Assembly: GCA_048939995.1 (NCBI GenBank)
Contig: JBHLOY010000001.1
Location: forward strand, 160,001-224,000
Direction: 5' to 3'
DNA: 64,000 bases
From: Promethearchaeota archaeon
GTDB taxonomy: Archaea; Asgardarchaeota; Lokiarchaeia; Sigyniarchaeales; SOKP01
Shown: positions 1 to 64,000 of the stretch, piece by piece
Position numbering within the stretch: the first letter of the stretch is position 1
How the letters are laid out: every line of letters starts with the position of its first letter
Made by a program: the position numbers and the translations under genes
Notes under the pieces: model-generated
Databases searched by the model: none
What the model was told of the DNA's origin: nothing
The model's input: the letters and a program-made list of their open reading frames with translations, nothing else

Positions 1-492
1 CAGTGAAGAAAATCTGAAAACTACACATCTTGATTGGATTGGTGGGATAATTTTATTAGAATAATTGCAAATTAAGATCATTCTACAGTTTTCTGTATAT
101 TGTTCCATAGTTCTTCTAAGTGCTTGTTGAGCGGGTGCTGTCATATTATCAGCTTCATCAAGAATCAGTATTTTAAAAGGAATGTCTATTGGAGGCCTCG
201 TCTTTGCAAAATCTTTAATATATGTTCTAATAACTTCTATTCCTCTTGCATCACTTGCATTTAATTCAAGATATGTTGAATTTAATGCCATTTTTCTTCC
301 AAACAATTCTCTAACTATTGCTAATGCGGAGGTTGTTTTTCCTGTGCCTGCTGGTCCAGCAAAAATAAGATGTGGCATTGATTTATCTTTTATAAATTGT
401 CGAAGTCTATTGATTATTCCTTTTTGATTTACAACGTCATTTAATCTTCTTGGACGATATTTTTCAACCCATGGACGGTTTTCAATGGACAT
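1..492 (-). CDS. rfcS: Replication factor C small subunit (5' part, runs off the window edge)
   Basis: Not in the ORF track. Manual translation from ATG at 492: MSIENRPWVEKYRP, Walker A GPAGTGKTT, LELNASDARG, Walker B ILDEAD, AQQALRR, IQSRC. Confidence 0.95.
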   Translation of the reverse strand, partial: MSIENRPWVEKYRPRRLNDVVNQKGIINRLRQFIKDKSMPHLIFAGPAGTGKTTSALAIVRELFGRKMALNSTYLELNASDARGIEVIRTYIKDFAKTRPPIDIPFKILILDEADNMTAPAQQALRRTMEQYTENCRMILICNYSNKIIPPIQSRCVVFRFSSL

Positions 493-601
493 TGGTAAAC
501 AAAAACTTTAGTTAAAAATATAATATTATTAAAAAATACTATTTAAGAATTAAAATTTCTTTCTATATTAGTAAAAAAAAATAAAATAAATTTGAGAAGA
601 G

Positions 602-1906
602 ATGTCTAATTATCTAATAAATAAAATAAAATCAAGGTGGATCTTAGATTCACGTGGTAATCCTACAGTAGAAACTGAAGTTTATACTAAAGATGGATTC
701 GCTCGTTCAGCAGTTCCTTCAGGTGCATCAACAGGAGCTTTAGAGGCTTTAGAACTCCGCGATGGAGGAAATGCTTTTTTGGGGAAACACGTAACTAAGG
801 CTGTGAGAAATGTTAACGAAATATTGGGAAAAAAGTTAATTGGTTTTGATGTAAGGAATCAACAAGCATTAGATGAAGAAATGATTTCTATAGATGGGAC
901 AGAAAATAAAGGGAATATAGGTGCAAATGCTATTTTATCTGTTTCTCTTAGTACTGCTAAATTGGCTGCAAAGATATTAAATAAACCCTTATTTTCATAT
1001 ATTTATGATTTAAGTTATCATAAATCGAATGAGAACTTTTTATTACCGATACCCTGTTGTAATATCATTAATGGAGGAAAACATGCTGGAAACAATTTGG
1101 CAATACAAGAATTTATGATATTACCCATGAGAGCTCATAATTTTTCGACAGCAATTGAAAATGTAGTTGAGGTATACCAAACCTTAAAAGAAATATTAAA
1201 TAAAAAATATGGTAAGTCTGCTATTAATGTTGGTGATGAGGGGGGTTTTGCGCCTAATGTATCAGACACGAGAGATACATTTGATGTTGTCATAGAGGCT
1301 ATTGAAGAGGCAGGATTTCTCATTGGCGTGGATTTCGTATTAGGTATCGATGCGGCAGCAAGTGAATTCTTTAAAGAAGATCTATACTCTATCGATGGAA
1401 AAAAGCTCAGCGAAGAAGAACTTTTACAATTCTATCTTGATTTAGTTCATGATTATCCTTTAAAATCCATTGAGGACCCTTTTGATGAAAAGTCATTTAG
1501 AGGGTTTACAAACCTTACAGCAAAATTGGATAAAACAATTCAAGTGGTATGTGATGATTTAACTGTTACAAATATGAACTTGTTAAAAAGAGCTATTGAT
1601 GAGAAGGCGGGGAATGCTTTATTACTTAAGGTAAATCAAATTGGAACATTAACTGAAGCTATAAATGCTTGTCAACTAGCATTTAAAAATGGATACAATG
1701 TGATGGTTTCACATCGTTCTGGTGAAACTGAAGACTCATTTATCGCAGATTTATCTGTTGGATTATGTTCTGGACAAATCAAAAGTGGAGCACCATGCCG
1801 TAGCGACAGAACTAGTAAATATAACCAATTACTTAGGATTGAAGAACTTTTAGGTCAAAATGCAAATTACCCAGAAAGCTTTTCCTCCTGGAAACATTAT
1901 CAGTAA
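602..1906 (+). CDS. eno: Enolase
   Basis: DSRGNPTVE, VPSGASTG, GDEGGFAP, LLKVNQIGT, SHRSGETED motifs. Confidence 0.98.
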   Translation: MSNYLINKIKSRWILDSRGNPTVETEVYTKDGFARSAVPSGASTGALEALELRDGGNAFLGKHVTKAVRNVNEILGKKLIGFDVRNQQALDEEMISIDGTENKGNIGANAILSVSLSTAKLAAKILNKPLFSYIYDLSYHKSNENFLLPIPCCNIINGGKHAGNNLAIQEFMILPMRAHNFSTAIENVVEVYQTLKEILNKKYGKSAINVGDEGGFAPNVSDTRDTFDVVIEAIEEAGFLIGVDFVLGIDAAASEFFKEDLYSIDGKKLSEEELLQFYLDLVHDYPLKSIEDPFDEKSFRGFTNLTAKLDKTIQVVCDDLTVTNMNLLKRAIDEKAGNALLLKVNQIGTLTEAINACQLAFKNGYNVMVSHRSGETEDSFIADLSVGLCSGQIKSGAPCRSDRTSKYNQLLRIEELLGQNANYPESFSSWKHYQ

Positions 1907-1923
1907 ATATACGAGATTAAAAG

Positions 1924-2565
1924 TTACTGACTTTTAATAAATCTATAAATATTCACATCAATACTTTTAGTTTTTTGATTATGGAATTCGAAGGTTTTAT
2001 CAAGTTTTAATTTAAAAGGAAAATAATAATCAATCCGCCAATCCAAATTTTTTATGAAATTTACAATAAAATTATGGACTTTTCTATTAGCTAAATGGAT
2101 TGAGTATACTACGCCAGAAAATTCGAATGCTTTTGTTAAAAAACTTCTATCTGCTCTACTTTTTTGTACTCCAAAAGGAGGATTCATGATAGTAGTAATT
2201 CTATTACTTTTGGGTAAAAATTCTGAGCTGAGTTCCAAATTGTTGATATCTGCACACAAAGGAAAGATTATGTGCTCAAGTTGAAGTCTTTTAACATTTT
2301 CTTTGAGGATCTGCATAGCTAAAATATCAATATCAATACTTATTATACAGTTCGGATGAAAATAGGCAGATGCTATTGATAATCTTCCTGTTCCAGCACC
2401 AAAATCAAAGATAAGGTGATTTGTGATATCATTAAATTCAAACCCGGCAAAAAAAGTAATATCTACAGCACTAACTGCATCAATACAATATTGTTCTAAT
2501 TCAATTTTGGGATCAGAAAAAGTGGCTGTATTTTGAATAATAGAAGTCATTTCTTTTTTCTTAAT
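1924..2565 (-). CDS. METTL5-family (N6-adenine) RNA methyltransferase; start either ATG 2550 or ATT 2565
   Basis: LEQY, DFGAGTGRL SAM-binding loop, MNPPFG catalytic motif, YSIH. In-frame upstream IKKKE matches the usual MKKKEL-like N-terminus. Confidence 0.88.
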   Translation of the reverse strand: MKKKEMTSIIQNTATFSDPKIELEQYCIDAVSAVDITFFAGFEFNDITNHLIFDFGAGTGRLSIASAYFHPNCIISIDIDILAMQILKENVKRLQLEHIIFPLCADINNLELSSEFLPKSNRITTIMNPPFGVQKSRADRSFLTKAFEFSGVVYSIHLANRKVHNFIVNFIKNLDWRIDYYFPFKLKLDKTFEFHNQKTKSIDVNIYRFIKSQ

Positions 2566-2667
2566 TTTAAACGCCTGAAACTTAAATTTAGAGTTTTTAT
2601 AAATTAGTATGGATAAATTTAATTAATTTATTTAATAATAATTAAATAGAGAAATTAAAAGAATGTT

Positions 2668-3273
2668 TTGAAATATATGAAAGAAGCGATTAAAAATAAA
2701 GATATCGTTATTACTGGTCAATATCTAGGTGTTGTCGAGGAATTCCTTCCTGATAAGCAATCCTCTTACGTAAAGGATGGTAAAATTTATGCTACTAAAA
2801 CGGGTATAATTTTAATTGATAAAAATAAAAAACGAATTGAAATTAAAAGTCATCAAGAAGAGGATAGAAAAACTGTTAAGATCGGTGATATTGTTATAGG
2901 AACTGTCCTTTTTTTAAGACAATATTCTATCGGATTGAATTTCCATACCATAAATAATAAACTTCATTTTAATAGTTCTTATTTTGGTAATATTCATGTC
3001 TCACAAATCTCCCATAAATATGTAGAAAAAATTGCTGATGCATTTCAAATAACAGATATTCTACGTGCTAAAGTAGTCGAGCAAACTACTAATGAGTTTA
3101 AATTAAGTACTGTTGGAAACAATTTGGGTGTAATCCATGCTGATTGTGTAATATGTGGTACTACACTTGAAAAAATTGGTCATAATAAATTACGTTGCAA
3201 TAGATGTGGTAATACGGAAACGAGAAAATTAGCAAATGATTACGGGAACGTTAATGAGAGTTTAAGGTATTAG
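2668..3273 (+). CDS. csl4: Exosome RNA-binding subunit Csl4 (start possibly ATG 2677)
   Basis: LGVVEEFLP, S1 domain (IHVSQI, DILRAKV), C-terminal Zn ribbon CVIC...CNRC-ETRKLA. Confidence 0.92.
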   Translation: MKYMKEAIKNKDIVITGQYLGVVEEFLPDKQSSYVKDGKIYATKTGIILIDKNKKRIEIKSHQEEDRKTVKIGDIVIGTVLFLRQYSIGLNFHTINNKLHFNSSYFGNIHVSQISHKYVEKIADAFQITDILRAKVVEQTTNEFKLSTVGNNLGVIHADCVICGTTLEKIGHNKLRCNRCGNTETRKLANDYGNVNESLRY

Positions 3274-3322
3274 ACAACACCCTTAATTATATTCTAATTT
3301 ATGAAAATAAAGGAGAGAAATA

Positions 3323-3547
3323 TTGGTCAAACGTGGAGGAAGACGAGTAATTCATTTTTATAATCCAAGCGGAAATTTAGATAATACTATCAAATTTCTG
3401 GAAAATATTCAAAAAAAAGTCAATTATCTCAATTTAAATTGTGAAGTAGAAGGAAAAACAATAAAAGTAACCTTATATGGGCCGAAAGACCTTCAATATC
3501 TCGCAATTGGTAGATTAAGAGAATTAGCAAATCAGTTCTTATCATAA
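3323..3547 (+). CDS. Small hypothetical protein (74 aa)
   Basis: TTG start preceded by AAGGAG; fills the gap between csl4 and rpo11. Confidence 0.6.
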   Translation: MVKRGGRRVIHFYNPSGNLDNTIKFLENIQKKVNYLNLNCEVEGKTIKVTLYGPKDLQYLAIGRLRELANQFLS

Positions 3548-3654
3548 AAAGTATTCCCAAAAATTTCTGGTTTTTTATTACTTTAACAAAACAAAAAAAA
3601 TTTATTTTATACTATATTAGAAATAATAGATTTGAAGGTTATGGTGAAATTACT

Positions 3655-4140
3655 ATGGCAAAAAAAAAACCTAAGAAAGAAGATGATCTTGAAGGATTAG
3701 ATGATGATTTTCTCGATGATATTGAAAACGTTTATCCAACTTTGAAGAAATCGAAGGAACAAAAGGAAAATGATTTGGATCTTGCTATTGAAGATGAAGG
3801 ACTTCAAGAGGAAGAACTTGAATATGAAATGGAAGAAATTCCTAAGCCTCCAGAATATAAATATTTAAATTTGGCTATTGTAAAAGGAGAACAAGAGAAC
3901 GACTATCACCTGAGTGTGGAAGGTCAATCTCATGGATTTTTAAGTATTTTGGTTAAACATCTCCTTAATACAGAAGGAGTAAATTCAGCAGCTTATAAAG
4001 TTACTAGGATTGATCCCCCCGAGGTATTTGTACGATTAGAAAAAGGTAATAAAATAAAAAATGTCCTTCGGAAAGCAATACAATCCTTAAGGAATGAAGT
4101 AAACGAAGTAGAAAAGGTATTTAAACCAATTATAAAATAA
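3655..4140 (+). CDS. rpo11: RNA polymerase subunit Rpo11 (RpoL) with long acidic N-terminal extension
   Basis: C-terminal VEGQSHGFLSILVKHLL..EGV..AAYKV resembles RpoL; typical position after csl4; GGTGA SD. Confidence 0.8.
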   Translation: MAKKKPKKEDDLEGLDDDFLDDIENVYPTLKKSKEQKENDLDLAIEDEGLQEEELEYEMEEIPKPPEYKYLNLAIVKGEQENDYHLSVEGQSHGFLSILVKHLLNTEGVNSAAYKVTRIDPPEVFVRLEKGNKIKNVLRKAIQSLRNEVNEVEKVFKPIIK

Positions 4141-4196
4141 ACTTTAATTCTGATTATATATAAAATTTATAAAAGTTTAATCTTGAACTAACATTA

Positions 4197-4655
4197 ATGT
4201 CCTATGATTTTTTAATTAAAGATTTAACACTGAAAACATCTCAAAAAGCTATTGGTACAGATAAAGGATTAGCTAAAATAGGAGATGGTATTGTAAATTT
4301 TGTATATTCGGTAGCAAAGTCTATCTATTTAACAAAAAAGAGTTTCAACAATAAAATAATTAGAACAGGTAAAAAAGTTAATAAAACTATTTTATCTAAT
4401 GCATTAAAAAACGCTAACTTAAAGAGCTGCGCAAAAACTAGAGCTGATGCTCATGATCTGGCAGACACAGCTGAAGCAATAATAGCATATATCTGGTTAT
4501 CAGGAAAAATGAATATGGATTCTATGATCAGGATTATATTTGAAAATCTTTCCGGTAATCTTGATATTAGAACAGAAGAAATCCGAAATGCTACTATAGC
4601 ATTCACACAATTATTAGAATCAATAAAAATTTATCTCCCTACCTCTAAAGTATGA
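4197..4655 (+). CDS. Archaeal RNase III-like domain protein
   Basis: DKGLAKIGDGIVNFVYSVA and ADTAEAIIAYIW match the archaeal RNase III-family signature; usual neighbour of rpoL/DUF99. Confidence 0.8.
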   Translation: MSYDFLIKDLTLKTSQKAIGTDKGLAKIGDGIVNFVYSVAKSIYLTKKSFNNKIIRTGKKVNKTILSNALKNANLKSCAKTRADAHDLADTAEAIIAYIWLSGKMNMDSMIRIIFENLSGNLDIRTEEIRNATIAFTQLLESIKIYLPTSKV

Positions 4656-5212
4656 AACAATTTCCAATTACAATAGGATTTGATGATGCTAAATTTGAGT
4701 TGAAATCAAAAGTAAAAACAACTCAATTAATCGGAGTAGTCTGTCAAGGTATGAGGCTAGTTAGAGTATTAATAAGTCCAATTTCTATTGATGGAGATGA
4801 TGCAACTATTAGTTTAATCAAACTTGCTAAACAAAATGAAAAACATATTCAATATGTTCTTACGGATACAATAACTTTTGGAGGATTTAATATTATAGAT
4901 TTAGAAGAGATTTATACTAAGCTAAAAAAACCGATTATAGCAGTTACAGAACGAGAAGTAGATCTTGATTCGGTTAAAGTAGCTTTAATCAATAAATTTC
5001 CTAAAACCTATAAGAAAAAGCTCCAATATATTATAAATGCTGGAGAATTATTTGAAACTACAGTAGAAACTGCGGGTGGTCGTTCAAAAATATATCTTCA
5101 CTTAAAGGGAGTAATATTTGATGAAGCTAAAGATTTACTAAAAAGATTATGCATCGATTCAAAAATGCCAGAACCTGTAAGAATTGCTCATCTAATTGGG
5201 AAGGCTTTTTAA
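4652..5212 (+). CDS. DUF99 / endonuclease V-like protein
   Basis: IGFDDA, DGDDAT, ITFGGFNIID, PEPVRIAHLI. Confidence 0.88.
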   Translation: MKQFPITIGFDDAKFELKSKVKTTQLIGVVCQGMRLVRVLISPISIDGDDATISLIKLAKQNEKHIQYVLTDTITFGGFNIIDLEEIYTKLKKPIIAVTEREVDLDSVKVALINKFPKTYKKKLQYIINAGELFETTVETAGGRSKIYLHLKGVIFDEAKDLLKRLCIDSKMPEPVRIAHLIGKAF

Positions 5213-5685
5213 AACGTAGCGACTTCATATTCTAATATTTCCTTCATTCGCTCTCGTAACTCAGGATGAATAGCAGTCATCCCATAGGTTTTTAACCCGC
5301 CTAACCTCCTTTGCACCTCTTGTGCACTCAATGCTCCTTGGAGATCCTGTTTATTTGCTATAGCAATGATTTTAGTGCCCAAATTCCGCTCAAATCTATC
5401 ATAGATCTCCTTAGTCTTCTTCACACTTTCCTCTGTAGAATCACACACCAGCACAGCTAATCCCGCACCCCGTAGGAAGTCTTTCCACATAAATTTGAAC
5501 CGCTGTTGACCCCCTAAATCCCAAATACTTACTTTCTTTCCATTTAAAATAGAATCCTCAACTTCTAATCCCACAGTTGGAACCCGCTTCTTTGGAACTT
5601 CCCTCCCTTGTAATAAAGACAGTAAAGAAGTTTTCCCTACTCCACCTTCCCCCACAATACAAATCTTTGATTTAGTTGTGAAAAC
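5209..5685 (-). CDS. Small GTPase, Arf/Arl-like; true start uncertain, upstream of GTG 5655
   Basis: KICIVGEGGVGKT, PTVG, WDLGGQ, ANKQDL. The beta1 strand KICI lies upstream of the first canonical start; TAG at 5701-5703. Confidence 0.88.
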   Translation of the reverse strand, partial: VFTTKSKICIVGEGGVGKTSLLSLLQGREVPKKRVPTVGLEVEDSILNGKKVSIWDLGGQQRFKFMWKDFLRGAGLAVLVCDSTEESVKKTKEIYDRFERNLGTKIIAIANKQDLQGALSAQEVQRRLGGLKTYGMTAIHPELRERMKEILEYEVATF

Positions 5686-6068
5686 CTTAACCGACCCTTT
5701 CTACTTAATTTGCTTTAAATAGAAAGGATAAACCTCTGTTCAAAAATTAAAATAATATTCGCATAACATGAGAAGTTTAGAAGTAAATCATTCTGGATTT
5801 TCCCGAAATATGAAATAGACATGCATTAATGCTACCAAAACAGCGTATTAAGTTAACAAAATATGAGAAAAGCATATATCAGAGTTTATATTATAGTTTT
5901 TTAAGTGGGAGACTACTCTATGACCGCGCCAGTTTCATGATCGAGCGCAGATCTAATAATTGCTTACTAATTAAAATATTAATAAAAATGGTAAATACTA
6001 ATAGAAATAGTGAATTAAAAAATATTTATATATAAAAATTTAATAAAAAAACAGAATAAATTATAGCT

Positions 6069-7406
6069 TTATGCTCCAGTTTCAATATCCTTGACTATGC
6101 CAACTGCAATAGTCCTGCCCATATCACGAACGGCGAATCTCCCCATCTCCGCAAACTGGTCATAGCGCTCCAAGCACATCTTTTTTATAGGCTGTAGTTT
6201 AATGACAGCAGATTCATTTCGCTTTATGAACTTCGGTGCATCTTCTATGACCGCTCCTGTTTTCTGATCAAGCTTTTTGCTGATTTCTATGAACTTTGCT
6301 GCGACCTGAGCAGTATGAGCGTGAATTACAGGGGTATATCCTTGAGCAATAGCGGTTGGGTGCCAAATAACTATAATTTGCCCTGTCCAATTGCCATTTG
6401 GGAATATGACGTTAGGGGGATTGTTTGGGTGACCAAGGCAATCTCCTCTCCCTACATCCTTCATTTCAAGGCCTCTAATACTGAATCCAACGTTATCACC
6501 TGGTTCAGCTTGAGGAATTTCCTCATGATGCATTTCAATGCTTCGGATTTCACCTTGAAATCCAGTTGGCATAATGATAATTTTGTCACCTTTCTTAAGT
6601 ACACCAGTTTCGACTCTACCAACTGGAACAACACCGGTTCCTTTAATTCTATACGCATCCTGGATTGGGAGTCGTAATGCCTTATCAGTTGGTTTTGGTG
6701 GTATCTCAAATTGATCGATTGCGTCAATGAGGGTTGGACCATCATACCAAGGCAATTTATCGCTTTTCTTTGAAAGATTTTGCATCATCAACCCTGAGAC
6801 AGGTACAAATGGAATCTTTTTAACAGGGAATCCTATATTTTTTAAGAGATCTGAAACTGCTTCTTTGCATTCATTAAAGCGTGCTTCACTATAGTCATAG
6901 TTATCTGCTTTATTGATTGCTACAACTAATTGTTTTATTCCAAGAGTTTGAGCTAAATAAGCATGTTCTCGTGTTTGACCATTGGCAGCAATTCCAACTT
7001 CCATTTCACCTTTTTTACCAGATACAACTAAAATAGCAGCATCAGCTTGTGAAGCACCCGTGATCATATTCTTTACGAAATCAGCATGACCAGGAGCATC
7101 AATTATTGTGAAATATTTGTTTGGAGTTTCAAATTTTCTGAAAGCTAAATCGATAGTAATACCTCTTTGGCGTTCCTCTTTTAATTTGTCAAATACGAAT
7201 GCATAGGACCAAGAATCTCGATCGAACTCTTTTGCTAATTTTTCTAATTCGCGAGCTTCTCTATCGGTGACTGCTCCTGTCTCTATTAACAGGGCACCCA
7301 TCATTGTGGACTATATGGGATTAAACCTAAGTGGTTATCTAATCATTCCATGATCGATGTGCCCAATAATAACTAGATTCAGATGTTGTTTTTGTTTTGA
7401 AGACAT
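6069..7406 (-). CDS. tuf: Translation elongation factor EF-1alpha; two exons (7346-7406 and 6069-7312), 434 aa after removing the 33-nt intron
   Basis: Exon 1 MSSKQKQHLNLVIIGHIDHG; spliced junction gives GHIDHGKST; then ERQRGITID, DAPGH, GQTREH, NKAD, GRFAVRDM. Confidence 0.95.
7313..7345 (-). other. 33-nt bulge-helix-bulge (BHB) intron in the EF-1alpha mRNA
   Basis: Intron UGAUUAGAUAACCACUUAGGUUUAAUCCCAUAU. Central helix AUGG/CCAU, bulges AA^U and AU^A, intron stem GAUUA/UAAUC. Excision yields GGA AAG UCC (G-K-S). Confidence 0.9.
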
Positions 7407-7460
7407 TTCTTTATCAACTTAATTTTTTTTTAGATAATATAATATTAATTGAATATAGAT

Positions 7461-7470
7461 TTTATTTAAA
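7461..7470 (-). promoter_or_regulatory. Putative TATA box of the EF-1alpha gene
   Basis: TTTAAATAAA on the minus strand about 55 nt upstream of ATG 7406; weak evidence in an AT-rich background. Confidence 0.35.
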
Positions 7471-7549
7471 GATATTAGTTCTAAGTCTTGCTCAATATTT
7501 ATTTTTTACTATAAAAATAAGGTAATTTTGTATATAATAAGAAGGTAAG

Positions 7550-9084
7550 CTAATTTTTTTCATTTTTTAACTGAATTATTTCAGATAAAGTTTTATTACA
7601 ACTTTTTTTCTTAATTGGAGCTGAAATATTCCATTCATTCATTAATTTACGTAAGGTCTTAATATTTACCTCCAAACCATTAGCTACGTCTTGGACAGAA
7701 AATCTATCAACCAAAAATTGAAGATTATTTTCATTTTCTACTTTTGACTTTAGAAGATCATAAGCCTCACGATAAGTATCAAAATATCTCCTTTTCCTTT
7801 CAAGGGAATCGACACAATTTTCAGTACTACTTATCATTTCATTGAATAAAACCGCTCCTAATGAGAGTTCCCATACTATCCTTCGAGATTTGATAATGTC
7901 ATCCGGTGATGGTTCATTTTTAACATAGACTTTGTATTTAATGTCAAAGACATCCTTTATTTTATCTAAAAACCATTTTTCCGATGAACAAATCTTTGTA
8001 GTCCCCTCTATCCTATCGGCATCATATACACCTAATAACCAAGATAAAGCATGTTCTCTATTATTTTCATTAAGATTCAATACAAAGTCGGGAATTTCCT
8101 TAAATTTAATTCTTTCTAAATCTTTAAATAAAGGTTTACATGTAAATTGTACATTTATAAGTGTGAATTTCTTTTTCTCTCCATGATAATCAATTATTCT
8201 TTCTCTTTCATTCAATTTATTTTTAGGGTTTAATCCTAAGACTTCACAAAATTTTAATAAATGAATTTTGTCCTAAATAAAAAGCCTAACCAATATGCTT
8301 TATCTTTTGTATTTATTCTTTTAAAATAATCATATTTTAGCTTTGGTTCCTTTACTTGCCACTGCTGATGTGAATAATCTTTTAAATTAGGATTACATTT
8401 TTGATACTTCTCAACTATTTTTGAACTTATTCCAATCTCTTTATTAGAGGATAATAAATTCTCTTCTAACATCTTGATTTGTTTCTTAGAAAACTTATAA
8501 TCAGGATTGTATCCAGAATTATTCGGATTTTTCAGTCTCCCAAAAATATGTTTTAAGAATTCCTTCCCTCTACCAAAATATTTAATACTTACATATTCTC
8601 GAAGTTTTGTAATAGAAAGTGAATCTAGATTTGGATCTACTTGTACCACTGCTTTAAGTAAGTCATTGATGAAATTATCTGTGGGGTATTTTCCAATTTT
8701 TTTTGGCTGACTTTCAAGATCATAATTAATATTGCTAATTTTTACACCCCTTTTGATAGGTACATCTCTATTTTCCTTTCTTTTCGATATCGTATTTTTA
8801 TCTTCAGAATCTCCCATCCAATGAATCGAATCACATTTCTTTACTTTTTTCTCTTGAGAGCCTTTATTTATCCAATCTATCTTATCAAACTTAGTTGTAT
8901 TTTTCTCATTAGGAGCATTATTTACCCAATCTATCTTATCAAATTTACTCTCTTTGTCTACTCTCTCTCTTTTTTTATTATCTTTCAATATTTTTTCTTC
9001 ATTATCATCATTATAATCAACCACAATATCATTATCTGTTTTATTTTTCTTAACAGAGTTATTGTTCTTTGTTTTAAAACTCAT
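7550..9084 (-). pseudogene. Split/degenerate LAGLIDADG-type homing endonuclease gene with N-terminal low-complexity/repeat region and C-terminal HTH-like tail
   Basis: ORF 8254-9084 ends in DYFKRINTKDKAYWLGFLF (motif 1 lacking ADG). Another frame resumes with DKIHLLKFCEVLG and continues into ORF 7550-8215, which has WLLGVYDADR (motif 2 with R for G). Confidence 0.75.
8815..8950 (-). repeat. 54-nt (18-aa) tandem coding repeat, about 2.5-3 copies
   Basis: KFDKIDWVN / KFDKIDWIN / KCDSIHW; ccaatctatcttatcaaa recurs at 54-nt spacing. Confidence 0.8.
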
Positions 9085-9124
9085 TTTTTTTTAACCATTT
9101 TCTCTTTTTATTTTTAATTTAAAA

Positions 9125-9520
9125 CTAAAAATTAAGGAATGAATCCTTATCATTAGCTGTTTTACATAAGTATCGCTCACTTTCGTTTAATACTAAGGCG
9201 TATCTATTTCGAAGGCTAAGGAGCATGTCCCTTTCCCTCAAATTTCCTGTAAAAATCTCGTTACTAGGATAGCCTAAGCGGAAAAGAATTTTCGTTCTTG
9301 CAGAATCTATGGCGCTATCATAGAGAAGATATGGTCTTTGTTCCGAAATAATGTACCCTAAACCTTTTGCGTCACATTCCTCAATATTGTTTGAAAAATA
9401 GCTATTAAAAGTATTTTTCATAATGAATTCTGCTGATTCGGGAACTCTTCGCTAGTCACTCTTACCCCATTCCTCTCTAGTTTCACTACTTTTAGTCCGA
9501 ACTTCCTCAATTTCAGCCAT
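9125..9520 (-). pseudogene. Hypothetical gene with one in-frame TAG (ATG 9520, TAG at codon 23, then continues into ORF 9125-9421)
   Basis: MAEIEEVRTKSSETREEWGKSD*RRVPESAEFIMKNTF is in one frame. Confidence 0.5.
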
Positions 9521-9683
9521 ATTGATATTATAGAACCTCTATATTTAAAGAAAAAACCTTCTCAAAAAAAACCATTAATTCTCTTAATTAGGATATAACT
9601 GGTATGAAAAAATTGAAGAATTAATTGATTTTAATAATAACGAGTTTGAATTTGCAAGATAAAAAATCAATTCTCAACGATAA

Positions 9684-10208
9684 ATGCTAAAATATTATAA
9701 ATCATTAGAATTTCTTCTACATAAATGTATAAGAGTAAGTAGCGAAAATCTAATGAAAAAACCAAAAGCATTAAAAATAAAATCTATTTTCAGTGATAAA
9801 AAAACATTTTTCTGTGGAGAATGTGGATCAGCCATTAAATTACTAGATAAAACCTGTAAGAAATGTGGGTTCCAAAATAAAGTCAGAATAATGGCTATCC
9901 AAGAATTAGAGTCAAGGGAGATAAATATTAAACATGATTTAGATAGACTTGTAAGAGAAATGAAATCTAAATGGTTAATTGCACAATCTGTACAATTGAA
10001 AGAAATGGAAATAGATTTATTAATGGAAGCGGCTCGGAAAATTAAATTAAGAAGGGTGCAACTAGAAATAGGAAGTATCCCAGAAGATAGAATAAGGTGG
10101 GTAAAATCCCAATATCATGAAAAAAATAGAACTATCCAAGAAATCGCTGATGATCTAGGTGAAACCATGATCATCGTGAGGAAATACGTTGATTCTAATG
10201 TACAATAG
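9684..10208 (+). CDS. Zn-ribbon plus C-terminal HTH protein (start possibly 9753)
   Basis: CGEC...CKKC; C-terminal RTIQEIADDLGETMIIVRKYV helix-turn-helix pattern. Confidence 0.65.
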   Translation: MLKYYKSLEFLLHKCIRVSSENLMKKPKALKIKSIFSDKKTFFCGECGSAIKLLDKTCKKCGFQNKVRIMAIQELESREINIKHDLDRLVREMKSKWLIAQSVQLKEMEIDLLMEAARKIKLRRVQLEIGSIPEDRIRWVKSQYHEKNRTIQEIADDLGETMIIVRKYVDSNVQ

Positions 10209-10359
10209 AATTATAAAGAGTCTTTGGATTTAAATATAATAAAGTAACTTTCCAAAAGAAAAGAGGTTAGAGAAAACTACTTCTTCTAGAAAAATTAATT
10301 AAAGACGTTAAGGTTTTTGTCAATTAGATCTATAGATGAAACAATTTTAAGATAGAAAA

Positions 10360-10608
10360 ATGATTTGTCCAAATTGTAAGAATCAAGTTGTCCCAGAAAG
10401 GATATATATGAAACCTATAAAGGATTATTGGATTCTGGGCAGTCCTCAATGTCACATTTTACTTTATGAAGAGATTGTATATACTACTGAAAAGAGTAGA
10501 AAAATGGCAGAGTTAAAGAAAGAATTAAAAAGAAGGGGATTCGATAATTCTGTTTTAAAAGAATTAGATAGTAAGAAAAAAAGAGAAGTTAATAATAAAA
10601 ATCCCTGA
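10360..10608 (+). CDS. Small hypothetical protein with N-terminal CxxC (possibly truncated)
   Basis: MICPNC start; the frame stays open for about 37 codons after the TGA. Confidence 0.4.
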   Translation: MICPNCKNQVVPERIYMKPIKDYWILGSPQCHILLYEEIVYTTEKSRKMAELKKELKRRGFDNSVLKELDSKKKREVNNKNP

Positions 10609-10751
10609 TCGAATACGATGGCAACCCGAATTAATATAGATGATTTGCTTAGAAACACTCAAGTAAGACGGTATGATATTCTGGCTTTAAGTGAAGATTT
10701 TAGTAGAATCACTGTGGTTTAACTTTTTAATTGGACAGTTGTTATATATTT

Positions 10752-11213
10752 TTAATTCAATAATTTTTTAGAATTTCCTTTAAGATCTAGGTACAATTCT
10801 CCCTTATTCTCCAATAATAAGTTGAATATTCCATTGACTTGTTTTTGAAAGTTAATTATTTCGCCATTTTTATCAGTAAATTCAATTACAACTTTTCTCT
10901 CTAAAAATTCATGAAATACTTGTTGGATATTATAAATATTTACTCGCGTTTCCATGAAAAAATCTAATAAATGATGTAGATAAAAAGCTTTAACATATGA
11001 TTGTTCTTTGCTATATTTCTTTTCTAAATCTTTATAATGAAAAAATTTTAACTGTTTCAAGACAATAGAATCTTCTTCATCAAATAAGTGTTTTAATTTC
11101 TCGTTAAAGGTCCACTCTGTACCATAGTCAATATTTCTATCCACAAAATTAGCGATTAAGCGATCTATTCCTGCTTTATCTGTCCATTTATTATGAATAA
11201 CCCAGTTTGGTAT
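10752..11213 (-). CDS. Hypothetical protein; probable ATA start at 11213
   Basis: Frame open upstream of GTG 11144: (M)PNWVIHNKWTDKAGIDRLIANFVD; AAGGT 7 nt before the ATA; later LHHLLD motif. Confidence 0.6.
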   Translation of the reverse strand: MPNWVIHNKWTDKAGIDRLIANFVDRNIDYGTEWTFNEKLKHLFDEEDSIVLKQLKFFHYKDLEKKYSKEQSYVKAFYLHHLLDFFMETRVNIYNIQQVFHEFLERKVVIEFTDKNGEIINFQKQVNGIFNLLLENKGELYLDLKGNSKKLLN

Positions 11214-11363
11214 GCTAATAACCTTTTTGAAGAAATTTCTAATATATTTGTCTAAAAATTAACGTAAAAAATAAATCTTAAGATTCAAAGATAATAAAAA
11301 TAATGAAATATGGATTGTTCATTGTAATAACTATATCAGAAAAAGAATTAGTTCGGAACTATT

Positions 11364-12188
11364 ATGGTAAGAAGTAGGTCATCATTTCCAAACGAAGGGG
11401 AATTTGTGGTTGGAAGAGTTAATCATATTGAAGATCAATATGTTTATATAGATTTATTAGAGTATGAAGGGCTTTCATCGGAAAATAATGCAAGAGGTAT
11501 GGTTCATATAAGTGAAGTATCAAGTAGGTGGATTAAAAATATAAGAAGGTTTGTTAGAATTAATCAGATAGTCGTTGCAAGGGTTTTAAGGGTAGATCCT
11601 TCTAAAGGTCATATTGATTGCTCATTAAGAAGAGTAAATTCTGCCCAACGAGCAAAAAAGAAAAAGGAATTTAAGTATAAAATAAAATTTGATAATCTCT
11701 TACAAATTTTAACTGAAAATGAGGATATACATCTTAATTTGGATGAAGCTTATGAGCAAGTTGGTTGGCCACTTGTTGATCAATATATTGATTTCCAAGA
11801 AACGGTTGAGGCATTAAAAGAAAATGGGGAAGAAGTAATGAATAGTTTGAAGAGTGTTCCTGAAAATATAAAGAATGAATTCATTAAAATTGTTGATGAT
11901 AATGTTGAAATCTCAACCGTTAATATCACTGGAAAAATAAAATTAATGAACACTGATGGAGACGGAATCGAAAAGATTAAAGAAGCATTATTAGATGTAA
12001 AGAAGATTGTGCAAAAGCCAAAAGAAACTAGAAAATTAAGTTTATCTTACATAGGTGCCCCTTTCTATAGATTAGAGATAATTTCTAAGGATTATCTAGA
12101 TGCTGAAAACATACTTTCTGATGCTCTTGAAATTTTAGAGCAAAGATCAAAAACTACAAACACTTCTTATGAATTTATTAGAGATTAA
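11364..12188 (+). CDS. eif2a: Translation initiation factor 2 alpha subunit
   Basis: FPNEGEFVVG, S1 domain HISEVSSRWIKNIR, KGHIDCSLRRV, GAPFYR; followed by nop10. Confidence 0.96.
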   Translation: MVRSRSSFPNEGEFVVGRVNHIEDQYVYIDLLEYEGLSSENNARGMVHISEVSSRWIKNIRRFVRINQIVVARVLRVDPSKGHIDCSLRRVNSAQRAKKKKEFKYKIKFDNLLQILTENEDIHLNLDEAYEQVGWPLVDQYIDFQETVEALKENGEEVMNSLKSVPENIKNEFIKIVDDNVEISTVNITGKIKLMNTDGDGIEKIKEALLDVKKIVQKPKETRKLSLSYIGAPFYRLEIISKDYLDAENILSDALEILEQRSKTTNTSYEFIRD

Positions 12189-12204
12189 GCGAATCTGAAA
12201 AAAA

Positions 12205-12396
12205 ATGACAAAATATCTTAAAAAATGCAAAGAATGCAATAGATATAACTTACACAATCCAGAATCTAAATGTATGTATTGTGGAGGAGAACTAATAAAT
12301 CCCCATCCGGCTAAATTTTCATTAACAGATAAGTATGGAAAATACCGTATTCAGTATTTTAAAGAAGAATTTAAGAAAAAGTATAAACAAGATTAA
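12205..12396 (+). CDS. nop10: H/ACA RNP protein Nop10
   Basis: CKEC...CMYCGG..PHPAKFS..DKYGKYR. Confidence 0.93.
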   Translation: MTKYLKKCKECNRYNLHNPESKCMYCGGELINPHPAKFSLTDKYGKYRIQYFKEEFKKKYKQD

Positions 12397-13070
12397 GAAA
12401 TGTCTATTTTTTCAGCTACTTTTTCATTTATAAAAATCACAGCATTTTTATCAGGTAAGTTTGCAACATCATTTTTCTCAAAGGGGCCATAATTAATAAG
12501 GTCAATCCCCACGATAGCCTCTGCTTTTTTAAGAAACCTAATAAGTGTATAATTATAGCTTACTTCCCTTTCTTTGATTTTTGCCTCTTTAAGTAACTTA
12601 AGTTCTTTAGATTCGATTTCTTCTGCTTTTTCTAAGTCGAATTCATTATCTAAAACAGTAGGCTTTATTGTCTTATCAAAAATTTCTTCGAGTGTATAGT
12701 GATTTTCACCTAATGAAAGGTTTTTTACTTTTTCATAACCCTTGAACGTACTTATCAGGTTTTGATAAAGGAATCTCTCAGATTCGAGTAGATCTTCCAA
12801 ATTAACTTCTTGATTTGCCAATGCAGCACCTATAATTTTATTTTTCCTAATTTCTAAAAGATCATTAAATAAAAAATTTATATTAATCTTATAGGATTCA
12901 ATTAGTTGGAATTGAATTTTATCATTTTTATCAACTTGAAATGAGGTAATGTCAGCTAATAACTTGTTATAATCTTTAAAATCTACTTGCTTTAAACGGG
13001 TTAAATTTGCTTCTTCAAATTCTTTAAGCCAGTGTTGATAAAACTTCGTATATTCACGTTTTAAATCCAT
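12393..13070 (-). CDS. GINS subunit (Gins15/Gins51-like)
   Basis: Helical N-domain (EIRKNKII, LLESERFLY) and B-domain IVGIDLINYGPFEKNDVANLP; follows priS. Confidence 0.85.
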   Translation of the reverse strand: MDLKREYTKFYQHWLKEFEEANLTRLKQVDFKDYNKLLADITSFQVDKNDKIQFQLIESYKININFLFNDLLEIRKNKIIGAALANQEVNLEDLLESERFLYQNLISTFKGYEKVKNLSLGENHYTLEEIFDKTIKPTVLDNEFDLEKAEEIESKELKLLKEAKIKEREVSYNYTLIRFLKKAEAIVGIDLINYGPFEKNDVANLPDKNAVIFINEKVAEKIDIS

Positions 13071-13151
13071 AGTTCTGGAACTTTGGTTCTATTTATAGAA
13101 AATATTTATAGCTTTAGAATATTCTACACTTTTTTAATAAAAAAGTTTTCC

Positions 13152-14432
13152 TTATATTTTTATTGCAACTTCTTTACATAAAAGGAATACAGCAAAATGG
13201 TGAGGAACTTCCACTATTTCACCTTTTTCAAAAGGTCCATATTTTTTTCCTTTTAATTCTGTTAAAGGTACTAGTTCTTCGACGATTTCTAACTTTTGAG
13301 TTACATTGTCATCTACCTTAAAAACTATTGGATCAAGATTATCAGTTTCTTCATTTAATGGATTGAAGTTATTGAGGTGATTAATGTCTACCTCTTGAAC
13401 TTTAAATCCTGTTTTCCCATGAAGTGAGCCAGGATACCTGATCAATCTATGTATATCTATAGTAACAGGCTCATCAATTTGAACTCCAACATTTTTAATT
13501 ATACCCTTTAAAAATTTCGTCCATTGATCTATAGTATGAAAGCCTTCAATAGACCAAACTCTACCTTCACGGGATAAAATATTATTCCTGACCAATTCTT
13601 TTGAATCTAAAAAGCTTTTGACTTGGTTTTTAGTAAATTCATTTTCAAATAGAAAATGTTCAATATCTAAATCTGTTTTTGATAATAGATTCTCAAATCC
13701 ACTTAATATTTTATGAGGCCATCCAATACTCTCCCTTGAAAAGCCAAAAATATTTCCACTCCTAACACTTAAACCTAAAATATCTAATGATATGTTAGTT
13801 CCCGTGATATAGTCTGCAATCTCTCTTCTTTCATTACTTGAAAGATTTCTAATTTTGCTACTATCTATTTTTAAATGATAACCCCTATGTCCCGAAAATG
13901 TTACTTTTAATTGTTCAATAGTTATCCCAAAATCTGGTATTAAGAAGTCATAGATTAATTTTTTGATTTCTTGTTTAGCTCTATTTAAGCAAGATTCACA
14001 TATCCAAGCTATTCTTTTTATTTTTAATGAACCACATTTAGAACACTTTTCAGTCATACCTTTATCTATTTTGTTGCATTCCTTGCATATCCAAATATCA
14101 TGCTCTTCTTTGCATGGAGTATAAAAATGATCTACATCAATATCAAATATTAAATCACAGCCTTGATACCCTTTTAACTGCATCTCTGGGAAATCAGGTT
14201 TCTGGTAAATTGTTCCGCTGGAAAATACATGTTTAGGAGATTCTTTAACTAAATAATCTCGTAAAAACTCATCAGACTCAAATCCAACATGCCGGATCAT
14301 TATGTCTTTATCCCAAGGAATGAATCCAAATTCGCGTTGATTAAAAGAACTTACAATTGGAATCTGAGTCTTGTATTCATTATAATAAGCTTTAAATAGT
14401 CTTTTTAAGAAGATATTAGTTTTTGTATTCAT
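13152..14432 (-). CDS. priS: DNA primase catalytic subunit PriS with Zn-ribbon insertion
   Basis: REFGF, DLIFDIDVD, FSGHRGYH, IDEPVTIDIHRLIRYPGSLHGKTG. Confidence 0.96.
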   Translation of the reverse strand: MNTKTNIFLKRLFKAYYNEYKTQIPIVSSFNQREFGFIPWDKDIMIRHVGFESDEFLRDYLVKESPKHVFSSGTIYQKPDFPEMQLKGYQGCDLIFDIDVDHFYTPCKEEHDIWICKECNKIDKGMTEKCSKCGSLKIKRIAWICESCLNRAKQEIKKLIYDFLIPDFGITIEQLKVTFSGHRGYHLKIDSSKIRNLSSNERREIADYITGTNISLDILGLSVRSGNIFGFSRESIGWPHKILSGFENLLSKTDLDIEHFLFENEFTKNQVKSFLDSKELVRNNILSREGRVWSIEGFHTIDQWTKFLKGIIKNVGVQIDEPVTIDIHRLIRYPGSLHGKTGFKVQEVDINHLNNFNPLNEETDNLDPIVFKVDDNVTQKLEIVEELVPLTELKGKKYGPFEKGEIVEVPHHFAVFLLCKEVAIKI

Positions 14433-15610
14433 TTTTTCTTTTTACTATAAGAGTCAATACCTTTTATTCTACTTATAAATTGTTTATATTGGAGATAGAA
14501 TAATGGATGAGTTATTTTCTTATTTAATTTATCTTTTTTAGAAGTAAATCCATTTAGACATAAATCATCTTTATATTTAATAGCCATACATAAGTTTAAA
14601 GATTTTAACGATGAACAAGAATGTGGCACATAACCTTTTTTTTTAGCAAATTCCACTTGATATTTTGTCTTTTCACGATCAAAATCTGGTAATGTAGAAA
14701 AAACATCAATTATCTTCTCAATAGGATATTCTAATGCATGTAAGAAAAATACAAGGAACAATCTTTCAATATGAATTAAATTTTGATGGTCTTGTGCTTT
14801 ATTCAATATTTCTTTTATGCATGGAGGGAAGTTAAATAAAACATCTTTACCTTCTTGATATGTTAGATTAATTGAATATTCAAAACTCTCTTTTTTCAAA
14901 TCCCATAAATGTAAGATATTATCGTATAATTCTTTAAAATCCTTAACTTCTAGCATTTTTTGTTTGAACTTTTCTATTGATTTTTTATTATCTTTTTCTA
15001 TATCTAAGAATTTATTTCTCACATACTCTTGTAGAAGTCTAGCTAAAGTTCTTTTTTGTACATATATATAACCATTTTCTAAAGGGTTATTTATCAACCT
15101 TCTATAGTCATCTTTCAAATTAATCGACAATTTCAAATAATCAAGGAAATAGATTAAAAAATTAGTTTTTAATTCTTCATGTTGATCTTTATCGTAAATT
15201 ATCCTGAAAGTTTTTTTATTTTCAAGATATTTGATATTAATATTTAAGTCTTGACATATGTAGAAGAGGTTAGAATCGCCTTCATTTTTTAGTTTAGAAT
15301 AGATGAGTTTAGAATAAAGATTGGCGATTCTATTTGTAATTCTATTATCAGAAAATATATATATAAGAATCCTTAAAATTAAGTACAGTTCAACACTGAT
15401 TCTATCAAGATTAAAATCAGCTATCTCTTCAAGATTTTCAAAAGCAGCAGCAAAGAATTTAGATATCATTTCATATAGATTTATTTGAGGATATTTTAAA
15501 AAAACTCTAGAAATAAAATCTTCTGGATTCTGAGGTGCCAAATCTTTGTGATACTTCTCAAATGAATTAAGCCATGGATAATCAATTGTTAAGTGTAAGA
15601 GAGTCTCCAT
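14429..15610 (-). CDS. priL: DNA primase large subunit PriL
   Basis: YPW, FPPCI, HIERLFL, PDFDREKTKYQVE, SC..LKSLNLC Fe-S cysteines. Confidence 0.93.
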   Translation of the reverse strand: METLLHLTIDYPWLNSFEKYHKDLAPQNPEDFISRVFLKYPQINLYEMISKFFAAAFENLEEIADFNLDRISVELYLILRILIYIFSDNRITNRIANLYSKLIYSKLKNEGDSNLFYICQDLNINIKYLENKKTFRIIYDKDQHEELKTNFLIYFLDYLKLSINLKDDYRRLINNPLENGYIYVQKRTLARLLQEYVRNKFLDIEKDNKKSIEKFKQKMLEVKDFKELYDNILHLWDLKKESFEYSINLTYQEGKDVLFNFPPCIKEILNKAQDHQNLIHIERLFLVFFLHALEYPIEKIIDVFSTLPDFDREKTKYQVEFAKKKGYVPHSCSSLKSLNLCMAIKYKDDLCLNGFTSKKDKLNKKITHPLFYLQYKQFISRIKGIDSYSKKKK

Positions 15611-15699
15611 TTTTCCAAATCCTCATTTGAAATTTGTTTCAGGTTAAATAGTTGAGTAGAAATTAAATAAGTTATGAGTAAGAAGGATTATTAAAAAAC

Positions 15700-16527
15700 T
15701 TAGAACTCATCAAATTCATCCATATCCTCATTTTCTTGAAATTCATCTTTATCAACGCGAGGAGCAAGGAAATAGTACAATATTCCTCCATTCAAAAGAT
15801 TAAATATCATTTTTAATGGATAATCAGTTTTGAGAAAAATATCTAATTTTTCTGTGATGGAAGCAAGCTTAAGTATTTTTTTTAAGAAAGATATTGAATA
15901 TGCACCAATTTCCGTTTCTTCTATCTTCTTTTCGGGGAGATCATTTAATTCAATATTATATTCCATTTCTCCAATTTGACCGGAGGAATTAAACGTTAAT
16001 CCACTACTTTCGTCAACTTTTATGTTTAATATATCAGAATATATCTCCGCATCTTTTATAGCGTCTACTAATAGATCTGGAGAGAAATCTGGAGGTGTCA
16101 TGGCCCATGTAGCAAGATATTCAATCTGCTGTAATTTATCAATGGAAACCTCTTCTCTGGTTGTTCCTAATACTGATAAACTAAATGTACGAACACGATT
16201 GGAGTTTTTATTTTTCATTTTAATTTTTATTTTCTGATCACTTTCTTGGAATTGTATCTCAATCGAATCATCCACGGTACTTCTTTTTAAAATCTTATCT
16301 AGGTCATCAATATTTAGACTAATTTTTTGTTGTTTAACACATTTATAATCATCAAACTTATCTTTATCCATTGTAAATTTTATTAAACTAACCATACTCT
16401 CGTCATAGGAGGTAATTTCAAAGTCTTTTGAATTGACTTTAAATTCACTTTCATCGCTAAAACTTGCAAAGGTTTCAATAATTCCTCTTAAAATCCGACT
16501 ATCTTCTAATTTTAGTGAAAATGACAT
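15700..16527 (-). CDS. pcn: DNA sliding clamp PCNA with acidic C-terminal tail
   Basis: DESMVSLI, LDKILKR, YSISFLKKI, DYPLKM, YFLAPRV. Confidence 0.95.
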   Translation of the reverse strand: MSFSLKLEDSRILRGIIETFASFSDESEFKVNSKDFEITSYDESMVSLIKFTMDKDKFDDYKCVKQQKISLNIDDLDKILKRSTVDDSIEIQFQESDQKIKIKMKNKNSNRVRTFSLSVLGTTREEVSIDKLQQIEYLATWAMTPPDFSPDLLVDAIKDAEIYSDILNIKVDESSGLTFNSSGQIGEMEYNIELNDLPEKKIEETEIGAYSISFLKKILKLASITEKLDIFLKTDYPLKMIFNLLNGGILYYFLAPRVDKDEFQENEDMDEFDEF

Positions 16528-16707
16528 TTTTAATCCGTTCTTTTATTTTAATAGTTATAATGATTTGATATTAATATCTTTTTTACCACACTGTTTATAA
16601 AATTCAGTATTAGAGGTTTAATAATAGAAAATTTTAATATTTCAATTATTTATTATTAATAATCTTCAATTTTTAAATCTATATAAATAGAAAATTTAAT
16701 GATTTGT

Positions 16708-17040
16708 ATGGAATATAATAGAAAAGACCAACCCTATGCAAAACAGAGAATGATAAAAGACATTTTTGATGAAGATTTACGAATTCAAGTTACAGGTTAT
16801 TTTAAGGAAAAAATTGATGAGAATTTAATTGTTTTAAATGATCAAACAGGAGATATTAAAGTAAATCTTAAGGATGTTGACTTTAAGTTCAAACAAAATG
16901 ATTTAATAAATGTAATTGGTGATTTGATTATAAAAGTGAACGGAGAGAAAGAACTTGAAGCCGAGATTATACAGAATATGAATAGTCTCAATTTTGAATA
17001 TTATAAAAAAATCTATGAGATTAAAAAGGAGTTAGTCTAA
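16708..17040 (+). CDS. Single OB-fold protein (RPA small-subunit-like)
   Basis: IQVTG, LNDQTGDIKV, INVIG, LEAEIIQ pattern; divergent from PCNA. Confidence 0.65.
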   Translation: MEYNRKDQPYAKQRMIKDIFDEDLRIQVTGYFKEKIDENLIVLNDQTGDIKVNLKDVDFKFKQNDLINVIGDLIIKVNGEKELEAEIIQNMNSLNFEYYKKIYEIKKELV

Positions 17041-17240
17041 AAATTTTTGTATTTCTAATGTATAACCATTAGGATCTTGAAAGAATAAATGGATATATAT
17101 TGAACTTTTGATTTAAATTTGGGGGATTGGAAATTTATAGACCTGAATTTAGAAGTTTTTTATATTAATATGATTAATCCATAAATTTTTTAAAGATAAT
17201 AATTTAGTGATTTAAATTAACTAAATTAGGTTCCTTTAAA

Positions 17241-17579
17241 ATGGTTGATTTTTGTCCAGATTGTTCGAGTCTTTTAAGGAAAAAAACTGAAGATGGAAGA
17301 GTTTATCTTTTTTGTAAATGCGGTTATCAAAGAGAAGCAAAGAAAAAGGCAGATGATACTGAAAGAATCATAAATAAAAAGAAAAAAGATTTGGAAAAAA
17401 AATTATTAATATTATCTGAAGAAGATAAAATCTCTATTCATGTTAAAGTAAACGAAATTTGTCCTAAGTGTGGGCATACTAAGGCAGAGGCTTGGCAAAG
17501 GCAGATCAGAAGTGCAGATGAGCCAAGTACCTCTTTCTTTAAGTGTCTTAAATGTAAATATACATGGAGGAAAAATTGA
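17241..17579 (+). CDS. tfs: Transcription factor S (TFS / RpoM family)
   Basis: FCPDC N-terminal ribbon; CPKCG...QIRSADEP..FFKCLKC. Confidence 0.93.
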   Translation: MVDFCPDCSSLLRKKTEDGRVYLFCKCGYQREAKKKADDTERIINKKKKDLEKKLLILSEEDKISIHVKVNEICPKCGHTKAEAWQRQIRSADEPSTSFFKCLKCKYTWRKN

Positions 17580-17650
17580 TTATATATATTTAAATTCGTG
17601 AAAGTTTAGTTTCACGATAATTTTCTGAAAAGTCAAGCAATATTAGATAG

Positions 17651-19285
17651 TTATAATTTTTTTATTTTTTCTTCAAAATATACTTTTAACAAGTAGTAAG
17701 GTAAATCCCCACTTCTAAGAATGGTGTCATGAAAGAATTTTAAACTGAAATTAGGTCCCATTATTTCTTCTACTTCACTCAGTAAATCATTAATTAAAAG
17801 TTTTCCAATTAGGTATGAAAGTTGATAAGCAGGTGTAGAAGTATATCGTAAAACTTCTGCCCTAGCCTCAGTTTCTCCCATTTGTAATATATTCATTAGC
17901 ATTTGAATAGCTTCTTCAATAGTACGCTGTTTGCAATGTAATTGGATATCTAAATTGATTCTCATTGCCCGAAAAAGTTGCCCTCCTGTTACTAAAAATT
18001 TGGCTTTATTGAAATCTTTATGAAATTCTTGCTTAAGCATCATCTCCTCACAGTAATGAGCCCATCCTTCTATAGTTTCTAATGCATCACCCATCAATCG
18101 CGTGATAGGAGCAAATTCATTATTACATGCAAAATCTAAATGATGGCCGGGATATGCTTCATGAACCACTGCATTTGCTAATGTTGTGTAAGAATATATT
18201 GTAGATTCTCCTTCATTCTGCGCAGGAGTGATCATATAAACTCCTGGTTGATATTTACTGTAATAGGGCGCTTCATAATAAGCTGCTGAAGAAATGGTTT
18301 GGATAAGATGCGGGGGAGTCTCAATTATTGACAGACTCTCTTGAGGAATGGTAGCTAGATTATGAGATTCAATAAACTTTTTTGCTCTTTCAGCTTCACT
18401 TCGTGCATATTCAAGTACTTCTTGAAAATTGCTTATTTTATCCTGTTTAAAAAATTCTATAATTACTTCGTTAAGTGGCTTATTAGGATTAATTTCTTTC
18501 GCTATTTCGACTACCTTTTTATAGAGATTATTAAATTCTTTGGTTCCTTTTTTTAAAATCAATTTTCGATCCCAAGGAAGTTTCCTTAAATCCAATAGTT
18601 TATCGAATTTTTCGGGTCCTAATGCCCAAGCAAATTCGTCTTTATCTACTGGTAAACTTTTTATCCATTCTAAATGGGGAGATATTGCTGATTCACTCTC
18701 TTTAATTGCATTAACAAGCCTATCTTTAAGATCTGGGAGTACTTCTGATGTTTCACTGTAAACTTTAATAAGATTTAATAAAAATTTAGGAGTCATTTGA
18801 ATTTGCTCTAATGCTAAATCTCGCCATACTATTGGGATAGGAGTCTTGTCAAACCTAGATTGAAATTCTGCTAAATATTTGGGTAGATTTGTTAAATGGG
18901 CTATTATAGCTTCCGCCACATCAGTAGTTGCTCCCTTTCGTTGGAATAAAAGGAAGCTGGTTTCTTGAAAATACTCTAATCCATTGGGGAGTTTTTTCCA
19001 TAAAGGGAAAGCCTCATGCATGAATAAATTGATGTTATGATAGTATTCCAAGGTTTTTAGTGATATCTGGTTTTCAAAATTTAATTTTTCGGTTTTTAAT
19101 TCTTTAAGTTCATTAATCCATTTAGTAAACCAATTTAGGTTCTCTTCTAAGTGTTCTTTTGTTCCCGATTCTACAACTTTTTCATACTCTTCTTTCCCTA
19201 ATTTAACAGCCATTCTTGGATTACGCTTAAAGTATTCCTTCAATCTTCTATCGACTATTTGATCGAATTTTGTATTCTCATCCAT
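17651..19285 (-). CDS. DUF885-family metallopeptidase-like protein
   Basis: HEAYPGHH, EGWAHYCE, EVLRY..PAYQLSYLIG, LKFFHD. Confidence 0.9.
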   Translation of the reverse strand: MDENTKFDQIVDRRLKEYFKRNPRMAVKLGKEEYEKVVESGTKEHLEENLNWFTKWINELKELKTEKLNFENQISLKTLEYYHNINLFMHEAFPLWKKLPNGLEYFQETSFLLFQRKGATTDVAEAIIAHLTNLPKYLAEFQSRFDKTPIPIVWRDLALEQIQMTPKFLLNLIKVYSETSEVLPDLKDRLVNAIKESESAISPHLEWIKSLPVDKDEFAWALGPEKFDKLLDLRKLPWDRKLILKKGTKEFNNLYKKVVEIAKEINPNKPLNEVIIEFFKQDKISNFQEVLEYARSEAERAKKFIESHNLATIPQESLSIIETPPHLIQTISSAAYYEAPYYSKYQPGVYMITPAQNEGESTIYSYTTLANAVVHEAYPGHHLDFACNNEFAPITRLMGDALETIEGWAHYCEEMMLKQEFHKDFNKAKFLVTGGQLFRAMRINLDIQLHCKQRTIEEAIQMLMNILQMGETEARAEVLRYTSTPAYQLSYLIGKLLINDLLSEVEEIMGPNFSLKFFHDTILRSGDLPYYLLKVYFEEKIKKL

Positions 19286-19442
19286 TTTTTACTCATCCCA
19301 ATTACTAAATTAATCTACAATATAAGATAATTTTTGAAAGTTTCAAACCCATTTAAATATTAAAAGCTAAAATTATTTAAAGTTTATAGAAACTGCTTTT
19401 AAATGAGAAAAATCCAGTTAATGCATTTAAGGATATACTAAT

Positions 19443-19649
19443 TTAAGAAAGAACTTCTAAAATTTTTGTTAGTATGCGTGCTTTTCCCCCAGTAGACTGA
19501 AGTAAAAGTTTCCCGCAAACTAAACAAGATACATCTGTCGCGGAACATCCAAATATAATTTGTTGATTTCCGCAGTTAAGACATTTAACCCTTAAAAACC
19601 TGCTTTTTGGACCCGGAATCAAGTCTTTTTGTGCTTTCTTTTTCGGCAT
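19443..19649 (-). CDS. rps27e: 30S ribosomal protein S27e
   Basis: [31 protein letters not shown]. Confidence 0.97.
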
Positions 19650-19662
19650 CTTAAATAACCCA

Positions 19663-19944
19663 CTATGCTGCTTGTAATTCTAATCTTTTAACACGATAAG
19701 ATTTAGCGTATTGTTTTTTACCACATTCGCTGCATTCTAATAAAGGTGTTGTCCTTTTATTGATTTTTGCGTTTTTATGAAAGATTTCTTTAGGAAATGA
19801 CCCATATCCTTTTTTCTTTCTTTCTAATCTTCGCCTTCCGTGATTTAGCATCCTTTCTTTTCCTTTTTTATATATGGATACATTATGCTTAGTATGTTTT
19901 CTGCAGTTTTTACAATATCTCTGAACAGTTCGAGGATATTTCAT
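19663..19944 (-). CDS. rpl44e: 50S ribosomal protein L44e
   Basis: [23 protein letters not shown]. Confidence 0.96.
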
Positions 19945-20040
19945 TTGTATTGACCTTCTTTCTTTAGAATGACATAGATAATTCTTTATAAATTTTAAAT
20001 TTTATTAGTTCTGATTAATTTCTTAATAAATTAGGTCTAA

Positions 20041-21024
<984 letters not shown>

Positions 21025-22929
21025 TCAACTAAAACGAAATGCAGATAACTTAGATTTTGGTAGAACATCAATTACTGTTCTAACTGAATTTTGATTTGTT
21101 AAATTATAATTAAAAATAGCCCCCCCTTTTAGTTTTACTTCGAATTTTTTAAATATTGAAATTTGATTTTCAAGTGGTAAATTTGATTCTGTTCTTATGA
21201 TATTCATAGAATAACCTCTAAATTCTTCTTCTAAACCTTGATTTATTGTACTTATTGGGGGATATAAATACTCATCTTCATGTGGTTGACTCAAGATATA
21301 ATCTTGATTTTCATCTTGAGCTTTTTCATCAACAATTTTATTCATTAAAGAAATAATTTTTAATGCAAATTTTTGGCTTGTGTCAATTCGATCAAGTTCA
21401 ATTCCGCAATGTAATTTAATCGCCTTATTCAGTCCAAAAAAGGATACAGACTTTATAGAATTCCTTAATAAACCCTCTCCTTTCTCATTAAAAAATGATT
21501 CGGTTATCTTATCCCATTCTCTTATTTGATTCAATTTCTTATAAACTAATTTAGATTTAATTTTGTAAAATTCGAATATTTTTTTCAATCTTTCACTAAT
21601 TAAATCATAAAATTTATCGTCATTTTGATTACTTTGTAAAGCTATAGAATGCAAATTGATTAGAATTTTATCCAAAATTACTCTATTGTCTCTAAGGTTA
21701 CAATTATCGTTTGATTTTAAATTAACAATGGAGGAATTCAATAAACTCGAATTTTTATTACAAAATAATAAGGATTTTCTTAATTTGGGGATTATATGAT
21801 GACATAAAAAATCAGAGTCAAGTATATTTAATTTAGAAGAGTCTAATATAACTAAAGGCATATTATTTTTAGCCACAGAATCAAAATGCGAGCTTAAAGA
21901 AGTAAAGAATTGTTCATTTAGAAAAGGTGCATGTTGACATGAAAAGTCTAAAGCCAAATGTGTTTTTGATTTAAAAATTTGATTTATTAATAGGTTAAGT
22001 AATTTTATATTTTTGAAAGGAATAAGCGAGAGAAGATGTTTACTAAAATCTCCTAGAACAATATCTTCTGAAAAAAATGGTTTGAATAACGAGATAACTT
22101 CAAATAACTTTAAAATTATGATTGTAAAATCAAATAAATCTGATACATTCTTGATTTTAATCGAAAGAGATCTCTCAATATAATTTAATATAGATTCAAC
22201 ATTAACGTAGAAACTCAGAGGTCTTAAACCCCACTGGTTTAAATTTAGAAGTACTATATCTCCAGATAAGTATAGATCAGCTAAAGAATTTGGCAAAAGA
22301 TTCAGCAAAAGAAATTGCTCAGAAACATCAGAACCCAGTCTTTTTAAGAATTGAATAGGATTAACCGATTTATCTTCAAATAAAGTAAGTACTTCGTAAG
22401 GAGGTGTTCCCAACCTAGTAAGCTTATGCCTTACTTTTTCCAAACCATTTTCTAATAATACAGCATTAATATATTCCCTCATTAGAGGAGTAGTAAGGTA
22501 ATCTATTTTGGTCTTCGTTAAACGTTCCTGAACTTCAAGTGCAATTTGCTTTGCCAGATATTTTTCCATTGATCCTTCTTTTATTAAGTATTCCTCTATC
22601 TTCTTGATATTAAATGGTTCTTTAGAATACTTAGATGTCCTTATCATAATCGTTTTATTTTGAGCATTAAGAATCTGTTCCATTAAAATAATGTTATTCA
22701 AAATTTTTTTTCCTAAAATACTAATTTGATAACCCTCTTCTATCGATTCTATTAGATCAGATTCCTTTAGAGTTTTTAGATGGAATGATAAATTAATATT
22801 ACTTTGATTTATATCACAGATTTCTCTTTGAAGCATCGAAAAAGATAACGGGATTGAGCTATTATTTAATTTCTTTAAGATATCAATTCTAACCTTCTGT
22901 CCCAATATCCGTAAATGCTTTTCAATCAT
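21025..22929 (-). CDS. ArsR-type wHTH + ATP-cone + degenerate class III ribonucleotide reductase (NrdD)-like fusion
   Basis: RIDILKKL..LSFSML..NLSFHLKTL (wHTH); IRTSK..EPFN..KI...LTTPLMREYINAVLLE..RLGTP (ATP cone as in archaeal NrdD); ADLYLSGDI; no C-terminal glycyl-radical motif. Confidence 0.75.
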   Translation of the reverse strand: MIEKHLRILGQKVRIDILKKLNNSSIPLSFSMLQREICDINQSNINLSFHLKTLKESDLIESIEEGYQISILGKKILNNIILMEQILNAQNKTIMIRTSKYSKEPFNIKKIEEYLIKEGSMEKYLAKQIALEVQERLTKTKIDYLTTPLMREYINAVLLENGLEKVRHKLTRLGTPPYEVLTLFEDKSVNPIQFLKRLGSDVSEQFLLLNLLPNSLADLYLSGDIVLLNLNQWGLRPLSFYVNVESILNYIERSLSIKIKNVSDLFDFTIIILKLFEVISLFKPFFSEDIVLGDFSKHLLSLIPFKNIKLLNLLINQIFKSKTHLALDFSCQHAPFLNEQFFTSLSSHFDSVAKNNMPLVILDSSKLNILDSDFLCHHIIPKLRKSLLFCNKNSSLLNSSIVNLKSNDNCNLRDNRVILDKILINLHSIALQSNQNDDKFYDLISERLKKIFEFYKIKSKLVYKKLNQIREWDKITESFFNEKGEGLLRNSIKSVSFFGLNKAIKLHCGIELDRIDTSQKFALKIISLMNKIVDEKAQDENQDYILSQPHEDEYLYPPISTINQGLEEEFRGYSMNIIRTESNLPLENQISIFKKFEVKLKGGAIFNYNLTNQNSVRTVIDVLPKSKLSAFRFS

Positions 22930-23141
22930 AGAGATCTTTTTGTCGGAATCCCAAGTTATTATTAAAATCGTAAGATTTCTTTCAATTTGATTAACTAAAT
23001 TATGAATTTCGCGATATTTAAAAATTTAGTAGAAATACTGCCTAAAACTAATTCTGATAATATCTAGGTGATAATTATAAGATTTTTTACTTTTTAAAGG
23101 ACTAAATGATAAAACAAGTAAATCAAGAAATTTTAAAGATT

Positions 23142-23759
23142 TTAACGTGCTGAGATTGCTATTCTCTCTATTTCATCCTTTCTTTTCACTGCTCTCGAAT
23201 CTTGACTATTCTTTGCTGCTAAAATTAGCTCTTGTGCTAAGTTTTCTTCAAATTGTTTCACATTCGAACGTGATCTAGAGCCAATAGCTTGAACTATATA
23301 TTTGAGTGCTAAATCTACTCTGCGCTGAGGTGATACATCTACAGCTGAAGCATAGCTTATGCCTCCCATCGCGATCCTTGTAGTTTCCTCTCTTGGAGCT
23401 GTATTGCAGATTGCATCAACGAGTATTTGAATCGGATTCTGCCCAGTGGTTAGTTCTATCAAAGTAAAGGCATTCTTAATACTATTTAATAATTTACTTT
23501 TTTTGCCTGAATTATATGAGCTTTTATGTCCCTTTATTTTGCTTCCAATAAAACCAGGTGCTAATAGTCTATTAACAAACCGTTCAATGATGGAAACTCG
23601 AGAGGTTTTCCAAAACCTTTTATGTTCATGTCTGCCTGCTGAGTGAGGAATAATAACCGGTTTTAAATTAATGTATTTTTCTAATGTCCAATCACTGATT
23701 TCTATATCGATATAAGTCCATTTATCAAATAGCTTGATTTCTGCTTTTTGTTTGCTCAT
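23142..23759 (-). CDS. rps7: 30S ribosomal protein S7
   Basis: IKLFDKW, PHSAGRH, APREETTRI, AVDVSPQRRVDLAL. Confidence 0.98.
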   Translation of the reverse strand: MSKQKAEIKLFDKWTYIDIEISDWTLEKYINLKPVIIPHSAGRHEHKRFWKTSRVSIIERFVNRLLAPGFIGSKIKGHKSSYNSGKKSKLLNSIKNAFTLIELTTGQNPIQILVDAICNTAPREETTRIAMGGISYASAVDVSPQRRVDLALKYIVQAIGSRSRSNVKQFEENLAQELILAAKNSQDSRAVKRKDEIERIAISAR

Positions 23760-23770
23760 TGAAATTCCCT

Positions 23771-24205
23771 CTAGCGCATTGGCTTTTCCTTTATACCTTT
23801 GATTAGTGCATCTAAAGAAACCCCATTCACTTTAACAACCTTATAGCGAACTCCTGGTAAATCTCCAATTGAGCGTCCCTTAGCTCCACCAATTCCTTCA
23901 ATGGTAACCCTATCATGCTCCTCAATGAAATTAAGGGCTCCATCGCCTGGAAGAAAAGCAGTCACACCTTTTCCATTCTTTTTTAACTGCACCCTCACGC
24001 ATTTTCGAATAGCAGAGTTAGGTTGTTTACTTTCACGTCCAACTTTCTGAAGAACAATCCCTAAAGCTTGGGGAGAACCTTCAAGTGGATCAACCCTCTT
24101 CTTTAATTTAAGTTTCTTCCGTTTATATTTCGTTTTTGACCAACGGAGTTTTTTTCGATTAGTTCTAAGTTTTCTTGCTGAAAATAGACCTTTAGGCTTA
24201 CTCAT
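23771..24205 (-). CDS. rps12: 30S ribosomal protein S12
   Basis: [25 protein letters not shown]. Confidence 0.98.
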
Positions 24206-24303
24206 ATAAATCGTTTTGAATTATAGCTAATTTTGATATTAATGTAATACAAAGATGAGTATAGCTTTAAACTTAAAATTTTTGGATTAGGAATTTTAGA
24301 CCT

Positions 24304-24777
24304 TTAATTTTTAGTATTAATTATTACATTATCTACTTCAAAATGCCTTAGTACTAATTCTTTTATTTTCCTAATCATTGAACCCTCTTTTCCAATTGCT
24401 TTTCCTCTATCTTGAGGTCGTACTGAAATAATCACTGTCTTCTTTTGATTTTTATTTTCTCTAATTTCTATATTCAGCATTTTGATTGAATTTTTCGAAG
24501 TATTTAATATAAACTGTATAAATTCTTCAAGCTTATCTGACCAAGGGATGACATCAATTTTCTTTTGCAATTTAGCCATCAGATCCTTTACGTGTTCTCC
24601 AGCTTTTCCAATTGCCTTTCCCACATCCTCTTTTTTTACGAGAAATATTACAATCTCAGTATCATTTTCGGGAGATTGAAATATTAAGCAATCCTTGATT
24701 ATAGCCCCTGTAATATTATTAAATAAAGAAATAAGCTCCATTGATTGTCTATCAAATCTAATATTTTTTTTTAACAT
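24304..24777 (-). CDS. nusA: Archaeal NusA (two KH domains)
   Basis: GKAIGKAG and GKAIGKEG; between L30e and S12. Confidence 0.94.
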   Translation of the reverse strand: MLKKNIRFDRQSMELISLFNNITGAIIKDCLIFQSPENDTEIVIFLVKKEDVGKAIGKAGEHVKDLMAKLQKKIDVIPWSDKLEEFIQFILNTSKNSIKMLNIEIRENKNQKKTVIISVRPQDRGKAIGKEGSMIRKIKELVLRHFEVDNVIINTKN

Positions 24778-24800
24778 TTTTAAGGAATCAACTTACTAAA

Positions 24801-25175
24801 TTAATTTGCCTTTGTTTTTAAAGACGTCAAATCTGAGTCGCCAAAATCATTTATACCAATTACTGACACCATATATGGCTTACCCATAGCAAGACCTAAA
24901 TCCCAAGAAGAACCTTTATATCTATGAACAAATGTTCCATCCTTCATCAACGAAATATAATAATTTATCTGGTCCTCAAATTCCTTTGGGCAATTATTAG
25001 CAATAATTAACATCTTAAAAGGATTTTGTCGCAATTGTTTTAAAACTTGCTCTTTACCATAGATAATTTTTCCCGTTTTATAGACTACTTTAATATTTGT
25101 ATCTATATCAAATTCCTTTTCTTTTTTACGGGATAAATCAATCGTATCGCTAATCTTTTTGCTTTTTTTTGGCAT
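24801..25175 (-). CDS. rpl30e: 50S ribosomal protein L30e
   Basis: KTGKIIYG, IIANNCP, YKGSSWDLGLAMGKPY, GDSDL. Confidence 0.95.
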   Translation of the reverse strand: MPKKSKKISDTIDLSRKKEKEFDIDTNIKVVYKTGKIIYGKEQVLKQLRQNPFKMLIIANNCPKEFEDQINYYISLMKDGTFVHRYKGSSWDLGLAMGKPYMVSVIGINDFGDSDLTSLKTKAN

Positions 25176-25377
25176 AGTTTCACAAGTAATTATCCTTTTA
25201 ATAAATCAATAATAAGGTAATAAAGTAAATACATTATGCTTTAAATTTTTAACGCTATTTTCTTGAATCGATTTTTTCTTTACAATAAGAGTGTATTATT
25301 AGATAAAGAAACATTATAACAATTAAAATATTTTCTTCAATTTAATTTTAAATTTGATTAGAACTTTTAAATTGGGA

Positions 25378-26583
25378 TTATTTTTGTGATGGATTTAGTT
25401 CTTTCAAAATTCTTAAGTTTTCATCGAGATCGAATCGAACATTGACTCTTCCGCTTCCCATAGGAATTACTTGTCCTATTATTACATTCTCTGGAATACC
25501 CCTCAAAAGTTCCTGTTCTCCGTAAAGTCCTGCATCTAATAACTGATTAACTGTAACTTCAAAAGCAGCTCGAGCAAATACACTTGATTTTGAACCCGAA
25601 ATCCCATGCCTGCCAATCGATTGAATAGAGCCAGTTACACACATTAAGTCAGATAAAATCAATAAATGCCTTAAATCTACATCCAAACCTTGTTGCTCTA
25701 AAACTTTTTGAGATTCTTTTATTATCATATTTCGAGCTGCCTCTATTCCATATAATTTTTCAATTTCATGTATATGATTCGAAACTGTCCTGGTTGTATC
25801 AACACCTTCAATCTGAACAACACTTTGTAAATTGGTACCCTCAGTTTTTATAACCCATTCGTGAGTCTGATCGGTTGGAGTGAGTAACCCCCTTTTTATT
25901 CCTCTTATCCCTTTTACGACTTTTTTTAGAATTTTTTCTCTTAATTTTTGAAGGTTTTGCAAATCTTCAATTCCGGGATCAATTATTATTGAATTTCCTT
26001 CCCGTTTTATTGTTCCTTTTTTCTTATATCTCTTTAAAACTTCAGGAATTTTATCAATTTCAATCCCTTTGCTTTCACAGAGTTCTGGAATAAGATGAAT
26101 TACAATTTTCCAATCAATAAAATCAAGATCAACATCTGAGGCAATCTGTTCTATACGGATTTGCTCAATGCGATTATGAACTTGGATCGCCTTGTTTTCT
26201 GATTCTCGATATCCCTTTTCAAGATAGATATCCATAGCAGGAGTTGCTGGAAATCTTCTAGCATCAACAATCTCAATCAATCTAGGGAGACCTTGGGTGA
26301 CTGAAAATTCTTCTACACCGGCATAGTGAAAGGTTCTTAAGGTCATCTGGGTTCCTGGTTCTCCAATTGATTGAGCAGCAACAGTCCCAACTGGTTCGCT
26401 TGATTCTACAATTGCATTATTAAAATTAATATAAATTTTATTTAATAAGTATTCTAATTGTTCCTCCTCTAAATCTTCATCTTTTATTCTGTTTCTTATT
26501 TTTTCTATCAAATCTAAGGGAATTCCATCTTCTTGTAACTCACTTAATTTCTTTTCTAATAATTCTTTTGTTGCTTTGGTCAT
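25378..26583 (-). CDS. rpo1C: RNA polymerase subunit Rpo1C (A'')
   Basis: [31 protein letters not shown]. Confidence 0.98.
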
Positions 26584-26594
26584 TTTTTATAACC

Positions 26595-29537
26595 TCATAC
26601 TTTTTCGCCAAATTTTTCTTTTTTCCATTCGAGATATCCTTTAGTGATTTTTCCTCTCCAAATAGCATTTTTTCCCGTCTCTTTCTCATAGAGCTGCATC
26701 TTACTATCTTCATCTAATTTTTCTTTTTTAGCTTCAGGTTCTTTCTTCTTATCAGGTTGAGCCACCTCTTGTTTGGGTTTTTTTGTTGCTTTCTTTGTTT
26801 CTTTCTTAGCTTCTTTTGGTAATTTATTTAATTCTTCCCGAATCTCAGTTACATCCAGAGACTTAGCCTTAAGTAGAAGAACATCTAGATTAACAGCAGC
26901 CCCATGATCAGTCATTTGTGGGTTTACAGAATCGTCACCAAAACTAAATTGAATAATGTTTTTATCTGAATTACGAACTGTCCCATCATTTTCTATAATC
27001 ATGTCTTGCAAAGCATTAACCAATCTACGTTGCATATAACCTGAAGTACTGGTTCTAACTGCAGTATCTACTAATCCTTCTCTTCCACCCATGGCATGAA
27101 AGAAAAATTCTTCAGGATTTAACCCATTTCGATATGAGGATTCAACGAAACCGCGAGATCTTGGGCTGAGATCATTAATTTTGAAGTGAGGTAGGGTTCT
27201 CATACTATACCCTCGATTTATCCTTTCACCTCTGATTGCTTGCTGTCCTACCACAGCAGACATTTGCCCAAGATTTAAAATATTTCCTCGTGCTCCAGAT
27301 TTCGTCATAATAACAGAATGAGCCTCATCTCCAATATAATGAGCTGCTGTTTCTTCTGCCTTTTTACGAGCTTCAGCTAATACTTGTCGAATTCTTAACT
27401 CTAGTGTTTCTCTCATAGAACGCCCTGGAGCTCGTTTTAAGATTTTTGTGTCATTTTCATAAAATGCTTTAATTAACTTATCAGCTTCTTTATCAGCATC
27501 TTCTAAAATTTTCTTGATTGATTTGTAATCACTCCCCTTTACATAAACTTCATCTAAACCCATTGTCATTCCATTCTTACGTATCACATATAAAAGCATT
27601 TTAGTAGCGTTATCTAAAAATATACGTCCCCTTGCATTACCATGATCTTTAATTATTCTTTGCAGAATACTATTCGATTGCATTGCTCCAAATGAATTTT
27701 CATCAATTGTACCAGTTACTAACTCACCATTTTTAATTACCACATAAGCATCATATGAACAATCTTCCTCCTCACATACTTCACATTTTTTACAAAATTT
27801 CGATTTGATTCTAATATTTAAATCGTCAGGTAGTAAGGTGCTGAAAATTTGTTTACCTGAATACATGGGTTCAGGTTCCAGATTTACAGGTTTGAGATGA
27901 TCTAAGGAAAATTCTGGATTAAAATCAAAAACGCCCCCTAAAAATAACAATTTTAAAGTTTCTTTTTTATTATAAAGAGAATCTTTACTTGTAAATTGAA
28001 AAACTGAGGATATAAAATCTTGAATACCGCCTAATATAGGTCCTCCAAAACGAGGTGAAAGAATATGTTCTTGAACTTTTAATAATAATTCAGCTTCAGT
28101 ACGGGCTTCTTCACTCTGTGGAACATGCAAATTCATCTCATCCCCGTCAAAATCAGCATTATAAGGGGGACACACAGTTAAATTAAGTCTAAAGGTTTTT
28201 CCATCCATTATTTTAACTTCATGGGCCATGATTGACATCCTGTGAAGGGAGGGTTGTCGATTAAATAATACAAGGTCACCATTATTTAAGTGGCGTTCTA
28301 CTGTATAACCAGGGGCTAGCATATCTGCAATCATCTGCCTATTTTTAACATAACGCAGATCAATTCTCCTGCGATCGTTTCTAATAATATAGTTTGCCCC
28401 AGGATGTATATGTGGTCCGTTTAAAACCAGTTGTTTCATATGCTCAATGTTCCAATCATTTACATTTGTAGGTATAGTTAAAATCTTTGCTACATCTTTA
28501 GGAACTCCTACATCATTTATACTTATATAAGGATTTGGAGAAATCACGCTTCGAGCAGAAAAGTCTACTCTTTTCCCACTCAAATTACTTCTGAATCTTC
28601 CTTCTTTCCCTTTTAGTCTTTGGGTAAGCGTTCTCAAGGCTCTTCCAGAACGATGTCTCGCAGGAGGAATTCCAGAAACTTGATTATCAAAATATGTAGT
28701 TATATGGTATTGTAATAGTTCCCATAAATCTTCTACAATTAAATGAGGTGCTCCAGCATCAATATTTTCTCTTAATCTTTGGTTAATTCTAATAACATCT
28801 ACTAATTTGTGAGTTAGATCATCTTCAGAACGGATGCCACTATCTAATGTAATTGAAGGTCTCGCACATACAGGAGGAATAGGTAATACTGTAAAAACTA
28901 CCCATTCAAGGCGAGCATTCTCAGGGGAAATTCCTAAAATCCGTAGATCATTGTCATTCATTTTCTTTAAACGCTCGAGTATCTCGATTGGAGTTAACCT
29001 GCGAGATCCTTTTGTCTCTTCTTCTTCATAAAATGTAGTAGGTTTTTCTATAATTATTTTCTTTTTCTTTGCTCCACAATAAGGACATACTTTAGATTTT
29101 CTTGCTCGCTTGAATACCAATCTTGAAACTTCCTCATCTCCCTCAAAAAACATTTTACGATGCTTTACTTGATCTTTTCTAAACCTTTCTTTTTCTTCTT
29201 CTGTTAACATTAATCTGGAACATTCAGGACAAATAGATCTCAATACTTTTAATACTTTTTTTGAATATCCTACATGGATGACTGGTCTGGCTAGTTCAAT
29301 ATGGCCAAAATGACCCATACAATTACTCACTAAATTTCCACATGTTTGACATCTTTGTCCCGGCTCTATTGTTCCTAATCTCTGATCCATTAATCCACTA
29401 GGAATGGGGAGTCCATCCTCATCATAAGTATCAGCAGTTATTATCCTTGCTGCGGACATTTTACGTATTTCATCAGGAGAGAGAAGCCCAAATTTTATTT
29501 TCTCAATCATTTTTGTTCTTGAAAAACTATAACTCAT
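26595..29537 (-). CDS. rpo1N: RNA polymerase subunit Rpo1N (A') with C-terminal extension
   Basis: GHFGHIEL, NRQPSLH, NADFDGDEMN, GREGLVDTAVRT. Confidence 0.99.
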   Translation of the reverse strand: MSYSFSRTKMIEKIKFGLLSPDEIRKMSAARIITADTYDEDGLPIPSGLMDQRLGTIEPGQRCQTCGNLVSNCMGHFGHIELARPVIHVGYSKKVLKVLRSICPECSRLMLTEEEKERFRKDQVKHRKMFFEGDEEVSRLVFKRARKSKVCPYCGAKKKKIIIEKPTTFYEEEETKGSRRLTPIEILERLKKMNDNDLRILGISPENARLEWVVFTVLPIPPVCARPSITLDSGIRSEDDLTHKLVDVIRINQRLRENIDAGAPHLIVEDLWELLQYHITTYFDNQVSGIPPARHRSGRALRTLTQRLKGKEGRFRSNLSGKRVDFSARSVISPNPYISINDVGVPKDVAKILTIPTNVNDWNIEHMKQLVLNGPHIHPGANYIIRNDRRRIDLRYVKNRQMIADMLAPGYTVERHLNNGDLVLFNRQPSLHRMSIMAHEVKIMDGKTFRLNLTVCPPYNADFDGDEMNLHVPQSEEARTEAELLLKVQEHILSPRFGGPILGGIQDFISSVFQFTSKDSLYNKKETLKLLFLGGVFDFNPEFSLDHLKPVNLEPEPMYSGKQIFSTLLPDDLNIRIKSKFCKKCEVCEEEDCSYDAYVVIKNGELVTGTIDENSFGAMQSNSILQRIIKDHGNARGRIFLDNATKMLLYVIRKNGMTMGLDEVYVKGSDYKSIKKILEDADKEADKLIKAFYENDTKILKRAPGRSMRETLELRIRQVLAEARKKAEETAAHYIGDEAHSVIMTKSGARGNILNLGQMSAVVGQQAIRGERINRGYSMRTLPHFKINDLSPRSRGFVESSYRNGLNPEEFFFHAMGGREGLVDTAVRTSTSGYMQRRLVNALQDMIIENDGTVRNSDKNIIQFSFGDDSVNPQMTDHGAAVNLDVLLLKAKSLDVTEIREELNKLPKEAKKETKKATKKPKQEVAQPDKKKEPEAKKEKLDEDSKMQLYEKETGKNAIWRGKITKGYLEWKKEKFGEKV

Positions 29538-29770
29538 TCGATATAACCCTCTTATAATTTAATTATAAATATGAATTTGAATCTTTTTCTGAAAAAAATA
29601 AGAAAATATCATAGAAGATAACATCCTCTTAATATTGTAATAAATATGGTTCTTAAGAAATAGTTTAATGAACCCAGCACTGTAAGATAAAAAAGTATGC
29701 AAATATTAAAAATTTTACGTTTTAGGCATTATTTTAATGCATTTTTTAAAAAAAATTAAAAAAAGTAAGT

Positions 29771-30265
29771 TCATTTCATCCCAAACCATGGGCCACTGTC
29801 TAAATCTTCAAGGAAATATTTCTTGTCTTCCTTTTTCTTGATTTCTTCTCCTGCCTTAAGAGCTAATTCATGATATTTTTCAAAATCTTTTTTATTTTTT
29901 AATAAAGCTGATGCTCTAGCCATAGCCTCATAAGCAAAAGCTAAATCAAAATCATCAATATCATTCTCTTCTGTTAGCTTTAAACATTGTTTTGCATGAT
30001 ATAACGCAGGTTCACCTCTTCCTAAAATTGAATAGACACGAGAAATTATCCATTCTCCTCTCTGAAGATTAATTGGTCCACCTTTTCCTTTAGATACTAA
30101 AATACCCCAATGATATCTTGATGTATGAGCCGTATGAACCATATTCACATTATCCTCATCAGTTCTATCTTTTTTATCAAGATAATCCCAAGTTTTATTG
30201 AAAGTGCCTTTTGCGATTTTCTCATGGACTTCAATATTTACTAATTCTGACATTTTGCAAATCAC
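29771..30265 (-). CDS. Conserved helical hypothetical protein (start possibly the second Met, 30253)
   Basis: FNKTWDYLDK, AHTSRYHW, RGEW.ISRVY, FDLAFAYEAMARA look like a conserved family; function unknown. Confidence 0.7.
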   Translation of the reverse strand: MICKMSELVNIEVHEKIAKGTFNKTWDYLDKKDRTDEDNVNMVHTAHTSRYHWGILVSKGKGGPINLQRGEWIISRVYSILGRGEPALYHAKQCLKLTEENDIDDFDLAFAYEAMARASALLKNKKDFEKYHELALKAGEEIKKKEDKKYFLEDLDSGPWFGMK

Positions 30266-30444
30266 ACCATTAAATAATTAATAATAATTATTTTTTTGAG
30301 TACTTTAATCAATTCCTTTTGAAATATCAATTATTTCTTTTCTAAGATTGATATAGTAATCCTGGGACATGACTTATTTTATAAATTATAAATAAGGAAG
30401 TATAATCCCATTTCAACTAAATTCCAAACATATTTGAAGATGAT

Positions 30445-31431
30445 TTATTTTAAAAATTTTTTAGGTATCTCTATAGAGAACGTACACTCCAAGGCACCCT
30501 TTAAAGCAGTTTTAACAGGTTCAACCTTTACAGGTTGTTCGAAAATTTGGTCCCAGTAGAGTTTATACCAACCAGCACTACAGTGACAGAAATTTTTGGT
30601 GAGATGATCCTCGGTTCCATTCTTAAATGCTCCCCGAATCCAAGGGCAGTAACATAGAAAAAATTTTTTCATTTTTTCATCTTTTGTATTTAAATAATTG
30701 CTTGTTTGATAAGGGAGTTTACTTACGTATATCTTATTTCCTTCTCTTACACCTTGACTTAATTTTTGATTGTTTTTTACAAACTCTAGAACATCATCAT
30801 CAATATACTGAGCGAACTCTAAAGTACCTGCCTCTTTATGTTCTTCTAGCCTTGCAATTAAATCTCCGTGTTTCTTTAAAAGAAAACCATCAATCCCTAA
30901 TTCCTTAAGAGCTTTTTTATCTCCCTCAATATCATCTGGAGGGCGTCCATGAAGACAAGGTGAGAGAAGCTTAATTGTGTTATCCTCTCCAAGTTTATCC
31001 TCCACTCTTTTCAAAATTTCTTTAGTAAAATCCGGTTTATTTTCAGGATGAGTTCCTAATGGGGGGATTACTAAATCTTTAAAAATTTCATCTCTTATCT
31101 GCTCACCATAAAATTCAGCTATTCTTGAATAAAGCGTATCCATTGCATTATAAGATTCAACAATATCTATAGCTTCTGTTATAAAATCGTAATTTTTAGA
31201 ATAGTTAGCATAAGTTATAATTGCTTTAAGAAAATCTATAACAGCATCTTTATCAGTAGAAACTAAATGCTCAGTATATTCAACTAATTTATTAGGTTTG
31301 ACTTTCTCAAGTGTTAGATTTAAATTATTAAGATATTTTTCATAATCCTTTATTCTAGCTAGATAATTTTTTATTGTAGTTCTATTAACCTTATTTTTCT
31401 CTAAAAATTCGAGAAAATCAGTCTCATTCAT
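30445..31431 (-). CDS. Hypothetical Cys-rich protein (DUF6144-like C-terminus)
   Basis: CYCPW, FCHCSAGW, VKTALKGALECTFSI. Confidence 0.65.
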   Translation of the reverse strand: MNETDFLEFLEKNKVNRTTIKNYLARIKDYEKYLNNLNLTLEKVKPNKLVEYTEHLVSTDKDAVIDFLKAIITYANYSKNYDFITEAIDIVESYNAMDTLYSRIAEFYGEQIRDEIFKDLVIPPLGTHPENKPDFTKEILKRVEDKLGEDNTIKLLSPCLHGRPPDDIEGDKKALKELGIDGFLLKKHGDLIARLEEHKEAGTLEFAQYIDDDVLEFVKNNQKLSQGVREGNKIYVSKLPYQTSNYLNTKDEKMKKFFLCYCPWIRGAFKNGTEDHLTKNFCHCSAGWYKLYWDQIFEQPVKVEPVKTALKGALECTFSIEIPKKFLK

Positions 31432-31545
31432 TCTATTCCTTATTTTTAGTTTTTTATAATATATTTTATATTTTAAAGAAAATTTTTAAGGATTATGAGT
31501 AGAAAATTAAGATTTAACTTATCTTGAGAAAATTTTTTTTGAAAA

Positions 31546-32139
31546 ATGAAATTAAATAGAATCTTTGAGAATAAATTTGTACTTTTTTGTGTTCAGTTCT
31601 TAATTTTAAGCTTAATCTTATTCCTTTTTAGATATAATTTTAATATAAGCTTCGATTCTGTTACTTTTGATATACATCGGCAAATTATCCAATTTTTAGC
31701 AAATTATATAATGTATGATAATTGGTCAAGTTTATTATTAATTTATATTATATGGATTTTAGTTTCCTTAATCCCAATTTTCATTTATAGGAATTTTAGG
31801 AAAGTTTATTCGATAAATTTGTTAACTTTCTTCTTACCAAACTTTTTCTTTTATGTTTTTTTGAGTAGATACTCCCCCAACTACTTTAACTTAGAACTTT
31901 TTAATCTTATGACAAAAACTATTGTTTTATGCATTGTTATTGTCATTTTTTCAATTGGAGCGTCTTTACTTGTAGCAAAATTATTCAAGGAAGATTATGC
32001 AATAACACAAGAAGATTTTGAGCTCATTCAAAAACAAACTACTATTACTTGTCCAAATTGTGGAACCCATTTTAAATCAATTCCTAAATATTGCTATAAT
32101 TGTAATTCAGAATTAATAAGTGAAGAAAGAAACGAGTGA
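31546..32139 (+). CDS. Membrane protein with C-terminal Zn ribbon
   Basis: About 4 hydrophobic helices, then CPNCG..F...PKYCYNC. Confidence 0.75.
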   Translation: MKLNRIFENKFVLFCVQFLILSLILFLFRYNFNISFDSVTFDIHRQIIQFLANYIMYDNWSSLLLIYIIWILVSLIPIFIYRNFRKVYSINLLTFFLPNFFFYVFLSRYSPNYFNLELFNLMTKTIVLCIVIVIFSIGASLLVAKLFKEDYAITQEDFELIQKQTTITCPNCGTHFKSIPKYCYNCNSELISEERNE

Positions 32140-33113
32140 GAAAGAAACAAATGGCTGGTGAATGGATTGCTATATTAGCAGTATTCTCTTTTATAATATC
32201 TAGTGTTCTTTTTCGAAAGACTGAAGTGCAAACCAGTCCTATTTTTATAAATTTCATTCGAACTGCTATTGGTACAATTACTTTCGTAATTTTAGCCGTT
32301 ATCTCGCAAATTTTCTTTACAATTTTTTTATTACCGATTGAATTATGGGTTTTATTATGTGTTAGTTTCTTATTTGGACAAGTTATAGGTGATACTTCTT
32401 ACTTTCAGGCTCAAAAAAGGTTAGGGACTACAATGGCATTAGCTATCTCAATGACCTTTCCTTTTTTCACCATCCTCTTCTCATTAATTTTCTTAAATCG
32501 TCCGCTTAAGTTTAATTTAATATTATCTTTGATTTTTATTAGTAGTGGAATAATAATTATTAGTAAAACAAAAATTTCAGGAGAAAAATTTGAATCAATT
32601 AATCACCAAGAGAAGCAAAAAATTAAGGCTTTTTTATCAAAAGCGTCATTTAAAGCAGTAATTTTTGCTTTAGTTGCTGCGTTAACTTGGGCAATGGGAC
32701 TAGTTATGATAGATTTTGCTACAAATGAAATTAATGAAATCCTTAACCTAGAGGGCTTAAGTTCTGTAATAGGAAATTTAATTAGATTTCCTTTTGCTCT
32801 ACTAATTTTGTCCTTAATGGTTTTTACAGAAAAAGTATATCATAAAAAAGGAAAGATTAATTCTCTTCAGAAAAGAACCCCAAAAACATGGGCATTTTTA
32901 ATAATTGCATCATTAATCGGCACCTCTTTAGGAGCCTACTTATTTACTGAAGCTGCTCGAACAGCGGGAGCAACTGTGATGTCTCTAATAGCAAGTGCAA
33001 GCCCTCTCTTTTCCTTACCTTTTGCTTACTGGATCAATAAAGAAAAGATTACTAAGCTAGGATTTATAGGTGTATTACTGACTATTATTGGAGTGATAAT
33101 AGTGATAGTTTGA
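32136..33113 (+). CDS. DMT/EamA-family transporter
   Basis: Two EamA-like repeats, about 10 TM helices, IGDTSYF, SPLF...EKI. Confidence 0.9.
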   Translation: MRKKQMAGEWIAILAVFSFIISSVLFRKTEVQTSPIFINFIRTAIGTITFVILAVISQIFFTIFLLPIELWVLLCVSFLFGQVIGDTSYFQAQKRLGTTMALAISMTFPFFTILFSLIFLNRPLKFNLILSLIFISSGIIIISKTKISGEKFESINHQEKQKIKAFLSKASFKAVIFALVAALTWAMGLVMIDFATNEINEILNLEGLSSVIGNLIRFPFALLILSLMVFTEKVYHKKGKINSLQKRTPKTWAFLIIASLIGTSLGAYLFTEAARTAGATVMSLIASASPLFSLPFAYWINKEKITKLGFIGVLLTIIGVIIVIV

Positions 33114-33128
33114 GAAATGTTAAAAATA

Positions 33129-33704
33129 TTAAAGAATCTTATCATACCCGAATTCATTCTTTTTTAAAATTAGAGCTGCCATTTCTTCGAAAATCTTTCT
33201 AATATTGATGTTTTCCTTTGAGGAGGTGGCATAATAAGGAATATTATTGTGTTTCTTTCGAAAACTCTCAATTACTAAATCATCAACTCTTTTTTTATCT
33301 TTAATTAAATCAAGTTTACAGCCAACTAAGACTTTTGGAATATCTTGAGGCATCAGCTTTTGTAAATGTTCGTTCCACCAATCTAAACCAAGTAATGTAT
33401 TATTAAGATTATAAAGACTGAATACGTAAAAAATACCATTTGCTCCATGTATATAATAGCTAAACATTTTTTTGAATTGTTCTTGTCCTCCAAAATCCCA
33501 GATACTGAAACGTAAAAAGTTTTTTTCCTCATTAATAATAATAGGCATGTCATAGGTGTAGAAATCTATTCCTATTGTAAGTTTAGTATCTGCATCAAAA
33601 GTATCAAAACATAACCTTCTTGCTATGCATGTTTTACCCACGAAAGCATGCCCCAGTAGGCAAATCTTGAATATATAGGCGGGTTTTTCCTCTTGTTGAA
33701 ACAT
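33129..33704 (-). CDS. Rab-like small GTPase
   Basis: FKICLLGHAFVGKT, TIGIDF, IWDFGGQEQF, GCKLD, TSSK. Confidence 0.92.
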   Translation of the reverse strand: MFQQEEKPAYIFKICLLGHAFVGKTCIARRLCFDTFDADTKLTIGIDFYTYDMPIIINEEKNFLRFSIWDFGGQEQFKKMFSYYIHGANGIFYVFSLYNLNNTLLGLDWWNEHLQKLMPQDIPKVLVGCKLDLIKDKKRVDDLVIESFRKKHNNIPYYATSSKENINIRKIFEEMAALILKKNEFGYDKIL

Positions 33705-34426
33705 TATATTATCTCACAATTCTGCCTATAATTAAAAAAGTTTTCTTTATAGATAGAACAATATATTTAATTTTAAATCTTTATGTCTTTTTCTTATTTT
33801 TATGATTGTGTCTATGGAATATGTCCTAAAGGTCATAAAAAAATGATTGATGTTTAGTAATTGGAGAAAAAAAGTTTTAGCTTTATTTTTAAGTTTGAAC
33901 TAATAAGCAAAATTGAATACTATTGCAAATTACCTCTAGTTAAATAAATCTTATTACATTTATCGTTTCCATATGGATTAAAATTGAGTATGATCCCAAT
34001 TATTTCTATTTGTATTTTGCTTTTTATTGATTTTCTACAGAAGATTTCAGTAATAAGTCAGCTACCGTCAAGCTAGATAACAAAGATATATTAAAGTTTT
34101 TATTAGAAGGCATATATCTTAAGTTTAAGTCAATAGGTTCCATTAAATTATTTGATATTAAAGATATCTAAAAGTAAAACATTACTATTTGAACCCAAAA
34201 ATTGATCAAAAATTAACAATCCATTTCACTAGTTAAAAAAAATATTTTTTGTATCCCCAAATTTTTTTGTCGATCAAAAGTGGATAATCTTATCATTGGA
34301 ATTCATATCTTCAACCAACATATTTAAATAGAAGTAATACCAATTTAGAAATAAGAACGTTAAATTGTATGAAAAATTTAACTCTTCTCTAAAAAAAATA
34401 ACAAATAAAAAGTGGAGGAATAGAAA

Positions 34427-34633
34427 ATGGCTGCATTTGCCTGGTCACCATTACGTTCTTTAATGAAAAAAGCTGGTGCTGAAATTGTGAGTCGTGCTGC
34501 AGTTGATAAATTAATGGATTATTTAGAAGAATATGCAAAGGAACTTACAACTTGCGCTTTAGACATCGCAAAGCACTCTGGCCGAAAGAAGGTAACTCAG
34601 GCTGATATGAAACTTGCTATCGGTATGATGTAA
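34427..34633 (+). CDS. Archaeal histone (HMf-like)
   Basis: SPLRSLMKKAGAEIVSRAA...AKHSGRKKV...D; GGAGG SD. Confidence 0.95.
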   Translation: MAAFAWSPLRSLMKKAGAEIVSRAAVDKLMDYLEEYAKELTTCALDIAKHSGRKKVTQADMKLAIGMM

Positions 34634-34666
34634 ACCGATAGAACAATTTGGGTCAAATTTTAATAA

Positions 34667-34683
34667 TTTTTTCTTTTTTTTTT
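34667..34683 (+). terminator. Oligo-T tract downstream of the histone gene
   Basis: Run of about 16 T interrupted by one C, between convergent genes; fits archaeal U-tract termination. Confidence 0.45.
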
Positions 34684-35131
34684 AAAATTTATATATAGTA
34701 TCACAGCAAGAATCTCCTTCTGCAACAGTATTTAGAATCTCTAATTTTATATTATCATTTACAGCTGTGCGAAAGTATTCATGATCTATTTCCATCACAG
34801 CTTCACATAATTCTCGTGATGTGTTTTCTAATCCAAAAGGGCATTTGGTACCTTGAATATGGAATAAATTGTCTGAAATTGATACGACCTTAACATATCT
34901 CTGATCAAAACTTTTTGAAAAAGCCATTGCAACAGTTATTAATTTATTATCAGATAGTTTAGCTTTAATTTTTAAGCCCAGAGCCCGTCCCTGCTTTCTA
35001 CATACCTCTGTGATCAAGGGTAATGCTTCTTCTCCAAATTTTTTATAAAAAGCTTTAATCATTATTCCTTGAGCTTCAATAGGATTAGTTGGCAGATTTT
35101 GATCGCTTGGTTCTTCCATACTATAATTCAA
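34682..35131 (-). CDS. V4R-like / ATC-hydrolase-like small ligand-binding domain protein
   Basis: KCPFG, LCEAVMEID, TVAEGDSCC. Confidence 0.7.
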   Translation of the reverse strand: MNYSMEEPSDQNLPTNPIEAQGIMIKAFYKKFGEEALPLITEVCRKQGRALGLKIKAKLSDNKLITVAMAFSKSFDQRYVKVVSISDNLFHIQGTKCPFGLENTSRELCEAVMEIDHEYFRTAVNDNIKLEILNTVAEGDSCCDTIYKF

Positions 35132-35490
35132 TTAATGATACAAATTTTTAATTATATGAAAGAATTAACTCTACACTATTGAAATTTACTATTTGAAATT
35201 TCGTGCAACATTTTTTGGAAAAAAAGTATAATCCCCATAATACGGCAATTGACATTCCTTTGGGTATAAAAAATTATTCTCAACTCAATAGCAGCTTTTA
35301 ATCCCCTTCAATGGACTATTTGCTCATTATTACTTTCTTTTTAACATTTTACAAATGTTGTACTATGATTCATAATGAAAAATGTATGATAAAAAAAATT
35401 ACTAAATTAATAATATCTTTTCGTTTATATTGAGTTCTTTCTGTTTTTCTATGAGACAATTTTATTATAGATAGGAGGAGGAGCTTAATT

Positions 35491-35784
35491 ATTCCAACCA
35501 AAACCATTAGATTTAATGAGAAAGACGAAAAGATTTTATATGATAATTGGAATATAGAAATAGTCAGAGAGTTTAAAGCTTTCTTAAAGAAAAAGCTTTC
35601 TTTAGAACAGAAGTTAGAGTCCTATATTTTAAATTCAGATAATCCAAAAGAAACGAAACAACGACTTATAAAAGAAAAATTGAAATTGATCAAATTTATG
35701 ATGAGAAAGGGGGCATCTCAAGAAACTTTAGACAGATTAAGTAGGGAATATTTTCAGCTAAGAAATGTTCAAGATTCTTGTTAA
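35491..35784 (+). CDS. 97-aa protein missing from the ORF track; ATT start; ribbon-helix-helix-like N-terminus
   Basis: AGGAGGAGGAG (35473-35483) precedes ATT ATT CCA ACC AAA ACC ATT AGA TTT; 98 codons to TAA 35784; in-frame TGA upstream at 35452. Confidence 0.65.
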   Translation: MPTKTIRFNEKDEKILYDNWNIEIVREFKAFLKKKLSLEQKLESYILNSDNPKETKQRLIKEKLKLIKFMMRKGASQETLDRLSREYFQLRNVQDSC

Positions 35785-35943
35785 ATATTAAATCTATTTC
35801 TCTTTTTTTAAAAATTAAAAAAATACTAAATTTTACAATAACCCTTTTAATTATTTTTATAGTTTGTATTTATAGAGATTCTATTATATTATGTAAATAA
35901 TTTATTCTTTTTTATGTGAAGCTGACAAAATTAGAATACAAAA

Positions 35944-37377
35944 ATGAAAAAGTTAACGTATGATAAAGTCCCTCTAAAAATTAAGTTTTTTGGAGGATTT
36001 GGAGCGTTTGGGATTAATTTAACGACAGGATTATTTTTAACATGGACTCAAATCTTTTACATTAATATGATTTTAATTGATCCCTTGATGTGGGCGCTTG
36101 CTTGGATTATATATTTCATATGGAATGCGCTTAACGACCCTATTTTTGGTCATATTTCAGATAAAACCCGAACTAAATACGGACGGAGAATTCCATATTT
36201 AATGATATGCGGTCCCTTATTATCAATTAGTTTTATATGCATATATCTTGTACCAGCTTATAGTTCTTCTTGGATTAAATTTAGCTGGTTATTAATTTCC
36301 TTATTATTATATGATTCTTTTTTTACAATGGTCTCTTTATGTTTTAGTTCATTATTAGCAGAATTGTCGATAAATCCAGAGGAGAGAGCATTAATTAACA
36401 TCTTTTCAGGATTAGGAGCAGGAGTTGCTGTTGCGCTAACTTATGCTCTTCCTATTTTATTCATATTTTTTAATCCAATGCCACTTGTTGAGGAAATCTT
36501 CACGTTTCAAATTATAGCATTAATTTTAGCTATATCTGGAGCAATATTTCTATCCATTACGTCATTTGGTATTAAAGAACGTCCTGAACTACTACCAGAA
36601 AAAGAAGAAACCCTAGACTTATGGCATTCTATAAAAAATGTCTTAAAAAATAAGAGTTTCCAAACGTATGTGATTTTTAACTTCACAATGGCTTATGTTT
36701 TATTTTCTGTGAATTCGAACTTACCCTTTTACTTAGAATATGTGTTAAATCTTTCATTAGAAAACATTATCTCATCCACTCCTTTACTACTTTTTCTTAT
36801 TTTTACGGTAATAGGACTTCCGGTAGGATTAGCACTTACAAAAAGGAAAGGAAATAAACGAGCCCTTTTCTACCTTTCGATTCTAGGTTTAACAGGATTC
36901 ATTCTTCTTACTTTTGCAGATAATATATACCTTGTGAATATCTCATTTGTTATTATTGGATTTGGTTTCTCAGGTCAAAGTCTATTAGTTTTTACCTTAT
37001 TAGGTGACATTATTGATAAAGATGAATTAGAGACTGGTGTTCGCAGAGAAGGGGCGTATTTTGGAACGGATGCCTTGATTACAAGGCCAGCTCAGTCATT
37101 AGCTGCAGGAATTTCAGGTTTAATCTTTTTTCTTACAAATTTTCAACAAAGTCTAGCAGAGGGAGAAAGTCAACCCGAAAGTGCGATTATTGGCATAAAA
37201 TTGTTATTGGGAATTATTCCTGCAATTTTTATTATTTTAGGGTTAATCTCTCTCTGGTATTATCCTTTAGACCCTTTAACAAAAGATTACAAAGAAATCA
37301 AAAAGCAAGTACTAGTTTTACATGAAGAGAAATTACATAGATTAAAAGAAAGATTGGGAAAAAAATCAGAGAATTAA
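35944..37377 (+). CDS. MFS transporter, GPH/MelB-like sugar symporter
   Basis: WNALNDPIFGHISDKTRTKYGRRIPY, DIIDKDELETGVRREGAYFG. Confidence 0.93.
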   Translation: MKKLTYDKVPLKIKFFGGFGAFGINLTTGLFLTWTQIFYINMILIDPLMWALAWIIYFIWNALNDPIFGHISDKTRTKYGRRIPYLMICGPLLSISFICIYLVPAYSSSWIKFSWLLISLLLYDSFFTMVSLCFSSLLAELSINPEERALINIFSGLGAGVAVALTYALPILFIFFNPMPLVEEIFTFQIIALILAISGAIFLSITSFGIKERPELLPEKEETLDLWHSIKNVLKNKSFQTYVIFNFTMAYVLFSVNSNLPFYLEYVLNLSLENIISSTPLLLFLIFTVIGLPVGLALTKRKGNKRALFYLSILGLTGFILLTFADNIYLVNISFVIIGFGFSGQSLLVFTLLGDIIDKDELETGVRREGAYFGTDALITRPAQSLAAGISGLIFFLTNFQQSLAEGESQPESAIIGIKLLLGIIPAIFIILGLISLWYYPLDPLTKDYKEIKKQVLVLHEEKLHRLKERLGKKSEN

Positions 37378-37482
37378 TTTTTGACTTTTCTTATGTCCCT
37401 TTCTAATATAAACATAAATGATGCATTTTGGACAAAAAGTCAAAATGTTAATAATAAAACCTCAATACATCTACTTGATGAT

Positions 37483-38358
37483 CTATGCCTCACTTCTAAA
37501 AATTTCTATGATTGGAGCATAATCTAATTCTTCTTGTGGTTTTTCATAGTAACTAACATTTTCATTTAACTCTTCTACATTCTTCACTCCCATAAGAATT
37601 AAAGACACTCCCTGAAGGGATTTAATATAACTTATACATTTACATGGAGTGATTTCTTTAGGAATCTTCTGTTTAAGGCTTAGTCCCCCTGTTTGATATT
37701 TTGCAATACTCACAGTTTTATTCTGCATTAAAATTCTACCTGCTGCAAACGGCTTTATTGCTACTAATCCTACTTTATTTTTTAAACATTCCTCAAGGAG
37801 CTCAGTTCTTCCTGGTAACCCATGATTTACTATATTAATAGGAAACATTATCATATCAAAACTTCCACTTTTAATCGCTCGTTTAGCTACAGTGATATCA
37901 TGGGTGCTTAATCCTAAATGCTTTGCTTTTCCCTCGTCTTGAAATGATTTTGCCATGTCTAATAAACCTTTGGGTTTCATAATTTTATCAAGTTCATTTT
38001 TCCCGACAAATTGAATATTTAGAATATCAACGTATTCTGTTCCTAAAATTGACAATATCCTTAGAAATGCTTTTTCACATTCCTGTAAGTTTCTATTCTT
38101 TTTAGGTCTACCTTCTATCTCAATAGTTCCAAGATGTCCTGCTATTATTAAATCATCTCTATAGTTTTTTAAGGAGAAAGCTAACTTCTTAAGATAATGT
38201 TGAACAGAAAAGAGAATGTCGAAGTAATTGATTTTATTTTCAATAGCACTGACAATCACTGAATCTACTATTGCTTGTGTTTGTCCGAATAAATGCTCAG
38301 TACCTATTCCTAATTCACTTACCTTTAATCCTGTTCTCCCTAACTCTTTAAATTGCAT
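37483..38358 (-). CDS. Aldo/keto reductase family protein
   Basis: LGRTGLKVSELGIG, INYFD, GKAKHLGLSTH, AIKPFAAG. Confidence 0.9.
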   Translation of the reverse strand: MQFKELGRTGLKVSELGIGTEHLFGQTQAIVDSVIVSAIENKINYFDILFSVQHYLKKLAFSLKNYRDDLIIAGHLGTIEIEGRPKKNRNLQECEKAFLRILSILGTEYVDILNIQFVGKNELDKIMKPKGLLDMAKSFQDEGKAKHLGLSTHDITVAKRAIKSGSFDMIMFPINIVNHGLPGRTELLEECLKNKVGLVAIKPFAAGRILMQNKTVSIAKYQTGGLSLKQKIPKEITPCKCISYIKSLQGVSLILMGVKNVEELNENVSYYEKPQEELDYAPIIEIFRSEA

Positions 38359-38452
38359 ACTTTAACCTAAATATATTATTTGTAATGATTAGAATGATGA
38401 GGAATTATAAAACTTATATCCAGACTGCGATTACTGATTTATTGTATCAAAA

Positions 38453-39010
38453 TTAAAAATCCTCATGTTTCTCTATAGTTCCATATCGTTCGAAGAGAGT
38501 TTCTGTTATTACGTTAAAAGCTTCTTCCACATTTTGACCTGTCTTTGAGGATAATTCTACAAACGAGGAGAGATTATACTTTTTGGCAGCTAATATTCCT
38601 TCTTCTCTTGGTACAGATCTATATTCTTCTAAATCTAATTTAGACCCTATTAACATAATGGGAATATCACCTGAATGTTCTCGAATAATTTGTGTCCAAT
38701 CCGGTAAGTGATCCAATGATAAACGATTTGTAATATCATAAAGAAAAAACGCTGCATTTGCACCCTTACAATACTGATGAAGCAAAAATCTAAAGCGTTC
38801 TTCACCACCAAAATCCCATATTTGTAATTTTACTTTCTTCTCTTGAAAATATGTAGTTTTTGAATAAAAATCTACCCCAATGGTTAACTTGAGATCTTCT
38901 AAAAAAAATCCGGAGATATATCTAATTGTAAGTGATGTTTTTCCGACAGAGGCGTCTCCTAACATCATCAATTTGAAAGTAAAATCATAATCCGTCATAT
39001 ATCTCAACAA
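38453..39010 (-). CDS. Rab-like small GTPase
   Basis: FKLMMLGDASVGKT, TIGVDF, LQIWDFGGEERFR, GSKLD, ELSSKTG. Confidence 0.94.
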   Translation of the reverse strand: MLRYMTDYDFTFKLMMLGDASVGKTSLTIRYISGFFLEDLKLTIGVDFYSKTTYFQEKKVKLQIWDFGGEERFRFLLHQYCKGANAAFFLYDITNRLSLDHLPDWTQIIREHSGDIPIMLIGSKLDLEEYRSVPREEGILAAKKYNLSSFVELSSKTGQNVEEAFNVITETLFERYGTIEKHEDF

Positions 39011-39162
39011 TGGAAATTCTTTAGCAAATATTATTAGATTTTTTTAAATTACTCTAAATAATTAATAAAGTATAAGATTTTATTATTTTCTTTTAATAAG
39101 AATTATATCTATTATTATTTAATAATTCTTTTTAATAGGGATTTTTTCTGATATGATAGTGG

Positions 39163-39816
39163 TCATATAACTAAGATTAAAATGTTAAATACAGAATGAG
39201 CAATTATACATACCATTAAAGATCTATTTGAGTAAATAAAAATAAGACCAAGTAAGAACCCTAATAAAAAATAATAACCAAAATATGCAATAATTGTTTG
39301 TACTGGAACTAAGAAGGGAGGTAAATGATAAATCGTGAAAAAAGTCGAAGATATTAGTACCGCATAAATCAATTTTAATTTTCGTTTTAATTTCTGAATA
39401 AAAAAACCTCTAAAGAATCCTTCTTCGGAAGGACTTGTAACTAAAACCTGTATAATGATTAGAAGAGTGATTTCTAAAAGATTTGGTTTTATAGGTTCTG
39501 TAATAATCCTATTTGAGATCCCTTCTTCTACAAATTGTATTCCAAGTAAAATTGTAATTAATATATCCCTATATAAAAATAATAATAATCCTGCAAATAA
39601 GTATAAAAAAATTCCTAGGTCTATACCTATAATTATTTTTAAAAAACTATTTAGAATACTTTTAGAGTCTCTAACAAAACCAATCTCTTTAAATTCGGCT
39701 TTAAGTGGCTTTTTTCCTAATACTGCAGAAATAACCAAAGGAATGATTAAAATAATTAACTCAAGAATCATTAATAGGATGAGAAGCCAAAAATCTTCTC
39801 CTAGTTGAATTGTTAT
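39163..39816 (-). CDS. CPBP/CAAX (Rce1-like) intramembrane protease; start ATG 39771 or ATA 39816
   Basis: SEEGFFRG, FTIYH, AHSVFN all intact; GAGGT 7 nt before an in-frame ATA. Confidence 0.88.
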   Translation of the reverse strand: MTIQLGEDFWLLILLMILELIILIIPLVISAVLGKKPLKAEFKEIGFVRDSKSILNSFLKIIIGIDLGIFLYLFAGLLLFLYRDILITILLGIQFVEEGISNRIITEPIKPNLLEITLLIIIQVLVTSPSEEGFFRGFFIQKLKRKLKLIYAVLISSTFFTIYHLPPFLVPVQTIIAYFGYYFLLGFLLGLIFIYSNRSLMVCIIAHSVFNILILVI

Positions 39817-39890
39817 ATTAACGACCTCTGAAAATTATAAAATTAATTAACCCGTTATTATAATATTTATTCTCTCGATTTATAATTCTA

Positions 39891-41147
39891 ATGACAATTA
39901 AAGGTAATTTTTTTAAGACTGAGAACGTTCCAAAAGTTCAAGATTCAATAGGTTTAACTAAGGAACAAATTTTATTAAATGATCTTAAGCAAATTGCCCA
40001 TGAATATTTAGAAATCGAAGATTTAAAAAAAAAATTTGTTGATATTATTTTAAAAAATCTTAAGGATTTAGATCTTTCTGAATTGTTAAAATATCCTAAT
40101 TATGATATAAAAGAAAATTTAATAAAAAATGCAGTGTTTCCAGCCAATATTCGGGGGTTAAACGTTGTAAGTGTGGATGGAAGTTCTGTATTGAAAAAAT
40201 TTATGAATATTGACCTTTCTTTCTTGAAGGCTATTGCGGTTAAATATCATTTCTATCAAAATGATTCCTCCAAAATCGATTATTTTCCAGATATAAGTGG
40301 ATATAACAACTATAAAGTACAAGGAACCTATGTAAATCGTGAAGAAAGCGAAGTTGAAACTACTGTCTCAATGGATATGACATACATGGAATTGAATTTG
40401 CTAAATAATCTCATTTCAAAAAATTCTGATATTGATCTTATCATATTAGATGGATCAATAGTAATAATGCCCATAAATTATATATTCTCAAAAGATATTG
40501 AACTTTCAAGAAGATATGACATATTACTAAAGGAATATGAAAAATTATATTATAATTGTAAAGAGAATGGAATTATATTAATCGGTTCAATTAAAGATAC
40601 TAGAACATCTGCTTTAACAAATACGCTTAGAAGCTCCATACAGATGCTAAAACCAAGCACAACAAGATTACATGATTTCCTTAATATAAATTATCGCCAA
40701 TTAATGGAATATTTTTCAGATTTAGACTTATTTAGTCGTATTTTAAACAAATCAGAAAGAAGTTGTATTTTTAATTGTAAAAGAGAAGTAGATAAAATAA
40801 GAGATACTGGCATAAAAAAAGAAATACCATACTATTTTCCTTTCAACTTTTACGCATTCTATTTAAAAACAGCATTACACGATTCTCCATGTCGATTTGA
40901 ATTTTTTATGGATTATAAAAGTTCGAATAAAGAAGCTACAAAAAAAGCAGACTTAATTTCATCAATTTTATTACCAATTTCAAGTCTTAATGAATTTTAT
41001 GGACTTCCAATACCACAAGTCGAGGCTCATAGAAGAGCTGCATTTAAACCTCAAGAATTGGGTCTCTTATTTAACAATTTAACTAGAACATTAAGTAAGA
41101 ATGGAATATTCCTGAAAGAAAAGAGGAGAATGAGAAGACCATTTTAA
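39891..41147 (+). CDS. nurA: NurA-family nuclease
   Basis: VSVDGS, IILDGSI, GSIKD, YGLPIPQVEAHRRA. Confidence 0.85.
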   Translation: MTIKGNFFKTENVPKVQDSIGLTKEQILLNDLKQIAHEYLEIEDLKKKFVDIILKNLKDLDLSELLKYPNYDIKENLIKNAVFPANIRGLNVVSVDGSSVLKKFMNIDLSFLKAIAVKYHFYQNDSSKIDYFPDISGYNNYKVQGTYVNREESEVETTVSMDMTYMELNLLNNLISKNSDIDLIILDGSIVIMPINYIFSKDIELSRRYDILLKEYEKLYYNCKENGIILIGSIKDTRTSALTNTLRSSIQMLKPSTTRLHDFLNINYRQLMEYFSDLDLFSRILNKSERSCIFNCKREVDKIRDTGIKKEIPYYFPFNFYAFYLKTALHDSPCRFEFFMDYKSSNKEATKKADLISSILLPISSLNEFYGLPIPQVEAHRRAAFKPQELGLLFNNLTRTLSKNGIFLKEKRRMRRPF

Positions 41148-41152
41148 TTATT

Positions 41153-41824
41153 TTACTTTATATAGATTTCGAGCCGATTTAGTATTATATCTTCAAAAAA
41201 AACATGCTTTTTTCTTAATATTTTATGTATAAACCCTCTTTCTCGACAAATTTTATTTATTTGTTTACTATGAACTATACTCGAACTGATGAAATATATA
41301 TAATTTTTTTTATTCCCTTCGATAAATTCAATGACTTCGTCGAGAAAGCTTTCTAAGATCTCAATTCCCTTTACTCCTCCATTCCAGCTAAGGTCAAAAG
41401 GTATTTTATTACCTTTAATTGATGGTAGATAGGGGGGATTGAATATGATAATGTTAAACTTCTGTTTTAATCTCTGAGGGAATGATTTAAACAAATCTGA
41501 TTGAAGGAATATTATGTCTTCTTCAAAATTATTTAATTTTTCGTTTAATTTAGCGCAATGGATTGCTTCCTCTATAATATCAGAAGCGTATATTTGTGGT
41601 TTAAAATTTGGATAAACTTTTTTTATCAATAAAAGAAAAATAGCAATAATTCCTGTGCCAGTCCCCATATCTAAAACATTTGTAATAGAATCAAATTCTA
41701 TACTATCAAAATGAGTAGAGGTTATATTTTCTTTGAAATAATCGATTATCAAATAAGAATCATCAGAGGGGCTATAAACATTTTCTGATTTGTTAGAAAT
41801 AAAAGGATCAGGTATTTCCTTGAT
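41153..41824 (-). CDS. HemK2/PrmC-like (N5-glutamine) methyltransferase; probable ATC start at 41824
   Basis: LDMGTGTG, FNPPYLP, WNGG..G. Conserved VYSPSDDSYL lies upstream of TTG 41752; AGGTGA SD 6 nt before the ATC. Confidence 0.9.
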   Translation of the reverse strand: MKEIPDPFISNKSENVYSPSDDSYLIIDYFKENITSTHFDSIEFDSITNVLDMGTGTGIIAIFLLLIKKVYPNFKPQIYASDIIEEAIHCAKLNEKLNNFEEDIIFLQSDLFKSFPQRLKQKFNIIIFNPPYLPSIKGNKIPFDLSWNGGVKGIEILESFLDEVIEFIEGNKKNYIYFISSSIVHSKQINKICRERGFIHKILRKKHVFFEDIILNRLEIYIK

Positions 41825-41834
41825 GTTGATTCAC

Positions 41835-42692
41835 CTATATATTCAACCAACTAAATAAATTGACGCATATTTCAATTAATTCGTCTGTCTTAAATTTAAA
41901 AAGCTTTAAATTTGAAATGTTATGATCCTTCAAAAAAATTAATAAATCTATTCTCGTAATAGGACCTTCTGTTTTATTCTTTAAAAATAATTCCAATGCG
42001 TTAATCATATTTTTATTTTTATACGGTATAATTCCAGCAACAAAATTCAAAAAAAAGGTTTTATTTTTTTTTTCTAATAGAAAAGGATGTATATTTTCCT
42101 TCTTTTTTACTTTAATGAGTGAAAGTTCGATTCTAGGTGAAGGATAAAAACTTTTTGAAGAGATTTTTAATTTTTTGACAGGATTCATAAAAGCATTAAA
42201 TGATACGGATATTCTTGAGAATTTTTTGTAATCTTCTGGATTAAAAATCCTATCGGCTATGCTTTTCTCTATTATTAAAGTTCCTTCAGGAGGGTGCTCA
42301 TTGTAAAAGACCTTTTCAAATAAAGGGCCAGTTATGGTATATGGGATATTTGACACAATTTTATTGTGATTTGGGAGTTCTGACTTTAAAATATCACCAT
42401 GAATGAATTCGATATTACTTATAGATGATACTTTTTTAGATATATATTGAAATAGTTTATAATCAATCTCATAGGAATATACTTTTTTAACCCTTAAACT
42501 TAATTCAGTTGTTAGTGCTCCTAAACCTGTTCCAACTTCAAGAATAATATCATCTTTATTAAGATTGGCAGTAGTTATTATCTTATTTACCACTCGAGGG
42601 TCAATTAAAAAGTTTTGACCTAATGATTTCTTTGGTTTTAAATTTATTTCTAATAAAGTTTCTTGAGCTTGCTGTTTATTCATGTTTTTCAT
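41835..42692 (-). CDS. rsmA: 16S rRNA dimethyladenosine transferase KsgA/Dim1
   Basis: KKSLGQNFLID, LEVGTGLG, VSNIPYTI, FYPSP. Confidence 0.96.
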   Translation of the reverse strand: MKNMNKQQAQETLLEINLKPKKSLGQNFLIDPRVVNKIITTANLNKDDIILEVGTGLGALTTELSLRVKKVYSYEIDYKLFQYISKKVSSISNIEFIHGDILKSELPNHNKIVSNIPYTITGPLFEKVFYNEHPPEGTLIIEKSIADRIFNPEDYKKFSRISVSFNAFMNPVKKLKISSKSFYPSPRIELSLIKVKKKENIHPFLLEKKNKTFFLNFVAGIIPYKNKNMINALELFLKNKTEGPITRIDLLIFLKDHNISNLKLFKFKTDELIEICVNLFSWLNI

Positions 42693-43348
42693 TCATACTT
42701 CTGAGTCTTCGAAAATAAGTAATATTTTACGCCTTCCCGTTGGAGTTCCTTAATTATTCTTTGTGCAATTAATTTAGCTGGATTTGAAATACTGGTACGA
42801 TCAGCTATATCTTGGAAGGTGACAAAATTTTGACGTCCTCTTTCTTCAAGAATTTCCCACATATGTTTTTGCCCAATACCAGGTAATAACTTTAATGCAT
42901 GCATTCTGGGTGTGATTGATGTAGAACTATTAAAAAAAGCAATAAATTCCTCCTCATAATTCAAGACTTCTTTTTCAAGAATTGGTTGAATTAGTGCTTT
43001 TGAAGTATTTGTTAGATCATCATAATCTATTTTTTTAATTACGTCTCTTAATTTGTTTTGCCTTATGAACTCTTCATAAGTATTTTTCTCTTGGACTCTA
43101 ATATCAGAATCTCGATTAATTTTTACTTCATAAAGGACAAAATCTGGAAAAGTAAGTACTTGAGCAAGCGGTATTTTAGACCAACTTGGCTTATCTTCCT
43201 CTGGATGTCCATGTAATAATATATCAAGAATTACCACTTCTCGGAATTTCTTTATGAACTGCTTCTTTTCTTTCGGACCTTTTCGTGGATAGGGTGGTCT
43301 GCGTGAAGTCCTTCTGTATCGATCTAAACGCCTTTCCATTTTCACCAA
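42689..43348 (-). CDS. DUF655 putative RNA-binding protein
   Basis: YDDLT, FFN..SITPRMHALKLLPGIG; canonical position between rpo4 and ksgA. Confidence 0.92.
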   Translation of the reverse strand: MVKMERRLDRYRRTSRRPPYPRKGPKEKKQFIKKFREVVILDILLHGHPEEDKPSWSKIPLAQVLTFPDFVLYEVKINRDSDIRVQEKNTYEEFIRQNKLRDVIKKIDYDDLTNTSKALIQPILEKEVLNYEEEFIAFFNSSTSITPRMHALKLLPGIGQKHMWEILEERGRQNFVTFQDIADRTSISNPAKLIAQRIIKELQREGVKYYLFSKTQKYE

Positions 43349-43506
43349 CCTTTATCTTTTTTACTTTTCCGATATACATGTTGAATTTTTTTTTTGAATT
43401 TCTCTTTTTTGAGAAGTAGTACTCATTAAAATTTAAAACAATAAGAATTTATAAATTCTTCGTTATTTAAAGTGGATTTTATAAATTTTTCATTAATATA
43501 TTTGAA

Positions 43507-43881
43507 TTATGATGTTTTTAACTCCTCGATTTGATAAATTAAATCTTCTAACTGCTTATCACTGAATGTTTTCCCTATAAAACTTTTTTCTAATATACTC
43601 CTTAATTCAGGAACAGTTTTGGGATCAACATTCACAATATTTACTGCATATATGTCCTCAATCTCAAATTTTTCCATTAAGAACTTTTGAATTTTTTTAG
43701 CATCTTTTTCACTCATCCTAGCAAATCGATTTACGTAATTATAAGTTATTTCTTGGAAATGGGATAGTCCTTCCTCAGGATCAATTTCTTCGATCTTTTT
43801 TTTAACTTCTTCCATTATTTTTTTTACTTCTGGAATCGATAATGTTTTTTCGTCAACTCTCCTACCAGATATAATAACCAC
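43507..43881 (-). CDS. rpo4: RNA polymerase subunit Rpo4 (RpoF)
   Basis: SIPEVK, YVNRFA, NIVNVDPKTVPELRSIL; follows L21e. Confidence 0.9.
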   Translation of the reverse strand: MVIISGRRVDEKTLSIPEVKKIMEEVKKKIEEIDPEEGLSHFQEITYNYVNRFARMSEKDAKKIQKFLMEKFEIEDIYAVNIVNVDPKTVPELRSILEKSFIGKTFSDKQLEDLIYQIEELKTS

Positions 43882-43890
43882 CTTTAAGTT

Positions 43891-44202
43891 TTAGGTTTGT
43901 TTTATTGATACGTTGTTTAATCTTAAATGCTCTCTACCAATGATTAATAATTTTTTGGAATTACCTAATCTCACTTGAACCTCATAACAACGCCCTCTCT
44001 GATTCAAAATAGTTCCAGTTAATCCATGATACCTCCTATGAGGCATACCACGTTTATGTTTGGAAGGATCTGTGATTATATCAACTCTATCTCCAATCCG
44101 ATAATCAATTAAATAAATTTCAGTAGATCCTAAACCTTTCTCTCTAACTCTCTTCCTATGCCTTTTACGCGTTTTGTTCCTGAAACCTTTATGGATCGTC
44201 AC
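43891..44202 (-). CDS. rpl21e: 50S ribosomal protein L21e
   Basis: KGFRNKTR, GDRVDI, GMPHRRYHGLTG, REHL. Confidence 0.97.
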   Translation of the reverse strand: MTIHKGFRNKTRKRHRKRVREKGLGSTEIYLIDYRIGDRVDIITDPSKHKRGMPHRRYHGLTGTILNQRGRCYEVQVRLGNSKKLLIIGREHLRLNNVSIKQT

Positions 44203-44321
44203 TTTATGTCAACCTTATTATAAAACAAAGATAGGTTGATTTATTATTCATAATTTATTTATTTTTCTAATATCTATATGTAATTTTAGAAACTTCTTTT
44301 CATGTTTTAACAATCTTGAGA

Positions 44322-45680
44322 TTAAAATATTTTTAAAACGTCTAATTCTTTACAAATAAGAGGAAATTCAAAAATTTCGGTGAATGAGGGCTGAGTACGC
44401 CCTCCATCTCCACTAATTAGTTCTTTAATATAAGTACCTCCCTGAGTCTCAATCAAAAATTCGAAAATAGAAGGTTTAAGATATTTTCCTACAATACTAT
44501 ATACTTTTTTCTTTCGGATTTTATCTGCTCTTCTATGAGAAACCCTTGAGGGTGTTTTTTGATCGATTATTTTATTTTCTAACGATTTTTTTAATTTTTC
44601 TAGCAAAATATTAAATTGTTCTTTTGAGAGGTTTTTTTCACTTTCGATCAATGCTCTATATAATTTTCTTGCTTTTTCTGAGTTCAATTTTACTTCTTTA
44701 ACTTCATTTTTACTGCTATATCTTAAATTAGAAACTTTTACCTTTTTTTTGTTTTTTTTGTTCACAAATTTTTGTATTTTTTCCAAGTTAAGCATTCTTA
44801 CTTTAGGATTTTTCAATTCAAGAATGAATGGCCTTCCTTCACCTAGCATTTTGGCATCAATGTCCTCCCTACCAGCACCATGAAATTTTGAAGTTGTTGA
44901 TTTAGCTTTTTTAATAAACTCTGGACTTACTAGTTCTTCAACACTTATCTTATACTGTTTTCCGGAATAATCACATAGTTCACATCCTTTACCTCTACAA
45001 TTCCGACAATTCCAATGAGTTTGCGGAATATCTCTTAGAAATTTATTGTATTTTCCATAGATAAAAAGAGACTTAACTAGAAAGTTTACATTAAAATTGG
45101 TGATTTGTAATGAGTATATAATAGTAATATCGGGATTGGCAAATTCAGGTGGTTTATTTATGGCAGTCATTAAACTTTTTCCAACTTCTCTATTGAAATG
45201 ACTTTTAAAAGATTCAGCTTCAAGTAAATTAAATTTAGCTTTGAATATATCTTCTCGATTTATTATTTGAGAGTCTAGATCAGTCCCAACTAAGAAATTA
45301 TTGAACTCATAATCTTTGAGGTTGCTTACAGCTTCATCTACATAAGGTTGTAAATTAGAAAATATGCCATTACACAAATAACAAGAGGAATCATCATTAT
45401 GGCCATATACTAGTCCCTCGTTGTTCAATACACTCTGAGCTGGACGAAAATGAGCATTTTCAGCTAATATTTTTAAGTTTCTAGCAAAATTTTCACGATT
45501 TTCATTTCTATTAATGAAATTTCTGTGATTTTCCATGGTCAGTGATAATAATAAAGAATATCCTCTTTCTTGATTGGTAGTACTACTCCCTAATAGCGAG
45601 AACATCCTACCTAAACAATGAGTACAAATATAATATTCATTATATATTTCTAAAACTTTTCCAAAAATGCTCATATTCAA
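44322..45680 (-). CDS. pus10: tRNA pseudouridine(54/55) synthase Pus10
   Basis: CTHCLGR, FNREVGK, FHGAGREDIDA, GGTYIKELISGDGGRT. Confidence 0.96.
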   Translation of the reverse strand: MNMSIFGKVLEIYNEYYICTHCLGRMFSLLGSSTTNQERGYSLLLSLTMENHRNFINRNENRENFARNLKILAENAHFRPAQSVLNNEGLVYGHNDDSSCYLCNGIFSNLQPYVDEAVSNLKDYEFNNFLVGTDLDSQIINREDIFKAKFNLLEAESFKSHFNREVGKSLMTAINKPPEFANPDITIIYSLQITNFNVNFLVKSLFIYGKYNKFLRDIPQTHWNCRNCRGKGCELCDYSGKQYKISVEELVSPEFIKKAKSTTSKFHGAGREDIDAKMLGEGRPFILELKNPKVRMLNLEKIQKFVNKKNKKKVKVSNLRYSSKNEVKEVKLNSEKARKLYRALIESEKNLSKEQFNILLEKLKKSLENKIIDQKTPSRVSHRRADKIRKKKVYSIVGKYLKPSIFEFLIETQGGTYIKELISGDGGRTQPSFTEIFEFPLICKELDVLKIF

Positions 45681-45829
45681 TAAATATAATTAGAAATCAC
45701 TTTTGTTTTTATTGATTTTAGTTGTTAAACGTATTTCTCATTAAAAAAATTTTAAAATTAGAATTTCTTTTTTTAATTAATTTTCATATTCAAGTTGTTT
45801 TTATTGTTTGCATTATTGGAGTCTTTTTT

Positions 45830-46066
45830 ATGACACAAAAAAAAACCGGCTTCGTAAAATGGTTTGATTATCAAAAAGGTTATGGTTTTATAACTACTGA
45901 TGATCAAGAGGACGTTTTTGTTCATTTTTCAAACATTAATATGGAAGGATTTAAGAAACTCGACATTGGAGATCAGGTTGAATTTGATTTAGAAGAATCT
46001 AAAGACGGAAAGGGCCCTGAAGCCTTAAATGTTAAAATCTTACTAAAAGATAGGAGATATTTTTAG
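45830..46066 (+). CDS. Cold-shock domain protein (ATG 45830)
   Basis: GFVKWFD..KGYGFI, DVFVHFS, GPEALNV; GGAG SD. Confidence 0.95.
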
Positions 46067-46108
46067 ATAAATATTAAAAAAAAAGAATTAGAATTATTTT
46101 TAGTTTCC

Positions 46109-47464
46109 TTACCTTGACTCCCATTCAAAATCAATAGTCACATATTTATCAGTAAAAAGGTATGAAATTAATAAAATTATTGAACATATTGGCCCAAAAA
46201 TAATTAGTCCACCTGTAAAAGCTGGACCTCCTCCAATTGAAACTAAAGGTAACCCGAAAATTATACCATTTAAAAATACGCCTACAGCTTGAAAAATGTT
46301 AAGAATTATGGAAGGAAATCCTGCATAGATACCAGCTTTCAAATCACCTGTCGATTTTTCGTCATCTTCTGCAACATCAGCATATACGATGTATGGAAAT
46401 AAATACCATCCTCCAAGTACTACTCCAATTCCTACTATAAAAATTATCCCTAAAATTAAATAATCCCCCATAGGGATTAATACCAATGTTGTTATCGGTA
46501 GAAAAAAGGCTGCTAATAACAGTACGTAGATAAGTACCTTCTTTTTACCGCGTTTCTCGATCAATTTCCTCCATATATATAAAAAAATAAAGATACTCAA
46601 AAGTAGACCAGCTGCAATAATATAATAATCAGTCCCACCTAAATCTAACGCATCTTCGGTATATTTTAACATTCCAGTTGAAATCATTGTCCATCCAAAT
46701 CCTGAAATACCAACCATTAAGACAATTAGCATAAAATTTCTATTTTTTACAGTTGTTTTAAGGCTTCCAATCAGATTTGTTTTTAATTCATAACGGGGCT
46801 CTGATGGCATCAAGAAACTCAACAAGTAAAATAGAAGAATTACTAATATACCAAAGATTATTACAGGTAGCGAGTAAAAAATCGGAGTTTGCGCATTAAT
46901 ATTTACTGCAACTAAGTCTTTATAAGTAGTTAAAATTAGCAATGTGAAAATTGACATTATACCGTTCCCAATAAAATTAAAAGTATTTTGATACTGTGAA
47001 ACTTTGGGTCTATCACCAACCTTAAATAGTTCAGCCATCCAAGCCTGGTAAGGTGTAGTCATAGCATAACTAGCCCTAAAAACAATATCCCATATCAGCA
47101 ACCAATAAAATAATAGTTGTTTGTCTCCCAAATCTGGTAGTATTAATCCTGGTAATAGTAGGAAAATTATTGATAATCCCAATAAGGGGGAGAACACTAA
47201 AATATAGGGTTTTCTTCTTCCTAATTTAGTATACTTTATATCACTTAACCATCCAAATAAAAATTGAGCTCCGGCTATAGTTAAATAACCCATTGCTAAA
47301 GCGAATCCAACTAATATTGATTCTAATCCAAAACCAGATGTATATAAGGTTAATAACGCAAATCCTTCGATTCCGAGGACAATTGAGGTACTTAATCTAG
47401 GTAAAGCATATAATAATTTTTTACCAGTGCTTGTCTCTTCTCTTAAAGCTACTGATTCATTCAA
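46109..47464 (-). CDS. MFS transporter, GPH family
   Basis: GWLSD..TKLGRRKPY, PYQAWMAEL, ADVAEDDE...AGIY. Confidence 0.92.
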   Translation of the reverse strand: MNESVALREETSTGKKLLYALPRLSTSIVLGIEGFALLTLYTSGFGLESILVGFALAMGYLTIAGAQFLFGWLSDIKYTKLGRRKPYILVFSPLLGLSIIFLLLPGLILPDLGDKQLLFYWLLIWDIVFRASYAMTTPYQAWMAELFKVGDRPKVSQYQNTFNFIGNGIMSIFTLLILTTYKDLVAVNINAQTPIFYSLPVIIFGILVILLFYLLSFLMPSEPRYELKTNLIGSLKTTVKNRNFMLIVLMVGISGFGWTMISTGMLKYTEDALDLGGTDYYIIAAGLLLSIFIFLYIWRKLIEKRGKKKVLIYVLLLAAFFLPITTLVLIPMGDYLILGIIFIVGIGVVLGGWYLFPYIVYADVAEDDEKSTGDLKAGIYAGFPSIILNIFQAVGVFLNGIIFGLPLVSIGGGPAFTGGLIIFGPICSIILLISYLFTDKYVTIDFEWESR

Positions 47465-47581
47465 ATTTAATTCACTTCATTTTTTTAAAAGAAGTTAATT
47501 AATATTTTAGAGAGATCTCTATTTAAAGCTTATTAATATTGATTAATTGATTTCTTTAAGCTTAAAAAAGTACTTCGTGTT

Positions 47582-48544
47582 TTAATCCTCTTCCTCATCC
47601 CATCCTAAATCCTTAAGAACCGATTCAAAAGTCTCTGATTCTTTATCCAAAACAAATTCGGTATCATATTCAGAAGCGGTTTCAATAATTTGAGATTCTA
47701 AGGATGGAGGCGATAAATCGTCAAGAGAAGGTAATTCTTCTGAGATTGGCTGTTCTTGAACGATTTTTGGTACTTCAACTGTTGTATCCTCCTCAATTTC
47801 CATAGGAGTATAATCTTCAAGCGGAACTGGTGGAATCTCATCCTCGTATACTTTAAATTGTGTTCCATTTTCTTCTGAAACTTCCATAACTTCTGGGACT
47901 GTTTCTGTTGGATGCTCCAGTATTCTTTCATATTCCAATCCGAGTGATTTCGGAATTGAAACGATATTCTTTTCTGAAGCTTTTTCAAATTCTTCAGCTT
48001 GTACTCCCTCTTTCTCCCAATTATCTAAGAATCCCAGTAGATCATCTAATGCTGCTTTATCTTCTTCTACTGAAGGAATTTTTATTTCTGAAATCTCTTC
48101 TTCTTTTAATAACTTCTTCCGTTCGGATTCTTCCAACGAAAGCGTCATTTCAGTTATTTCATCCCCAGAAATCAAGCGGTTTAATTTTTTTGCTAATTCA
48201 CGTAAATATCCCAAATAATATCCAATCCGAAAAACATTCTTTAACCCCCCAAATACAATATATTCATCATTTATTGCTAACAGGATGCTATAACCTGAGG
48301 TATTATGAAGAATAATCTCTGTTAAAGCTCCATGAGCGGTAGCTTCGCTTAATCTTAGGCCTAAATCAATCAATGCGGTACTTGAGGCAGAAGTAGCATC
48401 CGCATCTAACTCTGATGACATTGCAGAAGCAACTTTCATTCCAACTCGTGATAATACAGCTAAATTTTCTAAATCTGTTCTATCTTCTTCAACTTTAAGA
48501 ATCGTCATCATTTTTTCTCTAATATCGGGAAGAAGGGTGGACAT
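47582..48544 (-). CDS. Roadblock/LC7-domain protein with long acidic tail
   Basis: AVLSRVGMKVASAM, SASSTALI..G, GALTEIIL..GYSILL; about 190-aa E/D/P-rich C-terminus. Confidence 0.8.
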   Translation of the reverse strand: MSTLLPDIREKMMTILKVEEDRTDLENLAVLSRVGMKVASAMSSELDADATSASSTALIDLGLRLSEATAHGALTEIILHNTSGYSILLAINDEYIVFGGLKNVFRIGYYLGYLRELAKKLNRLISGDEITEMTLSLEESERKKLLKEEEISEIKIPSVEEDKAALDDLLGFLDNWEKEGVQAEEFEKASEKNIVSIPKSLGLEYERILEHPTETVPEVMEVSEENGTQFKVYEDEIPPVPLEDYTPMEIEEDTTVEVPKIVQEQPISEELPSLDDLSPPSLESQIIETASEYDTEFVLDKESETFESVLKDLGWDEEED

Positions 48545-48647
48545 TTTATAATAAAAACTCAGTAAATTTGATTTTATTTAAACTCAATAATGATTACTTA
48601 TTCTTAAATATACAAATAAAATTTATCCTAATATATTTTTTTATGAT

Positions 48648-49367
48648 TCAAACTAAAAAATCACTTAGAGTTTTTTGAGTAATAGGAATTTTATCTAATT
48701 TTTTGAAAGCATAACCTGATATTTGCGTAATAATATATTTCACTTCCTTGACTACGTCATCTTCTGATAGATCATTTGTATCAATAATAAAGAGCTTATG
48801 TGAATGATTTTTGGATAATAACATTTGGTCGTAAGTAGAGAGAATTTTAATTAAATAATCTTTTTCAAATTCATTCCATTGCTTTCTAATTTTTTCAAGG
48901 GAACCTCTTTGTATTATTCTTCTAAGAATAGTTTCTGGAAGGGCAGTTAAGTAAATTATATAGTCTTCACGCCATTTTACAGATTTATACATATCAGATA
49001 TAAGGCTATAGTCATCTTCTTTAAGACCTAGAGTTTTTGAATAAATTAAAACGCATATAGGGGTTCTATCAAGGATAATGATTCTACCATTGTATTTCTT
49101 ATCAAAATTTAGAACATTTTGATTTCTCTTGATAAATTGTTGCAGAAAATGCATTTCACTCCGAAAAGCAATTTGCTTATCGGATGATCCAAAGGGGAAC
49201 GGAGGAATCTTTTTATATCTTTCAGGGAAGAATTTAAATTTATGATTATTTTCTAGATTTTTCTTTAATATATTATAGATTGTAGTTTTTCCTACTCCAT
49301 GTGCACCAGCTATTGAAATCACAATATTTTGTTTAGTACCCTTGTTCCTATATGCAATCTTACCCAA
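48648..49367 (-). CDS. Deoxynucleoside/thymidylate-kinase-like P-loop protein
   Basis: ISIAGAHGVGKTT, ILDRT, IIYLTA..ETILRRI..RG. Confidence 0.8.
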   Translation of the reverse strand: MGKIAYRNKGTKQNIVISIAGAHGVGKTTIYNILKKNLENNHKFKFFPERYKKIPPFPFGSSDKQIAFRSEMHFLQQFIKRNQNVLNFDKKYNGRIIILDRTPICVLIYSKTLGLKEDDYSLISDMYKSVKWREDYIIYLTALPETILRRIIQRGSLEKIRKQWNEFEKDYLIKILSTYDQMLLSKNHSHKLFIIDTNDLSEDDVVKEVKYIITQISGYAFKKLDKIPITQKTLSDFLV

Positions 49368-49491
49368 TTTTCTTTTCTCCGAGAAATTTCAATTTTACCG
49401 TATAAGAATGAATTAAAAGTGCTAATAATGCCACTAGAGTTATTTGATTTTTCTTATTATTAAATTTATATATTAAGGTAAAAATCGCTTT

Positions 49492-50601
49492 CTAAAAAAA
49501 ACCAATAAGGGTAATAAGTAATATGTTATAGAATATCCCCGATAGAATCGTTGTATAAATATTATTGCTCAGTTCGTAAACAACTCCTAATAAGATTGAC
49601 TTTAGAAAATATAGAAGGAAAAAGAAGATACTTAAGGGAAGACCAAATACTAAATATAGCCCAGCGTAAACTAAAGCGACAAGAATAATGATAGTGCTTC
49701 TACCTGTAAAATTATTTTCAAAATGACTTCTTAGTGTATTATGTAGAACTCCTCTGAAAATGATTTCAGTTGAGAAGGTAACAATACTAAGAAAAACAAA
49801 TAGAATAATAATCCATAATAATCCAGCATCTCTAATAGTCTGGTTTTCAGCAGCAAGATAACCGGGGAGATCATTTATTCCAAATGTAATCCCAGAATTA
49901 TAAATAAAATCAATAAATAAATTTGATAAGTAATTTATTTCGAATAAAATTATGGTAGTAATTAGTGCCAGAACAATAGCTATGATTAACATCTTTTTTC
50001 CAGAATAAAATCCTAATTTCTTTAAACTATGTTTTTTAGAATATATATACCATAAAGGATAGACCGCAAAAACCATTTGAGGAATTTGGCTTAACAAGAT
50101 TAATCCAATATTAATTTCTCCAAGTGTTTCAAATCCTGTTAAAAATACGATGATTATACTGATTACTATATATGTCATTAAAGAATTTCCAAATACTCCA
50201 ATACCTTCCCGTAAATTCCAGACATCTTTACTTAATAGAAGTTTTCGTTCTGGTATTAGTTTCTTATCAGTAAAAACATATCCTGTGCTTTTCTGAGGAC
50301 TAGGAGAGACAGTTACTTGTTGAGATTTAGTCAATTTTTCTAATTTAGTATTACATATGGGACATTGTTCTAAAACTGGCGAACTAATTATAGAACCACA
50401 TCCGGGACATTTTCTTGATATTGCTTCCTTAGTTTTTATTTGAGAATAATTCTCGGTTGAAGTATCTTTAGGCGAGATTTTCTCAGATTTCACTTTAAAA
50501 ACTAATTTACCACATTCTGGACAATAGACCTGATTTTTATCGATATTTGCTCCACAGTGCACACAATATTTTACTTCTGGGCTTTGATTATTATCTGACA
50601 T
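49492..50601 (-). CDS. Double Zn-ribbon + CPBP/CAAX-like membrane domain (catalytic residues degenerate)
   Basis: CVHC/CPEC and CPGC/CPIC; TEIIFRG in place of EExxxR; no conserved His residues. Confidence 0.75.
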   Translation of the reverse strand: MSDNNQSPEVKYCVHCGANIDKNQVYCPECGKLVFKVKSEKISPKDTSTENYSQIKTKEAISRKCPGCGSIISSPVLEQCPICNTKLEKLTKSQQVTVSPSPQKSTGYVFTDKKLIPERKLLLSKDVWNLREGIGVFGNSLMTYIVISIIIVFLTGFETLGEINIGLILLSQIPQMVFAVYPLWYIYSKKHSLKKLGFYSGKKMLIIAIVLALITTIILFEINYLSNLFIDFIYNSGITFGINDLPGYLAAENQTIRDAGLLWIIILFVFLSIVTFSTEIIFRGVLHNTLRSHFENNFTGRSTIIILVALVYAGLYLVFGLPLSIFFFLLYFLKSILLGVVYELSNNIYTTILSGIFYNILLITLIGFF

Positions 50602-50746
50602 TATTTAACAGAATTTAGGATTTTATTTTATAAGACTAAAATGAACAAGCATTAGATAGTGTATCAACTTAGATAAAAATATAAATTAAAAATTATATAG
50701 TTTATGCTTATTTTTACTAATTATCAAATAATTTCAATAATTTAAT

Positions 50747-51898
50747 ATGGATTGCAAAGAGAGAGTTAAAAGGGCTTTCCATTATGAAAGGCCAGATCGT
50801 GTACCAATTTTTTGCATGAATTTGCTAAAATCAGATTTTCTATTTGGGATTTTATTTAATCCAAAGCTTTGGCAGCCTACAGATTACCCCCCTCATGTTC
50901 CTGGCGGCGTAAATTCAATATCTAAGTTATATTATCGTCTTTTTGTATATAATTGGAAAAAAAAATTTAGGAAAGAAGCAAAAAAAGCAAAAAGGTGGTG
51001 GAAAGCTCCACATATAAGTATTGATGAATGGGGTATTTTATGGAAATCCGCTGGAACCAAAAGTAATGATATCACAAAAGGTCATCCTTTCCTAGGACCC
51101 CTTCAAGAGAATTGGGATAATCTAGACCACTTTAAAATCCCTGATGGAGCAAATCTGGATAAGTTTCGTTTAATACGTAATAAATTATGGAAAATCTTAG
51201 CTAGAAATAGATATACAGTAGGAGTATTAGGAGCTAATGGCTTTTTTAATTTGATTTCACAGATTAGAGGTTTTAATAACATTTTGATAGATTTTAAGAG
51301 AAATCCTAAAAAAATAAGTAAATTAATTAAGATTATTACACCATATTACTTGGCTCAGATCGAGCAATTTAAAGAACTATATCCAAATTTGGACTCAATA
51401 TATATTGCTGATGATTTAGGAACGCAAAAGAGCCCTTTTGTTAGTCCAAATATATTTGATTCCTTTTTTAAAGAACCCTATAAAGAGATTGTTAACTTAA
51501 CTCATGATTTAGGAATGGATTTTATATTTCATTCATGTGGTCAAATTTTTGAGTTAATGCCAAGTATTATAGACACAAGAATTAATGCCTTTCAATTTGA
51601 TAGTCCACTAATGGCTGGTGTTGAGAATTTCAGGATATTTGCTGAAGAAAAAAAAGTTTCTTTTTGGCTTTCTTCGAATATACAAAGCACATATATCCTA
51701 GGAACGCCTAATGAGGTAGAAAATGAAATAAAATACTACATTAAACATATAGGAAAAGAATATGGCGGGTTAGCTATTTATGAATACGATGCTAACAAAA
51801 CATTAGGTACTCCAAAAGAAAATATAATAGCTCAAAGACGAGCCACCCAAAAATGGGGCAGATACAATAAAGATGGAATAATTTATTGGCTAAACTAA
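50747..51898 (+). CDS. Uroporphyrinogen decarboxylase / MtaA-CmuA family protein
   Basis: ERPDRVP, DEWG, ADDLGTQ, FHSCG, GTPNEVENE. Confidence 0.85.
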   Translation: MDCKERVKRAFHYERPDRVPIFCMNLLKSDFLFGILFNPKLWQPTDYPPHVPGGVNSISKLYYRLFVYNWKKKFRKEAKKAKRWWKAPHISIDEWGILWKSAGTKSNDITKGHPFLGPLQENWDNLDHFKIPDGANLDKFRLIRNKLWKILARNRYTVGVLGANGFFNLISQIRGFNNILIDFKRNPKKISKLIKIITPYYLAQIEQFKELYPNLDSIYIADDLGTQKSPFVSPNIFDSFFKEPYKEIVNLTHDLGMDFIFHSCGQIFELMPSIIDTRINAFQFDSPLMAGVENFRIFAEEKKVSFWLSSNIQSTYILGTPNEVENEIKYYIKHIGKEYGGLAIYEYDANKTLGTPKENIIAQRRATQKWGRYNKDGIIYWLN

Positions 51899-51925
51899 TT
51901 CATTTCGCTTTCTAGAGATTATAAT

Positions 51926-53476
51926 TCAACTTTTAAAAGCTTTAAAAGCTTTTATACGCTTTTGACAAGATTTGCAAAGGCCACATGGTTTATCAAAATC
52001 ACCGTAGCAACTCCAAGTAAGATCTACAGGAACTTTCATTTTTAAGGCTAGATCAATTATTTCAATCTTATTCATTCCAAATAAAGGAAAAATTAATTCA
52101 ATACGTTGTTTGTCTAGCTTATGTTTTGATTGATTTATCAATTTTAATAGTTGCTTAAAATAAGAAGGAGTTGCATCTGTAAATGTATTTATATCTTCCT
52201 TTATATGGCCGCCAATAACATAATTACAGCCGTAAATTTCCGCAAAATAAGCAGCTGTTGAATAAAATAAAAGGTTTCGTAAAGGTATGAATCCTTCTGG
52301 CGCATTTGTAGCCGATGGTATAGGATATCCTTCTAAACGTAAATCGGTTGCTTGTTGAACAAAAGGAAGCGGAACCTCGATTAATTCTACTCCTGAATAC
52401 TCTGCAATTTTCTGAGTGGCGACTTTTTCTTGTGTTGGTCTCCATTTATAATTAAAGGAAAGAGCAATTATTTTATACCCTTTCTGTAACGCCCAGAATA
52501 ACGCTGTTGCAGAATCTAATCCTCCAGATAATAAAAGAATTGCTTTCTTATCGTTATTATCAGCTCTTAACGATAATTCAGCTTTAACAGCTGCACTTAT
52601 TGCATCCTTGATTGGTGAGATTTGAAATCCTAACGCACTAGCAGTGATGCTTCCATCCATTAAGAGATCGCATTTCATAACATCCACCATTTCTTCACAA
52701 ATTTCTAATATTTCGGGGGCTTGCTCATAAGATATAAATTCAAACCTAGGTGGCGGGATATTCAATCCAATTTCCTTTATTATTTCGACAACCATATCTG
52801 CAATACTAATCATATTAACAGTTTGTAAACCTACAAGGGAATAAATTGAATTATCATTTCCTTTACCATCTGCAGCTGCCAAAAATGCTTTCATAGCATT
52901 TTCAATAAAAATAGGTTGCATAGGTACTTTACCATCTCCAGCTATTTTTACAACCCCATCTCCAATTTGCTGAACTAATTCAGGAATGAGTTCATCCTTG
53001 GGTCCTAAAATATAAGAAGGGCGAAATATGACATATGGTACTTTTCCATTGAATAATTCCATTTCAGCCCTCCTTTTTGAATGAAAATATTCATTGTTAG
53101 CCCACTCTACTTCACCATATTTATCGACTCCTAACCCTGAAGGATAAACTATTCTGGCAACATTTACTTGTTTTGCAGCTTCAATAATCTTTCTTATCCC
53201 TTCAACATTTACTTTTTCAAAAAGTTCTTTACTTCCACATACGATATTAGCAAAGTGAAGCACTGCCTTACATCCCGTAAATGCTTCTTTTAATTCTTCT
53301 ACATTGAAACCTTTTATAAGAAAAACATTTGCTCCTAATTTTCTGACAAGTTCCAAAACAACTTCTCTTCTAACAATAGCATTAACTTCCCAACCAGATT
53401 TTATTGCTTCTCGAATAGCATTCTGTCCAAGATATCCATTTGCTCCCATTATTGCTAATTTTCTTAGTTTACTCAT
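51926..53476 (-). CDS. queC: Atypical SDR (NAD-binding epimerase-like) fused to 7-cyano-7-deazaguanine synthase QueC
   Basis: N-terminal GANGYLG, YFHSK, RPSYILG; C-terminal LLSGGLDSAT, IPLRNLLF, TWSCY, PCGLCKSCQKR. Confidence 0.9.
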   Translation of the reverse strand: MSKLRKLAIMGANGYLGQNAIREAIKSGWEVNAIVRREVVLELVRKLGANVFLIKGFNVEELKEAFTGCKAVLHFANIVCGSKELFEKVNVEGIRKIIEAAKQVNVARIVYPSGLGVDKYGEVEWANNEYFHSKRRAEMELFNGKVPYVIFRPSYILGPKDELIPELVQQIGDGVVKIAGDGKVPMQPIFIENAMKAFLAAADGKGNDNSIYSLVGLQTVNMISIADMVVEIIKEIGLNIPPPRFEFISYEQAPEILEICEEMVDVMKCDLLMDGSITASALGFQISPIKDAISAAVKAELSLRADNNDKKAILLLSGGLDSATALFWALQKGYKIIALSFNYKWRPTQEKVATQKIAEYSGVELIEVPLPFVQQATDLRLEGYPIPSATNAPEGFIPLRNLLFYSTAAYFAEIYGCNYVIGGHIKEDINTFTDATPSYFKQLLKLINQSKHKLDKQRIELIFPLFGMNKIEIIDLALKMKVPVDLTWSCYGDFDKPCGLCKSCQKRIKAFKAFKS

Positions 53477-53650
53477 AAATATCCTCTTATTGCTATATTC
53501 GTCAGATAAATTTATATTTAATTTATATATTTTAAAAATTAAATTACAGCTTTTCGATTTATAATCTTTAAAGATAAAATATAAAAGGATTCAAATGAAA
53601 TTCAATGCAACTCTTTAAAATTCAAAAAACAACCTTTAAAATTAGGTCCC

Positions 53651-54106
53651 ATGGGATATAAAGTAATTATTAATTCAACTAAAATTAAATTCAGTGCATG
53701 TCATTTTTTAAAAGAACCTTTAAAATGTTCAAGGCTTCATGGACATAATTACTATGTGTCAGTTGAATTAGAGGCAGAATTAGATGAAAATTATTTTGTA
53801 GAGGATTTCATCAAATTAAAGAGTAAGGTTAAAGAAATTGTCAAACCATTAGATCATTTCATTCTAATTCCCGAAGAATCTCCTGATTTTAATTTTAATA
53901 GTGATCAAAATTCTTTAGAAGTTCTAACGTCAAATAAACGATATGTTTTTCCAATTTCTGAGGTTGTATTTTTACCAATTCCTGCAACTACCAGTGAATT
54001 ACTAGCTAAATACATCTATGATAAAATTAAAGAACATTATAAGAATAAGAAAGTCATTGTTAAGTTAGAAGAAAGTAAAGACACTTTAGCTGTTTATCAA
54101 GATTAA
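53651..54106 (+). CDS. queD: 6-carboxytetrahydropterin synthase QueD
   Basis: FSACHF, CSRLHGHNY, LDH, TTSELLA. Confidence 0.92.
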   Translation: MGYKVIINSTKIKFSACHFLKEPLKCSRLHGHNYYVSVELEAELDENYFVEDFIKLKSKVKEIVKPLDHFILIPEESPDFNFNSDQNSLEVLTSNKRYVFPISEVVFLPIPATTSELLAKYIYDKIKEHYKNKKVIVKLEESKDTLAVYQD

Positions 54107-54110
54107 AATA

Positions 54111-55217
54111 CTATTTCTCTATTATTGTTTCTTTTATTTTCGTACCAAAATGAGTTGCTCCTGGTCCAAGATGGACTAAGATTTCATCTCCTACTTTGAT
54201 ATCCACTACTGATATCGCATCACCATTTGAATCTACTAATCTAATGGTTTCTGCATTTTGGCATACACAACTTATGGAAATTTTTTTGGAATTAATCTTG
54301 GTTTCTAATTCAAATCTCAACATAGGGCGAGTTTCGATTTTAACACGTCCAACAGAAACTATCCTCCCTATTCCATCAGTATTAACAACTAGTACTTTAT
54401 CTCCCCCTTTTATTTCGCTTAAGTATTTAGTTTTAAATATTTTTGTGTCATCTCCGGGTACTAAAATATAGGCAGAAACATCACCTGCATTTACTCGAAA
54501 CGGTCTGGAGCTCACAAATTTCGTATCTATAGTTTCTGAGTGAACTAATACAAACCCTTGTGCAGTACTTCCAATCAGCATACCCTCCCCTCTTTTTAAG
54601 AGAGAAGTAGTATCAACACAAACTCGATCACTTTCCGGAAAGTTTTGAATTTTAAGAACTTTCGCTAATTTTAATTCTATTTTAAAGCTTGTATTTAAGA
54701 ACTTCTTTAATTTAATTAAATCTCTTACTTTTTTGGGAGTAAACATAATCCCGTTGACGCCAGTTTCAAGAGTTTTTAACAACAGTTCTGCGTCCTTAAT
54801 ATCATCAACATGAGCTATTAATTCAACATTACTCGACTGAGAAAAAGAAATCAAATTTTCAAAGGGAATGATTTTCCAATCAGTGGCAAAAACAACAATA
54901 AAATCGAGATTTTCTTCTTTAATTAAGGTTTGAATTTCGATTTCATCTTCTTTTGAATTTAAGATCTTATAAAACCCTCTTTTTTTTAGAGGGTGTTTCT
55001 CGTTATATTTTTGTAAGGCAGTCTTAGAGTCAAATAGAACATATTCTGAGAAGTCCTCAGGGGATTTAGAATATAAGATAACATGCTTAAGATTTTTGAA
55101 AAAATTGATTGTTTCAGCTGATATCAAAAAGTTAAGAAAATTTTGATTGAGAGCTTCTTGAACTAATTCTTTGAGATTATGAGTTTTTTGTACAAATTTT
55201 AGAATTACTTTTTTCAT
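54111..55217 (-). CDS. aroB': 3-dehydroquinate synthase II
   Basis: DWKIIPFENLI, DRVCVDT, GEGMLIGS, RPFRVNAG, GRVKIETRP, QNAETIRL. Confidence 0.95.
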   Translation of the reverse strand: MKKVILKFVQKTHNLKELVQEALNQNFLNFLISAETINFFKNLKHVILYSKSPEDFSEYVLFDSKTALQKYNEKHPLKKRGFYKILNSKEDEIEIQTLIKEENLDFIVVFATDWKIIPFENLISFSQSSNVELIAHVDDIKDAELLLKTLETGVNGIMFTPKKVRDLIKLKKFLNTSFKIELKLAKVLKIQNFPESDRVCVDTTSLLKRGEGMLIGSTAQGFVLVHSETIDTKFVSSRPFRVNAGDVSAYILVPGDDTKIFKTKYLSEIKGGDKVLVVNTDGIGRIVSVGRVKIETRPMLRFELETKINSKKISISCVCQNAETIRLVDSNGDAISVVDIKVGDEILVHLGPGATHFGTKIKETIIEK

Positions 55218-55368
55218 ACAACACCGATAAATTCTGGACTATGAAAGATTTATTGCTAAAAAATTTTATAATAATAATATTCTAATAAATTTTTAAGTCA
55301 AAAAAATCATATTTAATATAAAAGAGAGAACATTAATATAAACTTCTAAATAGAGTTGAAAAAAGCAA

Positions 55369-56019
55369 GTGGGCCTAAAGAAAAAATTATTCCCCCGGAA
55401 AGGTAAAGAAAAAGACGAGTTAGTAATAAAAGCTAAATCACATATTCGCAAAATTGCATTAGCAAATAAAACTTATAATCAGAGATCTGAAATTGCGAGG
55501 AAAAATGCAAAAATTGCATTAAAAAGGGGTGAACGTGATAGGGCAAAAAATTATTTGATACAATACAAACAATATCAGCAAAAAGTTGATCGAGCAAACA
55601 ACATTAGAGCCAAAATAGAGCGTCAAATCGAAGCTATTGAAGAAGGCCAAATGATTTCCATGACTGGAGATTTAATGGGAGGGATTAGAGATGAACTCGA
55701 AACTATCGCTACAAAAGCGTCGCCTACTAAGATTGCAGAAATAGCAGAAGATTCTGAGGCTTATGTTGCAGAGATTGAGGAATCTGCTGATATATTAGCG
55801 GGTGATCCAGAAATCGATTTAGCAATTGATGTTACAGATGAGTTAAATCAACTTGAAACTGAAATGTTATTAGAACAAGGAGGTCAAATGCCTGAAGTCC
55901 CTATAGACGATCTTCAGTATATCTCTGAATTTGATATCGAAGAGGAACCCGAAATTAAGACTAAAGCAAAACTAGAAGATGAAATAGAAAAGTTAAGAAA
56001 AGAACTAGAAGGCGGTTAA
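55369..56019 (+). CDS. ESCRT-III / Snf7-family protein
   Basis: MGLKKKLF N-terminus, basic helical hairpin (AKIALKRGERDRAKNYL..K.Y), acidic C-half with DELNQLE, terminal LEDEIEKLRKEL helix. Confidence 0.88.
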   Translation: MGLKKKLFPRKGKEKDELVIKAKSHIRKIALANKTYNQRSEIARKNAKIALKRGERDRAKNYLIQYKQYQQKVDRANNIRAKIERQIEAIEEGQMISMTGDLMGGIRDELETIATKASPTKIAEIAEDSEAYVAEIEESADILAGDPEIDLAIDVTDELNQLETEMLLEQGGQMPEVPIDDLQYISEFDIEEEPEIKTKAKLEDEIEKLRKELEGG

Positions 56020-56032
56020 ATATTTAATCTTC

Positions 56033-58135
56033 TTAACTAAAGTATCTTCTTTTATCAAATTCCCGATTAGATCTTTTTAGATATTCACTTTCTTTGATTT
56101 CTTCCTCTAAATTCTCTATTTTTCTATCAATTAAATAGATTTCTTTTTGTAGGTTTTTGAATGTCCTGAAATAATCTATTTCAGAAATTATTCCTTTATC
56201 GAATTTTGAATCTAATGTTTTTAGGGTTTCTTCAAGGCTATATTTCTCTTTTTCCAATTCCAACATTTTTTTTCTTTTAGATTTTTCGTATTTAGATATC
56301 TGAGTTCTTGGTTTGTAATCTGTTTGAGACAAAGTATAATTTGAGTTAAATAAATCTGATAAATGATTCCTTGCATACTCTCGATATACCGGCATTGCAT
56401 TTACTTCGTTATTTCTAGAATTTAGTTGCATAAGTAATTCACTATCTATGTCACGATTAGCTTCATTTAGAGGTCGCAATATTGGTTGATTTTGGCGTTG
56501 TAATTGCTCTAATCTTCTCATTAAAAAGTTTTTATCTTCAATATCAGGCAAACTATTATAATAAGGATCTTCATAATTTTTTGGGCGATAATTTTGGATG
56601 CGATTAGGATTGCAAAAGTTTTGAAGAAAGAAGTCATTTTCATTATAATTTGGTGGAAGATATTGTTTTAAGGCATTACTATAATATCTTATATCACCAG
56701 GGGTTTGTATTTGGGAATTAGTTTGATAAAGCGCTGGTTCTTGAAAATTAGTATTATAATAATTATAAAATCCTTGAGGGTAAATCGAAAAATGTGGATT
56801 CCTGTCAAATTGTTGAGGATTTTGGTTTACTCTTGTATTAAATTGGAATTGTTTTTGAGGAAAGTTAAAATTCTGAGCAAAAGGATTGTCTACTTTTTGC
56901 AAGTTATTGAAAATGCCTTTATGCTGTATATTATTATACTTACACTTTAAACTGAAAAAAGAATTAATTGCTTCTTCAATATAATTTATAAGATCTGTAA
57001 AATCTATATCGATTTCATACAGTATTTTTGCCGATTGCTCATCATAGATTACGCATTCATCGAAATTTCTTGCTAGAAGTATATAATCCATAACTTTCGT
57101 AAGAGCGTTAGGAGGAAGTGTGAATTCATATCTACCGTACTCAAATTCTACATACAATTTTTTAAATAGCTTTCCCCGAATTTTTATTCTAGTTAAATCT
57201 TTTACTGGAGCTTTAAAGATAGTTTTTTGCTTTTTTTTTATTTTTCCATAAATTCGTACAAAAGATAGATCAAAATTGGTTATAAACAAAATTCCTTTAT
57301 TTTTCTTAAATTTATCTTGGTTATTTAAACCATTTGTTAATTTAGCAAATATAGAGTATACTGGTTTTTCTTCCTCTGCTAAATTCAAATGTTTTTTGTA
57401 CGAATCAAAAAGACAATTAATCTTATCAATGAAATAGAGATTTTTTTGAATAGGTTCAATACTATTGGTGATAGTGATTAAGTTATTGGTGATAAATTCA
57501 TTAATAGAATGATAATTTGTGTTTAAATTTTCAAAAATTCCTTCAATAATTTTTACATTTGAGTTTGGTTGGTCATAAATATTAAAAAAATATTCTTTAT
57601 TAAGAGAAAAATGATGAAAAAGAATACGAATTTTTTCAAGTAGATTTTCTTTAGCATAGATATATAATTTAAATAAAGATAATAAATCAGATTCCATATT
57701 AGGGTAATGGTAACATCTAATTGGAGGTGCTCTTGCTCTTTCAATCTTTTGCCTTAATAAATATAAATTATTGAGACCATCTCTTAAGGGATCTACGAAA
57801 TTCCGAGCATCCTTGATTAAATCTAAGAATTTCTTTTCCAATTGTTCTTTTTTCTCATAGATGTTAATAATTTGATGAGAGTGACATTTAGGACAGGATT
57901 TTAATTGTTGATTAATTAATTTTATATTCTCTTTCTCACAATTTTTACAGACTTTCTTTTTCCCAGAATCTAAAATTTCAATATTTTTTGAATTACAATC
58001 TTGACAAACATAAAAATCATATTTTTCTTCATGCAAACAATCATTGCAACAACTAATACCACATTCTTCACAATAATAAGCTAGCTTTACATTCCGTTGA
58101 CAGAAACGACATATTTGTATATGTTGGTCTAACAT
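56033..58135 (-). CDS. Multidomain protein: Cys-rich Zn fingers, coiled coil, PH-like domain, Q/N/Y-rich linker, C-terminal steadiness-box-like helices
   Basis: Several CxxC pairs; KGILFITNFDLSF...F..PV..L..I beta pattern; LEETLKTLDSKFDKGIISEIDYFRTFKNLQKEIY. Confidence 0.7.
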   Translation of the reverse strand: MLDQHIQICRFCQRNVKLAYYCEECGISCCNDCLHEEKYDFYVCQDCNSKNIEILDSGKKKVCKNCEKENIKLINQQLKSCPKCHSHQIINIYEKKEQLEKKFLDLIKDARNFVDPLRDGLNNLYLLRQKIERARAPPIRCYHYPNMESDLLSLFKLYIYAKENLLEKIRILFHHFSLNKEYFFNIYDQPNSNVKIIEGIFENLNTNYHSINEFITNNLITITNSIEPIQKNLYFIDKINCLFDSYKKHLNLAEEEKPVYSIFAKLTNGLNNQDKFKKNKGILFITNFDLSFVRIYGKIKKKQKTIFKAPVKDLTRIKIRGKLFKKLYVEFEYGRYEFTLPPNALTKVMDYILLARNFDECVIYDEQSAKILYEIDIDFTDLINYIEEAINSFFSLKCKYNNIQHKGIFNNLQKVDNPFAQNFNFPQKQFQFNTRVNQNPQQFDRNPHFSIYPQGFYNYYNTNFQEPALYQTNSQIQTPGDIRYYSNALKQYLPPNYNENDFFLQNFCNPNRIQNYRPKNYEDPYYNSLPDIEDKNFLMRRLEQLQRQNQPILRPLNEANRDIDSELLMQLNSRNNEVNAMPVYREYARNHLSDLFNSNYTLSQTDYKPRTQISKYEKSKRKKMLELEKEKYSLEETLKTLDSKFDKGIISEIDYFRTFKNLQKEIYLIDRKIENLEEEIKESEYLKRSNREFDKRRYFS

Positions 58136-58325
58136 TGTAATTATTAAACCTAATTTAATTTATCAAAAAACCAATTTTTGATCGCTTTATCAAGAATAGT
58201 AGATAAAATGTACTACTAAAATAAGTATGATATACTTATAATATTCAAATAATATAATTTTTGAAATATTAACTAGTGTGGATTAAATACTGTAACTTGT
58301 CATAGAAGGAATATATTAAGATAAT

Positions 58326-58589
58326 TCATTTTACAATCTTCACTGTTGTACCAAGAGCTTGGCCTGGAACTCCTGCTTTTTTAAAATGAGCTCTTACAGC
58401 TCCGTTATTTCCATGAGAGCGCGTTATTATTCCTTTTAATTCTTTACCAGTAGGACTTATCCAGACTAATATTCTTCCAACCAACTTATTTGCTTCATTT
58501 TTAGTTTTGATGTGTGGAAAAACTATTATACAGTGCTTAGGATGTATCTTGTGGCGACCCCTCTTATAATTAGAGATTGTTCCTTCCAT
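58326..58589 (-). CDS. rpl35ae: 50S ribosomal protein L35Ae (ATG 58589 preferred)
   Basis: NYKRG, LVGR.LVW, GIITRSHGNNGAVRAHF, PGQALG. Confidence 0.95.
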   Translation of the reverse strand: MEGTISNYKRGRHKIHPKHCIIVFPHIKTKNEANKLVGRILVWISPTGKELKGIITRSHGNNGAVRAHFKKAGVPGQALGTTVKIVK

Positions 58590-58793
58590 ACCTAGTATTT
58601 CTAATTTATTTAACGTCAAGAAAAAAACCAATTATAGCCAAATTAATATTTAGAATTTTTAAAAAAATAAAAAATTTATGTATCTATAGTCTCAATTAGT
58701 TATTTGTAAAAAATGCTCATAATCAAGTTTTAATAGAAATTATTTCTAACTAAAATTATAGTCAATTAAATTGACTGTTGAAAATGTGGTATT

Positions 58794-60587
58794 TTGCATA
58801 ACGAGAAAAAAAAGTTATGGATTTTTACATTCGAATATGCTGGTATAGTGAAATTTGGTGGTTTAGGGGAGGTACCCGCAAATCAAGCTAAACATTTAGT
58901 TGAAGATTTTGATGTTACAGTACTTTTACCTTCTCATGGGCAATTAGAAAGATTGAAAGAGAATTTGGAATTCAAAAAGTTGCCAATTACTTGTATCGGT
59001 CTTATAGAACCATCTAATTTTGGTATTATGGAGCCGGAATCAAGTTATTGTATCTCATTTTATAAATTTAAAATAGATAATGTGAATATCATCCTAATTT
59101 CTGGGGAGAATTCCTTTACTGCGAGATTTTTAGATGATAAGACAGTTTATAATCCTAATACGATTAAGGGTAAAATTTGTTTTTTTAGCCTTGGAATCAA
59201 GTGTTTAATAGAATATTTAATTGATAAGGAAAGAAGAGATTTACCTAATGTAATTCATTTACACGATTATCATGTCGTTTTACCATTTATAAGTATTAAA
59301 CAAGTATTAACTAAGAATGCTTTAGAAACCGCGTCTTTACTTACTATTCATTTACTAACGTGGCCTCGATTTGACTTTAAATTTTATGAGGTATGTGGTA
59401 TTGATGAAACCCCAATAAAAGTACGTTTATCAAATGGATTAAAATCCCTATCTCTAACTGAAATTTTTGCTTTAGATAGGAACACAGAAATTATACCTAC
59501 TGTAGAAAAGGTGGGTGCTCTAGTTTGTGACTTGGTGACAACTGTAAGTGAGTCCTATTTAATTTCGGATATAATTCCTAATTGCGGGCAAAATTTAATT
59601 GAATTTAAGTCTGATTTTATATGGGATGGTTGTGATTGGGATTATAATATCATACTGAATGATGTACTCCAAAGCTTAGGTAATGAGATTCATGATATAC
59701 TTAACATTCATTTTGGTAAAAGTCTTAGGCGAGAAGACTATAAGAAGTATCTACTTGAATACAAAATACAACATTTAAGTGAAAGCCCGCTTATTAGTTC
59801 TCAAAAAGTTTTAGAAACTATAAATAATGTTTGTGATGGGATTACTTTTTTTAAAAACGGAGAAATTAAGGCTTTTTCTGAAACTGGTCCATTATTACTC
59901 ACTACAGGCAGAATTTCACCACAAAAAGGATTTGAGACTATTTTTAGGTCAATACCAGAGATAATTAAAGCAATTCCTAACGCAAAATTCTTATTTTTAG
60001 TCCTACCAACTGATTATAGCCTTAATGAAATTAAACTTTATGCGGATAATGTTAAAAAACACCCAAAGAATATAAGAGTAATTTTTGGAGTTGCTCCTGA
60101 GATATTTTATTTAGCTCATATAGCTGCAGATGTTTACGCTGCCCCTTCACGATGGGAACCTTTTGGAATAATGGCTTTAGAAGCAATGGCATCTAAAATT
60201 CCTATAATTGCCTCGAAAGTCGGAGGTCTGCAAGAAACAATAGTAGATATGAGATCCTTTACTGAAATAGGGACAGGGGTCTTAATAGAGAAGGATAATC
60301 TAACCCAGTTCATCAATGCCACGATATCTCTTTTTAAAGCCGCCGAAGTAGCTTTAAAAGTTAAAGGATCTGAAACGAATACGATTTATGATTCAGACAT
60401 CTTAAAGCTAGTGAATGAAATACCCGATGAGATCATAAAGTCTTGTGTTTTATTAAATCCGAATTATTATAATGTTATTAGAAAAAATTGTCTAAATAGA
60501 GTGAAAAACCACTTTACTTGGAAGATAGTTTCTAAAAAATTAATTAATTTATATTCTCAGATTCAAAGCTTGCACTCTATTTTTTAA
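58794..60587 (+). CDS. glgA: Glycogen/starch synthase (GT5-like)
   Basis: KFGGLG, HLHDYH, TTVS, GRISPQKG, PSRWEPFG, VGGLQETI. Confidence 0.88.
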   Translation: MHNEKKKLWIFTFEYAGIVKFGGLGEVPANQAKHLVEDFDVTVLLPSHGQLERLKENLEFKKLPITCIGLIEPSNFGIMEPESSYCISFYKFKIDNVNIILISGENSFTARFLDDKTVYNPNTIKGKICFFSLGIKCLIEYLIDKERRDLPNVIHLHDYHVVLPFISIKQVLTKNALETASLLTIHLLTWPRFDFKFYEVCGIDETPIKVRLSNGLKSLSLTEIFALDRNTEIIPTVEKVGALVCDLVTTVSESYLISDIIPNCGQNLIEFKSDFIWDGCDWDYNIILNDVLQSLGNEIHDILNIHFGKSLRREDYKKYLLEYKIQHLSESPLISSQKVLETINNVCDGITFFKNGEIKAFSETGPLLLTTGRISPQKGFETIFRSIPEIIKAIPNAKFLFLVLPTDYSLNEIKLYADNVKKHPKNIRVIFGVAPEIFYLAHIAADVYAAPSRWEPFGIMALEAMASKIPIIASKVGGLQETIVDMRSFTEIGTGVLIEKDNLTQFINATISLFKAAEVALKVKGSETNTIYDSDILKLVNEIPDEIIKSCVLLNPNYYNVIRKNCLNRVKNHFTWKIVSKKLINLYSQIQSLHSIF

Positions 60588-60657
60588 AATGGATGATCTA
60601 CTTAGTTTTTTCAAATATAGATTTTAATGTATAATTTCTTTTAATAAACTAATTAAA

Positions 60658-61887
60658 TTGTTAGTAATTTTTATACTCAAATATATACTGGTAGAGACCT
60701 TGATATTATCTAAAAAATCTATAATCCTAATTTTATTCTCAATCTTTTTTATTAATACAGCAGCTATAATGGCTTTTACTTACGTACCTCAATACTTATT
60801 ATTACATTTAGGTACAGGGAAACCCTTAATGCAGCTTATAATTACAATTTTTCCCTTAACTGCTTTCATTTTTCCCCCATTATATGGATTTTTTTCTGAT
60901 AAAATTCAAAATCGTTTTATATTTATGGTTTTTGGAACCATTGGAATGAGTTTTTCTTATTTATTCCTATTACTGACTCAAAATTTATTATATATAGTCA
61001 TACTACTATTTATATTTGGTTTTTTCATGGCATCATCCAATTTGTTTATGACTTTATATGCAGAGTTAGTAAAAGATGATAAAACACTCATTTCTTATTA
61101 CAATGCTACAATCGTGGCTGCTTGGTTTGTTGGAGCTCAATCTGGTGGGATTTTTATTAGTTTTTATAGTATTGAAAATCTATTTTTATTTATATTTATA
61201 GTCTCTATCCCTGCTATCGTAACTGTAGTGTTTATAAAGGAGAATAGGTCTAAAATATTAGAAACCTATCAAGAAAAAGAGAAGAAAAGGACTAGTGAGC
61301 TTGTTTTCAATAGTACTGAAATAGAAAAACCCATTTCAAAATCTGTGTTTTTTGGATTATTTTTCAGAAATTTTAGTATCAAACCTATTATGCCAATCCT
61401 TGCTGTGATTATGAGTTTTCATTTAGGAACTTATACAGAAATTGGATTTTTGATTGGTATCAATTTCCTATTACAATTTTTTCAAATGTTATTAGTAGGA
61501 AAGATAATGACGATTAAAAATATCAAATCATTCATGATTATTGGGTATGTGTTAAGTGCAGTTAGTATTTTTGGGTATATTATTTCAACTAATTTTTGGA
61601 GTTATTTATTTTCTCAATTTTTGGTCTCCTTTAGTTATTCCCTGCATTGGGCTGCCACTATCACATATATCGCTCAGAATACGACTCCAAAAAATAAAGG
61701 AAGATATATAGGTTTAGCTAACACGAGTGTCTTTTCAGGAAGTTTTCTAGGAGGGATATTATTTAGCGTCTTATTATTAGCTTATAATTCAGATTATTAC
61801 ATTGCTATGTATTTTATGATAATATTTCCAATAATTTCCACATTTATTATAATTTTTAAATTTCGATTAAAAGATTCATCTAATTAA
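60658..61887 (+). CDS. MFS transporter (start uncertain)
   Basis: About 12 TM helices, GFFSDKIQNR, KNKGRYIG. Confidence 0.88.
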   Translation: MLVIFILKYILVETLILSKKSIILILFSIFFINTAAIMAFTYVPQYLLLHLGTGKPLMQLIITIFPLTAFIFPPLYGFFSDKIQNRFIFMVFGTIGMSFSYLFLLLTQNLLYIVILLFIFGFFMASSNLFMTLYAELVKDDKTLISYYNATIVAAWFVGAQSGGIFISFYSIENLFLFIFIVSIPAIVTVVFIKENRSKILETYQEKEKKRTSELVFNSTEIEKPISKSVFFGLFFRNFSIKPIMPILAVIMSFHLGTYTEIGFLIGINFLLQFFQMLLVGKIMTIKNIKSFMIIGYVLSAVSIFGYIISTNFWSYLFSQFLVSFSYSLHWAATITYIAQNTTPKNKGRYIGLANTSVFSGSFLGGILFSVLLLAYNSDYYIAMYFMIIFPIISTFIIIFKFRLKDSSN

Positions 61888-63850
61888 CATTCCAAAAAGA
61901 AGATAAATTCTCTCTTAATGCATTAGGTTTATCAGGAACAATTTCTAATTCTTTCCTTATCCATTCAGAAATCCAATTATGTTTTGCCTTAAATCTGCTA
62001 TCCATAAAAATTATTGCTCCTTTATCACTTAGTTTTCTTATTGGACGCCCAGACGCTTGATTTGCTCGTTGAACAGCGGGATAAAGATAAGCAAAATTCC
62101 AACCTTGTTTATTAAATACTTTATCATAATACTTTATTTTAGCATTAACCCGTGGTAAGGGTAAATGATACGGAAATCCCGCAATTATTACACAGTTCAT
62201 AAATTTTCCAGGATAATCCTCACCTTCTGAGTTTCTCCCTCCACAAACACCTAATAAGACTGCTCCGTTATTAACTTCTGCCATTGATTTATAATTATTT
62301 ACCAAAGCAAAATTTTCTGAAGCAGACAAGCCTGAATCTTCAACAAATAATTTTTTATTGTTTTTTTCAATAATAATTTCTAAACCATTTGAAACTAAAC
62401 CTTCTAATACTTTATAAGAGGCACAAAAGATGCCAATATTAGCAGGTGTGCAGCTTATAATTTCATCAATCTTAGTAATCATTTTTTTATACATTGCCGA
62501 GGTTCTGTTAACTTTGCGTGTGTCTACTCCATCTATTATTAAAGCACAGATGTTCTTTTTGCTAAAAGGGGATTCAGCAATAATGCCTTCATATTTTTTG
62601 CCACTTTCCTTAAAACCTATTAAATTTGTATAAACATGTGGATTAACAGTTCCTGATAGATTAAGACAAGTAAAACATTCTTTTAAAATAGGGATTGTGA
62701 GGTCCCTTGGATCTAAAGCTACGATTTCTAATAAAACTGATTTTTTTCCTTTTTTCTCCCTTCGAGTATAACAAAAAAAGAAATTAGCTAGTGAGTAAGT
62801 TTGGAACCATTTAATCCAAAATTCTGCTAAATTCCCAATATGATTCCTTGAAAACTCTCCATTAGCAATCCTTTGTTCATGTATTGAAGCTCCAAAATCA
62901 TACAAATCTCTTATAAGATTTTCTAATTGCATTAGACTTGATAAGCCAAGGCTTTTAATGAGATATTGAAGAAATGATTCTGGATTGATCTCCTCTTCAT
63001 AATTATTGAGCGTCTTAGATACTTTCTCTAAATGGTCAAGCATAAAGTTAACAAAACTTTGTAAAGATATAGGAGAGTTGTACAATTCTAAATCTCTCAA
63101 GGCTAATCTTAATAAATATGGAGTGATTTGGGTTGAATTGATTTCAGTGGCTACATCTATCAAATTATGACATTCATCGATGACTAAAATACAATTCATT
63201 AGTTCTTTACCTAAAAAATTTAAAAAATTAACTCTGATAAAGGGATTAAAAAGCCATTGATAATTACATATAACTAAGTTCATTTCGTTTAAGAGGAATT
63301 TACTTAAAAAATAAGGACAGAATACTTTTTGTTTACAAAAATCGATAAGCTCTTCAGCATCTAATGGTTTATTTATTATTTCTGGAACAATTAATTTTAG
63401 ATTATCTAATTGTTCTTTTTTTCTAATTAAGTTATTGTAAGGAACGCAATTTCTATTCTTCCTCAAATCACTACAAACGGACATAGCTTCTCTTGGGTTT
63501 AATTTAAGCTGTATTAAAGTTTTATTTAGGCACATCTCATTGCGACCCCTAATTGAGAGGCCATTAACTTTATTCTCTAACTTAGAATTTTCCAATAACT
63601 TCGAGATTTTATTTAATTCCTTAATAATCCTTGTATTTTGGGCATGTGTTCGACATAAATATATAATTTTCAATTCTTTTTCATAGGCTAAGGGTAATAA
63701 TGCACTAAGTGCAATAATTGTCTTACCTGTACCATTCGGAGCCGATAGCAGTACGACTTTCTTTTCCCTTGAAGTTTTTTCAATTTTTTTTATTATATTC
63801 TCTTGTTCTTGTCTAAATTTTTCATAAGGAAAAAATTCAAGATAGTTTAT
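61880..63850 (-). CDS. xpd: XPD/Rad3-family Fe-S DNA helicase; probable ATA start at 63850 (656 aa)
   Basis: Upstream of TTG 63673 the frame contains the Q-motif FFPYEKFRQEQ and Walker A SAPNGTGKT; then RTHAQ, Fe-S Cys, CPY, DECHN, SGT, SEG.D, QASGRPIR. Confidence 0.93.
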   Translation of the reverse strand: MNYLEFFPYEKFRQEQENIIKKIEKTSREKKVVLLSAPNGTGKTIIALSALLPLAYEKELKIIYLCRTHAQNTRIIKELNKISKLLENSKLENKVNGLSIRGRNEMCLNKTLIQLKLNPREAMSVCSDLRKNRNCVPYNNLIRKKEQLDNLKLIVPEIINKPLDAEELIDFCKQKVFCPYFLSKFLLNEMNLVICNYQWLFNPFIRVNFLNFLGKELMNCILVIDECHNLIDVATEINSTQITPYLLRLALRDLELYNSPISLQSFVNFMLDHLEKVSKTLNNYEEEINPESFLQYLIKSLGLSSLMQLENLIRDLYDFGASIHEQRIANGEFSRNHIGNLAEFWIKWFQTYSLANFFFCYTRREKKGKKSVLLEIVALDPRDLTIPILKECFTCLNLSGTVNPHVYTNLIGFKESGKKYEGIIAESPFSKKNICALIIDGVDTRKVNRTSAMYKKMITKIDEIISCTPANIGIFCASYKVLEGLVSNGLEIIIEKNNKKLFVEDSGLSASENFALVNNYKSMAEVNNGAVLLGVCGGRNSEGEDYPGKFMNCVIIAGFPYHLPLPRVNAKIKYYDKVFNKQGWNFAYLYPAVQRANQASGRPIRKLSDKGAIIFMDSRFKAKHNWISEWIRKELEIVPDKPNALRENLSSFWNVN

Positions 63851-63956
63851 TTAAAACACCGTGATATCCGTCATATTTTAATAACATTATAATTTAAAGT
63901 TTATATTAGGAAAGGGAGTATAAAATTTTAATTATTAATAAGATTATAGTAAGAAA

Positions 63957-64000
63957 ATGACTGAAGATAGTTCTGAAAAACCTCATTTACTTCTGAGGGA
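63957..64000 (+). CDS. Possible 5' end of a gene running off the window
   Basis: ATG ACT GAA GAT... open to the edge (MTEDSSEKPHLLLR); too short to identify. Confidence 0.35.
   Translation, partial: MTEDSSEKPHLLLR

What the first reader, a model, noticed from the sequence alone, without database searches (positions are those of the whole stretch)
7280..7406. Canonical bulge-helix-bulge intron splitting the P-loop lysine codon of EF-1alpha: candidate spliced mRNA intron in an Asgard archaeon
Seen: the gene starts at ATG 7406 (MSSKQKQHLNLVIIGHIDHG), then reads MIR*PLRFNPI* before resuming STMMGAL. Removing exactly 33 nt (7345-7313) joins GGA A to AG TCC, giving GGA AAG TCC and the invariant GHIDHGKST. 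The RNA folds as a strict BHB: 4-bp central helix AUGG/CCAU, 3-nt bulges AA^U and AU^A, intron stem GAUUA/UAAUC plus AACC/GGUU closing an ACUUA loop, and exon-exon pairing that includes GGGCAC/GUGCCC. The canonical cut sites (after the 2nd nt of each bulge) coincide exactly with the boundaries needed to restore Lys. Established: archaeal EndA cleaves BHB motifs and RtcB ligates; such introns are common in tRNA/rRNA, and the well-known mRNA case is crenarchaeal cbf5. Inference: EF-1alpha synthesis here depends on the tRNA splicing machinery, which could couple tRNA maturation capacity to the factor that delivers tRNA, and resembles non-spliceosomal HAC1/XBP1-type splicing in eukaryotes. Automatic annotation would call a truncated protein with no P-loop.
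Basis: partly seen in the sequence, partly recalled or inferred. Interest (0 to 1): 0.97.

Follow-up and report, generated by a model that had tools for sequence, protein, structure and literature searches.

The report
tRNA-type mini-intron splits Asgard EF-1alpha
The only gene for the essential translation factor EF-1alpha in this Asgard (Loki-type) archaeon is broken by a 33-base insert shaped like a tRNA intron, so the protein can almost certainly be made only after the mRNA is cut and rejoined; the papers I could search report this for the coding part of only one archaeal gene (cbf5).

Summary
EF-1alpha (minus strand, ATG 7406) is interrupted by 33 nt (7345-7313) carrying two in-frame stops. 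Removing them joins GGA A|AG TCC and restores GHIDHGKST.

The canonical cut sites fall exactly on the coding junction. Only the exon-exon helix is weak.

- **Single copy:** the gene is the only EF-1alpha in a 98%-complete genome and is under strong purifying selection.
- **Relatives:** genomes of the same family carry 29-33-nt inserts at six EF-1alpha sites. Most lengths are not multiples of three. Each obeys the same bulge-helix-bulge (BHB) rule, and the intron helix covaries.
- **Enzymes and other genes:** the genome encodes two EndA paralogs and one RtcB. Same-geometry introns sit in metG, purA, fwdA and a CoA-transferase gene.
- **Missing evidence:** the one RNA contig found does not cover the junction, so splicing itself is not shown.

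The papers I could search report coding-sequence BHB introns only for crenarchaeal cbf5. This scan had already noted the same EF-1alpha intron in another genome (e1-3239926).

The parts
7346..7406 (-). EF-1alpha exon 1: ATG 7406 to the first base (A7346) of the split Lys codon. It encodes MSSKQKQHLNLVIIGHIDHG plus A of AAG.
   Evidence: aligned to intronless orthologs L004/L005
7313..7345 (-). 33-nt BHB intron (UGAUUAGAUAACCACUUAGGUUUAAUCCCAUAU) with in-frame UAA and UAG
   Evidence: An identical or near-identical insert occurs in independent assemblies: L123 33/33; L006, L008, L127 31/33.
6069..7312 (-). EF-1alpha exon 2: AG of the Lys codon, then STMMGAL... to the stop codon
   Evidence: GTP_EFTU, D2, D3 domains; TIGR00483 EF-1_alpha, 566.8 bits, profile positions 24-423 only
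7348..7351 (-). Central helix H, 5' strand AUGG (exon 1; His-Gly codons CAU GG)
   Evidence: invariant in 10/10 site-61 introns
7315..7318 (-). Central helix H, 3' strand CCAU (intron)
7345..7347 (-). 5' bulge A A^U; the cut after the second base is the 5' splice site 7346|7345
7312..7314 (-). 3' bulge A U^A; the cut after the second base is the 3' splice site 7313|7312
7319..7344 (-). Intron hairpin h': GAUUA (7344-7340) with UAAUC (7323-7319), AACC (7336-7333) with GGUU (7327-7324), loop ACUUA (7332-7328)
   Evidence: fold; 4 of the 5 pairs next to the bulge show compensatory changes among 10 sequences
7463..7470 (-). TTTAAATA, a possible archaeal TATA box 57-64 nt upstream of the ATG (inference from reading only)
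   Evidence: sequence; not tested

Best explanation
The 33 nt at 7345-7313 are an archaeal bulge-helix-bulge (BHB) intron inside the EF-1alpha coding sequence.

In the pre-mRNA, the exon bases AUGG (His-Gly codons) pair with CCAU near the 3' end of the intron. A 3-nt bulge follows this 4-bp helix on each strand, and an intron hairpin stacks on it. The inferred steps are as follows. The heteromeric (alpha-beta)2 splicing endonuclease EndA cuts after the second base of each bulge. RtcB then joins the 2',3'-cyclic phosphate and 5'-OH ends, giving GGA-AAG-UCC, and releases a 33-nt (probably circular) intron. Only the spliced mRNA encodes the P-loop GHIDHGKS, so only it encodes a working EF-1alpha. 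Unspliced mRNA yields a 23-aa stub.

What is shown: the sequence, the geometry, single-copy status, purifying selection, homologous and non-homologous introns in relatives, covariation, and the presence of the enzymes. What is inferred: the cleavage and ligation themselves.

The intron is best seen as one of a small population of tolerated, possibly mobile, micro-introns in an intron-rich Lokiarchaeia-type family. It is unlikely to be a dedicated regulator.
For: 1. **Exact junction.** One register only restores GHIDHGKST, and it coincides with the canonical BHB cut sites.

2. **No backup gene.** G000 is 98% complete and has one EF-1alpha. The other EF-Tu-family genes are SelB-like and aIF2-gamma.

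3. **Not a pseudogene.** Against the intronless sister L004 there are 141 synonymous and 13 nonsynonymous codon differences.

4. **Six sites in relatives.** Among 123 family genomes with the gene, at least 14 carry inserts at six sites.
   - After CDS nt 36: 30 nt.
   - After nt 48: 31 nt. A 30-nt insert at the same site occurs in L130, an NCBI assembly found via the protein database.
   - After nt 54: 29 nt.
   - After nt 61: 31, 32 or 33 nt, in 9 genomes of 3 genera.
   - After nt 294: 30 nt.
   - After about nt 1259: 30 nt.

   Lengths of 29, 31 and 32 nt would frameshift an essential gene. Every insert has [4-nt H][2 nt]^ at both ends in a register that restores the protein. The central helix is 4/4 paired in all but L130, which has 3/4. 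The chance of 4/4 at one given register is 2.5%.

5. **Covariation at site 61.** Across 10 distinct sequences, 87% of cells are paired against 29-43% when partners are slid. Four of the 5 inner pairs have double compensatory changes. The covariation score is 0.227 against 0.080 for shuffles (0/500 as high).

6. **Intron conservation.** Own versus G029: 31/33 identical, although third codon positions differ at 42% (P = 5e-6).

7. **Enzymes.** There are two EndA paralogs, both above the TIGR00324 cut-off, and one RtcB. Asgard EndA is reported as (alpha-beta)2 with the broad-specificity L1 loop (PMC5829648).

8. **Other genes.** My own genome scan finds same-geometry introns restoring conserved motifs in metG (32 nt), purA (30), fwdA (30) and a CoA-transferase gene (31).

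9. **Independent assemblies.** The insert is held by JGI, ENA and NCBI assemblies.

10. **Not another kind of element.** There is no Rfam family match, no flanking repeats and no other copy in the genome.
Against: - No RNA evidence was obtained for or against removal.
- The exon-exon helix h beside the 3' bulge is weak: one C-G pair, kept in 6/10 sequences. The motif is therefore a relaxed (HBh'-like) BHB rather than the strict hBHBh'. Cleavage then depends on a broad-specificity EndA whose substrate range has not been measured for this lineage.
- Folding energy alone is unremarkable (z -0.5 to -1.6), and in the 96-nt context the minimum free energy fold is a competing structure.
Confidence: 0.88

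Rival explanations
1. Regulatory checkpoint: the intron is kept so that EF-1alpha output depends on the capacity of the tRNA-splicing machinery.
For: The intron sequence is more conserved than synonymous sites (31/33 against 42% third-position divergence). The genome's tRNA genes are heavily interrupted, so EndA/RtcB capacity matters: ARAGORN finds only 20 tRNAs, 12 with introns.
Against: The closest relatives (L004, L005; 97% and 96% protein identity) and L007, L009 lack the intron. At least 14 of 123 family genomes were seen to have any EF-1alpha intron, and at six different sites. Similar introns sit in metabolic genes. High conservation is equally explained by structural constraint or by recent lateral transfer.
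Confidence: 0.07
2. Decaying or non-functional gene, or an assembly or binning artefact: the insert is a lesion, not an intron.
For: The unspliced reading frame is broken by TAA and TAG. The genome is a MAG with 5% contamination.
Against: - There is a single EF-1alpha in a 98%-complete genome.
- The ratio of 141 synonymous to 13 nonsynonymous codon changes shows ongoing purifying selection.
- The same insert occurs in independent assemblies from several projects.
- Inserts in relatives always restore the frame under the BHB rule.
Confidence: 0.02
3. Translational recoding: ribosomes bypass (hop over) or frameshift across the insert, as in phage T4 gene 60, without RNA splicing.
For: The codon before the insert is GGA, the take-off codon of T4 gene 60. 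A stop codon and a hairpin follow within the insert.
Against: - The Lys codon is split A|AG, and no matching GGA landing codon precedes exon 2. A hop therefore cannot produce GK-S.
- Inserts at the other five sites follow different codons with no take-off/landing pairs.
- The precise BHB register and the helix covariation are unexplained by bypassing.
Confidence: 0.02

Closest known systems
BHB intron in the cbf5 (pseudouridine synthase) pre-mRNA of Crenarchaeota (Watanabe 2002; Yoshinari 2006; Yokobori 2009, as cited in PMC5829648 and PMC7714728)
   Same: A small intron inside a protein-coding sequence. The BHB motif is built half from exon and half from intron. It is linked to a hetero-oligomeric EndA and shows presence/absence polymorphism among related species.
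   Different: - Different host gene (EF-1alpha) and lineage (Asgard, Lokiarchaeia-type family).
- Several insertion sites within one gene across relatives.
- Several other genes of the same genome are affected.
- Splicing is not yet shown experimentally here.
[quoted passage not shown]
   Same: The same motif geometry: a 4-bp helix and two 3-nt bulges, with the cut after the second bulge base. The same presumed enzymes. The same lineage-level richness in introns.
   Different: The substrate is an mRNA coding region, not a structured RNA. The outer helix cannot be supplied by a tRNA stem and is weak here.
BHB intron in the 5' UTR of Haloferax volcanii HVO_1309 mRNA (PMC7714728)
   Same: An EndA-processed BHB in an mRNA.
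   Different: That intron lies in the untranslated leader and does not interrupt codons.
HAC1/XBP1 unconventional mRNA splicing in eukaryotes
   Same: Non-spliceosomal removal of a small mRNA intron by an endonuclease. Joining is by RtcB for XBP1 in animals. The protein's reading frame depends on the splicing.
   Different: The endonuclease is IRE1, not the tRNA-splicing endonuclease, and it recognises different stem-loops. That splicing is a regulated stress response, whereas no regulation is indicated here. This is an analogy only.

Membership tests
Archaeal bulge-helix-bulge (BHB) intron | 4-bp central helix flanked by two 3-nt bulges on opposite strands | tested here: met
   AUGG/CCAU with bulges AAU and AUA. 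The helix is invariant in 10/10 homologous introns.
Archaeal bulge-helix-bulge (BHB) intron | Symmetric cut sites within the bulges (after the second base) that yield a functional joined product | tested here: met
   The cuts at 7346|7345 and 7313|7312 give GGA AAG UCC, that is GHIDHGKST, and this is the only register that does so. The same rule restores the protein at all six sites in relatives.
Archaeal bulge-helix-bulge (BHB) intron | Flanking helices: inner h' (intron) and outer h (exon-exon) | tested here: inconclusive
   h' is present and covaries: 82% of cells paired, and 4/5 pairs compensatory. h is a single C-G pair kept in 6/10 sequences, followed by mismatches. This makes a relaxed, HBh'-like form.
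Archaeal bulge-helix-bulge (BHB) intron | Host encodes a splicing endonuclease and the RtcB ligase | tested here: met
   Two EndA paralogs of 201 and 205 aa score above the TIGR00324 cut-off, and there is one RtcB.
Archaeal bulge-helix-bulge (BHB) intron | The intron is absent from the mature RNA | tested here: inconclusive
   The only RNA contig (run X20) covers 6416-6566, not the junction. The spliced-junction pattern was not found in JGI metagenome contigs.
cbf5-type pre-mRNA intron of Crenarchaeota | Located in cbf5 of Crenarchaeota | tested here: not met
   The host gene is EF-1alpha (TIGR00483), and relatives are Asgard MAGs. It works like the cbf5 intron but is not a member of that orthologous group.
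Self-splicing group I / group II introns | A ribozyme core of hundreds of bases, recognisable by Rfam models | tested here: not met
   The insert is 33 nt, and there is no Rfam match at E <= 1 in 7150-7550.
Transposon or MITE insertion | Terminal inverted repeats, target-site duplication, multiple genomic copies | tested here: not met
   No direct or inverted repeats of 8 nt or more were found. blastn finds only the locus itself in G000.

The most novel reading that the evidence does not exclude
BHB micro-introns in this Lokiarchaeia-type family are a mobile population that colonises coding sequences wherever the exon can supply half of the motif, and that moves laterally between species.

The hints are these. 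The EF-1alpha intron is 31-33/33 identical between species whose synonymous sites are about 42% diverged. Intron-bearing alleles of own and G029 share the flanking codons GGA-AAG-UCC, which their intronless sisters lack. Presence is patchy on the gene tree.

If true, this would be a living prokaryotic system of intron gain and loss in protein genes, in the closest relatives of eukaryotes.
Probability: 0.3. Interest if true: 0.9.

Novelty: new member of a known kind. Interest (0 to 1): 0.8.

Why it matters
Papers from 2019-2020 state that the only coding-sequence BHB intron reported in archaea is in cbf5 (PMC7714728, PMC6379350). Later papers that I searched describe Asgard introns only in tRNA genes.

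Here one of the most highly expressed, essential genes of an Asgard archaeon depends on the tRNA-splicing enzymes. Related genomes show gain and loss of such introns at six sites in the same gene, and at least four other genes of the same genome are split in the same way.

- **Biology:** mRNA splicing by EndA/RtcB appears to be a routine part of gene expression in relatives of the eukaryotic ancestor. That raises the question of how splicing is coordinated with translation.
- **Evolution:** the system offers a tractable case for studying intron gain and loss.
- **Annotation:** about 20 of the 120 best database hits are 409-413-aa EF-1alpha entries truncated at the downstream ATG and lacking the P-loop. 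Such entries distort marker-gene sets and phylogenies.

Tried and rejected
- **RNA support.** The single read-laying run placed only a 151-nt, 100%-identical RNA contig (run X20) at 6416-6566. That is no information on the junction. A DNA contig of run X7 that skips the insert carries 11 and 4 mismatches in its two pieces and GGTAAATCG-type flanks, so it is an intronless relative's allele, not a spliced form.
- **Spliced-junction pattern.** An exact-pattern scan of JGI metagenome contigs for the spliced junction found nothing.
- **Protein database.** The search found no 434-aa protein 100% identical to this gene that could have come from a spliced transcript.
- **Genome-wide count of mRNA introns.** 484,247 BHB-like candidates passed to an ORF-fusion test gave no excess over frame-shifted decoys (51 loci against 43 and 43). 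Adjacent genes swamp the signal. The number per genome is therefore small, of the order of ten, and only motif-verified cases are claimed. dnaG, flagged by a first-stage note, was not recovered by my motif filter.
- **Folding energy as evidence.** Rejected: z-scores are not significant.
- **Distal GGGCAC/GUGCCC pairing as part of the motif.** Rejected: the same exon bases occur in intronless L004, and intron-bearing L006 has GGACAT/GGTGCT there.
- **The 'TAA' flagged inside G051's EF-1alpha.** This is just its natural stop codon.
- **Low-scoring EF-1alpha matches in genus g39.** These are genes broken at contig ends, not introns seen.
- **Literature.** Eight full-text searches found no report of BHB introns in Asgard protein-coding genes.

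Full report
**What is in the sequence.**

On the minus strand the EF-1alpha gene starts at ATG 7406 and reads MSSKQKQHLNLVIIGHIDHG. It then runs GGA A|TG ATT AGA TAA ... ATA T|AG TCC ACA ATG ATG GGT. The interrupting stretch is exactly 7345..7313 (33 nt). It contains in-frame TAA and TAG. Removing it gives GGA AAG TCC, the invariant P-loop GHIDHGKST. No shifted register gives the same product.

ORF listing shows what an annotator would see: a 23-aa stub (7335-7406) and a 411-aa ORF (6069-7304) beginning at MMGAL. That ORF matches the EF-1alpha equivalog model TIGR00483 above its cut-off, but only from profile position 24 onward.

**The fold.**

- AUGG (7351-7348) pairs with CCAU (7318-7315).
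- The 5' bulge is A A^U (7347-7345) and the 3' bulge is A U^A (7314-7312).
- The intron hairpin is GAUUA/UAAUC plus AACC/GGUU around ACUUA.

The geometry is the canonical one, as described by Marck & Grosjean 2003 (cited in the papers read). On each strand the 4-nt helix strand is followed by a 3-nt bulge that is cut after its second base. In a tRNA this is the 37/38 site.

Two qualifications apply. First, folding energy is not significant (z -0.5; -1.6 in 96 nt, where a competing fold wins). Second, the exon-exon helix next to the 3' bulge is a single C-G pair. The distal GGGCAC/GUGCCC pairing exists, but the same exon bases are also present in the intronless L004, while intron-bearing L006 has GGACAT and GGTGCT there. 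It is therefore not part of a conserved motif. The element is a BHB with a weak outer helix (HBh'-like).

**Is it more than chance?**

In this genome a random (position, length 29-33) pair shows a fully paired central helix in 2.5% of cases. It shows a central helix plus an adjacent inner helix in 0.13%. Here only one register is permitted by the protein.

**The gene is needed and alive.**

The assembly (38 contigs, 98% complete) has one EF-1alpha. The two other EF-Tu-family hits are a SelB-like protein and aIF2-gamma. Against its intronless sister (L004, 97% protein identity) the gene shows 141 synonymous and 13 nonsynonymous codon differences. That rules out a decaying copy.

The same insert occurs in independent assemblies. 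It is identical in a JGI contig (L123). It is 31/33 identical in G029 (NCBI MAG YT2_053), G018 and an ENA scaffold (L127).

**Relatives.**

I searched 135 genomes of the family; 123 have the gene. I aligned or read the 5' regions. At least 14 genomes carry an insert, at six different sites.

| Site (after CDS nt) | Genome(s) | Length (nt) | Central helix H |
|---|---|---|---|
| 36 | G106 | 30 | CUUG/CAAG |
| 48 | G015; also NCBI assembly L130 | 31; 30 | GGAC/GUUC; 3/4 pairs in L130 |
| 54 | G080 | 29 | AUUG/CAAU |
| 61 | G000, G029, G018, G036, G033, G101, G141, G094, G157 (three genera) | 31-33 | AUGG/CCAU |
| 294 | G103 | 30 | GCAG/UUGU |
| about 1259 | G112 | 30 | GGGU/ACCU |

For three of these inserts (G106, G080, G112) the multiple alignment had misplaced the boundaries. 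The BHB rule, [H 4 nt][2 nt]^ at both ends, picked a register that restores the conserved protein (and reading).

Lengths of 29, 31 and 32 nt would frameshift the gene. Two 32-nt introns (G141, G094) had been hidden because the out-of-frame upstream ORF happens to be open. Outside this family I saw no interruption downstream of residue 24 in the matches listed from a 300-genome sample of the phylum.

In the protein database, about 20 of the 120 best hits are 409-413-aa forms truncated at MMGAL, from many metagenomes. The contigs I fetched for eight of them carry site-61 introns, plus one site-48 intron.

**Covariation.**

Ten distinct site-61 introns were aligned (A2) and scored against the proposed structure (a six-sequence version is).

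- 87% of cells are paired, against 29-43% when 3' partners are slid.
- The central helix is invariant.
- Four of the five inner-helix pairs show double compensatory changes (A-U to C-G, U-A to G-C or C-G or A-U).
- The covariation score is 0.227, against 0.080 +/- 0.028 in shuffles (0/500 as high).

All intron-bearing alleles use CAU for the His codon, which H requires. Intronless relatives often use CAC.

**Machinery and context.**

- The genome encodes two EndA paralogs (201 and 205 aa, both above the TIGR00324 cut-off) and one RtcB. This fits the (alpha-beta)2 enzyme with the broad-specificity L1 loop reported for Asgard archaea (PMC5829648).
- ARAGORN finds only 20 tRNAs, 12 with introns. 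This fits the heavily interrupted tRNA genes described for Asgard lineages (PMC11291895; bioRxiv 10.64898/2026.10.13.758758).
- My own BHB scan of the whole genome, filtered by motif restoration, recovers same-geometry introns in four other genes: metG (32 nt, restoring ...PYVNAIPHLGN), purA (30 nt, WGDEGKGK), fwdA (30 nt) and a CoA-transferase gene (31 nt). A PurM-like gene is a probable further case.
- A decoy control shows no bulk excess, so such introns number of the order of ten per genome.
- The EF-1alpha intron has no other copy in the genome, no flanking repeats and no Rfam match.

**Mechanism and rivals.**

The best explanation (0.88) is EndA cleavage in the two bulges followed by RtcB ligation, giving the only mRNA from which a P-loop-containing EF-1alpha can be translated.

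- **Pseudogene or artefact:** excluded by single copy, selection and independent assemblies.
- **Ribosomal bypassing:** excluded. The Lys codon is split A|AG with no landing codon, and the other five sites have unrelated flanking codons.
not excluded but unsupported. The two closest relatives lack the intron, it is patchy on the gene tree, and unrelated genes carry the same kind of intron.

An open and more interesting possibility is mobility. The intron is 31/33 identical between G000 and G029 although third codon positions differ at 42% (P = 5e-6). These two intron-bearing alleles also share the flanking codons GGA-AAG-UCC, which their intronless sisters lack. Structural constraint or lateral transfer with co-conversion could each explain this.

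**What is missing.**

Direct RNA evidence is missing. The one RNA contig found (run X20, 151 nt, 100% identical) lies at 6416-6566. A scan for the spliced junction in JGI contigs found nothing.

**Novelty.**

Papers of 2019-2020 state that cbf5 of Crenarchaeota is the only coding-sequence example, plus one 5'-UTR case in Haloferax (PMC7714728; PMC6379350). My eight searches found no report for Asgard protein genes.

Within this scan, earlier notes describe the same EF-1alpha intron in another genome (e1-3239926) and similar introns in other Asgard genes. Some of those notes claim RNA contigs lacking the intron. I did not check those RNA claims.

Noticed in passing
G000 contigs C6 (+, cut after 82171, 32 nt), C7 (-, 29224, 30 nt), C17 (-, 151032, 30 nt), C38 (+, 64706, 31 nt); positions are on the strand scanned: Same-geometry BHB introns whose removal restores conserved motifs in metG, purA (WGDEGKGK), fwdA and a CoA-transferase gene. 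A probable further one lies in a PurM-like gene (C23 -, 38174, 30 nt).
   Followed up: partly
G000 whole genome: ARAGORN finds only 20 tRNA genes, 12 with introns, in a 98%-complete genome. Most tRNA genes are probably too interrupted to be recognised.
   Followed up: no
window 5209-5655 (-): An Arf/Roc/Ras-type small GTPase gene lies directly downstream of EF-1alpha. The same neighbour follows EF-1alpha in JGI contig L123.
   Followed up: no
window 7550-8215 (-) and 8254-9084 (-): Two ORFs (221 and 276 aa) upstream of EF-1alpha have no Pfam family at E <= 0.001.
   Followed up: no
L131-L137 (G203, G214, G232, G238; family f17, genus g39): In all four genomes examined, EF-1alpha is broken at contig ends near residues 98-135. 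Something there (a repeat, an intein or a larger insert) repeatedly breaks assembly.
   Followed up: no
L148:31-82 (G141), L149:31-82 (G094): These 32-nt site-61 introns are masked because the out-of-frame reading of exon 1 is stop-free. The gene looks like a 450-aa ORF, so ORF length alone misses such introns.
   Followed up: yes
L130:301-1536 and upstream (GCA_030605085.1): A 30-nt insert at the His codon (site 48) has a central helix with one C.A mismatch (GGCC/GACC). It is a relaxed variant.
   Followed up: partly
window 4652-5212 (+): An Endonuclease dU (PF01949) gene lies next to the GTPase gene.
   Followed up: no

Follow-up and report, generated by a model that had tools for sequence, protein, structure and literature searches.

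What connects a disrupted LAGLIDADG gene with the mini-intron that interrupts the EF-1α gene directly downstream of it? Both lie in the window, by which we mean the whole 64,000-nt stretch analysed here (Promethearchaeota archaeon, contig JBHLOY010000001.1, positions 160,001 to 224,000). An earlier note on this DNA, made from the sequence alone, had speculated that a free-standing endonuclease targeted the EF-1α P-loop sequence, that the intron conferred immunity, and that the endonuclease decayed once the intron was fixed. Our analysis leads to a related reading: the stretch 9084-7550 is probably the gene of a free-standing homing endonuclease, a LAGLIDADG monomer with two motifs, in an allele that was inactivated recently; its partner in collaborative homing would be the mini-intron.

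A split endonuclease gene upstream of EF-1α

The coordinates in the earlier note all hold, on the minus strand of the window (Table 1). Between 9084 and 7550 a single gene for a divergent two-motif LAGLIDADG endonuclease is split over two frames. ORF-A (9084-8254) ends in KDKAYWLGFLFRTKFIY followed by its stop codon, and the second frame, open from 8274 to a TAG at 7552-7550, reads (D)KIHLLKFCEVLG and further on WLLGVYDADR; relatives of its product give weak HTH-type Pfam hints. The gene had been placed upstream of EF-1α on the same strand with a gap of about 145 nt, and this is borne out: its stop codon lies 143 nt ahead of the EF-1α ATG (7406-7404) and 204 nt ahead of the intron. The same arrangement of endonuclease and EF-1α is found in L004, L009 and L010.

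Table 1. Features of the EF-1α locus in the window, and genes elsewhere that carry a mini-intron insert near a member of the endonuclease family (a hyphen within a motif marks the interruption)
Feature	Position	Strand	Remarks
Candidate gene of a free-standing LAGLIDADG endonuclease; the deletion makes it a pseudogene in this strain	7550..9084	-	Two frames; apart from 73 nt, collinear with intact P0026 (535 aa) of L009
ORF-A, 276 aa: disordered repeat-rich N-terminus, helical domain (NPDYKFS...), start of motif 1	8254..9084	-	TAA reached past the deletion
LAGLIDADG motif 1 remnant (KAYWLGFLF)	8275..8301	-	Catalytic Asp and first beta-hairpin gone; alignment with intact homologues
73-nt deletion junction	8273..8274	-	2-nt ambiguity, frame shifted; blastn of L009 against the window, X4/X7/X8 contigs, sequence view
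Second reading frame: rest of LAGLIDADG domain 1, domain 2, C-terminal helical (HTH-like) tail	7550..8272	-	100% identical to P0026 residues
LAGLIDADG motif 2 (LLGVYDADR)	8012..8038	-	Catalytic Asp present; final Gly replaced by Arg, likewise in the intact allele
Spacer with EF-1α promoter-like box (~7511-7491) and 5' leader	7407..7549	-	Follows the cassette, not host phylogeny
EF-1α exon 1: MSSKQKQHLNLVIIGHIDHG plus first base of the Lys codon	7346..7406	-	
BHB-type mini-intron, 33 nt, within the Lys codon of the P-loop	7313..7345	-	In-frame TAA and TAG
EF-1α exon 2	6069..7312	-	
EF-2			GHIDHG-KTT
aIF2γ			GHVDHG-KTT
DeoC aldolase			GVD-MGRN
GH38			HWDRE-WYLPF
CobO			GRG-KGKTT
PFK			IGG-DDT
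RuBisCO			GGGI-HAHP
Acyl-CoA dehydrogenase			Also host of a mini-intron insert near a family member
Zn-ribbon gene, 117 aa	C11:369967-370317		Also host of a mini-intron insert

A mini-intron in the P-loop lysine codon

The insert in EF-1α can be drawn as a bulge-helix-bulge (BHB) with a central helix AUGG/CCAU, the bulges AA-U and AU-A (hyphens mark the cuts) and an 8-bp inner helix. Cutting after the second bulge base and joining the ends gives GGA AAG TCC, that is G-K-S, with the spliced product GHIDHGKSTMMG. The outer helix is weak, of the relaxed HBh' type. The genome has two EndA-family genes, and Asgard EndA is reported to be of the broad-specificity (αβ)2 type and to cut relaxed motifs alone (PMC5829648). 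The insert splits a sequence that is conserved in 28 of 28 intron-less relatives.

We also considered translational bypass, as in T4 gene 60. There the free-standing endonuclease MobA is accompanied by a 50-nt bypass element, an insert thought to protect against the endonuclease. The EF-1α locus resembles this system: a free-standing endonuclease stands beside an essential gene, which has a short, stop-containing insert behind a GGA codon. Unlike in gene 60, the EF-1α insert has no matching landing codon (the landing GGA is absent), and nothing but joining the RNA at the BHB cut sites restores the invariant Lys codon. Since bypass would lack its landing codon and the Lys codon is rebuilt by joining RNA, splicing rather than ribosome hopping is the likely route, and we infer that the mini-intron is removed from the mRNA in this way. 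The sequencing runs listed for this DNA include no RNA run. As the genome carries only one copy of EF-1α, removal of the intron would be required for viability.

Intron and endonuclease occur together at EF-1α

The earlier note linked the endonuclease to the EF-1α intron, and a survey of relatives bears this link out; it covered 30 EF-1α loci, of which 24 belong to the same genus. The 33-nt intron was found in G000 and G018 only, and only those two have the gene or a remnant of it upstream; the other 28 loci have neither intron nor endonuclease. Both are missing also from the closer relatives G019 and G010, whose EF-1α is 96–97% identical.

The DNA around the intron is a mosaic. Between the two carriers the intron is identical at 31 of 33 positions and the leader is 82% identical, as against 57% leader identity to the closest intron-less relatives. 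The codons flanking the intron read GGA A-AG TCC in both carriers versus GGT AAA TCG in non-carriers. Thus leader, intron and the codons touching it follow the cassette, while exon 1 and exon 2 of EF-1α follow host phylogeny. A single long co-conversion tract would not predict this pattern, exon 1 being placed between intron and endonuclease gene; later short-tract recombination or separate transfers would be needed. The dS of the endonuclease between the carrier lineages is ~1.0–1.1, similar to that of host genes, so the pair may instead reflect old vertical descent with several precise losses.

The same pairing at other host genes

Family members lie ~140–760 nt from 29–33-nt BHB inserts in at least nine other genes (Table 1), and the inserts either contain stop codons or shift the frame. 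In nearly all of them a 4-bp helix with two 3-nt bulges and an inner hairpin lies exactly at the in-frame junction, a geometry that recurs in about 20 related inserts. Their outer (exon-exon) helices are weak, and the GH38 introns covary, with six pairs altered on both sides. The family members stand on either side and on either strand of the host gene. Homologues beside mini-introns in so many genes fit collaborative homing.

A first de novo scan for BHB inserts was far too permissive, and a homology-based test was used instead; a strict scan combining BHB geometry with ORF joining did not discriminate either (0.43 candidates/kb near endonuclease genes versus 0.34/kb far from them). By homology, nine of 11 host families have their introns in the near zone, within 800 nt of family members (binomial p = 5e-5), a strong enrichment. 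It had been allowed for that homologues might be scattered over unrelated loci with no association with introns. The association is present; at 42 of the 65 surveyed endonuclease loci no interrupted neighbour was detectable by homology to the limited reference set used. The whole family numbers about 458 representatives.

In the phylogenetic tree the endonucleases group by host gene, each clade with an SH-aLRT of 100. Those of EF-1α and aIF2γ form sister clades, and the EF-2 member branches next to them. These sister clades accompany introns that interrupt paralogous GTPases at one shared codon position and have similar 5' ends.

Could the protein be an active endonuclease that homes without the introns, to a site near its own insertion, with the mini-introns as independent elements piling up at the same motifs or as passive passengers? 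In L063 and L075 a family member lies directly upstream of an intron-less PFK gene, which means that the intron is not an obligatory partner of the endonuclease. Likewise, EF-1α exon 1 does not track the cassette, and in G015 another insert, of 31 nt, sits in EF-1α 9 nt from this position, the 1.5 kb upstream being free of any endonuclease. Against these stand the perfect co-occurrence of intron and endonuclease at EF-1α, the enrichment of introns within 800 nt of family members, and the introns of the sister clades, with their shared codon position and similar 5' ends. We therefore regard homing without the introns as unlikely.

Two LAGLIDADG domains with retained acidic residues

The intact protein P0026 has the motifs AYWLGFLCRDG and WLLGVYDADR, on which the family alignments agree. 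Its catalytic acids are D272 and D381; Asp is conserved in the family, with Glu in the aldolase-associated clade. In the window allele the first catalytic acid falls inside the 73-nt deletion and motif 1 is cut after GFL. Motif 2 had been read correctly as LLGVYDADR (8038-8012), but its Arg is no evidence of decay, as the intact 535-aa allele has the same residue.

Both frames were searched against LAGLIDADG profiles, as the earlier note suggested: a Pfam/NCBIfam scan of both window pieces and of intact P0026 and P0024 gave no LAGLIDADG match at E <= 0.1. The assignment, which the note had made from the motifs, is upheld by homologues, by a family profile run against the PDB and by the predicted fold. 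PF14528 is on record for many homologues, close homologues have sub-threshold LAGLIDADG_1/_3 matches, and the profile matched I-HjeMI, I-AniI and I-DmoI (E = 1e-3). When the intact allele is modelled with AF2, pLDDT stays <50 for residues 1-129, residues 130-250 form confident helices, and pLDDT is >85 over 130-520. The model contains the alpha-beta-beta-alpha-beta-beta-alpha fold twice: domain 1 has helices at 260-272, 294-307 and 341-349 and strands at 273-277, 286-293, 315-324 and 327-339, and domain 2 comes next. With this model Foldseek returned the bI3 maturase as the best match (8.7e-7), as well as I-AniI, I-DmoI (TM ~0.6) and I-SceI.

WhiA, a bacterial LAGLIDADG-derived regulator, resembles this architecture in its pair of LAGLIDADG domains and the helical DNA-binding tail behind them; among the fold matches it is a weak one, at rank 49, and one homologue is annotated WhiA. 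A domesticated LAGLIDADG-plus-HTH protein regulating the adjacent gene, its nearness to an intron incidental, would also agree with purifying selection on the gene and with its position next to the EF-1α promoter. Yet WhiA is a conserved housekeeping regulator without acidic catalytic residues, whereas the present family is patchy, decays repeatedly and keeps these residues. The gene is absent from 28 of 30 relatives and has suffered three independent breaks or deletions in its lineage. Moreover, the neighbours of family members are unrelated genes, met from either side and either strand, whose only common feature is a mini-intron in a conserved motif. A WhiA-like role is thus very unlikely.

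The best structural match being a LAGLIDADG maturase, followed by the bifunctional I-AniI, one might suppose that the protein is not a DNA endonuclease but an RNA cofactor that aids the host splicing endonuclease on the relaxed BHB intron next to it. The adjacency of gene and intron and the weak outer helices of the introns would suit such a role. However, the intron outlives the protein, which is indirect evidence against such a role. It is present beside an intact endonuclease (L009, L010), and it is retained in the single, essential EF-1α gene beside the allele of the window with its core destroyed, beside a 1-nt frameshift (L004), and beside a stump of the last 74 codons (G018). In the genome of the window, a mini-intron in fwdA has a shredded endonuclease remnant ~0.7–2 kb away, and no family member was found near the orphan mini-introns of metG, purA and caiB. 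In addition, the catalytic Asp/Glu is conserved in both motifs throughout the family, and Asgard EndA, as cited above, is reported to manage relaxed motifs unaided. We consider a maturase-like function highly improbable.

The deletion is recent and unfixed

Compared with L009, a conspecific MAG whose DNA is 99.5–99.9% identical and in which the gene is intact, the window lacks 73 nt at 8274/8273, with the junction ambiguous by 2 nt and one adjacent mismatch. The lost nucleotides encode the end of motif 1 including the catalytic Asp, plus the first beta-hairpin. Intact homologues read AYWLGFLCADG or CRDG, then ~20 residues, then KDK.HL..FC..LG, and so the internal deletion proposed before, with loss of the first catalytic residue and the strands after it, is exact. 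A programmed -1 frameshift joining ORF-A and ORF-B was considered and rejected, because a TAG immediately precedes DKIHLL in the second frame, a slippery site is absent, and the intact allele shows the 24 codons missing from the window copy.

The earlier note had raised the doubt that the frameshift might come from sequencing. Such an error, or one of assembly, in an organism whose gene is intact is hardly credible: the source genome is indeed a MAG of 38 contigs, and the undeleted form occurs in L009 and in runs X4 and X8, but the loss is a clean 73 nt, unlike a homopolymer slip, 97–99% of the window's words are found in several source-study runs, and one contig from run X7, an independent mangrove study, spans 8216-8306 with zero mismatches, which shows the deletion to be real.

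Runs X4 and X8 come from two further studies, and apart from being undeleted their sequence is identical. The dN/dS of the endonuclease against the sister lineage is 0.16–0.19, comparable to 0.16 for eIF2α; judged by this ratio, the gene is one with a long history under purifying selection. Given these values and the undeleted form in two other studies, the deletion is a recent, unfixed polymorphism. The idea that this copy decayed after fixation of the intron is thus not supported in that form.

Discussion

Altogether, the results point to collaborative homing, which could operate at this locus as follows. The intact 535-aa enzyme would recognise and cut the uninterrupted EF-1α sequence coding for the P-loop (GHIDHG-KST), and repair from a cassette-bearing chromosome would copy in the 33-nt BHB intron; longer repair tracts would also carry the leader and the endonuclease gene ~200 nt upstream. 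Since the intron splits the recognition site, carriers would be protected. To the host the intron would be cheap, because its tRNA-splicing endonuclease and ligase would excise it from the mRNA. Once present in all chromosomes of a population, the intron would leave the endonuclease without a target and open to decay; being hard to lose, it would itself persist.

Collaborative homing is known from phages, where the free-standing F-CphI is paired with the psbA group I intron of cyanophage S-PM2, and MobE with the nrdB intron of T4 (PMC6083498, PMC2790892). As in those systems, the endonuclease gene stands outside the intron and beside the interrupted gene, it presumably targets the site where the intron is inserted, the intron has no ORF or a dead one, and both partners move and occur together. 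Unlike them, the present pair belongs to cellular archaea and extends over many host genes, its enzyme is a candidate endonuclease, its 29–33-nt BHB introns would be excised by host enzymes rather than as self-splicing group I ribozymes, and its protein is of the LAGLIDADG type instead of an HNH or EndoVII-like enzyme. The archaeal rRNA introns with I-DmoI and I-PorI share the fold, the two-motif monomer (I-DmoI TM ~0.6) and the BHB partner. The genes of I-DmoI, I-PorI and their relatives lie within long introns of rRNA, whereas here the gene is free-standing, the mini-introns are ORF-less and lie in protein-coding genes, and the protein has extra parts: an N-terminus that is disordered, an N-domain of helices and a helical tail at the C-terminus.

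The closest precedent among protein-coding genes is the cbf5 pre-mRNA BHB intron of Crenarchaeota, which is cut by the tRNA-splicing endonuclease and shows patchy gain and loss (PMC2738675). The mini-introns described here are patchy too, but cbf5 is one host gene with no associated endonuclease described, and the present set occupies the EF-1α P-loop codon and is spread over many genes. In the literature searched, archaeal protein-gene introns come essentially from cbf5 alone, and we found neither a description of BHB mini-introns in such genes being accompanied by free-standing LAGLIDADG genes nor an explanation for the mobility of ORF-less BHB introns.

A wider proposal, on which we are evenly divided, is that this LAGLIDADG family has been the engine that seeds tRNA-type mini-introns and spreads them through Asgard protein-coding genes. 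Each lineage would home to one conserved sequence encoding an active site and bring a ~30-nt BHB intron as its immunity element, with occasional jumps between paralogous targets (the P-loops of EF-1α, aIF2γ and EF-2), and decay after fixation would leave orphan introns behind. At the EF-1α locus endonuclease and mini-intron have been gained or lost together in an essential gene, close relatives preserve every stage of the endonuclease life cycle (intact, deletion, frameshift, stump), and the same pairing recurs at about ten unrelated genes. The pairing hints at the way in which introns of this kind may have entered protein genes of archaea. It also makes the question of how mRNA introns arose and spread in Asgard archaea directly testable. 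If the proposal is true, it would provide a DNA-level, protein-driven path to mRNA interruption in the prokaryotes most closely related to eukaryotes. As the targets would be ~20-bp sequences encoding universally conserved motifs, the family may also be a source of new natural meganuclease specificities.

Results

An earlier note had described a decayed LAGLIDADG endonuclease gene just upstream of an EF-1α gene with a mini-intron of the bulge-helix-bulge (BHB) type. Every element of that observation is present at the positions given, since ORF-A, a second frame (ORF-B), the EF-1α start and the insert are all read on the minus strand (table). Without the 33 nt, which split the P-loop Lys codon, EF-1α reads GHIDHG-K-STMMG. 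The stretch of ~1.6 kb from the endonuclease gene to a conserved 130-aa gene may be additional inserted DNA; relatives lack its three small ORFs, and in them the 130-aa gene lies right next to EF-1α or to the endonuclease gene.

Coordinates of the features discussed (window positions unless a contig, C, of the window's genome G000 or a fetched locus, L, is named)
Feature	Location	Strand	Remarks
ORF-A, 276 aa	9084-8254	minus	ends KDKAYWLGFLFRTKFIY, then stop
ORF-B	open from 8274 to TAG 7552-7550	minus	reads (D)KIHLLKFCEVLGLNP...WLLGVYDADRIEGT... to its end
EF-1α start	ATG 7406-7404	minus	143 nt past the ORF-B stop
EF-1α insert, 33 nt	7345-7313	minus	after 20 codons plus one base; in-frame TAA and TAG
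Three small ORFs	9125-10720		98 aa, 174 aa with zinc ribbon, 82 aa
Conserved 130-aa gene	10752-11144
Family-member fragments	C17:375415-375705, 376578-376784		second LAGLIDADG domain (L002, L130)
fwdA mini-intron, 30 nt	C17:377453
metG mini-intron	C6:82138
purA mini-intron	C7:109894
caiB-like mini-intron	C38:64700
G015 EF-1α insert, 31 nt	L101, ~1440-1480		between GH and IDHGK
aIF2γ region with 29-nt insert	L013 5891-5960, L015 5871-5940		GGA A/../AG
Family member directly upstream of an uninterrupted PFK gene	L063 3923-6090, L075 3728-5977

We compared EF-1α loci across 30 relatives, of which 24 are species in the same genus. The suspected association of endonuclease and intron was borne out: among the 30 loci, the 33-nt insert is confined to G000 and a second carrier, G018, which are also the only two with the endonuclease gene or a piece of it upstream. 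In the other 28, an uninterrupted EF-1α is directly preceded by the 130-aa gene. EF-1α of G019 and G010, which lack both elements, is 96–97% identical to that of G000, versus 92% for G018. The leader from a promoter-like box to the ATG (105–118 nt) is 82% identical between the carriers but 57% identical between each carrier and its nearest non-carriers; non-carriers of the two subclades share 76–80% mutual identity. The two introns agree at 31 of 33 positions, and the synonymous codons touching them are GGA A/AG TCC in both carriers (slash, insertion site) versus GGT AAA TCG in non-carriers, while exons 1 and 2 track the host phylogeny. The endonuclease gene, leader and intron thus behave as one unit whose history is its own. 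One long conversion tract does not account for the host-like exon 1 that lies between the parts of this unit. EF-1α of G015, in the same genus, has a BHB-like, frame-shifting insert 9 nt upstream of the window's intron site, and no endonuclease gene was found in the 1.5 kb upstream of it. The P-loop region has thus been invaded at least twice.

Mini-introns also lie beside family members in other genes. P0005 is encoded directly upstream of an EF-2 gene in which 30 nt interrupt the P-loop at the Lys-codon position seen in EF-1α, and P0007 and P0008 shortly after a DeoC-family aldolase gene with a 32-nt interruption in GVD/MGRNIFQ. We then surveyed 80 loci from species-representative genomes against stop-to-stop ORFs of G000 and other loci, scoring as inserts extra nucleotides relative to an uninterrupted homologue. 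Clean inserts less than 800 nt from the endonuclease gene appeared at 21 loci, in nine further host families (EF-2, aIF2γ, DeoC aldolase, GH38 mannosidase, acyl-CoA dehydrogenase, CobO/BtuR, a Zn-ribbon protein, PFK and the RuBisCO large subunit). Beyond 800 nt, a zone with 3.4 times more sequence, only two cases were seen (a class I aminoacyl-tRNA synthetase and RIO2). Far from being scattered without a link to introns, the homologues thus have inserts concentrated beside them (binomial p = 5e-5, by family). With this limited reference set no interrupted neighbour was seen at 42 of 65 endonuclease loci, and a structure-only scan for BHB motifs gave no discrimination.

Nearly all inserts are 29–33 nt long, lie inside a highly conserved motif and have a predicted fold of a 4-bp helix, two 3-nt bulges and an inner hairpin, so positioned that cutting behind the second base of the bulge would bring the reading frame back exactly. 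In the six GH38 introns the hairpin is maintained by compensatory changes at six pairs. In the aIF2γ genes of two Promethearchaeota MAGs the insert has the same codon position as that of EF-1α and a similar 5' end (TGA.TAG); the endonuclease genes ~700–760 nt upstream belong to the clade that is sister to those of EF-1α. In a tree of 65 endonuclease ORFs each host gene corresponds to a single clade with full support. The EF-1α and aIF2γ clades are sisters (SH-aLRT 81), with the EF-2 member branching beside them. This branching, with the shared codon position and similar 5' end of the introns, suggests jumps among paralogous P-loop targets. Two family members precede uninterrupted PFK genes, and their sister at L052, as well as L073, adjoins a PFK gene split by 30 nt in IGG/DDT. 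The intron-less loci could reflect homing without introns, or they may have yet to gain the intron or have since lost it; that homing is intron-less and the introns only passively associated is a minority possibility.

Among longer proteins, a search turned up P0026, which has 535 aa, is 100% identical to ORF-B and is annotated in a Heimdallarchaeota MAG. Its contig, L009, is 99.5–99.9% identical to the window across 4.4 kb, save for 73 extra nt at window 8274/8273 that encode CRDGAITSGKNSTIKRYQLAIELG, the end of motif 1 including the catalytic Asp and the first hairpin. Public-run contigs from two independent studies (X4 and X8) have the undeleted form on otherwise identical sequence, and one from a third (X7) spans the deletion with zero mismatch, which refutes sequencing error. 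Because both alleles are seen in such contigs, the frameshift is real but polymorphic. Motif 2 of the intact allele likewise reads DADR, so this reading, earlier taken for a mark of decay, is no indication of it. Between the window lineage and its sister (L004/L010; 58–67% protein identity) the endonuclease gene has a dN/dS of 0.16–0.19, implying purifying selection for most of its history; neighbouring eIF2α gives the same value. L009 and L010 (ends of JBHLSI010000439.1 and JBHLOI010000121.1) stop near the same place, ~150 nt into EF-1α exon 2, probably at an assembly break in sequence common to co-occurring strains or species.

The intron is kept in each of the five states of the gene found in this clade: it is intact in L009 and in L010 (593 aa), the window copy lacks 73 nt, that of L004 has lost 1 nt and with it the frame (reproduced by three Logan assemblies), and in G018 it is down to its last 74 codons. 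Since strains with destroyed copies retain the intron in their sole EF-1α gene, it is unlikely that the protein serves as a maturase for the neighbouring intron. Elsewhere in G000, two short fragments of a second family member flank a 224-aa gene, at ~0.7 kb and ~2 kb from the mini-intron of fwdA, and look like an older shredded cassette. The motif positions of the metG, purA and caiB-like mini-introns were re-located; no endonuclease relative (E < 1) was found near them, and these are orphan introns. Such a pattern is expected if endonucleases decay after spreading and introns persist.

Pfam and NCBIfam scans of both gene pieces gave no match. A database search found Asgard MAG homologues of 320–400 aa, collinear with ORF-A plus ORF-B, with the motif order AYWLGFLCADG, ~20 residues, KDK.HL..FC..LG, and WLLG(F/Y)YDGDG as second motif. 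A wider search enlarged the set to at least 141, and for many of these PF14528 (LAGLIDADG_3) is recorded; searching 1.8 billion cluster representatives with a profile gave 458 at E <= 1e-30; solved structures matched by the family profile are I-HjeMI, I-AniI and I-DmoI. The protein has a disordered, repeat-rich N-terminus, a helical domain, a two-domain LAGLIDADG core and a helical C-terminal tail, and AlphaFold models the intact allele with confidence over residues 130 to 520. The model's best PDB matches are LAGLIDADG proteins (bI3 maturase, I-AniI, I-DmoI, I-SceI, PI-SceI). WhiA comes much lower, at rank 49. The gene's patchy distribution, its repeated decay and its conserved acidic residues make a WhiA-like regulator unlikely. 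A degenerate-pattern scan gave weak matches in bacterial genomes (Bacillota, Chloroflexia and others; ~27–47% over the core; L077, L078, L081-L088, L090), which may be WhiA or other LAGLIDADG proteins.

Discussion

Collaborative homing is the most economical reading of these sequences. The free-standing endonuclease would cut intron-less motif-coding sequence, and repair would insert the mini-intron, longer tracts carrying the endonuclease gene too; the intron would then shield its carrier and be excised from the mRNA by host enzymes. G000 has two EndA-family genes, and Asgard EndA has been described as the (αβ)2 type with broad specificity (PMC5829648), in keeping with the weak outer helices of the mini-introns. 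The interpretation first put forward, homing followed by decay after fixation, is largely supported, with one change: the window allele bears a recent deletion that has not become fixed, in a gene otherwise alive.

The closest parallels are collaborative homing in phages (F-CphI with psbA, MobE with nrdB; PMC6083498, PMC2790892), the intron-encoded LAGLIDADG enzymes of archaeal rRNA BHB introns, and the cbf5 pre-mRNA intron (PMC2738675). The present system differs from these in its combination of features: the LAGLIDADG enzyme is free-standing, the BHB mini-intron beside it has no ORF, the hosts are many Asgard protein-coding genes, and the decay series is complete. This combination was not found in the literature searched and is new relative to these parallels. 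The locus would add a variant to a known type of mobile element.
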